DNA from: Callorhinchus milii
Lineage: Eukaryota
Length of the DNA: 64,000 nucleotides
Assembly: GCF_018977255.1 (NCBI RefSeq)
Contig: NW_024704742.1
Location: 67,954,001-68,018,000, forward strand
Reading direction: 5' to 3'
The notes under the pieces were generated by a model. It saw only the letters and a list, made by a program, of their open reading frames with translations. It had not been told where the DNA came from and made no database searches. Shown here in pieces: positions 1 to 64,000 of this stretch. The first letter of the stretch is position 1; every line of letters begins with the position of its first letter. Both the position numbers and the translations under genes were made by a program.

Positions 1-584
1 CAAATAATAATCTGATAATCCTTGCATTTGATACAGCGCCTTATCACATCATTGAGGTGTCTCAAAGCTCTTCACAGAATATACTGTAAAGTGAATTGAA
101 TGTATTTTGTGGGCGAAGCGGTGGAGTCTTGTAATGTGGAAGTTTGGATCCATAAATTCCCTACCTGCCTTATAATGAGGTTTACAGCTCGCAAGATCCT
201 AGAAGTTGTCTAGTTTTAGTCCTGGAATTGACTGGAATGCAGCAGCCAGCTACATGCATATGCAATGAATGGAGTCTACATGTCATTCACATTATAGACT
301 ACTTAAACTGTGGCGAGGAGTGTTCTAATGGGATTGCACAGGGTCGTAAATATTTATATTTTAGACAGTATAATTTATGTAGCCCTTTTCACATTGGGAG
401 GACATCTCAAAGCACTTGACACTGCTGGCTGGGTAGATAGAAGCTGAGGGGATGGGGAAGGGGAAGAAGACCGAAAGCGTAGTGAAAAAGCAGTCTTTTG
501 CATTACTTTTTTTTAACCACCCCCTACCACAAAAAAATTGGTTAGTCAATCCAAGGCTGTTGTAGGATGTGCACAATTGGCTTC

Positions 585-908
585 TAATAATAATAATAAT
601 AATCCTTGCATTTAATATAGCGCTTTTCACATCTTCCAGACGTCCCAAAGCGCTTCACAGAATATACTGTAAAGTGAATTGACTGTATATTTGTGGGCGA
701 ACGCGGCAGCCAATTGCACACAGCAATGTCCCACAAACAGTCATGGATTGAAAATGACCAATTTATTATTGTTTTTTTTTGAGGGATTATTATTAGGCTC
801 TGTGTGGAGTAAGGAAACTTGCCCAAGGTTTCGCCCTCTGCCTGGAATTAAACTCAGGTCTCTCACTTGCAAAGCGAGTGCTCTAACCACTGAGCTACAG
901 GACTCCAC
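585..908 (-). mobile_element. Full-length SINE, short subfamily
   Basis: Reverse complement of the 45705-46032 type. Confidence 0.9.
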
Positions 909-1044
909 AATTCTGTGTTTCGCCCACAAAATGCAGTCAAATCCACTTTACAATATTGTCTATATTCTGTGAAGTGACGTGGTAAGGCGCTATATCAAAT
1001 GCAAGTATTATTGTTGCTTAGGTAAAGGATTTAGAAACCCTGTT

Positions 1045-1875
1045 ACAACAACAACAACAAGATTCCATTTATAGAGCGCTTTTCACGTCGGGAGGACGTC
1101 CCAAGGTGCTGTACAGTTGGGTCAGGACCTGAGCATGGGGGGAAATTGGAAGGGAGGGAGCGAGGAGGGGGAAATGGTCAGGGTGAGGGGAGGGAAGGAG
1201 CGAGGAGGGGGAAGAGAGTCGAGAGGGGAGGTGAAGGCACGGTCGAAGAGAAAGGTCTTGAGACCGGCCTTGAAGGAGGAAAGGGAGGAGGCGGCGAAGG
1301 CACTGGGGGATGGAGTTCCAGAGCCAAGGGGCTGAGAGGCTGAAGGCCCGGCCACCGATGGTAGGGCGTTTGGGGCGGGGGATGTGGAGCAGACCGGAGC
1401 CAGAGGAACGGAGGGTACGGGCAGGTAGGTAGAGGGGATAGTAGGTCAGAGAGGTAGGAGGAAGCAAGGCCGTGAATGGCCTTGTAGGTGAGGATGAGGA
1501 TCTTGAATTCGATCCTCTGGGGATGGGGACCCAGTGGAGGCGAGCGAGGGTGGGAGTGATGTGGTCGCGGTGTCTGGTGCGGGACAGTACATGAGCTGCA
1601 GAGTTCTGAATGACCTGCAGTGTGGAGGGAGGTGGCGGGAAGGCCGGCGAGGAGAGAGTTCCCATAGTCCAGCCTTGAGGTGACAAAGGCGTGGACCAGA
1701 GTTTCAGCAGTGTGAGGGGTGAGTCTGCCGTAGTCTGGCGATGTTTCGGAGGTGATGGAAGGCGGTGCCAGTTGTGGCGAGGATATGAGGAAGAAAGGAC
1801 AGCTCAGGGTCGAACAGAACCCTGAGGTTCCTGACTGACTTTGAGAGGTGGAGAGTGCAGCCTTGGATGCTGATG
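1045..1875 (-). mobile_element. L2 LINE 3' fragment, fairly young
   Basis: AETLVHAFVTSRLDYGNSLLAGLP, GGRAFS..APWLWNS, (TTG)n tail. Confidence 0.92.
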
Positions 1876-2116
1876 CTGTTACTGCACATTTGCATCTGTT
1901 ACTGTTGAAGAAAAGTGCTGAACATACAAATGTGTTTAAATATCCCGTTAGATTATTATTAGAATGCTTTACGGCTGAGAGGAAAGCAAGACACAATAAA
2001 AAGTATGCTTTTATAAAGCAAAGGGATACATTGTAAGTTCACATGGAAATTGGTTTGGTTTGGAAAATGTTTCAAGTTTCAGTGAAAAAATGTTTTGTGT
2101 TTGTTTGATTCAACAG

Positions 2117-2282
2117 ACATCCAGGTGCTGATGGGAAGCCTAGTTTACCTAAGGCAGGGAATAGCAAACTCACCATATGTGCACCTGCTGGACTCTAACC
2201 AGTGGGCTGATATTTGTGATATCTTCACCAGGGATGCCTGCTCACTTCTTGGACTCTCAGTGGAATCGCCTCTTAGTGTCAG
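2117..2282 (+). CDS. RMND5A: RMND5A internal exon (GID/CTLH E3 ligase subunit); earlier exons lie upstream of the window
   Basis: caacag acceptor and AG|gtatga donor; encodes (D)[54 protein letters not shown](S), recognisable as vertebrate RMND5A. Confidence 0.96.
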
Positions 2283-2321
2283 GTATGAATATCTGTTTAT
2301 ATTCAGCATGTTGCTTCATTC

Positions 2322-2613
2322 CTCTGGGTCTGGCCTCCTCCTCCCCCCCCCCCCCCCCGAGTCCTCCACTCCACCCTCGGCGGCTGTGCCTTCAGCTACT
2401 ATGCCCCGAGGCTCTGGAACTCCCTTCCTCACTCCCTTCACCTCGCTCCCTCTCTTCCTATTTTCAGGTATCTGCTGAAGACCTTTCTTTTTGACCGCGC
2501 CTTTGGTCACCTTCCTCCCCCTCCCCCTGGCTCGCCCCTGGGATCTGTTACTGTGAAGTGCTCTGAGACCCCATCCGGCGTGGAGGGCGCTATATAAATC
2601 CAAGTTGTTGTTG
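2322..2613 (+). mobile_element. Short L2-type 3' end of a second family (similar copy at 46445-46733)
   Basis: Shared GCCTTCAGC.ACTATGC...CTCTGAGAC..C.TCCGGCGTGGAGGGC.CTATATAAATCCAAGTTGTTG. Confidence 0.8.
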
Positions 2614-2709
2614 CAATTAAAAGGAAGCTAGATATATGTGGGGGTGAAGGAAATAGAGGGATATGGGAGGGGAGTAAGCAGTAGGTGGAGACTGGCATGG
2701 ACTAGTTAT

Positions 2710-3031
2710 AATAATAATAATAATAATCCTTGCATTTGATATAGCACTTTTCACGTCGGGAGGACGTCCCAAAGTGCTTCACAGAACACACTGTAAAGTG
2801 AATTGACTGTATATTTGTGGGCGAACGCGGCAGCCAATTGCGCACAGCAATGTCCCACAAACAGTCATAGATTGAAAATGACCAATTTATCATTATTTTT
2901 GGTTTTGGAGGGATTATTATTAGGCTCTGTGTGGAGTAAGGAAACTTGCCCAAGGTTTCGCGCTGCCTGGAATTGAACTTGGGTCTCTCACTTGCAAAGC
3001 GAGTGCTCTAACCACTGAGCTACAGGACTCC
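2710..3031 (-). mobile_element. Full-length SINE, short subfamily, in an RMND5A intron
   Basis: Reverse complement of the 45705-46032 type. Confidence 0.9.
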
Positions 3032-3243
3032 ATGTTAACTTTATTGAAGCTGATTACAATTCAAGTGAAGGGTTTCACGATAGGATCTTTTGCCAGATTA
3101 TATTTCATGTTATTTTTCAAGACTCCCATTATATCCTCCTATCTGATTCGGTTTGGATGAAAATTGTTGTTTATAACATGGAAACTTCTGAGCAAATCCT
3201 AGTGTTTTGTTAAATTGCTATATCTATTCATCATTTCATTTAG

Positions 3244-3346
3244 TTTTTCAGCAGGATGTATTGCACTGCCAGCTCTCATTAACATCAAGGCAGTCATTGA
3301 GCAGCGACAGTGCACTGGAGTATGGAATCAGAAAGATGAGTTGCCA
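3244..3346 (+). CDS. RMND5A: RMND5A internal exon
   Basis: tttag acceptor and CCA|gtaagt donor; phase fits the previous exon; [34 protein letters not shown]. Confidence 0.96.
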
Positions 3347-4504
3347 GTAAGTACATACTGTATTCAAATTATATGCAAACTTATAGCCCACACCTGCCCC
3401 GCCCCACGAATAGCGGTCGAGCCTTCAGCCTTTCTGCCCCCACCCTCTGGAACTCCATCCCGTAATCCCTTAACCTCGCCCCCTCCTTTACCTCCTTTAA
3501 GGCCCGTCTCAAGACCCTCCTCTTCCACCGTGCTCCAGTTACTCTCCTACCCTCACCCTCCCTGCCCTCCACCCCTCCTGATCCCAACCCACGGATCAAG
3601 TCTAAATTCTTGACCATATAGTACCTTGGGCTGTCCTTCCGATGTGAAAGGTGCTTTATAAATGTTGTTGTTGTAAACATTGAAGCTCGGCTGAATATTT
3701 GATGTAAATTCAAATTGCAGAAATGGCAGCCAGGACCAAGCTCAATGGTGATTCTTGTTCATGTCAGTGATAGTCATACATGACCGACCTACTAGCTATG
3801 CCATTCAAAAAGATTATCTCCAATTGGCAAGAGACAACAAGGTTGTTCCTCACACAATGTGTTAGAGGGCTTGGATCACATTAATTCCTGACATCCTAAC
3901 ACTGCCAGTGAACTCAGTCCTAGTAGAATAAGGATATCAAGGGGTATGGTGAAAAGGCAGGATTTGGTACTGAAAGGTCAGATATAATCTAAAAATCAGG
4001 CAGAGCAATTTTAATGGGCTGAATGGCCTTCTTCTGTTCACTGTATTCCTACACTCAATGTGTTTGGGTTGTCTCAGGCCAGTTCTTGAGGAGGAGGGGT
4101 CAATCGTGCAAAACTGCCTCTATTCTGCATCATTTTGGCACACCGTTGATGATCCTTCTCAGAGATGATTAGCATGGCTGATGAGCTGGATAGAATCAGA
4201 CCACGCAGTAAGAGTTTGAGGTAATGATGTACCGCTTAGGGTACGTTGTACATAGGGTACTTTGAAGTGCTTAATAGTGTTATGTGATATCTGAATTTGG
4301 AACATTCCCCGATTTCCTTGATGCATGTATAAATTCACTAGAAATATATTCAGTTTATCCTAGTTCATTAAGACAAAAATTAAGTTCTGTTTGTTTTCAA
4401 AAAACACGGTTCATCTCCACTATCAAACTGTTTACACCTGCATACTAACCATCATTGACTTTTGATGTGATGTGACCTATTTTTTGTGTGTGATTTTGTT
4501 TTAG

Positions 4505-4659
4505 ATTGAAGTAGACCTTGGTAAAAAATGTTGGTACCACTCAATATTTGCCTGCCCAATCCTCCGGCAACAGACAACAGAATCAAATCCACCTATGAAG
4601 CTAGTCTGTGGGCACATAATCTCACGAGATGCTCTGAACAAAATGATTAATGGAAGCAA
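4505..4659 (+). CDS. RMND5A: RMND5A penultimate exon (degenerate RING, first part)
   Basis: ttttag acceptor and AA|gtaagt donor; [51 protein letters not shown](K). Confidence 0.96.
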
Positions 4660-5309
4660 GTAAGTCCCATCATAAAATTCTGCAAACCGGCCATGACATT
4701 TTGTTACTAGGTCAGATCCTCTTTATGAGCATTTGATTATTACATTCCAAACATCTATCAAGTCATATAAGGACTTCTGTAAAGTATTATTTATATGCAT
4801 GCTAGTGAAGCCTGGTGTTTTATTGTGAACCTCTACCTCTGAATGACCAGACAAGCTAGGACTCTTCAGTGGAAAATAAATGTCTTAAAAGAGAACCTTG
4901 TAGAAATGTTTCAAATATTAAATTAGTTAGAGAAAATGAACCCAGATAATGTTAGGATATCTATGACAGAAGTACAAGTGGCCCCAGGTTCAGAATTATG
5001 AAGGACGATGCCAAGACAGAATTTTGTACGTATTTCTGTACTGTATGCAGAGGATAATTCATTTTCTGGAAAGTGTGATTGGAGAATGTGGTTGACACTG
5101 AGACACTGGGCTCTTGTTTTTCAAATAAAAAAGCAACGTGATGCAGTACGGGAAGAGTGTAGGTATTCTGGAGGGCTGAGATTTCTTGTGATTTTGTTCA
5201 TACAAATTTACATTAGTAATGCAAATTGTCTGCCAATGTCACTTGAATGATAGCACTCCACTCGAGGTATGTCAGACCTGGATCCATTGAAATGCTGGAT
5301 CCATTAAAA

Positions 5310-5469
5310 TTTTCAAGCCCGGTGGATAGATATTTGTTAGGTGATGGTATCACGGGATACGGGGCAAGGGCGGGTAATTGGAGTTGAGGTACAGATCAGG
5401 CGTGATCTTGTAGAACACGGAACAAGCTAATGGACTGAATGGTCTACTCCTGTTCCTATGTTCCTATGA
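5310..5469 (+). mobile_element. CR1-type 3' end; similar short ends at about 3920-4050, 4835-5170, 46745-46930, 53995-54203, 56180-56465 and 59093-59230(-)
   Basis: GAATGG.CTACTCCTGTTCCTATGTTCCTATG tail. Confidence 0.75.
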
Positions 5470-6991
5470 CTCAGGCTGTTTCAAAAAATGTCCTTAAATA
5501 CCTTTGCCACAGCGTCTGAAACTGTCCGATGATTCCTCCTTTGGTTCCGTTAATACTAATTATTTTCTTAGGACAGTCTAAGAGGGTTCCTATGAGGAAT
5601 TATTCACCATAACAATACAGAAATTTCTATTCCTTTTGTATTGGAAAAAGTTAGGACTTCTTCCACTAGTGTACTCGCTTCATTCAGAAGTAAAAGTTTT
5701 ATGTTTTCAATACAGATAATCATTCAGGTGGTTCACTGGGCAAAATGCTAATACTGGGAGGGTGTATTCACATAGGCATTGTAGAAACCCACAGGAAATG
5801 CTTTCATCCTTTGAACGTTCAACCTTATACACAGGAAATGCTTTCCTGTGTATAAGGTTGAACGTTCAAAGGATGAGAGGTGTTTTTTTTTGTCTACCTC
5901 TCTATTCATCTTAGAGGAGAGAGGAAAGTTCTAAACGTGTATTCTACCTGAATCTTGTTGAAGAGTCCCGAGAAGGAAAGGTAGGATGGTCAGGATATCA
6001 TTTTGTTATTTTTATTTCTTGGGAGAACATTTTATGACTCATTCCCACTGTTCTCCCTGGGATCAACTGCAAAATTCAGATGAAGTACACTGATTATGAG
6101 AACTTTATACTCTACAGCTCTAAGTTAATTTACTTGCATGTGGTGGTTGAACAAAGAAAGAAACCTCTCATTCTTTGAATGTTCAAAGTTTACATGCTAA
6201 CCCTTTTCTCTCCACCTACCTTTGTAGTTTGACCTAATGCAGGCACGACCTTGCTTTTTATGTATTAGGCCATTCATTGTGTCAATTGCTGCTCTTTCAT
6301 TTTACAAACTAATCTAGGTCTATACCTGCAGCAGTTGCAGAGAAGCCATGTTCCTCTTTGGAAAGGGTGCCTTCCCCTCCATTCGATGATGGCCTGTTCA
6401 GTTGTAGGGAGCTACTGAACTACAGTTAGCACATTCTAAATCAAAGAATACAACCTTCATAATTTCTCAATTTAAAGTTCATATTTGGTATAATGTTACT
6501 CATTTCTTGTTATAAATATTATCGTTATAAAGTGCTGTTGCTGTGAAATTTGCCGCATTACCTAATAGTCAACATTGGGGTAAAAACATAATTTATGTAC
6601 CCAAAACGTATTCCATGAAAATACATTCAGTAAAGTGTTCATTATTAATAATAATAATACTAATGATAAATTATTAATTTAATTAATTTATTAATTTAAT
6701 TATTTTATTATTAATGACAAATAAAAAAATGCAAGGATTATTATTATTAAATAATAATTCATCACTGTTTGTGGGACACTGCTGTGGACAATTGGCTGCC
6801 ACGTTTCACCCACAAAATATCGTCAATTCACTTCACAACATATCCTGTGAAGCGCTTTGAGATGTCTCAACAACGTGATAAGACGCTATATCAAATACAA
6901 GGATTATTATTATTATAATTGTACTGTGTGTTTCTGACAGATTGCTTTGTTTTTTTTTCTAATAAGAATCTGACGTGTGCTCAATTCCTAG

Positions 6992-7055
6992 ATTAAAATG
7001 CCCGTATTGTCCGATGGAGCAGGCGCCAGGTGATGCAAAGCAGATCTTCTTCTGA
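6992..7055 (+). CDS. RMND5A: RMND5A last coding exon
   Basis: ttcctag acceptor; LKCPYCPMEQAPGDAKQIFF then TGA at 7053-7055; the PGDAKQIFF ending is RMND5A-type rather than RMND5B-type. Confidence 0.96.
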
Positions 7056-8070
7056 GGAGCATTAGAGAATTGTGTATATTGTAACACTGGTTTGGGAAGT
7101 GCTGAACATTTTGTTGTCCTGTTGGACTAATGCTTATTAAGTTTCAGAGTGGTGTGTACACGCCAATGTATATTTGAGACGGACAGAGGAGGAAAACTAC
7201 TGGATATATATTAGTTATAATAGGGCTTTTGAATAGTCTTGGACTTGGTATTTGATCAAGTGAATACACCAGCACTCACCATTTCATGCAGTTATTTTAT
7301 ATTGAAACAATACACAGTGCATTTTTTAACTTAATGGATATGTAATCACCCATGAAAAATGCATTTAATGATTCCTCCTATTATCATTGTCATTACATGG
7401 GTTATATTTGAGTTTTGCTTTTTTAAAATAAAAGTTATCAGTGTGATTTTCATCTTGGAAAAACTGAATGTATGAGTAGATGATAACTATTGGTGGATGT
7501 TTGCATACCTTTTTATGTTCATTTGATTGAGGTAGCTTTGATATACTTTCATGTAATTTTTTTCCTGATAAATTTAACACAAAACTCAAACGTTGAGTGG
7601 GCATATATTGGGCCCCGAGGGGCTAATTATTTAAATTTACTGTAAATTTAAATAAGCTTTTTGCTTAGCTAATAGAGCACAAAGTATTGGCATGGGGGGA
7701 AAAAGATGCATGAAGGATAAGCTTGTATGAGTTTTTTGCTTCAAATAGATAACTTAGTTAGCTGTATGATGCCATGTCCAATACATAACTACAACATTGA
7801 AATATAAACTGAAAAAAAACGATTAAACACATTCTATACAAAATCTATTTTGTGTATTCTGTATTCTGCACCACCATCTTATATTGAAGGACAGACCAAG
7901 TTTGTGTATCAATGCAATTCCACTTGGATTTTCTTGATGTTTTTAAATCTTGTTTTCTTGAATATATTTTATGAAGGAAGTATTGTTGGTGTGCATATTG
8001 GGAAGAAAATCTTAAATGCTGTACTGGTATGTGGATGGCTTACATTAAATTAAGAATATATACATTTGAT
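7056..8070 (+). other. RMND5A: RMND5A 3' UTR with candidate poly(A) signal ATTAAA at 8044-8049
   Basis: About 1 kb of repeat-free AT-rich sequence after the stop; ATTAAA is followed by a GT/T-rich tract, then repeats resume. The end point is inferred. Confidence 0.6.
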
Positions 8071-8114
8071 TTTACGCGCCCAGTGTAGTTTTTCTTCCTT
8101 TTGATTGATTTATT

Positions 8115-8705
8115 TCAACAACAAGCAATTACATCTGTTTTGCGCCTTTCACATCAGGAGGACTTCCCAAGGTGCTGGAGAGTCAGAGATTTGTACCCGA
8201 GCAGGAGGTGGGATCAGGAGGGGTGGAGCGCAGGGAGGGTAGGAGGGTGACTTAAGGCCTGGCCAAAGAGTAGGGGAGGGAGTAAAGCGACGGGAAGGAA
8301 GGACAGCTGGGGGTCGAACCGGACGCCCAGATGGTGCACTGTTTCGGTGAGTCTGAGGGAGAGCCCAGGGAGGTTGAAGAGTTCAGATCCGCAGGATTGA
8401 AGACGTTGACGGGAGCCAAGGAGTATGGCTTCCGTATTGTCCATATTCAGCTGCAGGAAGTTTGCACTCATCCAGGCCTTGATGTCTGCCAGACAAGCTG
8501 ATAGAACATTGGCGGACCTGGAGTTGGTACTGGAGGAGGCAACGTATATTTGTGTGACATCCGCATACATGTGGAAGTTTACCCTGTGTCTGCAGATGAC
8601 ATCACCAAGAGGGAGCATATAGATAAGGGAAAGAAGAGGCTCAAGGATGGAGCCCTGGGTTACCCCGCAGGTGGCCGGGCAGGGCCGGGAGGAGAAACCA
8701 TTGTA
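8115..8705 (-). mobile_element. L2 LINE RT fragment with deletion
   Basis: CGVTQGSILEPLL, FHMYADVTQIY, CLADIKAWMSANFLQLN. Confidence 0.9.
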
Positions 8706-11700
8706 ACTTTCATGTTCCAAGCTCACAGGTTCTGTGCATTTTGATGATTTTGATTGCAGGTTTAGTTCTCTGGATATAAAATTATATTCCAGCTGTAGAT
8801 CATACATTTTGTGAATGTAACCAAGGAGTGCAAATACAGTTGTGACACAATTTAACATTTTTCTTTCAATTTAAACAAGATGAATAGATTTCTAGGTGTT
8901 CTACATTGGGCATTGGTTGCTAGAGCAAGGAGGTGAATTTGAACTTTAGAAGACACTGGTTGGGCTACAGTTGGAGTGTTGCAAACCACCTGTGGAATTT
9001 TGTCCCAATACCTGTTTTAAATCAGAGGCTATTTCAAGAACAAATAACATTTTAAAAGGCAATCTTAAATCAATTAATTGACTGCCAAATTTGACCCACA
9101 AAATATATATATAGTCAATTCACTTTACAGCATATTGTGTGAATATGTTGTCTCAAAGTCATGATAAGGCGCTGTATCAAATGAAAGGATTCTTATTATT
9201 AATCGATAGTTTATGCACACGTGAACAAAATATTTTTAGGAAGCGAGAAATTTTCAAACATGGACCTGATACCAATGCAGCCACAAAAGGATGTAGTAAT
9301 ACAATGTCTCCAGAAGGGAGCAGACATTACCAATGTAATTCTCTGAATCAGGTCCATCCAGTGAGCAACCCAGCAATTACCAATGAAATTTCTACCCCAC
9401 ACTTTTCCCACAGCACCAAATAAAACAAAAATATGGCAGTGTTTTAAAAAAACCGTTTTGACATCAAAAAACAGTTGCATTTTACTCCCATCCACTCAAC
9501 CTGAGAACAATAATAAAAAATAATAATACTTGCATTTGATATAGCATCTTATCACGTCATTGAGATGTCTCAAAGTCTTCACACAATATATTGTAAAGTG
9601 AATCGACTGCACATTTTGTGGGTGAAACATGCACAGCAGTGTCCGACAAACAGTCGTGGAAAAAGTATTTTTTTCTCCTTCCCAGATGAGCACAAATTTC
9701 ACCTAAGTTAAAGATGGGGTCTAATTTGTGTGATTAATGAACAGTAATATTGTATTCTAATATGTCTCAGTCCCACCCTCCATAACTGCTTGGATGCCAA
9801 TCTCTGTCTTGACTTATCTGAACCTGGATTTCGACAAAAGTTTTTTTATTATTATTTATATGTTCAGCTGGTATCTGATATGCAGAAACCCATCAAAATG
9901 TGACCTTCAACATTTTGGGTACTGAATTTTAGGAAGGTATTACTATTCTCTGTCTATCTGCCAGGCTTTTGCCTTCCAAATACATAGATGATATATCAAT
10001 AAATACATTTCCCAGCAGGTGAAACATTGGACAAGTTTCCTTACTCCATACGCCTGATAATAATCCCTCAAAAAACAACATTAAAATTGGTCACTTCAAA
10101 CCACGACTGTTTGTGGGACACTGCTGTGTGCAATTGGCTGCTGCATTTCATCCACAAATATACAGTCAATACACTTTACAGTATATTCTGTGAAGCGCTT
10201 TGAGACATCTAGAAGACGTGAAAAGCACTATATCAAATGCAAGATATTTATTATCTTCAACATCCACCTAACCTGGAAGACTGGACTTATGTTTCATCTG
10301 AAGGACGGCACCTCAAACAATGCAGTGGACCCCCAGCAGTGGAGTGACCGACGTGTGGCTTGAACCTTCTAACATGGTGCGGGCAATGGAGAGGTAAACT
10401 AGGTTGAGCTCATTCGGAGGAGAAACACCCAAAATGGACCTTTAGGCTTTAAGACCATGCTGAATTGTGGAAAATTCTTAAATTCAGACTTAAATTGGAA
10501 GCTTTTTTTGTTGCGGTTTAAAAGAATTTAAAATAATTTTCCATCATGCTGTTCGATCTTAAATTTTTAAGACAAGGTACAGTCTAGGACATGGTAGAAT
10601 TTTGGGGCTCCAGTGAAGCCACACAGGACAAGAATGTTAGATAGCTGGCCAACTTACGTATTCATCAATGAGGCTTGGAACGGTAGTGCCTTCAGCCTCC
10701 CCAAGACAAAAGCCCCATTGGGAAGGGAAGCCCTTGCTGGACAAGTACTGTGTTGAATAGTACAAGTTATTTGCTAAACCACAGAAGTCATACTTATTTT
10801 GGAGTAAACCTGCAATTTATTTAGGATGGTCATTGTGAAAAAGCGATGCAGATCCATATGTATAAAGGGGCTTCAATCTGTCATACTCCCTTTGACCCTT
10901 GTGGTACAGTATTTCCTTGTTCTTGACAGTTCTGTATTTGTTGAATCCATGGTGCAAGGAGCCCACTTTACATTGCACTGCATGTTCAGGAGCAAAGAGA
11001 TCAACAACTTGGCTTTTGCTGTTTGCATTTTTGATGGTAAAGAGCAAGTTACCATAGCTGTGCTCTCATCTAAACCACACAAACATTGTCTGTGTCTGCG
11101 TGTCTGTCTTATCAATGTTATCCTCTGCTTCTAACCACACTGACAATGAAACCTGTACCCACGAATCATGCTGTAGTAAAATTCTCCAACTTTACTTATA
11201 GAGCAGCACGTGTTAGCACTATATTGTAGTAACACAGAATATGTGCTTTTCTATCTTCTGTGCCTAATGCTCAACCATAAATCCTATTGTTTGATAGATG
11301 TTAAAGATCCTGCAACACAAATCGAAAAGAGAAGGGAGTTTCTTCCAGCAACCTGGTCAACAATCCTCCAGATAAAATTAGTCATTCCCTTCATTCCAGT
11401 GTGAGGGACATGGCTGTGTGCAAATTGGTTGCCGCGTTTGCCTACAGATGAGCAGTTTTTACACTTTAAAATAAAATCTTGTGAAGCACTTTGAGACATT
11501 GACAACGTTATAAGGCTCTATATGAAATGTAAGCATTATAAGATTGTTTAGAGATATTCCAATGATTCTCAGCTGAGAAGCTAATAAGTATTGTTTCTTG
11601 GATAATTTATTTTGTTCCTGTGAAGTTTTCCTTTCTAAAATCATACACTTCAGTAATAACCTAGAGCCAAGACACCATTGAGTAGCAGAAGGGAGTTAAA

Positions 11701-12244
11701 TGAACACCCACAGGAGGAACAGCAGACAATGTTTGTTAACGCCAGTTGCCTCAGATCCTGGATTTGCTCAAGAGCTAATCAATTATGGAGTCCTGTAGGA
11801 TAGTGGTTAGAGCAATCGCCTCACAAGCAGGAGGACCGGGGTTTAAGTAGCGGGCAAGGTGAAACCTTAGATAAGTTTTCTTAATCCAGCCGCCTCTGCT
11901 TACCTAGCAGTAAGTAGGAACCCAGTTGTTAATCAATTAGTCAGATAACACTAAGCAGAATCCCTCAAAAAAATGTGGTCACTCAATTCATGACTGTGTG
12001 TGGGATACTGTTGTGTGTAATTGGCTGTCGCATTTCTCCCACAAAATATATAGCCAATTCATTTTACAGTATATCCTGTGAAGCGCTTTGAGACATCTCA
12101 ATGACGTTATATCAAATGCAATTATTATTATTATTTCTCGATTCCTATGATGCAGACAGGAGCATGGCATAGGGAGATAGCAAGCAGACGCACTATGGTA
12201 TTCTGGAGCAAGGGATTGGTTCATAGATCTAAGAGTACTCAAGT

Positions 12245-13400
12245 GAAAATTAGGGTCGCGGAGCCTGGTGCGGGAGAGGACACAGGCTGCAGAGTTCTGG
12301 ATGATCTGCAGCTTGTGGAGGAAGGCGTTGGGGTGGCCGACAAGCAGGGAGTTTGCATAGTCAAGCCTGGATGTTATGAATGAGTGTGTGAGAGTCTTGG
12401 TAGAATGCGGTGAGAGTCACTTTAAAGTTCACATTTGGTATAATGTTATACCCATTTCTTGTTATAAATATTATTTATATTTTTATTTTTTATATTTATT
12501 ATTATTAATTTATTGTTATAAATTGCTGTTGCTGTGAAGTTGACCCATGTCTGTGGATGATGTCACCAAGAGGGAGCATATAGATATTGAGGAGGAGACC
12601 AAGGACAGAGCCCTGAGGAATGGTGCATGAGACAATACAGGGACTAGCAGATAAGCCATTTGTGGAGATGAAATTGAGACTGTGTGAGAGGTACGCTTTG
12701 AAGGAGCAAAGCTAAGAAGCCACGACTTGTTCCAGGACCTTGGAAAGGAAAGAGGGGTTGGAGATGAAGCAGTAGTTTGTGAGCAGAGATGGGTCCAGGG
12801 AGGGTTTTTTGAGGATAGAGTGATGATGGGCATTTTTAAAGGGGTGGGAACATTACCAGAGGATAGGGAGAGGTTTATATCTATGAATGGGGGGTGGGGG
12901 GGGGCAAGGAGGTGGAGCTGGAAGGTAAGGAGAGGGGTAGGAATGTACGAAGGAAGAAGTCGGCTTCTTGCGGGTTATGGTGGTGTTAGGAGAGGAGGGG
13001 GAGGGTTCAAAGGAGTGAAGGGATGGGTAGGGGGTATGGTCGAAAGGGCAGAGGCAGCTGAGCGGATCCCCTCGATTTTGGTTTTAAGGAAGACCAGTAT
13101 CTCCTTGCAGTTGGCATTGGAGGAGAGGATGGGCGAGGTGTGAGACGGTGGGCAGAGGAGCCCGTTAGTGATGGAGAAAAGGAAGCTGGGATTGTCCTTG
13201 GCCTCCAAGATTGTCTTGCAGGAGAACAATAATTTAGCAGAGGCGAGGGCAGAGTAGTAAGATTTGATAAGGTTCAGCCAGATCTGCTAATGGACCATTA
13301 AGTTGGATTTTAACCAGGTGCATTTACAAGTTGCATTGTTGCCTTTTTTTGCTGATCTGAATATGTGCTGGGAAAGAGGGACAAGAAACAACACAAAGGG
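12245..13400 (-). mobile_element. L2 LINE fragments, degenerate
   Basis: Homologous to 44090-45703 (ILEAKDNP.LLFS.TN, PISNPSFLSK-like segment, PQGSVLG). Confidence 0.8.
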
Positions 13401-14530
13401 GAGAAAGAACAGCCATAAGTAGGAATGGAGGAGGTAGGAAAGAGGAGGTTAGAGTTCCCATATAGTCAGTTTGAGGAGATAAATAGCAGATTAGAGAGCA
13501 GGACTTTCAGAGATGGTAATCTCAGGATTACCCCAGTGTGGCAAAATGGCCTTATAGTGACCCGGTAGATGGAGCACCCTACTCTATACCCATTAACCCT
13601 TGAAGCCTTTCTCCTTCATATACTTGCCCATTTCTTACTTGAAAGGAACAATGGACTCAGCTTCTACCTCTGTATGAAATAAATTCTAAAATCTCCCTTT
13701 CTCTTTGTGTGACTATGTTATATGTAAATCCTTCCAAGCTTTTGCACCTCCGTACCTTTCTGACCTGCTTTATCCCCACTCCACTAAGCTCTACTCAGCT
13801 GGCTCTGGTCTCCTGCTTATCCCTCAGCCCCTCTGGTTCACCATTGACAGCGCTGCTCCTTCCCCTCTTTTGGATCACAACTGAAGACTTCCTCTTTGAC
13901 CGTGTTTACAATCACCCCCTCCCGCTGTCCGGCTCGATCACTGTTAAGCGCTCTGAGATGCTGCCCCGCATGAAGGGCACAATATAAATGCAAGTCGTTG
14001 CTGTTGTAGTTGTAGTCACTGACTTCCATACCAGTGGAATTAGCTTCTTTCTATTTATCTTGTCAAAACCCCTCATAATTTTACGCATCTCTAACATTTT
14101 ACTCCTCTCAATCTTCTCCACTCCAATGAAAATAGACTCAAATTCTCCTCATAACTCATAATAATTGTAATTTTGATAATTGCCGTTGGCAGTTTCAGGT
14201 TTATATAAAGCTAAGTGCTGTTTTTGTCGTTCTTTGCAACAGTAGACTTGAATGGAAACCTAACATATCTGCTTTGGCTCAAAGCCAGGAATTTCTGCAG
14301 ACCTCCTGTCAGTAAGACCACAACATAACAACTTACATTTGTGCAGCACCATTTAGATAAAAGAAATGATTTGAACGCTTTACAGAATGAGATCAATTAG
14401 AAATGAGGTGGATGTTGTTAGGTAGGCAAATGAGGTTGCTGGAATATCCTAATTTGTAAAACAAAATTAGAAGGATTAAGCAAACGATTTTAGGCAGCAA
14501 TAAAATGTCAGTAACTATCCTTGCCTGATG

Positions 14531-14894
14531 TGGAGTGCTGTAGCTCAGTGGTTAGAGCACTGTACTCACAAGCAAGAGACCTGGGTTTAATTCCCAGGCA
14601 GGATGAAACTTTGGGCATGTTTTCTTATTCCACATGCCTCTGTTTACCTAGCAGTAAATAGGAACCCAGTTATTAGTTGATTGGTGGATCGCTTTTCCGA
14701 GGGTAATAATTCCTTTTTTAAAAAAATGGGTCACTCAATCCACGACTGTTTGTGGGACACTGCTGTTCACAATCGACTGCCATGTTTCACCCACAAAATA
14801 TGCTGTCAATTCACTTTAGAGTATATTCTCTGAAGCACTTTGAGACATCGCAAAGACTTGATAAGGCACTATATCAAAGGTAAGGATTATTATT
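14531..14894 (+). mobile_element. Full-length SINE, long subfamily; other copies at about 11786-12135+, 17735-18090+, 37382-37743-, 40575-40850+, 41935-42250-, 43258-43600+, 47529-47920+, 49183-49490-, 53050-53400-, 55390-55725+, 61325-61634+
   Basis: Same head and tail plus a middle segment GCCTCTGTTTACCTAGCAGTAA.TAGGAACCCAGTT..TTAGTTGATTGG. Confidence 0.88.
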
Positions 14895-17800
14895 TAGCAG
14901 GATGGTTAGATTGACGAATTGGACATTTGCTTACTGACTGACTGATTATGGGATTCACTTACTGACTTCAGATGATATGTTAAACTAATATCCCGTCTGC
15001 CTGTTCAGGTGGATGTTAAGCATGTTATTCGAAAAGAGAAGGAAGTTTTCTTTCCTGGCCAACAATCCCCCCCCCACCAAAAAAAAAAATACTGGTCACT
15101 TGTTCAATGGCTGTTTGTGGACACTGCTATGTGCAACTGGCTACTGCATTCCGCCCCACCCACCCCAAATACACTCACTCCATTTTACAGTGTATCCTGT
15201 GAAGGAAGCACTTTGCACATTCTTAAGCATGGTGATGGGTTGCTGCATGTGTCGGACACCTGGCTAACCAGAAAAAAGTTAAATGCTTACCCGCTAAACC
15301 TAGTTTTATATGAAATGATTCATTTAAAAAAAACTATATCATGGTTTTACTAACGATAGATAAACTCGCACACAATTTTAAACCTGTATTATTCATTTTC
15401 AGGCAATCTTCAGATTATTTTTATTATAATCACTTGGTTTATAAGATGCCACTCACGTAAAAATAAATGCTTTTACAAAAATGTTTACAAATACTTTACA
15501 AAATATAGATGATTAGAGACACACACTTTCAGTGTGTACTTTCAGTGTAGCTCGTAGCTAATGAAGGGGTTTCTTCCAGTGTCCTGGCCAACAATCCACC
15601 CAAAATAAAATTGGTCACTTACTCCATGGCTGTTTGTGAGACATTGTGCAATTGGCTGCCACATTTTGCCCACAAAATACATAGTCATTCCAATTTACAG
15701 TATATCTTGTGAAAAGCTTTGAGACATCTCAACAACGTGATAATGGAGTGCAAGGATAACAAATACAAGGGTTATTATTATTATTATAGCATATGATATT
15801 GAATATGGTATATCATATATTATATTTATATAATTTTGAATAAAATACATTAAAAACACTCCATTATAAACCACAGTGATTGCTGGATATCAACCTATCA
15901 ATGTTTTACTGGAACAAAAGTCAAATCTGAACAGTTTGCATTTACATAGTGCCTTTCATGTGGGGATGAAGTGTGAAATATATTTTTGTTGCCCATTAAC
16001 ACATTTATTCTAGATTTGATGATTCCAGGTTTCCATTTATTATTATTAATACATAAACAATTGGAATAAATAATAATTTATCATTCTTAATAACAATAAA
16101 ACACTGAGAATAATAATAATTGCATTTGATAAAAATCCTTACAATGGTGTCGCCTCGAGGATACATTATTATCATTAGCTTGTCTCAGAGTACAGTACTC
16201 TCTCTGGCTATAAAAATAATAATAATAGAAACAAAAAAGTAAACAAGGAAAAGTGCCAGTTTGCATCATTTTGCACAATCTAGAGAGATACAAGAGACGG
16301 TTTACCCGAGCCAAAATACAGGTCACGAAAAGAGGTTTCACTCAGAATAAAACAGGGCCGTGTTTGTGTTCTTAAAACACACAACAGAATGCAGAGGAGG
16401 ATTTCCGGATATCTCGCCCCCAGGTTTATTTTCACTGCAATCACCCCGCAGCTGGGTAAGAACATCTTTCTCTCCCTCTCTCTCAAGGTGGGTGGGTGTC
16501 TCTCTCTCAGGGTGGGTGGGTGTCTCTCTCTCGCTCTCCCAAACTGGGGGAAACACAAGGAATTGATCTAAGGAATTCCACTCTGTTCCAACTAGACTTC
16601 AACCCAACTCCTTATATCTGGGAGATCCATTCAGTGGGAGGGTTCACTGAGGTTTTAGTGGGATTCCATCCCATTGAAACAAGTGCAAATCTAGTAACTA
16701 TGGAAAGTCACACCTCTCTCTCTCTGTCTTTCTCTCTCTCTCGCCCCCGTGATCAGAGAAACCACAATGCCAATTCAACCAGTTTCCATTAACACCACCT
16801 CAGGAGTGGCTTTCCGGTTAACTTGCAAACCGTTTGGAAAGAGTAAATAAGGAAATGTCAAGTGCTAAAATGCAGTCAACCAACAACCACACACACACAC
16901 AACCAGTGGAAATGTGGGGCATCAAGTCTCAGCTAACACACACCTCACTGTGACCTTGATGCAGGCGGTGGGTGGCCTGAAATTCCACCTAGTCACAGCC
17001 TGTGGGACTCTTAACATTTTTTTTAAAATCGGTGTAGAGCTGTGGTCTTAAACGTGGCCTTGATTTGGAAGCCAACAACAATATATAAATTACACTTATA
17101 TAGTGTCTTTCACCTCGGAAAGCTGGTGTTCCACAGTGCTTGAAAAGAATCCGCTTCCACATTTGGACTGAAAGTTTAAGAATATTATAATAATTATAGT
17201 ATAATTCTTGCAATTGATATAGCACCTTATCATGGCGCAGAGACGTCTCAAAGCGCTTCACAGAATATACTTTAAGTGGATTGACTGTATTTTGTGGGCA
17301 AACACAGCAGTCAATTGAGCACAGGAACAGCCCACAAACAGCCTTGAAGTGAGTGATCAATTTTATTTTGGGGGAATGTTGGCCAGGTCACAGGGAGAGA
17401 GAAACTCTTCTCTTTTCAAATAGTACTGTGGGATCTTTAACATCCACCTGAACAGGCAGACAGAACCTTGGTTTAATGTCTCATCTGAAGGACAGCTGTC
17501 TGATATCGCAACGCTCAACCACACTGTACTCTTGAACCCAAACCTTTTGACTCAAAGGTGAGAGAGCGTTACCACTGAGCCAGGCTGACACACAACGTTT
17601 CAGAATGTTCCACAGTTCTGCACAATTTTGTATTTTAAGACAAAGCTGCCTAAACAAGCTAAGACGAGGTACAATTTCAGCCCTCCGAAGTGCTTGGAAT
17701 GTCAGAATCTCTCCATAGTCTTATAGTATACTAATTAGAGCACTTGACTCTCAAGCGAGTGGATCTGAGTTCGATTTCCTGGACAAGGCAAAACCTTAGG

Positions 17801-18285
17801 TAAGTTTCCTTACTCCACACGCCTCTGTTTACCTAACAGTAAGTAGGAACCCGGTTGTTGATCGACTAATGGATTGGTTTCCGGGGATAATAATCCCTTA
17901 AAAAAAAAAAAAATTTGGTTACTCAATCCACCCACTCAATCTATTTGTGGTACACTGCTGTGTGCAATTAGCTGCTGCATTTTGCTCACAAAAAACGCAG
18001 GAAACTACTTTACAGTATATTCTTTGAAGAACCTTGAGACGGTTCAACAATGTGATAAGGCGCTATATCAAGTGCAACGATTATTATTATAAATATTTTA
18101 CAGGTGATTGCTCTCAAGTGTAGTGACTGTGCATTTTGTAGGCAGACCCAGCAGCCAAGTTACATACAGCGATATTCCATAAATAGATACTATCAGTACT
18201 ATTATTATTATTATAATTATAGCAAAGGGAAGCTCCCTCAGAGTCCTTCGCACCAACAGACCGTGACGTAGGCTCAACCTGCGTA

Positions 18286-18951
18286 TGTAAATCCCCACCC
18301 TCCTGACTTATACAGAGACTCAAGAAACACGATTAAGAAAGCTCAACGGTATTTTATTGGGCTTTCAAATGCAACCCTATGCCTTACTTATCTGCCCGTT
18401 AAATATGAAAACAGTCGCAACGTTCAATAGTAAACACTAACACACTAAAACTATGCAACTAACAGCCTTATCTAACAGGAGTACACAAAAAAAACAATCT
18501 TGACCAAGAAGACTCCTCCTCAAGTCAGGCACATATCTCTTTGATGACAAGACAAGGTGAATAGCGACCACGAGCCATTTGGGCTCACTCATTTTAAGGA
18601 TATTAGACCCATCCTCTTTTGGAACATATCTACTGATACTTTTTCCCCACCAAACCTGCAGCTTCACCCCCTGGATCCTCCCGATCCTCTTTTCCCGCCA
18701 AATTGTTGCCAAATCTAGACTTGATGACGCCAACAAGATAATTTCTTTTAAATACAAATACTGGCTATGGACTTTTAATCGCTCTTAAATTATACTCCGT
18801 AACTGCGTAACTTTGCATACGCAAGATTTTCAATAGTGCGAACATCTCGCCTTCAACAGCACACAAGCTTACTTGAAGCTTTCAACAACACGTAGATACA
18901 AATATACATATTAAAAGAAGGTTAAGATTAAATAATGGGGTGTCTGTAACA
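18286..18951 (-). mobile_element. LTR-like element; a related end occurs at about 20815-20867
   Basis: TG...CA ends and a minus-strand AATAAA near 18355; terminal ATATACATATTAAA(A)GAAGGTTAAGA...TAACA shared with the 20.8 kb copy; no TSD found and the left boundary is uncertain. Confidence 0.45.
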
Positions 18952-18964
18952 TATCAGCCTCTTG

Positions 18965-20129
18965 ATAATAAAGAAGCAGGTTCGTTATCAATCCTGATTC
19001 GTTACCTAATTTACTGATTTTCTTTGACGGTGTGACAAGGGAGCTTGATAACGGTAAGGCTGTGGATGTTGTATATCTGGATTTCAGTAAGGCTTTTGAT
19101 ACTGTTCCTTTTGAGAGGCTGGTACTGAAAGTAAAGAAAGCGGGAATTAGTGGAAGTATACTACAATGGATATGTAACTGGTTAACCGGAAGAACCCAGA
19201 GGGTGGTGGTACAGGGAATGTCATCAGACTGGGAAAATGTTACCAGTGCAGTTCCACAAGGGTCTGTTTTGGAACATCTTTCGTTTTTTTTTTATCAATG
19301 ATCTGGAACTAGGAGTCGCAAACTCTATGGCTAAGTTTGCAGATGACACCAAGCTAATGAACGTGGTAGATTGCGAAGCTGAACAAGATAGGTTACCAGA
19401 GAATTTGAACATACTTGTGAATTGGGCAGATCGGTGGCAGAAGAAATTCAATGTGGAGAAACGTAAAGTACTTCACATGGGGACAAAAAATCCTGGACGG
19501 GACTATTATTTGAACGGAAGGAAAATAATATGTACGGAAAATGATTGACAATAAATTGAAGATCTTGCAACAGTGCTCTGTGGCAGTGAGTAAAGCAAAC
19601 CAGATGAATAGCAAGCTGAAATAGTGGCGTAATCCTGCCAATGTATAAATCACTGGTGAAACTGTACATAAGTACTGTGTACAGTTATGGTCACTGTAGT
19701 ACAAAAAGAATATGGGAGAAATCAAGAGGATACAGAGGAGAATGATTGAAGGAATGGAGGGACTAGACTATGAGGGGAGACTAAATAAATTGAGCTTGTT
19801 CACGCTGGAAAAGAGAAGATTGAGACATGGTTGCTGTCTTTAAGATTCTAAAGGGGTAAGACTATATAGATCATGACAGGCTGTTTCAACTTCAGAACCA
19901 AGGTATGCAAACACTAATTCAGTGAGTGAATAGTGAACCTGTGGAACAATTGAAGCAGGAAATATTGATTCCTTCAAACACAGATTAGATAGTTTTCTTT
20001 TAGGAAATAACATTATGGGATATAGTATGTAGGTAGTTTGGAACATATGTGTATGAGACCACCGGGAAGGTGGGAGGCGAACGAGATGGACCTTGGTCTT
20101 TTTTGTCTAGCATTTCTTATGTTCTTATG
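18965..20129 (+). mobile_element. CR1 LINE 3' fragment, degenerate reverse transcriptase
   Basis: Frameshifted ORFs with VDVVYLDFSKAFDTVP, VPQGSVL and AKFADDTKL; ends in the TTCTTATG repeat typical of CR1. Confidence 0.92.
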
Positions 20130-22911
20130 AAGGTCTTGATAAATCATCTCTCTCTCCTCCATCATGTGCTGGTTACCTTCCTTTACGAGAGAGATGGCTA
20201 TGCTGTGAGGTATCTCTAGCTGCCTGTCTGGATCGCTGGAAAACAAAAATCTCAAAACAGTAATGTGTCCTTAACTGTATACATATAACATAACTATTAA
20301 GTTTACACAAATGAAAAGCTCAGCACCATTACTCCTGTATCACAAGAAAATTCTAAGATTTTTGCAAATCCCCAGTGTGAAATCATTTCCCCGAAAGTTG
20401 TCCAACATTTGTAAAGAGTGCCTCTTTAGTTGACAGTAACCAGTGCTGTCAATGGGAACAGTTTTTTGCAGATTTTTTTTTTCAGGTCTTTTTGAGTTCT
20501 ACTCTGTCTCCCTTCACCGCTAGGCGATCCAGGCTGGCTATAACAATAAGCTCTCCTCAGCAGTGGACTTTGTACAGGCATTTCTATCTTTTTAACTTGG
20601 CTGGAAGAGTGTAATATTCTTGCTTCTCGATGTAAGAATCCCTATCGTCTTCGGATTTATGACTTTCACAACCTGGCTTGGCTTGTAAAATCTGTATCAT
20701 AATGTTCCACTGGTATAGTGGGTTTTCCAGGCACCAAAAATCCCCTCTTGATTATCACACTCATTTATAGTTTGATGACCTGCATTTTAATCAGCAATCA
20801 TACGGTCCCAAGGTAAAAATATACATATTAAAGAAGGTTAAGAACAATTACTGGGATGTCCATAACAGTACAGAGGGATCTTTAATGACCTTCAGAGCAG
20901 GTAGAAAGGAGCTTGGTTTAATGTCTCATTGTGAAGGACAACACCTCCAATAATGTAACACTCGTGCCCTTGAGTGTCAGCCTAGACTGTGACCAAAACG
21001 CCAGTCAGGGTGAGGGAAGGGAGGGAGCGAGGAGGGGATAGAGAGGGGAGCCGAAGGCTCGGTCAAAGAGAAAGGTCTTGAGACCGGCCTTGAAGGAGGA
21101 AAGGGAGGAGGCAAGGCAAAGGCACTGGGGGATAGAGTTCCAAAGCAAACAGAAGCATGTGGAGTAAAGAAATTTGCCTGTAGTTTCAACATGATAAGGC
21201 GCTATATGAAATGCAAGGATTATTATTAATAATAAAAATAAAAGTCGCTGGGAACAGGCAGCAGATCAGGCAGCATCTATGGAGAGAGGAAAATGACTTA
21301 ACATTTCAGGTCGAGGACCTTTCGACGGAACTGGGGGAGGTTGGAAGGGAGCAGATTATAAGGTCCTTTGTTTTATTATTATTATTTGTAGCTGAAAGTC
21401 CACCTTACTGTCAGCCCAAGGGTAGTCAGCCTTTGTCCCTCTGTACAAAAAGTTACGAAAATTCGGAGTGACGATGAAATATTTGTCTCAGTGCTGCTTC
21501 TTGGCTGTGGTGTACAAACATTTGCAGATCAAAGGACTGATCCTGATACAGATAATGCACAATACAGCTGTCAAACACTTTTAGGAGCATAAGAAAGCTC
21601 GGAACAACAAAAGGCCATTCGGCCCATCAAACCGTTCTTTCCATAGATCATTCAAAGCCTACCTTTTCCCGGTGAGAGGGTAACATAAATATCCCTCAGT
21701 TTGAGAATTTTTCACAATTCTGCTTGATTTCAACATTTTACGATGATGGTCTTGAGGCTGAGACTGCGAGAAATTTTGAGCTTCCGACCCACTGCAGGTG
21801 CTTTCACCAACAATGTCACACAAACATTGTTCAAACAATGGGCATGTCACACAAATATTTCTGTCGCTTCCAGTGGTGATCAGATCTCGTGCTTGTGCCG
21901 AGCACTGAAAACCACAGAAGTATGACTGAAGATGAAAGACCTTCTTTTCCAGTTTGTCTCGACCTTGTTGCTCCGCTTTGCTGCTCAGACCTTTGCAGAC
22001 CAAAGTGTTGATTCTCCTGCAAACAGGGTGCACTGCAGCTGTTGAAACCTTTTGTTTTACAAGAGTTAGATTCTCAGACCCATTGCGAGGCACACCCAAG
22101 GCACCAAACATATCCTTCTCTTTTGTTCGCTCTGTATCCCTGTCTCTGGATCTCTTCTCAAATCCCTTTGACTTGTCCCTCTCCAATCCCTGTCTTCAAA
22201 ACCCTGTTTAAAAAAAACTAACTTCAACCGTTGCTTCAGTCTACATCAGGAAGGTCCAACCTTTTGGCTGCTGAGGGCTGGATGCTAAATTTGAGAAACG
22301 TCCGCGGGTCACATAAGCAATATTTAACCTGATTGTCCAGTCTTGTTACCAGGCAGAGCCTGAGCCCCCGATGACCGTCTCCTGACTGGCTCGGGGCCTG
22401 TGTTTTGCTTGCATTTGCCTGTCAGACTTGAAGTTAGAAATGGATTTAAGGCTGGATGAAATAATTGGTGATTTGAGAACATTATTTTCTGGGAAAATAT
22501 TCTATGTATTATATAAGTGCAAGTTGTTTATAATGATAACAATAATATTCCTTGCGTTTGATGTAGCGCCTTCTCACAGGATATACTGTAATTTAAATAG
22601 CATTTTGTGGGTGAATGCGGAAACCAATTATTAAATATTTGCTAATATTTGTGCTGTTTTTTACTGTGCCTATGGTCAACTCCCACTCCCCTTTCTCCCT
22701 TGTTCTGTGTTCCACAAACAGCCATGAAGTGAATGGCCAATTTTATTTGAGGGATTGTTGGCCAGGACACTGGGAGAAATTCCATTTTTCTTTTTGAATA
22801 GCGCCATGGAATCTTTAACGTCTGCTTTATCAGGCAGACAAAGCCTCGGTTTAACATTACATCAAATGGCCAGCACCAACAATGCAACATACCTACAACA
22901 CTGCATTGGAG

Positions 22912-23043
22912 TGTACTAGACTATATGACTATCTGTACTAGACTATATGACTATCTGTACTAGACTATATGACTATCTGCACTAGACTATATGACTATCT
23001 GTACTAGACTATATGACTATCTGTACTAGACTATATGAATATC
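22912..23043. repeat. 22-bp tandem repeat, 6 units (two more at about 23891-23931)
   Basis: TGTACTAGACTATATGACTATC repeated; the array is split by an LTR insertion. Confidence 0.95.
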
Positions 23044-23044
23044 T

Positions 23045-23887
23045 TGTTGGGATTTCCGATCCTGTAGTTCGACATATGACTCGACAATCCAAATATGGTG
23101 TAGCAAGGTTTATTATGAACAGAGTGCACGCAACATGCATTAACAAGTTACTACAAATGTCTAACAAATTATACGAGCAGTCTTTGAAGACAGTCACACA
23201 ACGTCATGGAACACCTTCCTTGTGATTCTTAAAGGGACCTCTCCACACTGGTCACTCTATCTCTCTCTGGAGCTTTCCTGTCTACTGACTGTTCTCACCT
23301 AGAGTGCCATAGTTATACCCTTTCTCCAAGTGACCTTCCTAGGGCCCCTCTACCCACTTCTGATACAGTCACGTACTGAGGTTAATCAACCATCTGCTTG
23401 GTGCGAGCCTGACTGAGTCTCCACGAGGTCTTCCCTTTGTCCTGTCTAGGATAGGAGATGGATCGGTTTAGGGCTGTATCTGGTGTTTGTTATTTTGTTA
23501 TGTGGGATCATTAGTACATTCCTTTTAAGTGACTGGTTATTTCTTATCATTGTCCCGGGATGATACCGAAGGTTTCTAGTTTAAACAACTTTCTCATTAG
23601 TTGCTATTCTTGAGGGTTGCCTTCAGTCGCTTGGCAGCCCTGTCAGAATCTAATGACTTATTGCTAAGTCGAGATCCTGTGTCGACCGGTACCTTGGACC
23701 ATTACCTTGTGGGCTTGTTGTTATTTACCGATAAGAGGAGCCCCTGCCCTTTTCCAAAGCTGTCTTGTTATTCTTTCAGAAACAGAGAAAAACAGATGTG
23801 TCCTATCCCATGACTGTCAGTACTTTCTCCATTCTACATTTGTTTAATGTTTCATTATTATTAGACTACAACTTCTATAATCTAACA
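23045..23887 (-). mobile_element. Solo LTR (ERV or Gypsy type), 843 bp
   Basis: TGTTGG...CTAACA termini, 4-bp target-site duplication ATCT (23041-23044 and 23888-23891), minus-strand AATAAA near 23110. Confidence 0.85.
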
Positions 23888-26800
23888 ATCTGTACTAGAC
23901 TATATGAATATCTGTACTGGACTATATGAATTCAAAGTTCTGATGTTGGACTAGAACGCATAATCTTCTAATTCAGAGATGAGAGTGGGGAGAATGCTAC
24001 CAACTGAGCAAGACTGACAATTACAAAGAATGTACAAAACAGAATCAGGCCACTTGGCCCAACCAGTCCATACTGGTGTTTGTACTTCACGAGTCTTCAC
24101 CCATTCCTTTAGTCTTCCCATATCCTTCTATTCCCTTGCCCTCCACGAAGGTCCAGCTTCCTCTTGAATGCATCACACTATTTGATTCAACCACTGCTTC
24201 AGACAGCAAATTATAATAATACAATAATAATCCTTGTATTTGATATAGCGCTTTTCACATCTTCTCGATGTCTCAAAGCGCTTCACAGAATAGATTCTAA
24301 AGTGAATTGACCATATATTTGTGGGTGAAACGCGGCATCCAATTGCACACAGCAGTGTTCCACAAACAGTCGTGGATTGAAATGACCAATTTATTATTGT
24401 TTTTGTTTTTGGAGGGATTATTATTAGGCGTTCTCACTAGCCCTCTTCATGGATGTGGGAGCTTGACAACTATGTTTGACAGCAATTTTTTTGGAAGGAG
24501 ATCAGCCAGGTTTCTGAGACATGCGGAAATCTATCATCATGCTTAAGGGTTGCCAAACCAAACTGAGAATTCCATGCTTCCCAAGTACACATGGAAATTC
24601 CAGAGATAAATTGTTAGAATGGAATGCGCACTCTCCATCGAGGGAAGCATCCTGCTTACCTAATTCGGGAAAGTATTAGGCACAGGTTGGCAAGAGCCAA
24701 GGCTCAGGGACCCCAGAATGCTAAAAATAACAATACAGGACTCTTTCAAGGCCCTGAAATTGAAATGAGTACATTCAAATCCTTTAGTGAAGATCCATTC
24801 GAGGGCAAGGCTGGTGTTTGACAGCCATTATCTGTGAAGCACTTTCCGACATTGACACTTTAGGCATTATATAAAATGCAAGAATTATTTGGGTAGCTGA
24901 CTTCAGGGTGTCTTCTATTTGCCTCTAAATGATGCTGTAATTCTGAAAATTTACAAACAGTAATTTAATTGTCTTCAAGTACTACTCTGAAAAAAAGGCA
25001 TTTAAAAATAATTGGGGTAACTGCAATATGTTCAAAATTAGCAAAAATACATGTTTCAGCCCTATTTCAGTGAGTGAGCCTGATTGAGACTAAGGAGTAA
25101 AATTTGTAATAGTTTCTTAACAAATTTGTTATGCTTTTATCTCAAGGAATAGATTGGAAAGACTACCATGGATTTTACACTCCAATCTCTAACTATACTA
25201 ATCTCCTCCTAACATTCTAATGTACAATGATGATCTGTTGAGCTCAATTCTCTGTGTTTGCTCCTCTAAGAATAAATAATAATAATAATAATAATAATAA
25301 TCCCTGCATTTGACACCTATCATGTCCAACCATCTCAAAGCGTTAACAGGTTTTTTTTGGTAAGACAGCTGAAACATGTGAAAACCCATCACCATGCTTA
25401 AGAGTATCCAAACCAAACAGAATTCCATGCATCCTACCAACACATGGAAATTTATTGGAATGGAATGCGGACTCTCTCCCTTGAGGGATGCATTGTGCTT
25501 ACCAAATACCAGAAAGTATTAGGCGAGGTTGGCAAGAATCAAGGCTTGGGAACCCCTAACAATAATGTATTGTGATGGTGTATTTAGTGAGTGAAATGTG
25601 GCAGCCAGTTTGTGCACACCAATATCCCACAAACAGCCACAGAATGAACGACCAATTTTATTTGGGGATTGTTGGCCAGGACAGCAGGAGATACTCCCTT
25701 CTCTGTTTCAAGTAGTGCCATGGGAACTTTAATGTCCAGCTGAACAAGCAGAGATCACGATTTAACATCTCATCTGAAGGACGACACCTGGGACAATGTA
25801 GAGCAACATTGGAGGGTCAGCATCAACTCAAAGTACCTGAAAGACAGGGGATTTAAGACATCTATTCTCTATAGATTCAATCCAGTTTGATCAGTTAGCA
25901 TTTCCTTGCTTAAACAGTTCACGCACCATAGATGCAGACAGGTTTCAGATTCTGGGTGAGGTACAGGATCAGGTGCAAAATGAGGACTGAAGGTTATACT
26001 AAGTTTTTGTGGTTTGCATACGCCAGTACAGAAAGACTCGAACCATGGTTTAGCTGGTTGCTGCACAATTTAATATCACAGTAACATCAATCCGCACGCA
26101 AATTTTTATAATTTAGTTTAGCAAGAAAATCGACGCACTCAGAAATATATAAGGAGTCCTGCTAAATATCGAACAACATTGGGGAATTTATTTTTTTTAA
26201 AAAAGAAAGCAACTTTTCCGATGAAGGAAAGCAGGCACTGGCTTTGTTGGATAATAGAGTAAAATTACTGAAATTATTTTAAATGAAATCGGGGCAGAAA
26301 CCCTCACTTATTACTCTAAAACCCCGAGAGTCGAAAAAATTATATTGGAGTAAGATTTCCCCCCATCTTATCCCTCCCCCCCTCATACAACGACGACAAC
26401 AAATTACATTTATATGGTGCCTTTCATGTTTGGAATCAGGAGGGGCGGAGGGAGGGTAGGGGTAGGAGGGTGACCGAAGGCGCGGTCGAAGAAGAGGGTC
26501 TTGAGATGGGCCTTGAAGGAGACAAGGGAATGGGGGAGGTGCAGGGACTGTGGGATGGAATTCCAAACCGTGAGGGCAGAGAGGCTGAAGGTGATGGTCG
26601 TGGATAGTGGTCAAAAACAAGGAAAAGGAATTGAAATGATAGTTCAAGCCTGCGTTTTATCGCCAAGCGCGCAAAATGCTGAGCTCCACCTTCGGATCAT
26701 GGATCAATTTCATTGTTTTTTGAAAATCGATAGTTTCATTTCCATCTGACTCACTGTCCTGGTAGATAGGTGCCCCAGCAAAGCTCCATTTTAGTCTTCA

Positions 26801-29800
26801 AAATGTGCTCGTGTTAACAATTAGCCAGACGTTGCTTAGATCAAAGTGATTGTTGAAATGTGCTTTTTTTGTCTTGTTTTTGTACAACGATTGTTTTTTG
26901 GAAATCTGTAAAAGGCAAAGATATCAATAGTTGATTAGTCTAGAATGATGTCTTGTTTTTTTGGGGGGGTGGGGGGTGGGGGAGGTAGGCATAATGTGGG
27001 GAAGGAAGGGGAAAAAATAGCAATAATAATAATAATCTTTGCATTTGCTCTAGCAACTTATTACGTCTTTGAGACATCCCAAAGAGCTTCACAGGATATA
27101 CTGTAAAGTGAATTGACTGTATATTTCTGCATGCGAAACACGGCAGCCAATTGCACACAGCAGTGTCCCACAAACAGTCATGGATTGGATTGAGTGACTA
27201 CATTGTTATTGTTATCCTACACCTGTTTGTTAGATGGAAGTTTGCTCAAAGTTGGCACACAGTTGGCATTCCAATGTGTTACAGGGGAGGGATGTCGGTG
27301 GGTGTGGGAGGGGTTGGGAGAGACCTATAAAGGAGAAAAGTCAAAAGTTGAACACATTTGACCATGCAAATATAACAAATATGGTTTTGACTGAAAATAA
27401 AAAAAGAGTTCAGAGTGTGTCACACCGGGCCATTACATCTCTTCAGAGTTCACAGCTACAGTGAAGCACATCTACAGTGATACTGCAAGATCTAAAATGC
27501 CACGATCAGTAAACAATTCAAATCCCAGGCGCCTGGGTTTGTCTCACTGTGACCTGTTGGGACTCCAAGCTCTCACCAAGTCCCTCTATTTTCCATAATC
27601 TGACTTCAATTTGACTTCAAGTCAAAACTGAGACCAACGTCAGACAAATCCATTCACAGTAAACTACTGATAACTTGACCCATGGTTTAACTTGTCACAA
27701 ATCACTTAAGTAATCCTGATGTCAATTTCTCGGCTGCATTTATTTATGTATTTATACATATGCCTGACTCACCGCTCTGGATAACTGGTCATAGAGCCCT
27801 TTTCCTGGGAGCAATGAGTTATCAGGAGTTGACTGTAGCTCCCTAGACATTAAGCTCAATAGTCACTTAACACCAGTTTATTGCATTTGAGAAAAATAAA
27901 GCGTAAAATAGGTTATGCCCTTAAATATAACCTTTACCTGGTTGAGGAAAACTTTTTTGTTTAACAGCTAAATATCCAAACTCCCATTTTAACATTATAA
28001 AAGCATCCTGATTAAGCAGCAAAGTTAAATGTGGTTGAGAGATAATAAACCACAGTAATGCTTGCATTCTTAAAAGTGCTTCACAGGATACATCGTAAAG
28101 TGTATTGCTTGTATATTTTGTGGGCAAACACGGCAACCAATTTGCACACAGCAATGTCCCATAAAGAGCCATGAAGCGAATGACCAATTTCATCTCATAG
28201 GTGCAATAATAATAATAATCCTTACATTTGATATAGAACCTTGTCACGTTGTTGAGATGTCTTAAAAGTGCTTCACAGGATATACTGTAAAGTAGATTGA
28301 CGGTATATTTTGTGGGAGAATGGAGGCCACCTTTGCTCAACAGGTGTAAAAATAAAAACAATGTAACTTGAGGTTTTATTCCTATGACTTTCAGCCACAT
28401 TGCAGAAACATTGCTGTTCAGAACCACAGCAGAGTCAATTTGCAGAAGGAGAACAAAATGGCAGTGCAGACTGTGCAATGGGGGTTTGTTTGCAGTGTGG
28501 GGGATGGTTGCTAGTTTAATAGCTACTGAATTTACACCTGGGGCATTTACTAAATCCACACCTTGGTGCAGGATGCTTTGAAATGAAATAAAAAGCAAAC
28601 AGAAGGCATAGAAAAATGCAATAAGTGATACTTAGCCTATACTCCATATATTACATCAGTCTGGCTCAGTTGGTAGCTTCCAATGAAGCATCCTTGGTGT
28701 GTTGTTCTTGCCATAAGAATGATGCATCATGAGTATATATATATATTATTGCTGACCTTTGCCAGTATGAAACATGTATTTGTAATCAATTTAACATTGT
28801 ACACCATTAGATTCAGTTAGGTTGATTATTATACTGTATTGGTTAGGTATTTTGCTTACTTTAACGTTACTTCTGCTGAGAACTTTTGTAATCTTGATAC
28901 GAATGAATCATGTCTGTGATTCCTTTATTTAATGTCTTTGTGTATTATCTAGAAAAGAGACTTTGGCATGCAGATATGGGAGTGTGAGGTGGAGTAATCT
29001 GAAACTCTGAGAAACAGACTGAAATAGCAGGGAAGATAATCAATGTGAGTTGTTTGAAGTCTTGGTTCTCTTAAGCAAAGTATAGCATGGTTTAATGGTC
29101 ACGGACAGCATTTGACATGTTTGTTTAGGGGTAAAAGTATTGGTCACTAACTAGCCTGAAGTTGAAACAGACTCTAGAGGGAAGAAAATAATCATACCCT
29201 ATTATCCATTCCTTGGAACATCCTCCCAATGTGAAAGGTGCTCTACAAATGTCCTTTGTTGTTGTTATTCCCAGATTGTTAAATATGCCTTTCTGTACAT
29301 GCAGGTCACTGTATAAAGGTTTCTTTAATAAAACAGATTATTGAAGGAGCACATGTCTCTGTGAGTTTGATTATCTTGGTATCCGGAATCTAAATGATTA
29401 TATATCGATAGTTTTATTTAAAGTAAATATAATACAGAACTGACCCATTGCAGCCAAAAAAGTTAGAAGATTGTAGGTTCAAGCTCCCCATTCAGGAATT
29501 TGATCTTGTAGTCCAGCTACACACTCCAATGCAGTCAAGTCTTATTGTAAAGCAGTCATACAGTTTTATTGTGTGTACACTAATCAACAACTTACATTTA
29601 TATAGCAGCTCTCACACAGGGTAGCATCCCAGAGTGGTTGACAATGGTGGTACCTGAGGCCAAGCCGGGGGAGGTGGGGAGGTGACCGGAGAGGAAGGTC
29701 TTCAGGTGCGATCTGAAAATGGGGAAGGAAGGGGCAAGGCGGAGGGATAGAGGAAGAGTTTTAGGGCATAGTGACGTGAATGCACAGCCACTAATGGTGG

Positions 29801-30139
29801 AACGGAGGGCACAAGGGACATGCAGGAGGCCAGAGCTAGTCGAGTGGAGGTAGGGGATGATTGGTTGGGGAGTAAGCAGGGTGGAGAGTTAGGGAGGTGT
29901 CAGGGTATGAAGGAATTTGAAGACGAGTGAGAGGATCTTGAAATTGAATAATCATGATAATCTTCAATCCCTTTCTTAATATATGTTACTGTGCCGCTGT
30001 GTTGAGATGTGACGTTATATTGAATAATCATGAAATATATCGTCAGCATGTTACAAATGATTGGCTTCACAATGCTTGTAGAAAAGACCACTAGGTTAAT
30101 TTCTCAATTGTATTGAAATCATTGTTAATAATAATAATA

Positions 30140-30447
30140 TGTAATAATCCTTGCATTTGATATAGCACTTTTCACGTCTTCTAGACGTCTCAAAGCGTTT
30201 CACAGAATAGACTAAAGTGAATTGCCTGTATATTTCCGGACGAAATGCGGCAGCCAATTGTGCACAGCAGTGTCCCACAAACAGTCATGGATTGAAATGA
30301 CTAATTTATTATTGTTTTTTTTCTTGAGGGATTATTATCAAGCGTGTGGAGTAATGAAACTTGCCCAAGCTTTCACCCTGCCGGGAATCGAACCCAGGTC
30401 TCTTGCTTGCAAAGCCAGTGCTCTAACCGCTGAGCTACAGGACTCCA
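30140..30447 (-). mobile_element. Full-length SINE, short subfamily
   Basis: Same head, body and tail. Confidence 0.88.
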
Positions 30448-30452
30448 CACCT

Positions 30453-30745
30453 TGTTAATGCAGCTATCAATATAGATAAGGATATATGCTTAAAGTAGAC
30501 ATGGTAGTACAGGGTTAAAAAGATAGGGAATGAGCACGAGTCGGGGCAGCAGCCAGAGGAAAGTCAAGGATAAAGGTCAAATGGTTGTTGCCCAGAGTCA
30601 TCAGAATGGGTGGTATGCTTTGATTCTGTAAATACTTATATTTGACTAATTGTTCAATAAAACTTTTGTTACACCACTTTGGATTGTCGGGTCATATTTC
30701 GACCTCAGGGATCGGAAATCCCAACAGTTGGTGCATTCATTCAGG
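30453..30745 (+). mobile_element. LTR related to 23045-23887, followed by a PBS-like sequence
   Basis: 30651-30726 matches the reverse complement of about 23045-23120 (ending GGATCGGAAATCCCAACA); then GT and TGGTGCATT at 30729-30737. Confidence 0.7.
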
Positions 30746-32633
30746 TTTAATAGGCTGTCCGTCCTTATTGATATTCTGCTTCGTACTGTTTACAACAGCG
30801 TAATGCAGTGGGACCTTATCTATTTGTGGGCACCTTAGTTTTGAGGGCAGCTCACTAACCAGTTAAATTCTTCACAGTCTACTTCGTTCATTTCAAATTC
30901 ACAGTGACCCAAATCCACAAACCTACAATCAAAGGCACCCTAGGGTAAAATAATAATAATTATTGTAATAATAATACCTCAATGTAATTGAGGTACTCAC
31001 ATGTTAGTAATAGTTGTTTGGTAGCCTTCTGTCCTCCTCAGGCATTGGTCTAAAGGAACAAACAGTTGTAATCATGAAAGGTTTTTTTTGGAAAGAAGCA
31101 ATTGTAACCTATATTTTGTATGACAATGTGTCATATCTATAAATATAATCGACAGAGTGTTACTGAACTGGGTAGCAATGGACTGCAGAGAAAGAACCTT
31201 ATAAACAGAAACTGAACCTAAAAATAAATGTTCACATGTTTGTTTTACATTTGCAAAATGTAATACATTTTTTCGTCACCTTCCATCTCCAGTGGAAAGT
31301 GTACCAATTGTACTATTCAGGAGGTTGCGAACTGTTCTAAATGGGGGCACAAAGTCACTAAATAAACATGACCTGCATTTGATGAAGCACCTTATTACAT
31401 CAAAACAACTCAAAGTGCGTCACACAAGCAGCTACAGTTGTAGGTGCTGCCACTGTTACGTTGGCAAACATGCCACTCAATCAGCCAACACAAACATCCC
31501 AACAAATGTTTTGCCCATGAAATACAGTCAATCCACTTTACAGTATATCCAGTGAAGTGCTTTGAGATGTCTCAACAATGTGATAAGGCACTATATCAAA
31601 TGCAAGGATTATTATTATAAAACCCAATGAGATATATGACCAAAAGCATCTATTTCTCGGGGAGGAACGGTTGGGGGTGAGGGAGGTAATATTAGCCAGG
31701 ACACTTGGACATTGCACTCAACTATCTAGAAATAATACCTTTGCATTGCTAAAGTCCACACTGGAACAGAAAAACTAAACAAAATACACAGTCAATCCAC
31801 TTTACAGAATATTCTGTGAAGTGCTTTGAGGTGTCTCACGACGTGACAAGGTACAATATCAAATGCAAGGATTATTATTTATTATTAAGCAGGGCTCACT
31901 TGCTAGTGCATGGAGGATAGCCTAGATTATAAGCTCAAGCCCTGCTCTCCTTAATGTGATCTACCACTACTACTCCTTTAATTTGTTATAATGCTTATCA
32001 TGTCTTTCAGATGTCTCAAAGCGCTTCACAGAATATACTGTAAAGTGAATTGATTGTATATTTTGTGGGGGAAACACGGCAGCCAATTGCACACAGCAGT
32101 ATCCCACAAACAGTCATGGATTGAGTGACTTAAATATTATCATATTAATTACAATGACATTAATGCTGTTCTGTGTCCACTCCAGGAGCTAGGCAGATAC
32201 CTTAAAAAGAGACAGCTACATGGCTGTGGGAAAAGGACATGTAAATGGGACTGAAAGGCTTGATTTTGAGGGAGCGACACAGATGCGATGGGCTGAATGG
32301 CTTTTCTTCTCTAACATAATTCGCTATGATTCTAACTCCATCCCAGAGTCTCTCCACATCTTCCCTTGCCCTTTGCCCCTCTCTTCCCACCTTTAAAGAT
32401 CTTCTGAAGATCTTTTCTTTTCAACCACACTTTCGGTCACTCTCTGCACTGCCCCAAGCCCCAGCATCCCCAAGTCTCAGAATATACGGTAAAGCGTTTT
32501 GTGGGTGATTATTGGAATTTCTGCTTATTGCTTATTGCTTATTGCTTATTAACTCTGCTTATTGGAATTTCCAATTTGACAAGCATCTTTGAGAGCATCT
32601 CTTGATAAATTCTGGGTTTTCTCTTTATAATTA

Positions 32634-32658
32634 TCACAGGAAACCTTTGGGTAATTTC
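32634..32658 (-). CDS. CD8A: Candidate terminal coding exon of CD8A: (R)KLPKGFL-stop
   Basis: Nearest plausible phase-2 acceptor (gatactgtttcacacag), ending in tandem TGA TAA; would give a 204-aa protein. Two other candidates exist (see findings). Confidence 0.4.
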
Positions 32659-33235
32659 CTGTGTGAAACAGTATCAAGCAAAGATCACTTGCTGATTTAC
32701 TGTTGAACACGATGAACATGTGGATCACCAAAGAGATAAGAGATAATAATAATCCTTGCATTTAATACATTAAGTGTGATCAATTAATTCTAAGTTAATT
32801 CATAAGTGTCTTATCAAAGAGCTGCACAGAATGCACTGTAAAGTGAATTAACTGTACATTTTTCGGATAAAACACATGCGACCTTCTCCACCTCCGCTAT
32901 TCCCACCCTCTTAATCCAAAAAACCTCCATAAACCAATTTGGGTCGTCAGTCTAGGTCAATGATGGGCAACCAGTGGCCCCTGGACTGCCAAAAATGTGG
33001 CCCCCGAACAATTGCACTAGTCTTGTGCTCAATCATTTCCAGGTTTGTCTTGATTGAATATTTATTGGTTTATGGTAGAAATCAAAAAAAAACACTTCAG
33101 GAAATTTATTTTGAGAATTCACCACTGCCATATAAGGTGAAATATAATAGATGGAATATCAATAGATTATGAAAATACAGTAGGTGAAGTATTATAATAT
33201 TATGGAGATATAACAGGATAAGCAAACACACTGAC

Positions 33236-33275
33236 CTCTTTCGGAACTGGTGTTGGCAGCGTCTCCTACGGGGTC
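33236..33275 (-). CDS. CD8A: CD8 alpha cytoplasmic exon with CXH motif
   Basis: ttttctctctccag acceptor, AG|gtcagt donor; (R)PRRRRCQHQFRK(R); CXH is the fish form of the Lck-binding CXC motif. Confidence 0.92.
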
Positions 33276-33398
33276 CTGGAGAGAGAAAACACCTCCATGT
33301 TAGCCACACACCGACCGCTGCACAATGTAACAAGTTTGCTCTACTAACATTTGTAATAAAAATAAATAGTGTGGAAGATATCAACGCGGGCATCTTAC

Positions 33399-33509
33399 GT
33401 TTACAGTAAAGGATGGAAACGGTGACTAGAATCACCAGCAACAGGGAGGAAACGCCTGCGAGCGATGTCCAGATGATCAAGTGGCAGGAAAACCTGTCAT
33501 CTGCAATCC
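33399..33509 (-). CDS. CD8A: CD8 alpha transmembrane exon
   Basis: ttttttttgtaactag acceptor (an in-frame alternative AG lies 9 nt inside), C|gtaaga donor; (G)IADDRFSCHLIIWTSLAGVSSLLLVILVTVSILYCK resembles mammalian FACDIYIWAPLAG...LYC. Confidence 0.92.
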
Positions 33510-33519
33510 CTAGTTACAA

Positions 33520-33770
33520 AAAAAATCAATCAGTAAAATCAACCAACCAATCATTTAACTGATCACATAAACAACCAATCGATCGATATCCATCCATCCA
33601 TCCATCCATCCATCCATCAGTAAAATCAATCAGTAAAATCAACCAACCAATCATTTAATATTAATCACATGATCAATATCGATAGATCGATTGATCGATA
33701 GATAGATCGATCGGTAGAATCAATCAATTAATTGATCAATTAACCAATCAATTAATCAATTTAATCAATA
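33520..33770. repeat. Compound (ATCC)n/(ATCA)n/(GATC) simple repeats with a duplicated ~35-bp unit, next to the TM-exon acceptor
   Basis: AATCAATCAGTAAAATCAACCAACCAATCATTTAA occurs twice around an (ATCC)n run. Confidence 0.85.
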
Positions 33771-34239
33771 CAGAGGAAGAAATTTGCCCCTTGCCATTTC
33801 AGCCACACACTCAATGCAATTTCATATCAAATGCCGTTTGAATCTATTCATTGTTGTTAATATTAATAATGTCTAAAATATTTTCGATGTTGAAAATAGT
33901 CCAAAAATACTAATTCATGTGGCAGATTAAAATCTACGCCGATTTCAAAAAAAGAACAGCAGGAAATAACTAAACCAGAGAAATCTATTGCAGTAGATTC
34001 GCACACGAGTGGTGAGCAGCTCTCTCTCTGCATCGTCCTGCTATCCGCACCAACAACAAGGCAGGAGTGAGCCGCTAAAGTGCATTATACCCGGTGTAGC
34101 ATTCGTTTAAAAAAGCTTAAATCTTAAAGGTATCAAAGTATATCCCCCAAAAAAGCATTCGCTCTTAAGATCAACTCTTGGGTGATTAAAGGCTAGACTT
34201 GGCTAAAGAGAGAGAAACAGACAGACTGAATTCCTTTCC

Positions 34240-34680
34240 CATTTATATAAATATTTATAAATATTATATATTAGATATATCAAAAAAAATTAGATTATAT
34301 ATCAAAATAAATATTTATAAACATTATATATTATATCAAAATAAATATTATAAACATTATATCTTATATCAAAATAAATATTTACTGTATTATATGTGAT
34401 AATTGTATATAGTGTATAAAGTACTGTAAATATCAACATTTTATTGCATATTTGATATCCTGGAGAGATCAGAGCTACCTGCTTGTTTGAGACCATTTCT
34501 CAACAAAATTCTCATTGTGATTTTATCAGTGTATCGATATTTTGATATAATATATTTTGATATCAATATTTTTGATATTTTGATATTTATTTTGATACAA
34601 CACATGTTGGCATTTTGATATCAAAGTATATTAGACCAATATAAATATCAATATATATCAAAATTGGTATAAAAAAATCA
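34240..34680. repeat. AT-rich low-complexity tract
   Basis: Recurring TATATCAAAATAAATA and TTTTGATAT motifs in both orientations. Confidence 0.7.
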
Positions 34681-35009
34681 ATGTACCGATCAAAGCACAA
34701 CCGAAAAATGTCATACAAGCGATGCGATATATACACTGAGTTGGAGACAACTGTGGAAACCTATATATGACATACATTGTATATAGTTATTTACATACAT
34801 TGCATACGTTTGTATCATATACCCATATATACATTTTATGATATTCCTATACATCACAAAAGTACTTGCTGAAACTCCTTACACGTTTTGCAATTATTAT
34901 CTTTTTAAAAAAAGTAAAAATATAATTAAAAACAGATGGTTAACACAGAAACGTTTGTTCAATACAGTTAAACATGTTCCAGCCCTGTTAACATTGGTGT
35001 TGTTTGTGA

Positions 35010-35232
35010 ACGCACACATACACAGATATACACAGACACGCAGGTACCCACAGACACACACACACACACACACACACAAATAAATACAGATACATGCACA
35101 TTCACACATAGACACAAATACAATTACAGACACACACATACACACAGACATACATACAAACACATACACACAGACATACATACAAACACATACATGCAGA
35201 AACCCACAGATACAGACACACATACACACATA
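35010..35232. repeat. Degenerate (CA)n-rich microsatellite in CD8A intron 3
   Basis: CACA/TACA/GACA repeats. Confidence 0.9.
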
Positions 35233-35378
35233 GAGGCGGGTGATGTGCACTAAGTGTAGCTGGAGCCTGTGCGCTGGGTTGCGTTGCTGTAAGGATACCC
35301 AGACTGTCAAGTCATTCTCTTACGGATAACGACTGAGAAGAGAATGAGCTTGTGAGTCTATGCTATAACCCCCTGTAC

Positions 35379-35471
35379 CTCTGCTGGGCTGGGTTGTTGA
35401 TGTCTGTGGAGCCTCAGTTTTCGGCGGGGGCAGTTTGGTGGTTGAAACCTTTGTGGCAATGGTTGTAACCT
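35379..35471 (-). CDS. CD8A: CD8 alpha Thr/Pro-rich hinge exon
   Basis: ttctctatcccaacacag acceptor, AGAG|gtacag donor, phase 1/1; (E)VTTIATKVSTTKLPPPKTEAPQTSTTQPSR, a typical O-glycosylated stalk. Confidence 0.88.
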
Positions 35472-36189
35472 CTGTGTTGGGATAGAGAAACAGATAGACA
35501 TATAAACATGTAGAAGTCGCTGTCAGATGGGATTGTTTAACAAAGCGCCAAATCGAGTTAAAACAATAATAAGCCTTGCGTTTGATCAGCTGCCTTTCAT
35601 GTCTGGAGCACATTTGCAAAGGCTTCACAGGAGTTTTTTTTTAAAAAACGAACCACTATAAAGTTCTGTCATATAATAATAATGATAATAATTTGGTCAC
35701 TCAATCCACGACTGTTTGTGGAGAAACTGCTGTGCGCAATTGGCTGCCGCGTTTTCACCCATAAAATACAGTCAATTCACTTTACAGTATATTCTGTGAA
35801 GAGCTTTGAGATGTCTCAAAGTCGTGATAAGGCGCTATATCAAATGCAAGGATTATTGTTATTATTGTCATAAAGACTCCAATATTGTAGAGATCACCAA
35901 AGAGTCAATTTGCTGCCAAACAAAGTCCCACAAACAACCATGAAGATAAAGTAGATTGAAGTGGAGATCTAACCACATTCTCTACACAATATATCATATA
36001 ATATAGTATTTTAAACAAAATTCATCACTCACTCCAAGGGATATTATTGTGTGCAAACTGAAATTGTCTGCCCCTTTTCACCCACAAAATACACAGTCAC
36101 TCCACTTTACAGTCTATCCTGCGAAGTGCTTTGAGACATCTTGACAATGTGATAAGACGTGATATCAAATGCAAGGATTACTATTATTA

Positions 36190-36495
36190 AGGAGTCCTGT
36201 AGCTCAGGGGTTAGAGCACTCGACTCACAAGCGAGAGACCTGGGTCTGATTCCCCGCAGGTCAAAACCTTGGACAAGTTTCCTCACTCCACTCGCCTGAT
36301 AATAATCCCTCAAGAAAAAAAATAATAAAATGCACGACTGTTTGTGGGACACTGCTGTGCACATTTGGCTGTCACGTTTTGCCCACAAGTATATAGTCAA
36401 TTCACTTTACAGTATAGTCTGTGAAGCGCTTTGAGAAGTCTAGAAGATGTGAAAAGCGCTATATCAAATGCAAGGATTATTATATTATTATATTA
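36190..36495 (+). mobile_element. Full-length SINE, short subfamily, in CD8A intron 2
   Basis: Same head, body and tail. Confidence 0.88.
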
Positions 36496-37782
36496 CTATA
36501 ACAACAACAACTCAGATTTATATAGCGCCCTCCACGCTGGACGGTGTCTCAGAGCACTTTACAGTAACGGATCCCGTTAATATATGATATAGGATATAAT
36601 ATATGCTGTATCACATGTCATAATATGCAAAGCATATATTATGAAATACGGTATACAGTATTTAATAAAATATTAATCAAATATATAATATATTATATAT
36701 AATAATAATCCTTGCATTTGATATAGTGCCTTATCATTTCGTTGAGACGATTTTGCCCACAACATTTTGAGACCCCTCAAAAATATGATAAGGCGCTATA
36801 TCAAATGCAAGGATTATTATTATATATTATATGTTATAGTACAATATATTATAAACCACTCCATTACATAGCACAGTGAATGCTGGATATTAACTTATCA
36901 CTGTTTTACTGGAACCAAAAGATATAGCTTGTATTTATATAGCGTCTTTCACGAGTGGAAGGAAGTCTCAAATATATTTCAGTTGCCCCTTAACATGTTT
37001 ATTCTAGTTTTGATGATTTCAGGATCCCATTTATTATTATTTTTATTATATATTATATCTTACAACATATATTGTATTGTATAATAATGATGATAATAAT
37101 AATAATAAATGGGATCCTGGAATCAACAAAACTAGATTAAGTAGGTTTCACCTATAAAATACAAAATTCACACCAAACGCTTTGAGATGCTTCAATGACA
37201 TAATAAGGCACTATTTCAATGAAAGGCTTATTATTAGCAGTAGTAATAATAATAATAAACAATTGTGAATAAATAATAATGTATTAATAATTATAAACAA
37301 CGAGAATAAATAATAATAATTGTATTTCATACTCTTTTTGCATTTGATAACAATCCTTACATTAGAGACACTTGTTGGATATAATAATAATCCTTGCATT
37401 TGATATAGCGCCTTATCATGTCTTTGAGATGTCTCAAAGAATATACTGTAAAGTGAATTGACTGTATATTTTGTGGGCGAAACGCGGCAGCCAATTGTGC
37501 ACAACAGTGTTGCACAAACACTTATGGATTTAGTGATCAAATTATTATTATTATTATTTTTAAGGTATTATCTCTAGAAAAGTGATCTGCCAATCGACTA
37601 ACAACCAGATTCCGACTTACTGATAGGTAAACAAAGGTGTATGGAGTAAGGAAACTTGCCTAACATTTTGCCCTGCCTGGGAATCAAACCCAGGTCTCTG
37701 GCTTGTGAGGCGAGTGCTCTAACCAATACACTACAGGATTCCATGTCTATAGGCGCCTGTAAGAGCATTTCACATGTGGAAT

Positions 37783-38387
37783 TATTGCTCAGTGTGTAGT
37801 GGAGTGTCCCTGTGCTCACTCACCAGGTAATATTGCTCAGTGTGTAGTGGAGTGTCTGTGCTCACTCACAGATAATATTGCTCAGTGTGTAGTGGAGTGT
37901 CCCTGTGCTCACTCACCAGGTAATATTGCTCAGTGTGTAGTGGAGTGTCTGTGCTCACTCGCCAGGTAATATTGCTCAGTGGGTAGTGGAGTGTCTCTGT
38001 GCTCACTCACCAGGTAATATTGCTCAGTGTGTAGTGGAGTGTCTGTGCTCACTCACCAGGTAATATTGCTCAGTGGGTAGTGGAGTGTCTCTGTGCTCAC
38101 TCAGAGATAATATTGCTCAGAGTGTTGTGGAAGTGTGTAGTGGAGTGTCTCTGTGCTCACTCACCAGGTAATATTGCTCAGTGTGTAGTGGAGTGTCTCT
38201 GTGCTCACTCACCAGGTAATATTGCTCAGTGTGTAGTGGAAGTGTGTAGTGGAGTGTCTGTGCTCACTCACCAGGTAATATTGCTCAGTGTGTAGTGGAG
38301 TGTCTCTGTGCTCACTCACCAGGTAATATTGCTCAGTGTGTAGTGGAAGTGTGTAGTGGAGTGTCTCTGTGCTCACTCACCAGGTAA
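37783..38387. repeat. Minisatellite, 12 units of about 46-60 bp, overlapping the CD8A V-exon donor
   Basis: Repeated TATTGCTCAGTGTGTAGTGGAGTGTCTCTGTGCTCACTCACCAGGTAA; some units carry an extra ~12-bp internal duplication. Confidence 0.95.
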
Positions 38388-38677
38388 ATGGAAATCATTA
38401 ACCTTTCCGAACTCCAGCTTCGAGTTTTGCAGCATCAAGCAGAAATAGCTTCCAGTATCCCTCTTGGCAAATTTTTTAATTTTGAGATGTGTAACTGTAG
38501 CTTCGAAATTTGCATCCACAGAGGGTGAAACTCTCCCTAAGGGTGAAACATAGAGCAGAAACTCCGGGTTCTTTCCTTTGCTGTGTCTGAACCAGTAAAT
38601 GCGATCGTCGGCTCTCAGGCTACAAGGCACAGACACACTTGTCCCTTCCTGGACTTGTTGGGTGTTTTGGTAAGTTG
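38381..38677 (-). CDS. CD8A: CD8 alpha IgV domain exon
   Basis: Pyrimidine tract ending tttcag, donor CTG|gtgagt, phase 1/1; (A)TYQNTQQVQEGTSVSVPCSLRADDRIYWFRHSKGKNPEFLLYV...KRDTGSYFCLMLQNSKLEFGKVNDFHLP with B-strand Cys, C-strand Trp and DxGxYxC. Confidence 0.93.
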
Positions 38678-39176
38678 CTGAAATAAGGGCAAAAAAAGAG
38701 ACAGAGAGAGAGAGAGAGAGAGAAATTACCTTTTAAACCCAGAGCATAAAGTTTCTTTCAAGTTTTAAGGTTTAAAGTTTAGTCATTCTAACATATGCAT
38801 ATACATATACAGTTAAACCTCAGCTGTAGCACCACTCTCAACTCCAACTCAACAACAACAACAACAACAGCTCCACTCAAAGGACCAGAATATTTACAGC
38901 GAATTAAATTGATCGTATTGATCAGCCACATACGTGTGCAATTGCATAGTGTGGATCTAATGTATCGTGCAAACACAGTTGTTGCATGTTATGCAACATA
39001 TTTGCTGTTGTTAAAATACTTCCCCCACCCCCGGGGGAGTTGGGGTGGAGGGAGGGAGGTGATGGTTCAGGATTTGCACCTATATATTGATCCATTGATT
39101 AATTGATCGATTAATTCTATCGTCTCAGGCGAGAGAGAGAAAAAAAAAAGCACAAGTTTGCAAAGCAGTGTGTTAC

Positions 39177-39225
39177 CCCAGGGGAGAGCCATCAGCGACA
39201 GGAATCCGAGGACAAGTCTCGCCAT
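39177..39225 (-). CDS. CD8A: CD8 alpha exon 1, signal peptide MARLVLGFLSLMALPW
   Basis: ATG at 39225-39223, 16 mostly hydrophobic codons plus one base, phase-1 donor G|gtaaca that fits the V exon. Confidence 0.85.
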
Positions 39226-39339
39226 CTGACAGTGAGAGCGATAAGCCCAGGATCCGAACTGCGCAAACTTAAGCGTAACTTGTGAGTGTGTTCACCTTCT
39301 GCAGCAACTGCTGCCCAACAGCATCAGCTCAGGACGTGA

Positions 39340-39400
39340 GGTCACAGGGAGACTCACCAGAGGCTGTGAGCTCCAGAGTTTTATATTGCACGACCAATAT
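39340..39400 (-). promoter_or_regulatory. Putative CD8A core promoter with TATA box
   Basis: TATAAAA on the minus strand at 39385-39379, about 155 bp upstream of the ATG, in repeat-free sequence. Confidence 0.45.
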
Positions 39401-39944
39401 TTACTACTTATTCTATTCCATCTCTCCACAAAACAGGGGATTCTGTTTGACTTCCCAGAATGTGTGAGGAGAGAAAGAGAGAGAGAGAGAGAGAAGAGGA
39501 GGGAGTGTGAGTTGGTGAGAAATAATGTTCACTGAAGAGTTCCAACAGAAAGATTGTGATGGTGTGGATGGAATGAACCTCTGTTTTGGTATTTAATAAC
39601 AAAAGATTAACAAAACGCCAGTGCAGAAAATGACTTAGAACACACAAAGCAATTGGTGGATACCCAAAAGCAGGCTTGAAACAAATAAAATCTCATCTCA
39701 GTTATTTCTATCTATTATTAATAATAATAAACACTGGGAATAAATAATAAAAACAATTGCAATTGCTAATTTATCAAATTTGATAATATATATACAACCT
39801 GGGAGAATTGTACGCAGTCTAAAATACTACAGCCCTGAACAGATAAACTAGTTTTATTCTTGTATGATAAGGTGAGTCCACCTCATTTCTACTCGGGCTA
39901 GATTTACACTATTTACACTATTTACCCTCATACATGCATTCATA

Positions 39945-40543
39945 ACATCGAGGCTTGACTATGCAAACTCATTGCTTGTCGGCCTCTCCAACTCCTCCCT
40001 CCATAGGCTGTAGATCATCCAGAACTCTGCAGCCCATGTCCTCTCCTGCCCCACAATCCGTGACCCTATCACCCCCATCCTCGCCCGACTCCACTGGCTT
40101 CCCATCACTTAGACAATACAGTTCAAGATCCTGGTCCTCATCTTCAAAACCCTCCTTGCTCCCCACTACCTCTGTGACCTCCTAACACCCTACCATCCTG
40201 CTCACTCAACTCCGCTCAGTGTGCTCCAGCCTGCTTCACGTCCCCCGCCTCACCCACCCCACCATTGGCCGGTGGACCTTCTGCCACTCTGCCCCCACCC
40301 TCTGGAACTCCATCCCACAGTCCCTCTGCCTCGCCCCCTCCTTTGCCTCCTTCAAGACCCATCTCAAGATCCTCCTTCTTCGACCGTGCTTTCGATCTCC
40401 CTGCTTTCCCCCCTGTCCTCCACCCTCCCCAATCCCAACCCCCAGCTTGGGTCCGAAACACTGACTGTCCAATGCCTTGGAACTGTCCTCCCAACATGAA
40501 AGATGCTTTCCAAATGTAATTTTGTTGTTATTATTGTTGTTTA
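39945..40543 (+). mobile_element. L2 3' fragment just upstream of CD8A
   Basis: TSRLDYANS-like start, [10 protein letters not shown]2 tail. Confidence 0.85.
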
Positions 40544-43500
40544 ACAACAAGAAATTTTAATTAGATTTAGATTGCCTTCACAAGCGAGAGGACCTGGGTT
40601 CAATTCCCGGGCTGGGCGAAACATTAGGCATATTTCCTTACTCCACATGCCTCTGTTTACCTAGCAGTAGGTAGGAACCTGGTTGCTGGTTGATTGGCGG
40701 ATCATTTTTCTGCTGTGGGCAATTGGCTGCCATGTTTCTCCTACAAAATATACAGTCAATTCACTTTACAGTATATTCTGTGAAGCGCTTTGAGACATCT
40801 TGAAGACTTGATAAAGCGCTATATCAAATGCAAGGATTATTATTATTTATTATAATGTAGTGTTTCTAGATTTGTTACTAGGACAAATCTAAACCCAGGT
40901 GGAATTTCAACCCCTTTTATGCCCCCACCCTCTGGAACTCCATCCAGGAGCCCCTCCACCTCAGCCCCTTCCTTGCCTTCTTCAAGCCTGTCTGAAGACC
41001 TTCCTCTTCAACTGTGCCTTTGTTCATCCTCCTACCCTGCATTCCCCTACCCTGCACCTCTCTTGATTCCAACCCACAGCTTGGATGCAAACCCTTCACT
41101 GTCCAAAACCTTGGGACATCCTCCCGACCTGAAAGGCTCTGTATAAATGCAATTTGTTGTTGTTGAGTGCATCAGTAACCGTGTGTCTGGGGCTTTGGAA
41201 CAATTTGCATTCAGATAGCTACCTGGTACGTTCTCATGTAGAATCTGACTGAGGAAGTAAAACCACAAACCCTTCCATTCGGCGTGTGCTCTTTCAGCGC
41301 CTTGGGACATCCTCCTGACGTGAAAGGCGCTTTCCAAATGTAATGTTGTTCTGGTTGCAAGACCACATTGTTATTGCTGCTGAGCGCATACAGGGGCTAC
41401 ACTATTCAGTAAAAAAAATATAGATTTTTAAAACAAAGTTATCGCAAGACAAAAGCCAGCACGTGTAAACCATCGTTCTAACATTACGGTCATGGAAACG
41501 ACAAATATGGTGATAAGTCTTGGTTAAAGCAATAGGAAATCCGCATTGGTATGGAGTAAATGGTTGTATGAAATCACTAACATTCTCTTTGTTGAGAACA
41601 CGTTGTGGACAAGCCTGTGCCTTTTTATGCAATGTATGACAATGAGGTCTTGCCAATTAAGGCAGATTTTAACTGGGGGGAGAGAGAGACACACACAGAG
41701 AAGAGGGATAAACCACAATCTGTTACAATTTTTTTTGCAGTGTTTTGCTGGGACCTCTTCTGCACACCGTGTAGCAAAACACAATTTGCAGCATTTTGCT
41801 TTCTATATATCATTTTTTTTAATGACACACCGATCTTTGGCTCTCTGCCCCTATAATGTGATTTCACATCGTTTTCTAATTGGGAAGTATATGGATTTAC
41901 ATTGAGATGAACTTTATCATATTTGACGAATTATAATAATCCTTGCATTAGATATAGCATCTTATCACATCATTAAAACGTCTCAAAGCGCTTCACAAAA
42001 TATAATGTAATGTGAATTGACTGTATTTTGTGGGCAAAGTGTGGCAGCCAACTGTTCCCTCGAACAGTTGTGGATTGAATGACCAAATTTTTTAAAAGGG
42101 GATTATCACCCCCATAAAAGGATCCGCCATTTGATTGAAAAACATGTTCCTACGTACTGCTGGGTAAACAGAGGCACGTGGAGTAAGGACACCTGCCTAA
42201 GGTTTCGCCCTGGCCAGGAATCAAACCCGGGTCCTCTTGCTTGCAAGGCGAATGAATGCTCTGTAAGTTGATAAGTAAAATAAATTCGAGCCTCCTTGCG
42301 CAATAGGTGAGCCAGCCTCAACATTTAAAAGTGTAATAATGAACAAAACAGGACCTTGTTTTGACACCAGCCGTGCTTAAGACTCTGTGGAATCAGTATG
42401 GGATTATTATTCAGCACATCATCAGTTCTTTTGAAGTACAGTATTTCAGTTGGCCATTAAAGATCCCATGGCACTATTCAAAACAAGAAGATTTTTGTTC
42501 ACGTTGTTCTGGCCAAGAATCCCCCCAGACAAAATTGGGAATTAATTTTTTGCTGTTTATGGGACACCGCTGTGCGCAAACTGGCTGCCACGTTTCATTC
42601 ACATAAAACACGGGAAATCACTTTATCAGTATTTCCTGTGAAGTGCTTTGACATGATATCTCGAAGATGTGATAAGGCGCTATATCAAATGCAAAGATTA
42701 TTATTATGATGAGAAGTACGGTTGCGAAAGACATAAATTGACTCCAGTCTTTATTTGGTTAGCTGTGAAGCACAGACCGTTGTACATTTATGAATTTAAT
42801 ACAGTACTATTTACATTTATGTAGCACCTTTCACATCAGGAAGATGTTGCTGGGGATGGGAGCTGAGGGGCGATGGAGGAGGGTGGTTGGGTGAGGGGGT
42901 GCGGTTGGGTGGTGGGGGGCGCGGGAGAGCGGAAAGATGGCACACTGACTCTCAAATGGATAGTTTTGACCTAAATTGGCCCTGTAATGATACAGCACTG
43001 ATACAATACACTTTTATGTTACAGTACTGCTTACATTACATTTTATTTAATGATGTCACCAAGGGGGAGTCATGTAGAGGATGAAGAGGAGGGGACCGAG
43101 GACAGAGCCCTGAGGAAAGAAATGAAAATGAAACAATAAAGTGTTTAGAAGACAATGAAACTTTTAAAAACAATATTCTCAGATCAAGCAAAACCCATTC
43201 AGTCTAGTATTTATATTAGTTCTTGAACTACTGTGCAAATGATTTTTTACTTGTATATGAAGTCCTGTAGTGTATTGGTTAGAGCGCTCGCCTCACAAGC
43301 AAGAGGACCTGGGTTTGATTCCCAGGTAAGGAAAAACTTTCGGCAAGTTTCCTTACGCTACACGCCTGTTTACCTATCATAAGTGGGAACCCAGTTGTTA
43401 GGTGATTGGCAGATTGCTTACCAGGGGTAATAATTCTTTTTAAAAAATCACCCAATCCACGACTGTCCGTGGGACACTGTGGTGGCTGCCCACAAAATAT

Positions 43501-44089
43501 ATAGTAAATTCACTTTACAGTAGATTCTGTGAAGAACTTTGAAACGACTGAATGATGTGATGCAAAGAATGTCAATTCAAAGAATATTTGTATTATTATT
43601 AAATGTCCAGGAACTTGGAGCTCATGGTCTAGGCTAACACTCCAGTGCAGTGCTGGTGGACAGCACATTGCCAGTGGTGCCACCTTCAGGTGAAATGTTA
43701 AAGTGAGGCCTTCTCTGTTTCTTCAGATGGATGTTCAAGAACTCATGACACTATTTGAAAAGAGAAAGGTGTTTCTATCAGTGTTCTGACCAGCAATCCT
43801 CCCAATAAATTGGTCTGCCACTCCTTATGGGTCACTGCTGTGTGTAAATTGGTTGCTAAGCTGACCTATAAATACACATTCACTATGTTACAGAAATTTC
43901 TGTGAAGCATTTTGAGACATCTTGACTAGGTAATGCACTTTATCAAATGTAAATCAAATTTTTATTTTAATTCTGTCCAGAAAGGATATTTCTACTGTAG
44001 GAAAGTTTACTTTTCTTAATGATGAAATAGTGTGTGTGCAATTTGGATGTTAAACAATTGTTTGTTTGCTGCCGTGGAAGAAGATCTCC

Positions 44090-45703
44090 CCGCAATCCCT
44101 CTTCATTGCCCTGGAGTCCTCTAATCTCCTTCCCCTCTGGCCCACCTCTCGCAACAACCCACTCACTGCATCCACTCTTCTCCACAGCACCCACTCCACC
44201 ACACTCGCCATCCTTGCCCCCCTCACCTCCTGAATTGCCTCCTATTCTTGATCCTCACCCTGGTTCACCAGCCACCTCCGCTTGCTTAAGGTGTGGGCTG
44301 CCGAATACACTTGGCTCAAATCTGGCCTAACGGTCCACCGCTGCATCTGGCTGGACCTCATGAAAACCTACCGTTCCGCTCTCACCTCTGCCAAATCATC
44401 CTTCTACTCCAGGTTAATCCTGGAGGCGAAAGGCAATCCCAGGCTCCTGTTCTCCACCACTAACCGACTCCTCCGCCCTCCCTGACACGCCTCAAAACAG
44501 CCACTATCATCCCCACCTTGAAGAAACCTTCCCTCGACCCATCATAGCTATCCAGCTACCGGCCCATCTCCAACCTCCCTTTACTATCCAAGGTCCTTGA
44601 GGGAGCCATTGCTTCCCAGCTTCTCTCTTTCCTCTCCTCTCACTCCCTCCTCTTGTGTGGTGTTCCTCAGGGTTCTGTCCTCGGTTCCCTCCTCTACACC
44701 CTCTACATGCTCCGCCTTGGTGACATCATCCGCAGACATGGGGTAAATTTCCACGTATGCGGAAACTCTATCTCTTTGCCTCCACCCTCAACTCCAGGAC
44801 TATTGGCATCCTGACCAACTGCCTGTCCGACATCAAGTCCTGGATGAGGGACAACGTTCTCCAAATCAACATCAGCAAGACTGAGGCCCTCCTGATTGAC
44901 TCGCGCCAGCGCCTCCACACCTCAGGCGCTGGCAGCATCAGCCTCTGCGGCTGCACAGTCAACCTCACTAAGTCAGTCAGGAACCTTGGTATTTTGTTTG
45001 ACCCTGAACTGTCCTTCTTCCCCCACATCTGCGCCATGACCGGCACTGCCTACCACCACCTCTGCAATATTGCCAGACTCTGCCACTGCCTCACCGCTAA
45101 GACTGCCGAAATCCTCACCCATACATTCGTCACCTCAAGGCTTGATAATGGGAACTTCCTCCTCATCGGCCTTCCCAACTCTTCCCTTCACAAGCTGCAG
45201 ATCATCCAAAACTCTCAACCACCAGGCTCCGTGACTCCATCACTCCCACCCTCGCCCGACTCAACTGGCTCCCCATCCCTCAGAGGATCAAGTTCAAGAT
45301 CCTCGTCCTCACCTTTAAGGCCACCCATGGCCTTGCCCCCTCCTACCTCTCTGACCTGCTGACTCCCTACGAGCCTGTCCGCTCCCTCCATTCATCGGGC
45401 TCCGGCCTGTTCCATGTCTCCCGCCCGACCCACCCTACCATTGGTGGCCGGGCTTTCAGCCTCTCTGCCCCCACGCTCTGGAACTCCAGCCCACAGTCTC
45501 TTCACCTCACTTTCTCCCTTGCTTCCTTCAAGGCCGGTCTGAAGACCCTTCTCTTTGACCGTGTCTTTGGTCTCCCTCCCACCTCTCTGCCGTCCCTCAC
45601 CCCTACACCACCCCTCCCCCATGCTAGGACCCGACATCTGACTGTTCAGCGCTTTGGGACGTCCTCCCGACATGAAAGATGCTCTATAAATGTAATTTTG
45701 TTT
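44090..45703 (+). mobile_element. L2 LINE 3' portion with internal deletions
   Basis: [40 protein letters not shown] and LQIIQN motifs, plus the 3' tail GGGACGTCCTCCCGAC..TATAAATG. Confidence 0.92.
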
Positions 45704-45704
45704 G

Positions 45705-46032
45705 TGGAGTCCTGTAGCTCAGTGGTTAAAGCACTCGCTTTGCAAGTGAGAGACCTGAGTTCAATTCCAGGCAGGACGAAACGTTGGGCAAGTTTCCTTA
45801 CTCCACACAGAGCCTAATAATAATCCCTCCAAAAAAAACAAAACTATAATAAAAATTGGTCATTTTCAATCTATATGACTGTTTGTGGGACATTGCTGTG
45901 CGCAATTGGCTGCCGCGTTCGCCCACAAATATACAGTCAATTCACTTTACAGTGTGTTCTGTGAAGCGCTTTGGGACGTCCTCCCGACGCGAAAAGCGCT
46001 ATATCAATTACAAGGATTATTATTATTATTAT
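45705..46032 (+). mobile_element. Full-length young SINE, short subfamily: tRNA-Ala-like head, Deu-like body, L2-like tail, (TTA)n
   Basis: A box TAGCTCAGTGG, TTTGCAA loop, B box GAGTTCAATTCC; body TGTTTGTGGGACATTGCTGTGCGCAATTGGCTGCCGCG; near-identical to copies at 585-908 and 2710-3031. Confidence 0.9.
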
Positions 46033-49000
46033 TAATTTAGGTATTGATCAGTTATATACCCTTGGGAGCACAGCAAGCAGCGGGGAATCATCTGATTTGA
46101 GTCTCAATGATTTAGACTAAATTCTCTATTTTATAGCTGATTGATTATTGGTGATTGTGGATCACAGACCAATCAAATAACACATACAGCCTTTGGTTAA
46201 AACTCATAGGCCTGAGCAGGGTTCAGATGGCTGGATGTCTCAGCGAAGAATGCCAACCAAAATATTTTCCTTCAACATCCTCCATTTCTCCTTATCAGAG
46301 AGCCATTAAACAATGCCAAGGCCATGGTATTTTTCTGCATTTCTGCAGATAATATTTTATGTAAACTCTTTCCCCATATTAGCTACTTTAAAGCTGTTTC
46401 AAAAATATTTAAGGTCAGATAGTAGTAAAATCTACTGTAAAGTTCGCTCCGCTGGGTCTAGCCTCCTCCTTGTCCCCCGAATCCTCCGATCCACCATCAA
46501 CGGCCGTGCCTTCAGCCACTATGCTCCAAGGCTCTGGAACTCCCTTCCTCACTCCCTTCGTCTTGCTCCCTCTCTTCCTATTTCCGGTCTCTGCTGAACT
46601 TTCTTTTCGACCGTGCCTTTGGTCACCTTCCTCCCCCTCCCCCCGGTTCGGTCCTGAGATCCGTTACTGTGAAGCGCTCTGAGACGCCGTCCGGCGTGGA
46701 GGGCACTATATAAATCCAAGTTGTTGTTGTTGTGAGGTTAAGATTATATCGAGGAACGTAAAGAGAAGGTTGTCAGAGTGTGGAATGACCTGTCTGGAGT
46801 GACTGTCAGAGCAGAGTCGTATTTAAAAGGAATTAGATAAACACATGTGGAAGGAATGGAAGAAGTGTATTAGAGGATATGGGGAAAGAGCAGAGAATTG
46901 GGATTAGGTTAGGTGGCTTCATTGGAGAACTATCCCCCTAGGGAGGGGGAGGGAGGAAGGGAGGTGGGGTCTTCTTGGAGCTGAACAGGCTCCAAAGTGA
47001 CATGCTTGACCTTATGGTTATAATAGTAATAATAATAATAATCTTTGCATTTGATATAGCGCATTATCACGTCTTTGAGATAAGTTACGTATTAAAGCAT
47101 TCTTCAGTAAACAGGTCCCCACTCTGAACAATAAGACGCAGTGATGCACTATCAGCACTAGATGGCAACCCCCCACAAGATCTAATAATCCTTGCATTTG
47201 ATACAACGCCTTTTCACATCAATGAGACGTCTCAAAGCGCTTCACAGAATGCACTGTAAAGTGAATTGACTGTGTATTTTGTGTGTGTTCCGTCTGCTTC
47301 TTGTTCAGGTGGCCCTTAAACATCCCACTGGACTATTTGAAAAGTGAAGGGAGTTTTACCCGGTATCCCGGCCAACAAATCCCCCAAATAAAATTGGTCA
47401 TTCACTTTATGGCTGTTTCGCCCATAAAGTATACAGTCAATCCACTTTACAGTATATCCTGTGAAGCACTTTGAGATGCCTCAATGACATGGTTAGGCGA
47501 TATATCAAATGCTAGGATTATTATTATTTGGAGCCCTGTAGTGTATTACGTAGACCTTAGTGGCTAGAGCACTCACCTCGCAAGTGAGAGGACTCAGGTT
47601 CGATTCCCAAGCAGGGCGAAACCTAAGGCTAGTTTCCTTACTCCAAACGCCTCTGTTTACCTGGTAGTAAGTAGGAACCCGGTCGTAAATCAATTGGCAG
47701 ATCACTTTTCCAGGAGTAATAATCCCTTCAAAAAAAAATAATATTTGGTCAATCAATCCACGACTGTTTGTGGGACGCTGCTGTGCACCATTGGCTGCTG
47801 CATCTCGCCCACAAAATACAGTCAATTTACTTTGCAGTATATCCTGTGAAGCTCTTTGAAACATCTCGATGACATGATAAGGCGCTATAGCAAATGCAAG
47901 GATTATTATTTATTATTATTATTTTAGCTTTTGTTTCATCCTGTTGTTTCATTGTCATCCCTCAACCTGAAAGGCACTATAGAAACGTAGATTTGAATGG
48001 TATTGTATCATTGGTGGTGCTGTCCATCAGATGAGATGTTAAACCAAGGTCCCCACACACCTGCCTGTGCAGGTGGATGTTAAAGATCCCATGACACTAT
48101 TCAAAAAGAGAAGGGAGTTTCTCGCTGTGCAATGACCAACATTCTTTGAGGTTAAAAACAACTGCTCATTATGGCTATTTGTTGGCTGATGCTGCACACA
48201 ATTCTCTGTTGCTTTTGCCAACAAATAGACAGACATTTTAAGGCAATGAGAACCCGTAACTTGGCTATGGACCTATTGGAGCTGGAAGTCAAGCCAACCA
48301 GTGGACATGCTGACAATGGGCTCCTCCACACCGCAGTCATCTACAATTTGCAGCCACGTTACAAAATTGTTAATGTTAAAGCCTTGTCACCTGGTGTATA
48401 ATCAGGAGAACCGGTGCAGTTGAGCTAAAGTATAACAGCTACAAACTCATTAATCTCATACCTCTCAAATGGACAATTTTAACCTAAATTGAGCCTGTAA
48501 TGATAATAATAATAATCCTTGCATTTCATATAGTGCTTTTCACGTCTTCTCAACATCTCAAAGCGCTTCACAGAATAGACTGTAAAGTGAATTGACCATA
48601 TATTTGTGGGCGAAACGCAGCAGCCAATTGCGCAAAGCAGTGTCCCACAAATACTCATGGATTGAAAATGACCAATTTATTATTGTTTTGTTTTGGAGGG
48701 ATTATTATTAGGCGTGTGGAGTAAGGAAACTTTCCCAAGGTTTCGCCCGCCTGGAATGACAAATCCCTTTGATATAGAAAAATACAAAGCCAATTCACTT
48801 TACAGCATATCCTGTGAAGCGCTTTGAGACAACTCAAAGCGTGATAATGTGCTATATCAAATGCAGGGATTATTATTATTATAATAAAAAACTATAAAAT
48901 TTCTGAATTTAGCTTCTTATGAATACTTTTATGGAAATATGTTAAGGAGCATTCCCCAGCTAATATAATGCGCCCAGGAGCGAGACACAAGTATGTGTGT

Positions 49001-52000
49001 CAGCATTTGTGAGAGGACTTGAAAGAAGAAGAAGAATCCTTGCATTTGATATAGCGCCTTATCATGTCATCGAGAAACCTCAAAGAGCTTCACAAGATAT
49101 ACAGGATATATTTTGTGGGTGAAACAAGAAGTTGTCAATCATCCTTATTAATGTCCTAAATTAAAATATCCGGGTCAAATGAATAATAATAATCCTTGCA
49201 TTTGATATAGCGCCTTATCACATCTTCAAGATGTCTCAAAGCCTTTCACAGAATATACTGTAAAGTGAATTGACGGTGTATTTTGTGGGCGAAACACGGT
49301 ATCCAATTGCGCCCAGCAGTGTCACACAAACAGTTGTGGATTGAGTGACCAATTTATTTATTTATTTATTTATTTTGAAGGGATTATTATCCCCGGAAAA
49401 GTGATCCACCAATCGACTAACAACAAGTTCCTACTTACTGTTAGGTAAATAGGCATTTGGAGTAAGAAAACTTGCACAAAGTTTCGCTTGGGATCTAAGA
49501 GTAACAATAATAATATTTGGTTTACTGCTATCAAGTCAGAAGGATATCCCAAAGTGCTTCACAAGATATACTGTGAAATGTAGTAACTGGGATTGCCATC
49601 TTGTGCTGATAGTGCATCACTATACTGTTTTTTATTTGTGGGTAAACATTGCAGCCAATTTGCACAAAGCAAAGTGCCACAAACAGCCATGGAGCGAACA
49701 ACCAATTTTATTTGGAGATTGTTGGGAGATAAACCCCCTTCTAATAGTACCATGAGATCTTTAACGTCCACCTGAACCAGGGTCTCAGTTTAATGTCTTA
49801 TCCGAAAGATGGCATCTTCAAATATACAGCACTCCCCCAGCACTGCATTGGAGTGTCAACTGGACATAGTTGATGGGTGAAATGGTTTCCTCCTGCTTCT
49901 ATACTCCGTATATATTTTAGCTTATTTACCTTCAAGAAAATCATTAATTCCTCATGTACCTTGCTTTATCGTCTCCATATGTTGAATTTCAAATGGTTTG
50001 TCTATTGCGGTTCAGGTTTCGAATGTTCCTCTTGTGCCCCCATCATTACTTTCAGCATCTCTGACTTTGCTCTGCAATTTCGTACAAGACTCACTTTCGA
50101 AACACCCACCTCTCTCCGCACTTCACTGTATCATCTCACACTTTTTTTTGTTTTTCTTTTATGCTTCCTCTAACCTCCTCATCTTAGCCACACAATCCAG
50201 TTGTGAGGCTGAGGTTTTGATAACAGCATCTTGCCTTTCTATGGTTCAGTACCATCTACCAGCTCGCTGTGTAAAGCACTTTGAGATGTCCTCCCGAGGT
50301 AAAAGGCACTAGATAAATGTTAAATTGCAGTGCAAATTGGATTGTATTTACAGTAAACACAAGGAAGCACGTTGAGCCATCCTCCCGACATGAAACATGC
50401 TAGATCGAATATCCTTAATATTCAGCTGATCGAGCATCAATCACCAGTTGTGATATTGAACTCTACAACTCACTGAAGAAATCCATTCTATTCTCTCTCT
50501 CTCTCTCCCCTTCTCCCCGTCACAACCTTCTAAAATAAAATACTGAAGTCCTCCTGATGTGAAAGGAGCTATAGCAAAATGTATGAATTATTATTATTTA
50601 TTATTATTATTAATAAAGCTTAATTTCAAAACAATTCCTACCTTGCCCTCTTATCTGCAAATTGGAATTCTCATTCTCCGTTAGGCTGATACATGCCTCC
50701 TGAGTTAGGCCACCTGGTTCCTCAGCACAACTCAATTGAGAAGCAGCAATAGAGTAAAGTGGGCCTCCCCACCTTGTAATACAGTAGATGAGATAGCTGG
50801 GATTTCAAGTGAAACATGCTTGAGATGTCTCGATGATGTGATAAGGCACTACTCATCAAATGCAAAGATTATTATTATTATTTGTAGAAGATTAATGTGT
50901 GTCTGACACGTTGAATAAATCAGCCTGAGTGTGTTCTAATGCACTAACAGCGTGCATGATGGAAATATCACTTTTTTTTTACAATTTGCATACAGATATT
51001 TGCTGACAAATAGCAAGAAAACATGAGAAGGTTATCGGGTCACTTATCACCTACACTGTGGCTGAAGGGACGGCCTTTCAAAGGCATCAGCCACCATCAT
51101 CGTGGCATTTCCGATCAACCCAGTGCTCTGATGTTGGACCTGACCACAGGCACAAAAATCTCATTAGAGAGGAACTGGGGTTGCGAGATGAAGGATTCCT
51201 CTGCGCCGAATGAAACCCCAGTGATGTCTCTTCACAGAATGTGGTCAGACAGCGTGATCATCACCACATCTATACTTCCTGTTCATTTTCTTTCTTTCTC
51301 TCTCTGTGAAGGCAAGACTGCAACATTTGGGCTGTTAGTTCAATGAGATGATCAATCGGAGCTAATCAGCAGTCATATCAATGATGTCCATCTGAGTATT
51401 TTAATCGTTGGTAATATGTTATAAACGGTGAATCAAAAGACCTTGAGGTCTACATGAATTGTCCAAACTCCATGCCATGTACACATTTGCAGTTTTTTAT
51501 TTGTTGTGCGCAATTGGCTGCCGCATTTCGCCCACAAAATACACAGTCAATCCACTTTATCCTGTGAAGAGCTTTGAGATGTTTCAACGACATGATAAGA
51601 CGCTATATCAAAATGCAAGGATTATTTTATTTTGTTGGCAGACAAGGTATAACACATTATACATATTATCACACACATCAACTCGGTGACAAATATTTTC
51701 ACGAATGTGGTGAAAGACAACTCCTTTAACAACTGCATGCTCTCTATGGATGTTGTCTTAAAAAATATAAAATTAATAATAAAAAATCTCTATTAGTAAG
51801 GACTTCTGTGTATCTGTAATTAAAATAAAATCTCCTTCTACCCCGTATCACAGGCGCCACGTGTTATTATAGACTTTGACCTTTTTATAGGGGGTTTCTG
51901 GTGAGACAGAGCTCAGTGAGGGAGGTGGGGAGGTCTCGCCGTGACCAAATCTGCAATGGAAACCCCAGAACATCCCAGTCGCTGGCAAGAAAACCTAAGA

Positions 52001-52633
52001 AAACAATGAGTGGGCCAGGGTGCTTTCCCTATCACAACAGATGCCATTTCAATTGGGCTAGAGGCACGAATTTCAAGCGATCTTTGTTTTTTTCTTCTAT
52101 TTATTGGAGATTTAGTCAGTGCGGGTGTGGATTCCACTCATGCAACAGGTCTTTGTGCAAATGGTTCTCTGGTTGAACAGGAAAAATAGTGATTCTTATA
52201 AAACTGAGCAACTGAGGAGAAGGACTGGGATCTACAGTAGAAGACATCTCCTCGGCTGGATGCAGAAGACGACATGACAATATGTGCGTCAGCCTGGCCC
52301 AGTTGGTATCACTCTCGCCTCTGAGTCAAAAGGTTGTGGGTTCAAGCCTCAGGTTGGGACTTGGAATCACATAGTCTAGGATGACACTCCAACGCAGTGC
52401 TGGGGGTGGATGCTACATTGTTGGAGGTGCCATCCTTCAGATGAATCGTTTAACTTCCACTACTGATCCACCCCACACACACTGTGCATCCTGGCTGAAG
52501 CTTTCACTGATGAATTACACAGTTTTGTTGTAAGAAAAGACCATGCTCGCACTGGACAGCTGCAGGAGATGTGATTTCATTGGATCTTTGAGAAGCTGCT
52601 GAGGTCAGTCAATAACCTCTGCCTGGTGCTGGT

Positions 52634-53022
52634 GTGTCAGCCTGGCTCAGTGGTAGCACTCTCACCTCGGAGTCAAATGGTGGTGGGTTCAAGCCACACA
52701 TTGGAACTTGGAGCTCATGTAGTCTAAGCTGACACTACAATGTAGTGTTACATTGTCACACATGCCGTCCATTGGATAAGAAGTTAAACCGAGGTCCCAT
52801 CTGCCTGGTCAGGTAGACCTTAAATATCCCATGGCGCTATTCAAAATGAGAAAGGAGATCCTCTCTACCAATATCCTGGCCAACAATCCTCAAAGTAAAA
52901 TTGAAAATTGTTGCTTGTTTGTCTCCAAAAATACATTCTGTACAATTTACAATAAATCCTGCGGAACACTTTGAGATGTCCTCTTGATGTGAAAGGCATT
53001 ATACCAAATGCAAGTATTATTA
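52634..53022 (+). mobile_element. Older SacSINE1-like Deu-domain SINE; other copies at about 17190-17590-, 52286-52455+, 62500-62825-, 43610-43955+, and one split across 22530-22925 and 23930-24020-
   Basis: Head TGTCAGCCTGGCTCAGTGGTAGCACTCTC.CCTC.GAGTCA and core TTAAACCGAGG.CCC.TCTGCC...CAGGTGGA..TTAAAGATCCCATGGCACTATT; family name is from recall, not a search. Confidence 0.75.
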
Positions 53023-54459
53023 TTAAGCAATTTATTATAATAATATAAAAATAAGCTTTGTATTTGATATAGGGTCTTATCACATTGTTGAGACATCTCA
53101 AAGTGCTTCACAGAACATATATTATAAAGTTTATTAAATGTATATTTTGTGGAAAAAACGTGGCAACCAATTACACACAGCCGTATCCCACAAACAGTCG
53201 TGGATAGAGTGACCAATTTCTTTTTTTTTGAGGAATTATTACCCCCGGAAAAGGGATCCGCTAATTGGCTAACAACCAGGTTCTTACTGCGAGGTAAACA
53301 GAGGCGGGTGGAGTAAGAAAACTTGCCCAATGTTTCGCCCTGCCTTGAATCAAACTCAAGTCTCTTGCTTGCGAGGCAAGTGTTATAACTACAGAGCTAC
53401 AAAATACCCTTACCTAACAAAAATCTATCTATTTCAGTCTTGAAAATTTGAATAGACAGCATCTTTTGGGGGAGAGAGTTCCAGATTTCCACTACTCTTT
53501 GTTTGAGAAAATTATTCAGGAGGTGAATAACAGTTTAACTGGAAGTTAATTTGCCAACACATGGCTTTTTTATCTTTTATGAACAGTGTTATTGGTTCTT
53601 TAGCATCGAACTAAATGGGAAGACAAGACCCTCATTTAACATTTCATCCAAAGGATTGCACTTCATCATTGCAGCGCTCCCGCAATGCTGCACTGGAATG
53701 TCAGCCTTGACCTCAAAGTCCCTAACGTGGATCTTGAACCCACAACTTTCTTCTACAAACTGAGCTGGGCTGGTACCTTAAAGTATTGCACAAAAACAAA
53801 ACAATACGACAATGTGCCAATGTTACCAGAAATATTGTGATGATCCACATTAAAAAAATTTGCCCATAGTCAGTCACATTACAGCATATCCCATGAAGCA
53901 TTCGAGATGTCTCAACGATGTGATAAGGTGCTATATCAAATTCAAGGATTATTATCATTAATAATAAATATTGCTATTTTACTTTAGCTTAGGATTCAAC
54001 GTTCATTTTTGAGTTAATAGCAAATTCTTTTGAACAAAGTGTTGATTCTTTCGAGAACAAATTTCTGTTAGGAAATAATATCTTGGGATACAGTATATAG
54101 TTTGGGGCATGACATGAACATGCTACTACTAGGATGGTGGAACGCAAACTGAATGGACCTTGGTCTTCTTCCACCTAGCAAATCCTTATGTTCTTATGTT
54201 CTTAAACTGCATTAAATCGCTTTGACATTCTGAATTTCTAAGAACATGTAACTCTAATCGGTGCTTGCAATCTTCAACATTGTGCACTACATAGCATTAA
54301 CCACAATAAACCCTCAGGAGCCACAGAAAATCCCAGGTGCAGCGCCTAGCAGACAGATGTGTTTTTGCAGCACCTGTTATTCTGTGCCACCAGGAGAATG
54401 GCAAACAATCATGCCTCTTTTAAATGATAATTCAGTAATTCAACAACAACAGATTACAT

Positions 54460-54905
54460 GTGTATAGCACCTTTCATGTGGGGAGGACATCTCAAGGCAT
54501 TGTAGAGTCAACAATTTAGCCCCGAGCAAGAGGTTGGGATCAGGAGGGGTGGAGGGCAGGGAGCTTACGGCTGAATGGGTGACTGAAGGCTCGGTCGAAG
54601 AGGAGGGTCTTGAGACATGCTTTGAAGCAGGCCATGTAGGGGGCAAGGTGAAGCGACTGTGGGATGGAGTTCCAAAGGGTGGAGGCAGAGAGGCTAAAGG
54701 CCTGACCGCCGATGGTGGGCAGGGGACATGGAGCAGGCTGGAGCCTGCTGGAGGGAGCGGACAGGTCTGTATGGAGTTAGCAGGTCACAGAGGTAGGGAG
54801 GAGCAAGATAGTGGACAGCTTTGAAGGCAAGGATGAGGATTTTGAACTCTGTCCTCTGAGGGATGGGGAGCCAGTGGAGTTGGACGAGGGTTGGATGATA
54901 GGGTC
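54460..54905 (-). mobile_element. L2 3' fragment
   Basis: Similar to the 1045-1875 copy, with (TTG)n tail. Confidence 0.8.
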
Positions 54906-57102
54906 AAGATAACTTCAGCACACTCTGCAAACTAAATAGGTTTCAATATCCATTCAAGGGCAATTGGGGTGTTGGGTGGGTGTAGAGTGGGTGGAGGTGG
55001 GGAGGAGGAGTTGGTGGAATATAAAATATTTCTTATTGCATCTTGCAGACAATTGCATCTAACTGTCAGCTTAAACTCAGGTGCATGTGGCTAGCCTTTG
55101 TGGTCCCTTTGTGAAAGGCAGGACACGTGTAAAGTATTATAGGGTAGAAGTGTTGAGAAAAGGTGGTAAACATTCCACCTATTTGAGTCACTTGTTCAGA
55201 AATTATTAATATGTGGCTTGAACAATAAAGTTATTCCCCCACTTCTATTTTGTGTCATGGAACATTGGAGATTTTAACTATTAAGGTTTTCGCTGGGGTT
55301 CATCCAATATTTGGTCGCTCGGATCCTCACCCTCACTACCTTCGCAAGCCCATCACTCTATCCTCACCAGGCTCCACTCGTGGATTCCCGTTGGTTAGTG
55401 CGGTCGCTTTGCAAACGAGAGGACCTGGGTTCGATTCCCGGGCAGGGCGTTAATGACCTTCGACAAGTTTCCTTACTCCACACGTCTCTCTCTGTTCACT
55501 GATTAGTCGATTGGTGGATCGCTTTCCGGGAGGTATTAATCCCTCCAAAAGCAAATAAATTTGGTCACTCAGTTCATGATTGTTTGTGGGACACTGCTGT
55601 GCGCAATTGACTGCCGGGTTTCGCCCTCACAATATACAGTCAATTCACTTTATAGTATATTCTGTGAAGCGCTTTGAAACATGGCGTGATAAGGCTCTAT
55701 ATCAAATGCAAGGATTCTTATTATTATATTACTGTCTTTCTGTTTCTCAGACTTGAAGATCCTCTCTCTCACCTACAAATCCCTATGTAACCCTCGCTCT
55801 TCCCTCTGTGACCTTCTTTAGCCTCACTTCTGCTCACCCCCTGCATTTGGCTTACTCAGGCCAGCTGTGACTACAAATAGGTCATCGACAACAACAACAA
55901 CTTGCATTTATCTAGCGCACTTCACTCAGGATAGCATCTCGGAGCACACGGAGGTACAGAGTGCTTTGTCACTTTCTTGATCAGTGTTTTTCACATAGAA
56001 TCATAGAATCCTATAGCACAGAAGGAGATTATTCAGCCCATCGGGCCTGTGCTGGCTCTTTGAAACAGCTATTGAATTAGTCCCACTTCTCCACTCTTAC
56101 CCCAATTTTTTTTTCTTCCATGTACAGCTTTATCCTAAAGTACTGTTCTAGGTTTCCTTTTTCAATACCCTTCATCCCGGGATGAATTTAAAAGTAAACC
56201 CAGATCAATACTTTAGGACACAGGAAGATAGTAGAACAAGAGGATATAGGTTTTGTTGTAAAGGGCAACTTCAGGACAGACACCAGGATGTTTTTGCCCA
56301 GAGTGTAATTAATGACTGGAACAGGTTACCAGGAAGGGTTGCTGAAGCCTGGACATTGGGACTCATTTAAAAAGCAGCTTAATGTAATGATGGCAGGGAT
56401 GTGTTCTGAAGGGATGAGATCAGATTGGCCGAAGGGTCTTCTTCACCCAGACCTATCCTGTGATCTTTGTGTGATCTGCGAGTTTAATCAATCCACATGA
56501 ATCTTCTCTGAAGCATCTGTTGCGTAAGCCCTGCCTCTCCGACCTGCTTACTCCCCAACCCACCATCCCCTACCTCCACTCGACCGGCTCCGGTCTCCAT
56601 CCATGTTCCTTGTGCCCTCTGTTCCACCATTGGTGACCACGCTTTCAGTCACTATGCCCGAAAACTCTGGAACACTCTTCCTCTATCCCTCCGCCTTGTC
56701 CTTTCCTTCCCCATCTTCAGATCGCACCTGAAAACCTTCATCTATGGCTGTGCCTACGGTCACCTCCCGCTTCCCCTGGCTCGGCATCATGCTCCTCCAT
56801 TGTCAAGCGTTCTGGGACACTGCCCTGTGTCTGAGGCATTATATAAATGCAAGTTGTTGTTGTTGTGTTTTGTGGTAGAGTTCTTGTAGTAGAATACAAA
56901 TTCAAGACTACTCAGAATTTTGGATTATTTTGAAAATTTAGTCTGAATTTGGGAAAAAAAGTGAGAAGAAACAAATTAAGAATGAATTTAAGAAATGTCC
57001 AAAATTCTGTGTAGCCTCAAATTTTAAAATGATGGAGTGTTTAGGTTCAAACCAGAAGAGATTTCAGAGAGTCAACTGAGTGTCAACTTCTTACAAAATA
57101 CA

Positions 57103-57625
57103 ATACAAAATTCCATTTGTATAGCGCCTAGCATGGTCGGAGGACATCCCAACCCACTGGACAGTCAGGAATTTGGCCCCAAGCTGGGGGGTTGGGATCA
57201 GGAAGAGTGGGGGGCAGGGAGAGTAGGAAGGTGGCCGAAGGCTCAGTCAAAGAGGAGGTTCTTGAGACATGCCTTGGAGCAGGCAAGGGAGGGAGCATGG
57301 TAAAGGAACTGTGGGATGGAGATTCAAAGGGTGGGGGCAGATTGGTGAAGGCCCAATTGTCGATGGTGGAGCGGGCTGGGTGGGAGTTGTGGAGCAAGCC
57401 ACAGCCTGCTGAGCAGGGAGAATGGACAGGTTGCCGAATGAGGGTTTTGGCAGCCTCAGAGTTGAGGTAGTGGTGGAGCCGGGCAATGTTGGGGAGGTGG
57501 GGGAAGGCAGAGCGGGTCATTGCACACATGTGGGGTAGAAAGGACAGTTGAGGGTCAAGCAAGATGCCAAGGTTCTGGACTGGCTCTGTGAGGTGGAGTG
57601 TGTATTCTTGGATGGTGATGCTGAA
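57103..57625 (-). mobile_element. L2 3' fragment abutting the Tx1 fragment
   Basis: VQNLGILLDPQLSFLPH motif and L2 tail. Confidence 0.8.
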
Positions 57626-58800
57626 GGTCATGTCCCGGCTACAGACCCAATTGCAGAACCTCCTGCAACAACAGGCTGAGGGAACTGATGTCAGAAAAGA
57701 ATTCCAGGAGGTGAAGGGTCAGCAAACTGTGCACTTTGCTGCCCAGGCCTCCAGGGTCATCTTCCAATCCAGGGTGCTCAGGATAGAACAGGACGAGATG
57801 GGCTCACGTTTCTTCTTTTAAAAAGTGAGCAGAGGAAGTTCTGTTATCACTGGGCTGAGGGTCAAAACAGGCTGAGTGCATGCGGAGCAGGCTGGTATGC
57901 AGAGGATCAGCAGATCCTTTTATGCTGACCTGTACTGTCAAAAACCCACAGAGACCACGGCCTCCAGGGATATCCCATCTGCCCTCACCGAGCTGCTGGA
58001 TGAGGAGAGCCGGGAGCACTTAAACAGGCCTCTCTCCCTGCACGAACTAACCAGGGCCGTCAAATCCCTCCAGACTGGTAAGACACCAGAGGCGATGGCC
58101 TCCCAGTGGAGCTCTACTCAGCTCTGTGGGACCTGCTGGGCTCGGACCTGCTGGAGGCCGACAACAACCTGCTGCTATCAGGGACCATGAAACAGAAGGG
58201 TGAGAGGGAGGAGATAAAGAATCGGTGACCAATCTCGCTACTGAATGTAGACTGTACGATCCTGGCAAAGATGATCTCCAAGCGGATAAAGACTGTCCTC
58301 GGGCGGGTAGTACACCCAGACGAGACCTGCTCGGTTCCGGGCCAAAGGATCTCAGACAGTCTCACGCTGCTCAGGGATACCATCGCCTACTTGCAGGACA
58401 GGGGGGTGATCAAGAAAAAGCCGTTGTCAGGGTATATCACAGCTACGTGGATGAGCCACTCTCCAAAATGGGCTTCTGGGAGGGAATACGCAAGCGCATC
58501 CGACTGCTCTACACAGACATCTGTAGCGCAGTCACAGTTAATGGGTACGAGACTGAGCTGTTCCCCATCAGGTCTGGAGTTAGGGCTGTCCACTATCCCC
58601 CACCCTATTTGTCTGCTGCATTGAAGCCTTTGCACGGGCCATCAGGAGGGACGAGAGCATCAGAGGTGTCACCATCCCAGGCAGCCACGGCTCACAAGCC
58701 AAGGCCTCCCTGTATATGGATGATGTCACTGTCTTTTGTACAGACCAAAAATTGGTCTTGATCCTGCTAGGCATTTGCAAGCGGTTTGAGCAAGCCTGAA
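57625..58800 (+). mobile_element. Tx1/L1-clade LINE ORF2 fragment, degenerate
   Basis: Broken frames with FYADLY, LHELTRAVKSLQTGKTP, PISLLNVD, KRIKTVLGRVVHPDETCSVPG and YMDDV. Confidence 0.85.
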
Positions 58801-61800
58801 ATGTCACAAAGAAGAATAGAAATTTCTTGGAAAATAATGCACATAAAAATTAACGCAATTAAAAAAAAAAGAAATTATCACCATTTTATTTTCATTTTAT
58901 TTTGAACGTGCAATGGCGCTAATCACAGAATTTCTGCTTTTGTGAGGATTGAAGTCACAATTTACAGGGTGTCCACAAAGTTCCTATTACCCCCTCTGTT
59001 TTTTCTCACAATAAATTTTTATTTTCTGTTGCAGATGAGTCGAATGTAACAATGTTTGCTACCAGTAACTTCCTCCTCATTCACTCCATATTACATAAGA
59101 ACATAAGAAATAGGAGCAGGAGTAGGCCATTCGGCCCTCAAGCCTGCACTGCCATTTAATAGGATCATGGGTGATCTACTAACCTAATTCCATTTAGCCA
59201 CCCTATCCCCATATCCCTTAATCCCTTTAGTTTTGTTATGGAAGATGTTGCAATGAACATTATCTGCCATGAAAATGATTGCGCTCACTCAGACCAATCC
59301 TCTGGCCATCTAAATACAGCTAAACACTTGTACTGAATACAATCAAGTGCTTCTAAATACAATTATCACCATTCTTCCACATGTTTCAGTTGTTGGTCAG
59401 TGGACTGTAGAGAAAAATATGGGGATAACAGGACTTTGTAAACACTCTGTACACATAAACAGTATGGTGCAAGCAGCAAGTGGAATAAGCCACATCATTG
59501 TTATTGACTAAATGAAAAAGCTTTTACGGAGGACATGTGTTTTGACTGCCACCAATGGTGCATTTACCTGAAGATTATCTACAAACGCTGAAATTCCTCT
59601 CTAAGCCACGGCTCAAAATGTTCGAAGATGATCACTTGGAATTACACTGCAAGATTTTAGCATTGACAGAAATAAACTTGTAAGGGCTGATTAACAAGTT
59701 GCTGGTTTGTTCATGAAGGTGGTATAATGTTCTGATGCAACTTTGTTAAAGAATAAAAGTTTCCAAATAACATTCCTCTCTCTGTCTCTCTCTCTTTGCA
59801 TTTCTTCAAAGCCCGTGGATGTGTTAAGCATACCTGCAATAGATAGAAAAAGACATGATAAACAGTACCGGACCATAATCCACCAATAACATGGGTTGGT
59901 AATGTAACAATCTATCATTTTAATGTCTCTAAAATTATCTTTGGGTTTTCTTTGGGAAACAGGATTGCTTAGTGCAGTGGTGGCCAATGTTTTTAGTCGA
60001 CCAGCCAAATAAAATTTTCTTTATTGAATTTTTCTTCATATATGTCCTCTCCAGGCTGCCTTGTACCTCCTGCTCCACCTCTCTTCCTGTCACCCTCCCC
60101 GATGCCTCTCCTCTCATAATATATTTAAAAAGGTGCCATACATACATTTCAAGGCTGCTGGGTGCTACTCTGTCACTGGCTAGATCCACAAGTTAACACT
60201 TTACTTATACACTCCTTTGCCACCTAATAAACTGTGTGCGGTCAAATGCTTGTGCATTACAAACCAGAAAAGAAATCAACTCATTTTGCTCTGCTTAAGA
60301 ACTATAGACATTTACAACACCGAAGAAAGCTGTTGGGCCCATTATATCTGTGCAGGCTCTTTGAACAAGGAACCCTTTCATTTACGTCTAGCTGCCTTTT
60401 ACCTTGTAAGCGCTCTGGGACGCGTGAGGAGCGATATATAAATGCAAGTTGTTGTTGAGATGCTACCCTTTGGGAAAGCCACAATATAAATCTAGGTTGT
60501 TGTTGTTTCATACTTCATTGATATTTGTGGAAAATTATTGCGTTCAAAACTGGATGCCACATTTGTCTACAAAACACACAATCATTACACTTTACAGTAT
60601 ATTCTGTGACACACTCTGAGACATCCTCCTGACATGAAAGGCGCTGTATCAAATGTAAGGATATTATTATTATTACTTTTATTATTATTAACCTAATGAA
60701 TCCCTTCCATTTTCCTGCAGGTCCCACCTTGCTCTGATGTCTAGTTCAATGGATAATCATTTGATATCTCATTCTAAGTCAAGACAGTGTAACAGCAGAC
60801 TTTTTGATCACTAAGGGCATCATAACCAAGTCAGATCTTCTTGTCACCCAACAAATGCCTGCAGCACCCAATAAAGCTCAATAAATCAATGATCAGGAAG
60901 AAGGGGGGAAACACTGGTCAATTTTCCTGCTCAACCGCCCAATTGTAGCAGCTCTGCTGCCACAGTGAGTAAAGGGGAGGGGAACGGTGAGTGTGGAGGT
61001 AGGGGGGCATGTCGTCAAATGATAAGGGAAACACAGTACACAAGGAGGAATCAATGTGAGTAATTTCAAGAAACTTTTACACTCTAATGTCTCTCCCACT
61101 CAAATGGTTTCAGTGTTTGTCGGAAAATGAGCCTTGGTTTACTGGATATCCAAGTAGAGAACCAAGTCCTAAAATACAATACTTGTGAAACCGAGGCTTC
61201 CACTTTGCTCTATCAAACCTTTCCAGATAGCACTTCATTTGCTTCAAAACAAGAGGACGCATTCTGAAACATTTCTACCTAGGACAGTTAGAGGTGACAT
61301 CCGAAAAACATTTCTTCACACTTAAACCCAGGTTTGATTCCCCAACTGAGAAAACCCCTAGGCAAGTTTCCTTACTCCACACGCCTCTGTTTACCCAGCA
61401 GTAAGTAGGAACCCAGCTGTTAGTTGATTGGCAGATCGCTTTTCGAGGGATAATAATCCCTCAAACAAATTTGATCACTCAATCCATGACTTTTTGTGGG
61501 ACACTGCTGTATGTAATGGCTGCTGCGTTTCACCCATAAAATACACACTTTACAGTATATTCTGTGAAGCGCTTTGAGATGTCTCAACGACATGATAAGG
61601 CATTATATCAAATTCAAGGAATATTATTATTATTAGAGGGTTGTAAAAATGTGGGCTGGATTGCCTCCAGAAAACGGTAGAAGCAAAATTAATGTGGATG
61701 TTCAAAAATGAGATAGATACTTGAGAAGTATTAAGGGGTAAGGAGAAAAGGCAGAAAAATGAGATGCTGTGATCTAATAAACTAAGGGAACAGGTTGAAT

Positions 61801-64000
61801 GAACTGCTACAATTGGGCGGTTGAGCTGGAAAATTGATCGTAGTAATAATAATCCTTGTTTTTGATATAACGTCTATCCTCCTGACGTGAAAGGCATCTA
61901 TAAATGTAATTTTGTTGTTGTTGTATTATGTCAAAACATCTCAAAGATCCTCCAGTTATTCCCATCTACAATAGCAACAACAATTTACATTTGAATAGCG
62001 CCCTTGTCTATCTGTATAATGTTACATCTTACAAACACGAACAGATTGGAGCATTATACAAAATAATTCTTGCATTTAATATATATTTGACACACGACCA
62101 GCAAAACTGAACCACCTTTAAAGCAAATAATTCTCGAGAATTTATAAAGGCAGAAAACTTGACAGAGCATTATTTGCCAATCTATTTCAGATATGAACAA
62201 CAACAAATTACATTTATCTTACGCCCTTCATCTGGCTCTCTTTATGATAATGATCCTCGCATTTGATATATCACCTTATCACATTGTTGAGACGTCTCAA
62301 AGTGCTTCACAGAATTTTACTGTAAAGTGTAGTGACTGTATTACTAGGTGAACCCAGCGGCCAATTTACATTGAGCAAAGTCCTACAAATGAAGCAAACT
62401 TTATAACTTTAAAATATACATTAAAATATACTTTATAATTTAGAGACAAAAATATTCAGATTAAAACTGCTATCCATGAAATGGGGCGACTGAGTGCATT
62501 TTGTGGCAAAATGCAGCAGCCAATTTGCAGAATTGTCCCACAAACAACCATAGACCAGTTTTATTTCAGGGATTGTTGGCCAGGGCACTGAGAGAGAGAA
62601 ACTCTGTTATATTTTTGAATAGTGCCATGGGATCTTTAACGTCCAACTGGATGGGCAGATGGGAACTTGGTTTAACAACGCATCCAACGGACTGCACCTC
62701 TGACAATGCAGCTCACGCCTAGCACTGCATTGGAGTGTGATTTAGACTGTGCAAGTACCAAGTCCTGACATGGGGCTTGAACCCACAAACTACTGACTCA
62801 AAGACAAGCACTACCAACTGTGTCAGACTGGGGACAGCAGGATTTAGTTATTGACTTACAATGGCGATGACAGATTTGATGTGCCAGTTAACGCGTCGTA
62901 CATGTCTTTTTGAAGGTAGAGCGGCCAAATCTACACATATTCCAAAATGTTGAACTATGCAAATGTAAAGTAGCTGTTTTTGACATGTTGCCAAAAACCT
63001 TTGAGAAGTATCCCATTGTGCAACAAACTTTGCTTCATATTAGCTCAATACCTTCAGTAAGTAGTGAATATTCACCTTGAAATCTTTTGCTTTACTAATT
63101 GAGTTTCTTAAATGCACTAGTTGTCTCTCTGTCATCTATCTCATTGTTGAGCCACAGCAACGTGCATTGTAGCTTCACGAAGTATAAAGCAATGCTCATT
63201 GCTATCACACAAAATGTTGGAAATTGGGGTCTAATTTGTGGAATTTCTTGATGAAATTCCTTATTCCCTCCTCATCAACATTCACCCCCAAAATACTCAT
63301 TAGTTGACTGCTCATCTCATTTCTGGCTGTGTCCCACAAGCTGATGCAAATTAGTCTCCACAAAAATATTCAGATCATTTCTAACTGTTTCCATTCAGTG
63401 CTTTGAGACAAGTTCTATATGTGAAAGGCGCTTTAAATAAATGTCAGTTGTTGTTGTCTTCACTTCCCATTCTAACACTAATTTTCCTTCACAAAGGTAA
63501 GAACTATTATTTGAAGTAAACACTAACTGTATGAAGACAGTGGTTTGACTTTAAGTATAAGTATTGTCCCCACAAACACATATCACCCTCATCTCGGGTG
63601 CCCATCCAGCAATGTTAAGCACTTTTAGACATTCTCCTGATGTGAAATGCTCTTTATAAACTACATTAAATTGCATTGCTCCAGTGTATAGATGCTATAT
63701 CAAATGACAAAATTCTAATTGTATTATTATTATTATTTGATGTGTTATCAAATACACATAAAGTTCATTTTTACAGTGCCTGATCCTGTCAAAATACTCC
63801 AAAGTGCTTCCTGGTAATTATTGGCAAGTGCAGTGACTGTTTTTTTGATAAAAGTGATTGCTGATTTACACACAGATACAATCCACAGGGCTTGCAAGAA
63901 AAGCAAATACTACCAATTAAGTTTGGTTGAAATCTGACATAGAGAACCATCCAATTAAAAAACAATATAAAGAAAATACACAGGGATACTATGAAAACTT

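What the first reader, a model, noticed from the sequence alone, without database searches (positions are those of the whole stretch)
37783..38387. Minisatellite built from the CD8A V-exon 5' splice site: an array of decoy donors
Seen: the repeat unit spans the exon-intron junction. On the coding strand it reads TTACCTG|GTGAGTGAGCACAGAGACACTCC... The first unit is the real donor (38381/38380). Eight further units keep an identical CTG|GTGAGT, one has TCT|GTGAGT, one has GC instead of GT, and one is destroyed. Reading past the real donor gives CCT GGT GAG TGA, an immediate stop. Inference: use of any distal donor gives either an NMD target or a 117-aa leader+IgV-only, potentially secreted CD8 alpha. 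Copy number could tune surface CD8 by competing for U1 snRNP.
Basis: partly seen in the sequence, partly recalled or inferred. Interest (0 to 1): 0.7.

Follow-up and report, generated by a model that had tools for sequence, protein, structure and literature searches.

The report
Splice-donor minisatellite in chimaera CD8A
A short stretch spanning the end of one exon of the elephant shark's T-cell gene CD8A has been copied eleven more times into the next intron, creating spare splice signals; this layout is already known from several human and lancelet genes, where the first signal is normally the one used, and nothing found here shows it tunes CD8.

Summary
A 605-base array of 12 units (45-61 bp) starts 7 bases inside the V exon of Callorhinchus milii CD8A and repeats its donor: 8 of 11 extra copies are identical, 3 are altered. 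Any distal donor would give the same 117-residue reading frame, with a stop 297-793 nt before the last junction. The layout is a known kind: human F7, IFI6, CBS, LMNB2, PDGF, ABCA7 and lancelet 'mirages'. In F7 only the first donor is used, whatever the copy number. The early stop is ordinary (over 98% of human latent donors have one). Donor bases are not better kept than the rest of the unit (weak test). All 4 database CD8A proteins use the first donor; no short form was found. No read evidence was obtained, so low leakage is not excluded. One lead: CA-rich motifs precede every distal donor but not the real one, a possible hnRNP L silencing context. This scan has noted the same arrangement on other DNA several times. 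Verdict: most likely a tolerated minisatellite; tuning of CD8 is unsupported.

The parts
37783..38387 (-). Junction-spanning minisatellite, 605 bp, 12 units of 45-61 bp (10 distinct sequences); each unit is about 7 exon-derived bases plus the first 41 intron bases; dimer substructure (long/short x3, then deletion/full x3)
38375..38383 (-). Authentic V-exon 5' splice site CTG|GTGAGT (exon ends 38381), phase 1; U1 duplex -10.0 kcal/mol, strongest of the 5 coding-region donors
38373..38375 (-). In-frame TGA at intron bases 6-8; ends read-through at 117 aa
37818..38322 (-). Eleven distal pseudo-donors: 8 identical (GT at 38319, 38271, 38212, 38164, 38056, 38010, 37916, 37823), one TCT|GT (37869), one GC (37962), one destroyed (38104)
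38381..38677 (-). CD8A IgV exon, 297 nt (Pfam V-set 3.5e-13; best PDB sequence match is a CD8 alpha chain, 8hxs, 4.2e-23)
39177..39225 (-). CD8A leader exon (49 coding nt)
35379..35471 (-). CD8A hinge exon (93 nt); its acceptor is the partner of the repeated donor; intron 2 is 2909 nt
33399..33509 (-). CD8A transmembrane exon (111 nt)
33236..33275 (-). CD8A cytoplasmic exon (40 nt) with the RRRRCQH motif
31004..31049 (-). CD8A last coding exon (46 nt including the stop)
37671..37737 (-). tRNA-like head of a dispersed repeat (probably a SINE) 45 bases past the array; not part of the unit

Best explanation
A tolerated intronic minisatellite of the F7-IVS7/'mirage' kind. A roughly 48-bp piece covering the last 7 exon bases and the first 41 intron bases was duplicated in tandem and then grew to 12 units by slippage or unequal exchange, partly as dimers (anatomy shown; mechanism inferred). 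The spliceosome uses the first donor, because it closes the defined 297-nt exon and is met first (inferred from F7). The copies are latent donors behind an in-frame stop; rare use of the nearest one or two gives mRNA that is expected to be removed by nonsense-mediated decay (frame shown; decay inferred). CA-rich sequence just upstream of each distal donor, absent before the real one, may help keep them silent through hnRNP L (motif pattern shown; binding inferred). The array persists because it costs little, not because it regulates CD8.
For: Same anatomy as F7, IFI6, CBS, LMNB2, PDGF and lancelet mirages, which did not disturb splicing. F7 donor choice did not change with 8-12 units. 4 of 4 C. 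milii CD8A database proteins join V to hinge at the first donor; a search of 53-172 aa proteins found no short form. Units are young (mean substitution distance 0.024) and 3 of 11 donor copies have decayed; 3 of 10 inferred mutation events fall in the donor 9-mer against 1.9 expected, so no sign of donor conservation. A stop before the first distal donor is expected in 60% of random 61-nt stretches of this window, and 15 of 40 GTRAGT sites in the flanks are followed by a stop-completing dinucleotide; over 98% of human latent donors have an upstream stop. [quoted passage not shown]
Against: No RNA reads were examined. The database proteins are gene predictions, and decay-sensitive isoforms would not be listed as proteins. 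The repeated donor is strong (8 of 9 consensus positions; -10.0 kcal/mol), closer to consensus than F7's, and F7 pseudo-sites made perfect did draw some splicing. Predicted folding does not favour the real donor: opening costs 9.2 kcal/mol against 6.1-7.8 for the 8 intact copies. IFI6, CBS and ABCA7 do use one or two distal donors. The mutation-event test has little power. All splicing precedents are mammalian or lancelet, none chondrichthyan.
Confidence: 0.7

Rival explanations
1. Leaky, length-dependent drain: a measurable share of transcripts uses the nearest distal donors, or skips the hinge exon, and is degraded, so longer alleles lower CD8 alpha mRNA.
For: Eight copies match the real donor exactly and pair with U1 equally well; they are predicted to be slightly more open than the real donor. 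ABCA7: about 2% one-unit retention, raised by cycloheximide, and next-exon skipping rises with repeat length. IFI6 and CBS use two extra donors.
Against: In ABCA7 the one-unit retention itself did not change with length; in F7 unit number did not alter donor choice. Length polymorphism is not shown here. A dozen cis sites cannot deplete U1, which is very abundant (recalled, no call). The hinge exon is 93 nt, so skipping it would keep the frame and would not trigger decay.
Confidence: 0.15
2. The array acts mainly as a CA-rich protein platform (hnRNP L or LL) that changes the efficiency or retention of intron 2 with T-cell state, the donor copies being incidental.
For: 62 CACA/ACAC motifs, 10.4 per 100 nt, against 1.04 +/- 0.62 in 180 flanking bins, none as high. 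hnRNP L regulates splicing through CA elements near 5' splice sites and is discussed for T-cell differentiation.
Against: The longest pure CA run before any donor is 3 dinucleotides. Motif density in a tandem array is one unit counted 12 times. No binding or splicing data. The background bins come from both strands of the same flanks, so they are not independent.
Confidence: 0.08
3. The array is a route to a functional secreted IgV-only CD8 alpha of 117 aa.
For: The frame holds the leader and a complete V domain with both cysteines (positions 35 and 96) and ends two residues after the exon. Soluble CD8 from alternative splicing or shedding exists in humans.
Against: The same protein would come from simple intron retention with no array. 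The stop lies 297-793 nt before the last junction, well past the 50-55 nt decay rule (rule recalled). No AATAAA or ATTAAA lies in the 1080 bases after the donor to end the transcript early. No such protein in the database search.
Confidence: 0.03
4. Assembly artefact: the array, or most of its length, does not exist in the animal.
For: Tandem arrays are often mis-sized in assemblies (general knowledge; cites such a case in a lancelet draft). No independent reads were laid.
Against: 10 of 12 units are distinct, with shared derived variants and an ordered dimer pattern, which assembly duplication of identical reads would not produce.
Confidence: 0.04

Closest known systems
Human F7 intron 7 37-bp VNTR (Borensztajn et al. 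2006, PMC1557585; read: abstract, introduction, first results sections, search passages, discussion)
   Same: First unit spans the exon-intron boundary; identical donor repeated head to tail in the intron; similar unit size and copy number (5-9 natural, up to 12 tested).
   Different: CD8A donor is closer to consensus; all distal donors here lie behind a stop at intron base 6, whereas two F7 pseudo-sites are stop-free; F7 length polymorphism and donor use are measured, here neither is.
Human IFI6 (6-16) intron 2, CBS intron 13, LMNB2 and PDGF intron 4 minisatellites (seen only as described in the introduction of PMC1557585; originals not read)
   Same: Minisatellite whose first unit spans the donor junction, 10-25 copies.
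   Different: IFI6 and CBS use two extra donors; LMNB2 and PDGF only the authentic one. Which pattern CD8A follows is untested.
Human ABCA7 intron 18 VNTR (De Roeck et al. 2018, PMC5954066; passages read)
   Same: Repeat begins at the donor; use of the next unit's donor gives a decay-sensitive transcript.
   Different: 25-bp unit starting at the GT, alleles up to kilobases, shown length effect on skipping of the next exon and on expression; none of this is shown for CD8A.
Lancelet 'mirages' in Adh3 and globin genes (Ebner et al. 2010, PMC3087553; passages read)
   Same: Tandem duplication of an exon-intron boundary; many but not all copies keep the splice signal; reported not to disturb normal splicing.
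   Different: Different lineage and genes; haplotype length differences are documented there.
Latent 5' splice sites and suppression of splicing (Nevo et al. 2012, PMC3510495; passages read)
   Same: Intronic donor-like sites behind an in-frame stop, normally unused, decay-sensitive when activated by stress.
   Different: Those are dispersed chance sites, not tandem copies of the authentic donor.

Membership tests
Junction-spanning donor minisatellite (F7-IVS7 / mirage kind) | First unit spans an authentic exon-intron boundary | tested here: met
   Unit starts 7 nt inside the V exon; exon end fixed by exact match to P0002
Junction-spanning donor minisatellite (F7-IVS7 / mirage kind) | Head-to-tail units repeat the donor sequence in the intron | tested here: met
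   8 of 11 extra units keep the identical 9-mer
Junction-spanning donor minisatellite (F7-IVS7 / mirage kind) | Normal transcript uses the most upstream donor | tested here: inconclusive
   4 of 4 database proteins do, but they are predictions; no reads examined
Junction-spanning donor minisatellite (F7-IVS7 / mirage kind) | Copy number varies between alleles (VNTR) | not tested
   No second haplotype or individual was examined
CD8 alpha chain gene | Leader, single IgV, hinge, transmembrane and cytoplasmic exons; homology to CD8 alpha | tested here: met
   100% to C. milii CD8 alpha; 10 other chondrichthyan proteins named CD8 alpha at 37-43%; CQH invariant in 11 of 11 aligned
Regulated unproductive splicing element (AS-NMD switch) | Alternative event places a stop more than 50-55 nt before the last junction | tested here: met
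   297-793 nt for the 11 distal sites; rule recalled
Regulated unproductive splicing element (AS-NMD switch) | The alternative junction is actually used and regulated | not tested
   No read data obtained
Regulated unproductive splicing element (AS-NMD switch) | Sequence under constraint or conserved across species | tested here: inconclusive
   Within the array 3 of 10 events hit the donor 9-mer, P=0.28 for excess, no deficit; other species' introns are not held by these tools
Soluble CD8 alpha isoform | Stable transcript or protein lacking the membrane anchor | tested here: inconclusive
   No 53-172 aa match; no poly(A) hexamer in the next 1080 bases; absence from a protein database is weak evidence

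The most novel reading that the evidence does not exclude
The array is a polymorphic, condition-gated splice rheostat: CA-rich units recruit hnRNP L to keep eight strong distal donors silent, and when that control relaxes (T-cell activation, stress) or the allele is longer, transcripts shift to decay or to a secreted V-only chain, setting CD8 alpha dose in a cartilaginous fish.
Probability: 0.07. Interest if true: 0.55.

Novelty: new member of a known kind. Interest (0 to 1): 0.15.

Why it matters
As it stands it adds a cartilaginous-fish immune gene to a short list of genes whose splice donor has been amplified into a minisatellite. It could serve as a natural test of first-donor selection with a near-consensus donor outside mammals, and PCR or annotation across CD8A intron 2 should allow for the repeat. 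It would matter more only if array length or T-cell state were shown to change CD8 alpha output, which would make it a heritable, fast-mutating control on a T-cell co-receptor.

Tried and rejected
No whole genome is held for this window, so no genome-wide count of such arrays and no second haplotype. Sequencing-run search: 14 runs listed, no RNA holder listed on record; 4 runs of one study hold 0.61-0.72 of the words, 8 hold small shares, 2 next to none; none of this is used as evidence. No reads were laid, so donor use and array length in other animals stay open. 'Anti-donor' idea: the exon's last bases resemble the U1 5' end and could pair with a distal donor (-10.1 kcal/mol in isolation), but in context they pair with upstream exon sequence at probability about 0.98: rejected. 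RNA structure as the selector: all 12 sites are predicted mostly paired, and the array folds less stably than 40 shuffles (z = +4.2): rejected as an explanation of first-donor use. Mini-exon cassette: the only AG with a pyrimidine-rich run before it in each unit is a GAG, a rare acceptor (rarity recalled): unlikely. Intronic polyadenylation: no hexamer. Structured RNA: Rfam on 37500-39500 gave 1 match, the tRNA-like repeat head outside the array. Unit as a dispersed element: no match of one unit in the flanks searched. Short CD8A isoform: none among 53-172 aa proteins; members of 6 shark and ray clusters were all 219-252 aa. Papers on this array: none apparent in the listings (7 of 7 listed; 11 of 12 listed); titles and abstract starts only, and subscription papers and supplements were not seen. 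PMC10078293 (passages) did not bear on this arrangement.

Full report
Observation. The minus strand at 38387-37783 carries a 605-base tandem array. Parsing gives 12 units of 45-61 bp, 10 of them distinct. Each begins with the last 7 bases of the upstream exon, then the donor and about 41 intron bases. Eight of the 11 extra units keep CTG|GTGAGT unchanged, one has lost the -1 G, one reads GC, one reads CT. The 9-mer occurs 10 times in the window against 0.5 expected, and 0 of 100 shuffles reached that.

The gene. The upstream exon encodes an IgV domain (Pfam V-set) whose best solved relative by sequence is a CD8 alpha chain. It is 100% identical to proteins that the sources name Callorhinchus milii CD8 alpha; two older names in that cluster say CD8 beta-like, but the full protein matches 10 shark and ray proteins named CD8 alpha at 37-43% and shares their invariant cytoplasmic CQH motif. 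Six exons at GT-AG boundaries reproduce P0002 exactly: 39225-39177, 38677-38381, 35471-35379, 33509-33399, 33275-33236 and 31049-31004. Intron 2 is 2909 nt and phase 1.

Origin. The array ends where the original intron resumes, so it is a tandem copy of the junction itself. Units alternate long and short three times, then deletion and full three times, matching the periods 107 and 94 found by TRF: growth partly by dimers. Mean substitution distance between units is 0.024, so the array is young or homogenised. Ordered shared variants argue against an assembly artefact, though no reads confirm the length. Slippage or unequal exchange is inferred, not shown.

What distal use would do. TGA at intron bases 6-8 (38375-38373) ends the frame at 117 aa for all 11 distal sites; it lies 53-549 nt before the new junction and 297-793 nt before the last one. 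By the 50-55 nt rule (recalled) all are decay targets. There is no AATAAA or ATTAAA in the 1080 bases after the donor. The early stop is not a design feature: 60% of random 61-nt stretches from the flanks hold an in-frame stop, 15 of 40 flanking GTRAGT sites are followed by a stop-completing pair, and over 98% of latent donors in human coding introns have an upstream stop (PMC3510495, passages). It is early for this gene, though: the other four introns have their first stop at bases 108, 57, 128 or none within the stretch read.

Are the copies used? Not tested directly; no reads were examined. Indirectly, 4 of 4 C. milii CD8A proteins in the database join V to hinge at the first donor, and a search of 53-172 aa proteins found no short form. 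Both are weak, since these are predictions and decay-sensitive forms would be missing. Against easy dismissal: the repeated donor is the gene's strongest by U1 duplex energy (-10.0 against -4.6 to -8.5 kcal/mol; U1 motif recalled), and predicted folding leaves the intact copies slightly more open than the real one (6.1-7.8 against 9.2 kcal/mol). Selection: I counted 10 mutation events by eye from the alignment; 3 fall in the donor 9-mer, 1.9 expected, P = 0.28 for excess and no deficit. There is no sign that donors are being preserved, but the test is weak.

One asymmetry does separate the real donor from the copies. The array holds 10.4 CACA/ACAC motifs per 100 nt against 1.04 +/- 0.62 in 180 flanking bins. 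[quoted passage not shown] This is a lead only: pure CA runs here are at most 3 dinucleotides, and the real donor also has 8 such motifs just downstream.

Comparison with what is known. Borensztajn et al. 2006 (PMC1557585; abstract, introduction, first results sections, passages, discussion) describe the same layout in human F7 intron 7 and list IFI6, CBS, LMNB2 and PDGF. In F7 the copies are functional but only the most upstream is used, in three cell lines and with 8-12 units; only pseudo-sites with a perfect consensus drew splicing. IFI6 and CBS use two extra donors, per that introduction. ABCA7 (PMC5954066, passages) shows about 2% one-unit retention that does not vary with length, and next-exon skipping that does. 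Lancelet mirages (PMC3087553, passages) were reported not to disturb splicing. The array meets the two anatomical features of this kind; first-donor use is only indirectly supported and length polymorphism is untested. Earlier notes of this scan list eight similar arrays or gene cases in other genomes, one in a shark; they are unchecked AI notes and serve here only as leads. I saw no paper on this particular array in the listings.

Verdict. Real, correctly described, and a new member of a known kind. Most likely (0.70) a tolerated minisatellite with first-donor use and small losses to decay. A length-dependent drain (0.15), a CA-rich protein platform (0.08), an artefact (0.04) and a functional secreted chain (0.03) remain open until junction reads are counted. 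Interest 0.15.

Noticed in passing
window 39360-39352 and 39227-39226 (- strand): A tenth CTG|GTGAGT lies about 130 bases upstream of the leader ATG, and that ATG follows directly on a pyrimidine-rich AG: probably a short 5' UTR intron. A TATA-like motif sits about 25 bases before that donor.
   Followed up: no
window 33398-33276 (- strand): Intron 4 is 123 nt, in frame and stop-free; database protein P0003 (252 aa) retains it, inserting 41 residues between the membrane anchor and the RRRRCQH motif. It may be a prediction error or a real retained intron.
   Followed up: partly
window about 41307-41268 and 50804-50640 (- strand): Database isoforms P0004 and P0005 replace the leader with other first exons that look like neither a signal peptide nor, for P0005, a complete start; likely prediction artefacts or non-coding upstream exons.
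   Followed up: partly
window 37737-37671 (- strand): tRNA-like head (Rfam RF00005, 30.6 bits) of a repeat with many 82-93% identical partial copies in the window, probably a SINE, 45 bases past the array.
   Followed up: partly
window 38404-38382 (- strand): The V-exon tail resembles the U1 5' end and is predicted to form a hairpin with a donor-like exonic sequence about 20 bases upstream; on the + strand the same bases read as donor-like CAG|GTAA sites in most units.
   Followed up: partly
window, whole: A profile of 11 CD8 alpha proteins found only the CD8A exons among 2848 frames; no second IgV exon such as CD8B was detected. Long open frames elsewhere look like LINE reverse-transcriptase remnants by eye.
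   Followed up: partly
window 22912-23044 and 23888-23931: A 22-bp minisatellite (6 copies, 97% matches) with a related 2-copy repeat about 850 bases away.
   Followed up: no
window 35013-35230: A degenerate TG-rich tract of 218 bases on the coding strand, 150 bases after the hinge donor; a possible TDP-43-type element (inference).
   Followed up: no
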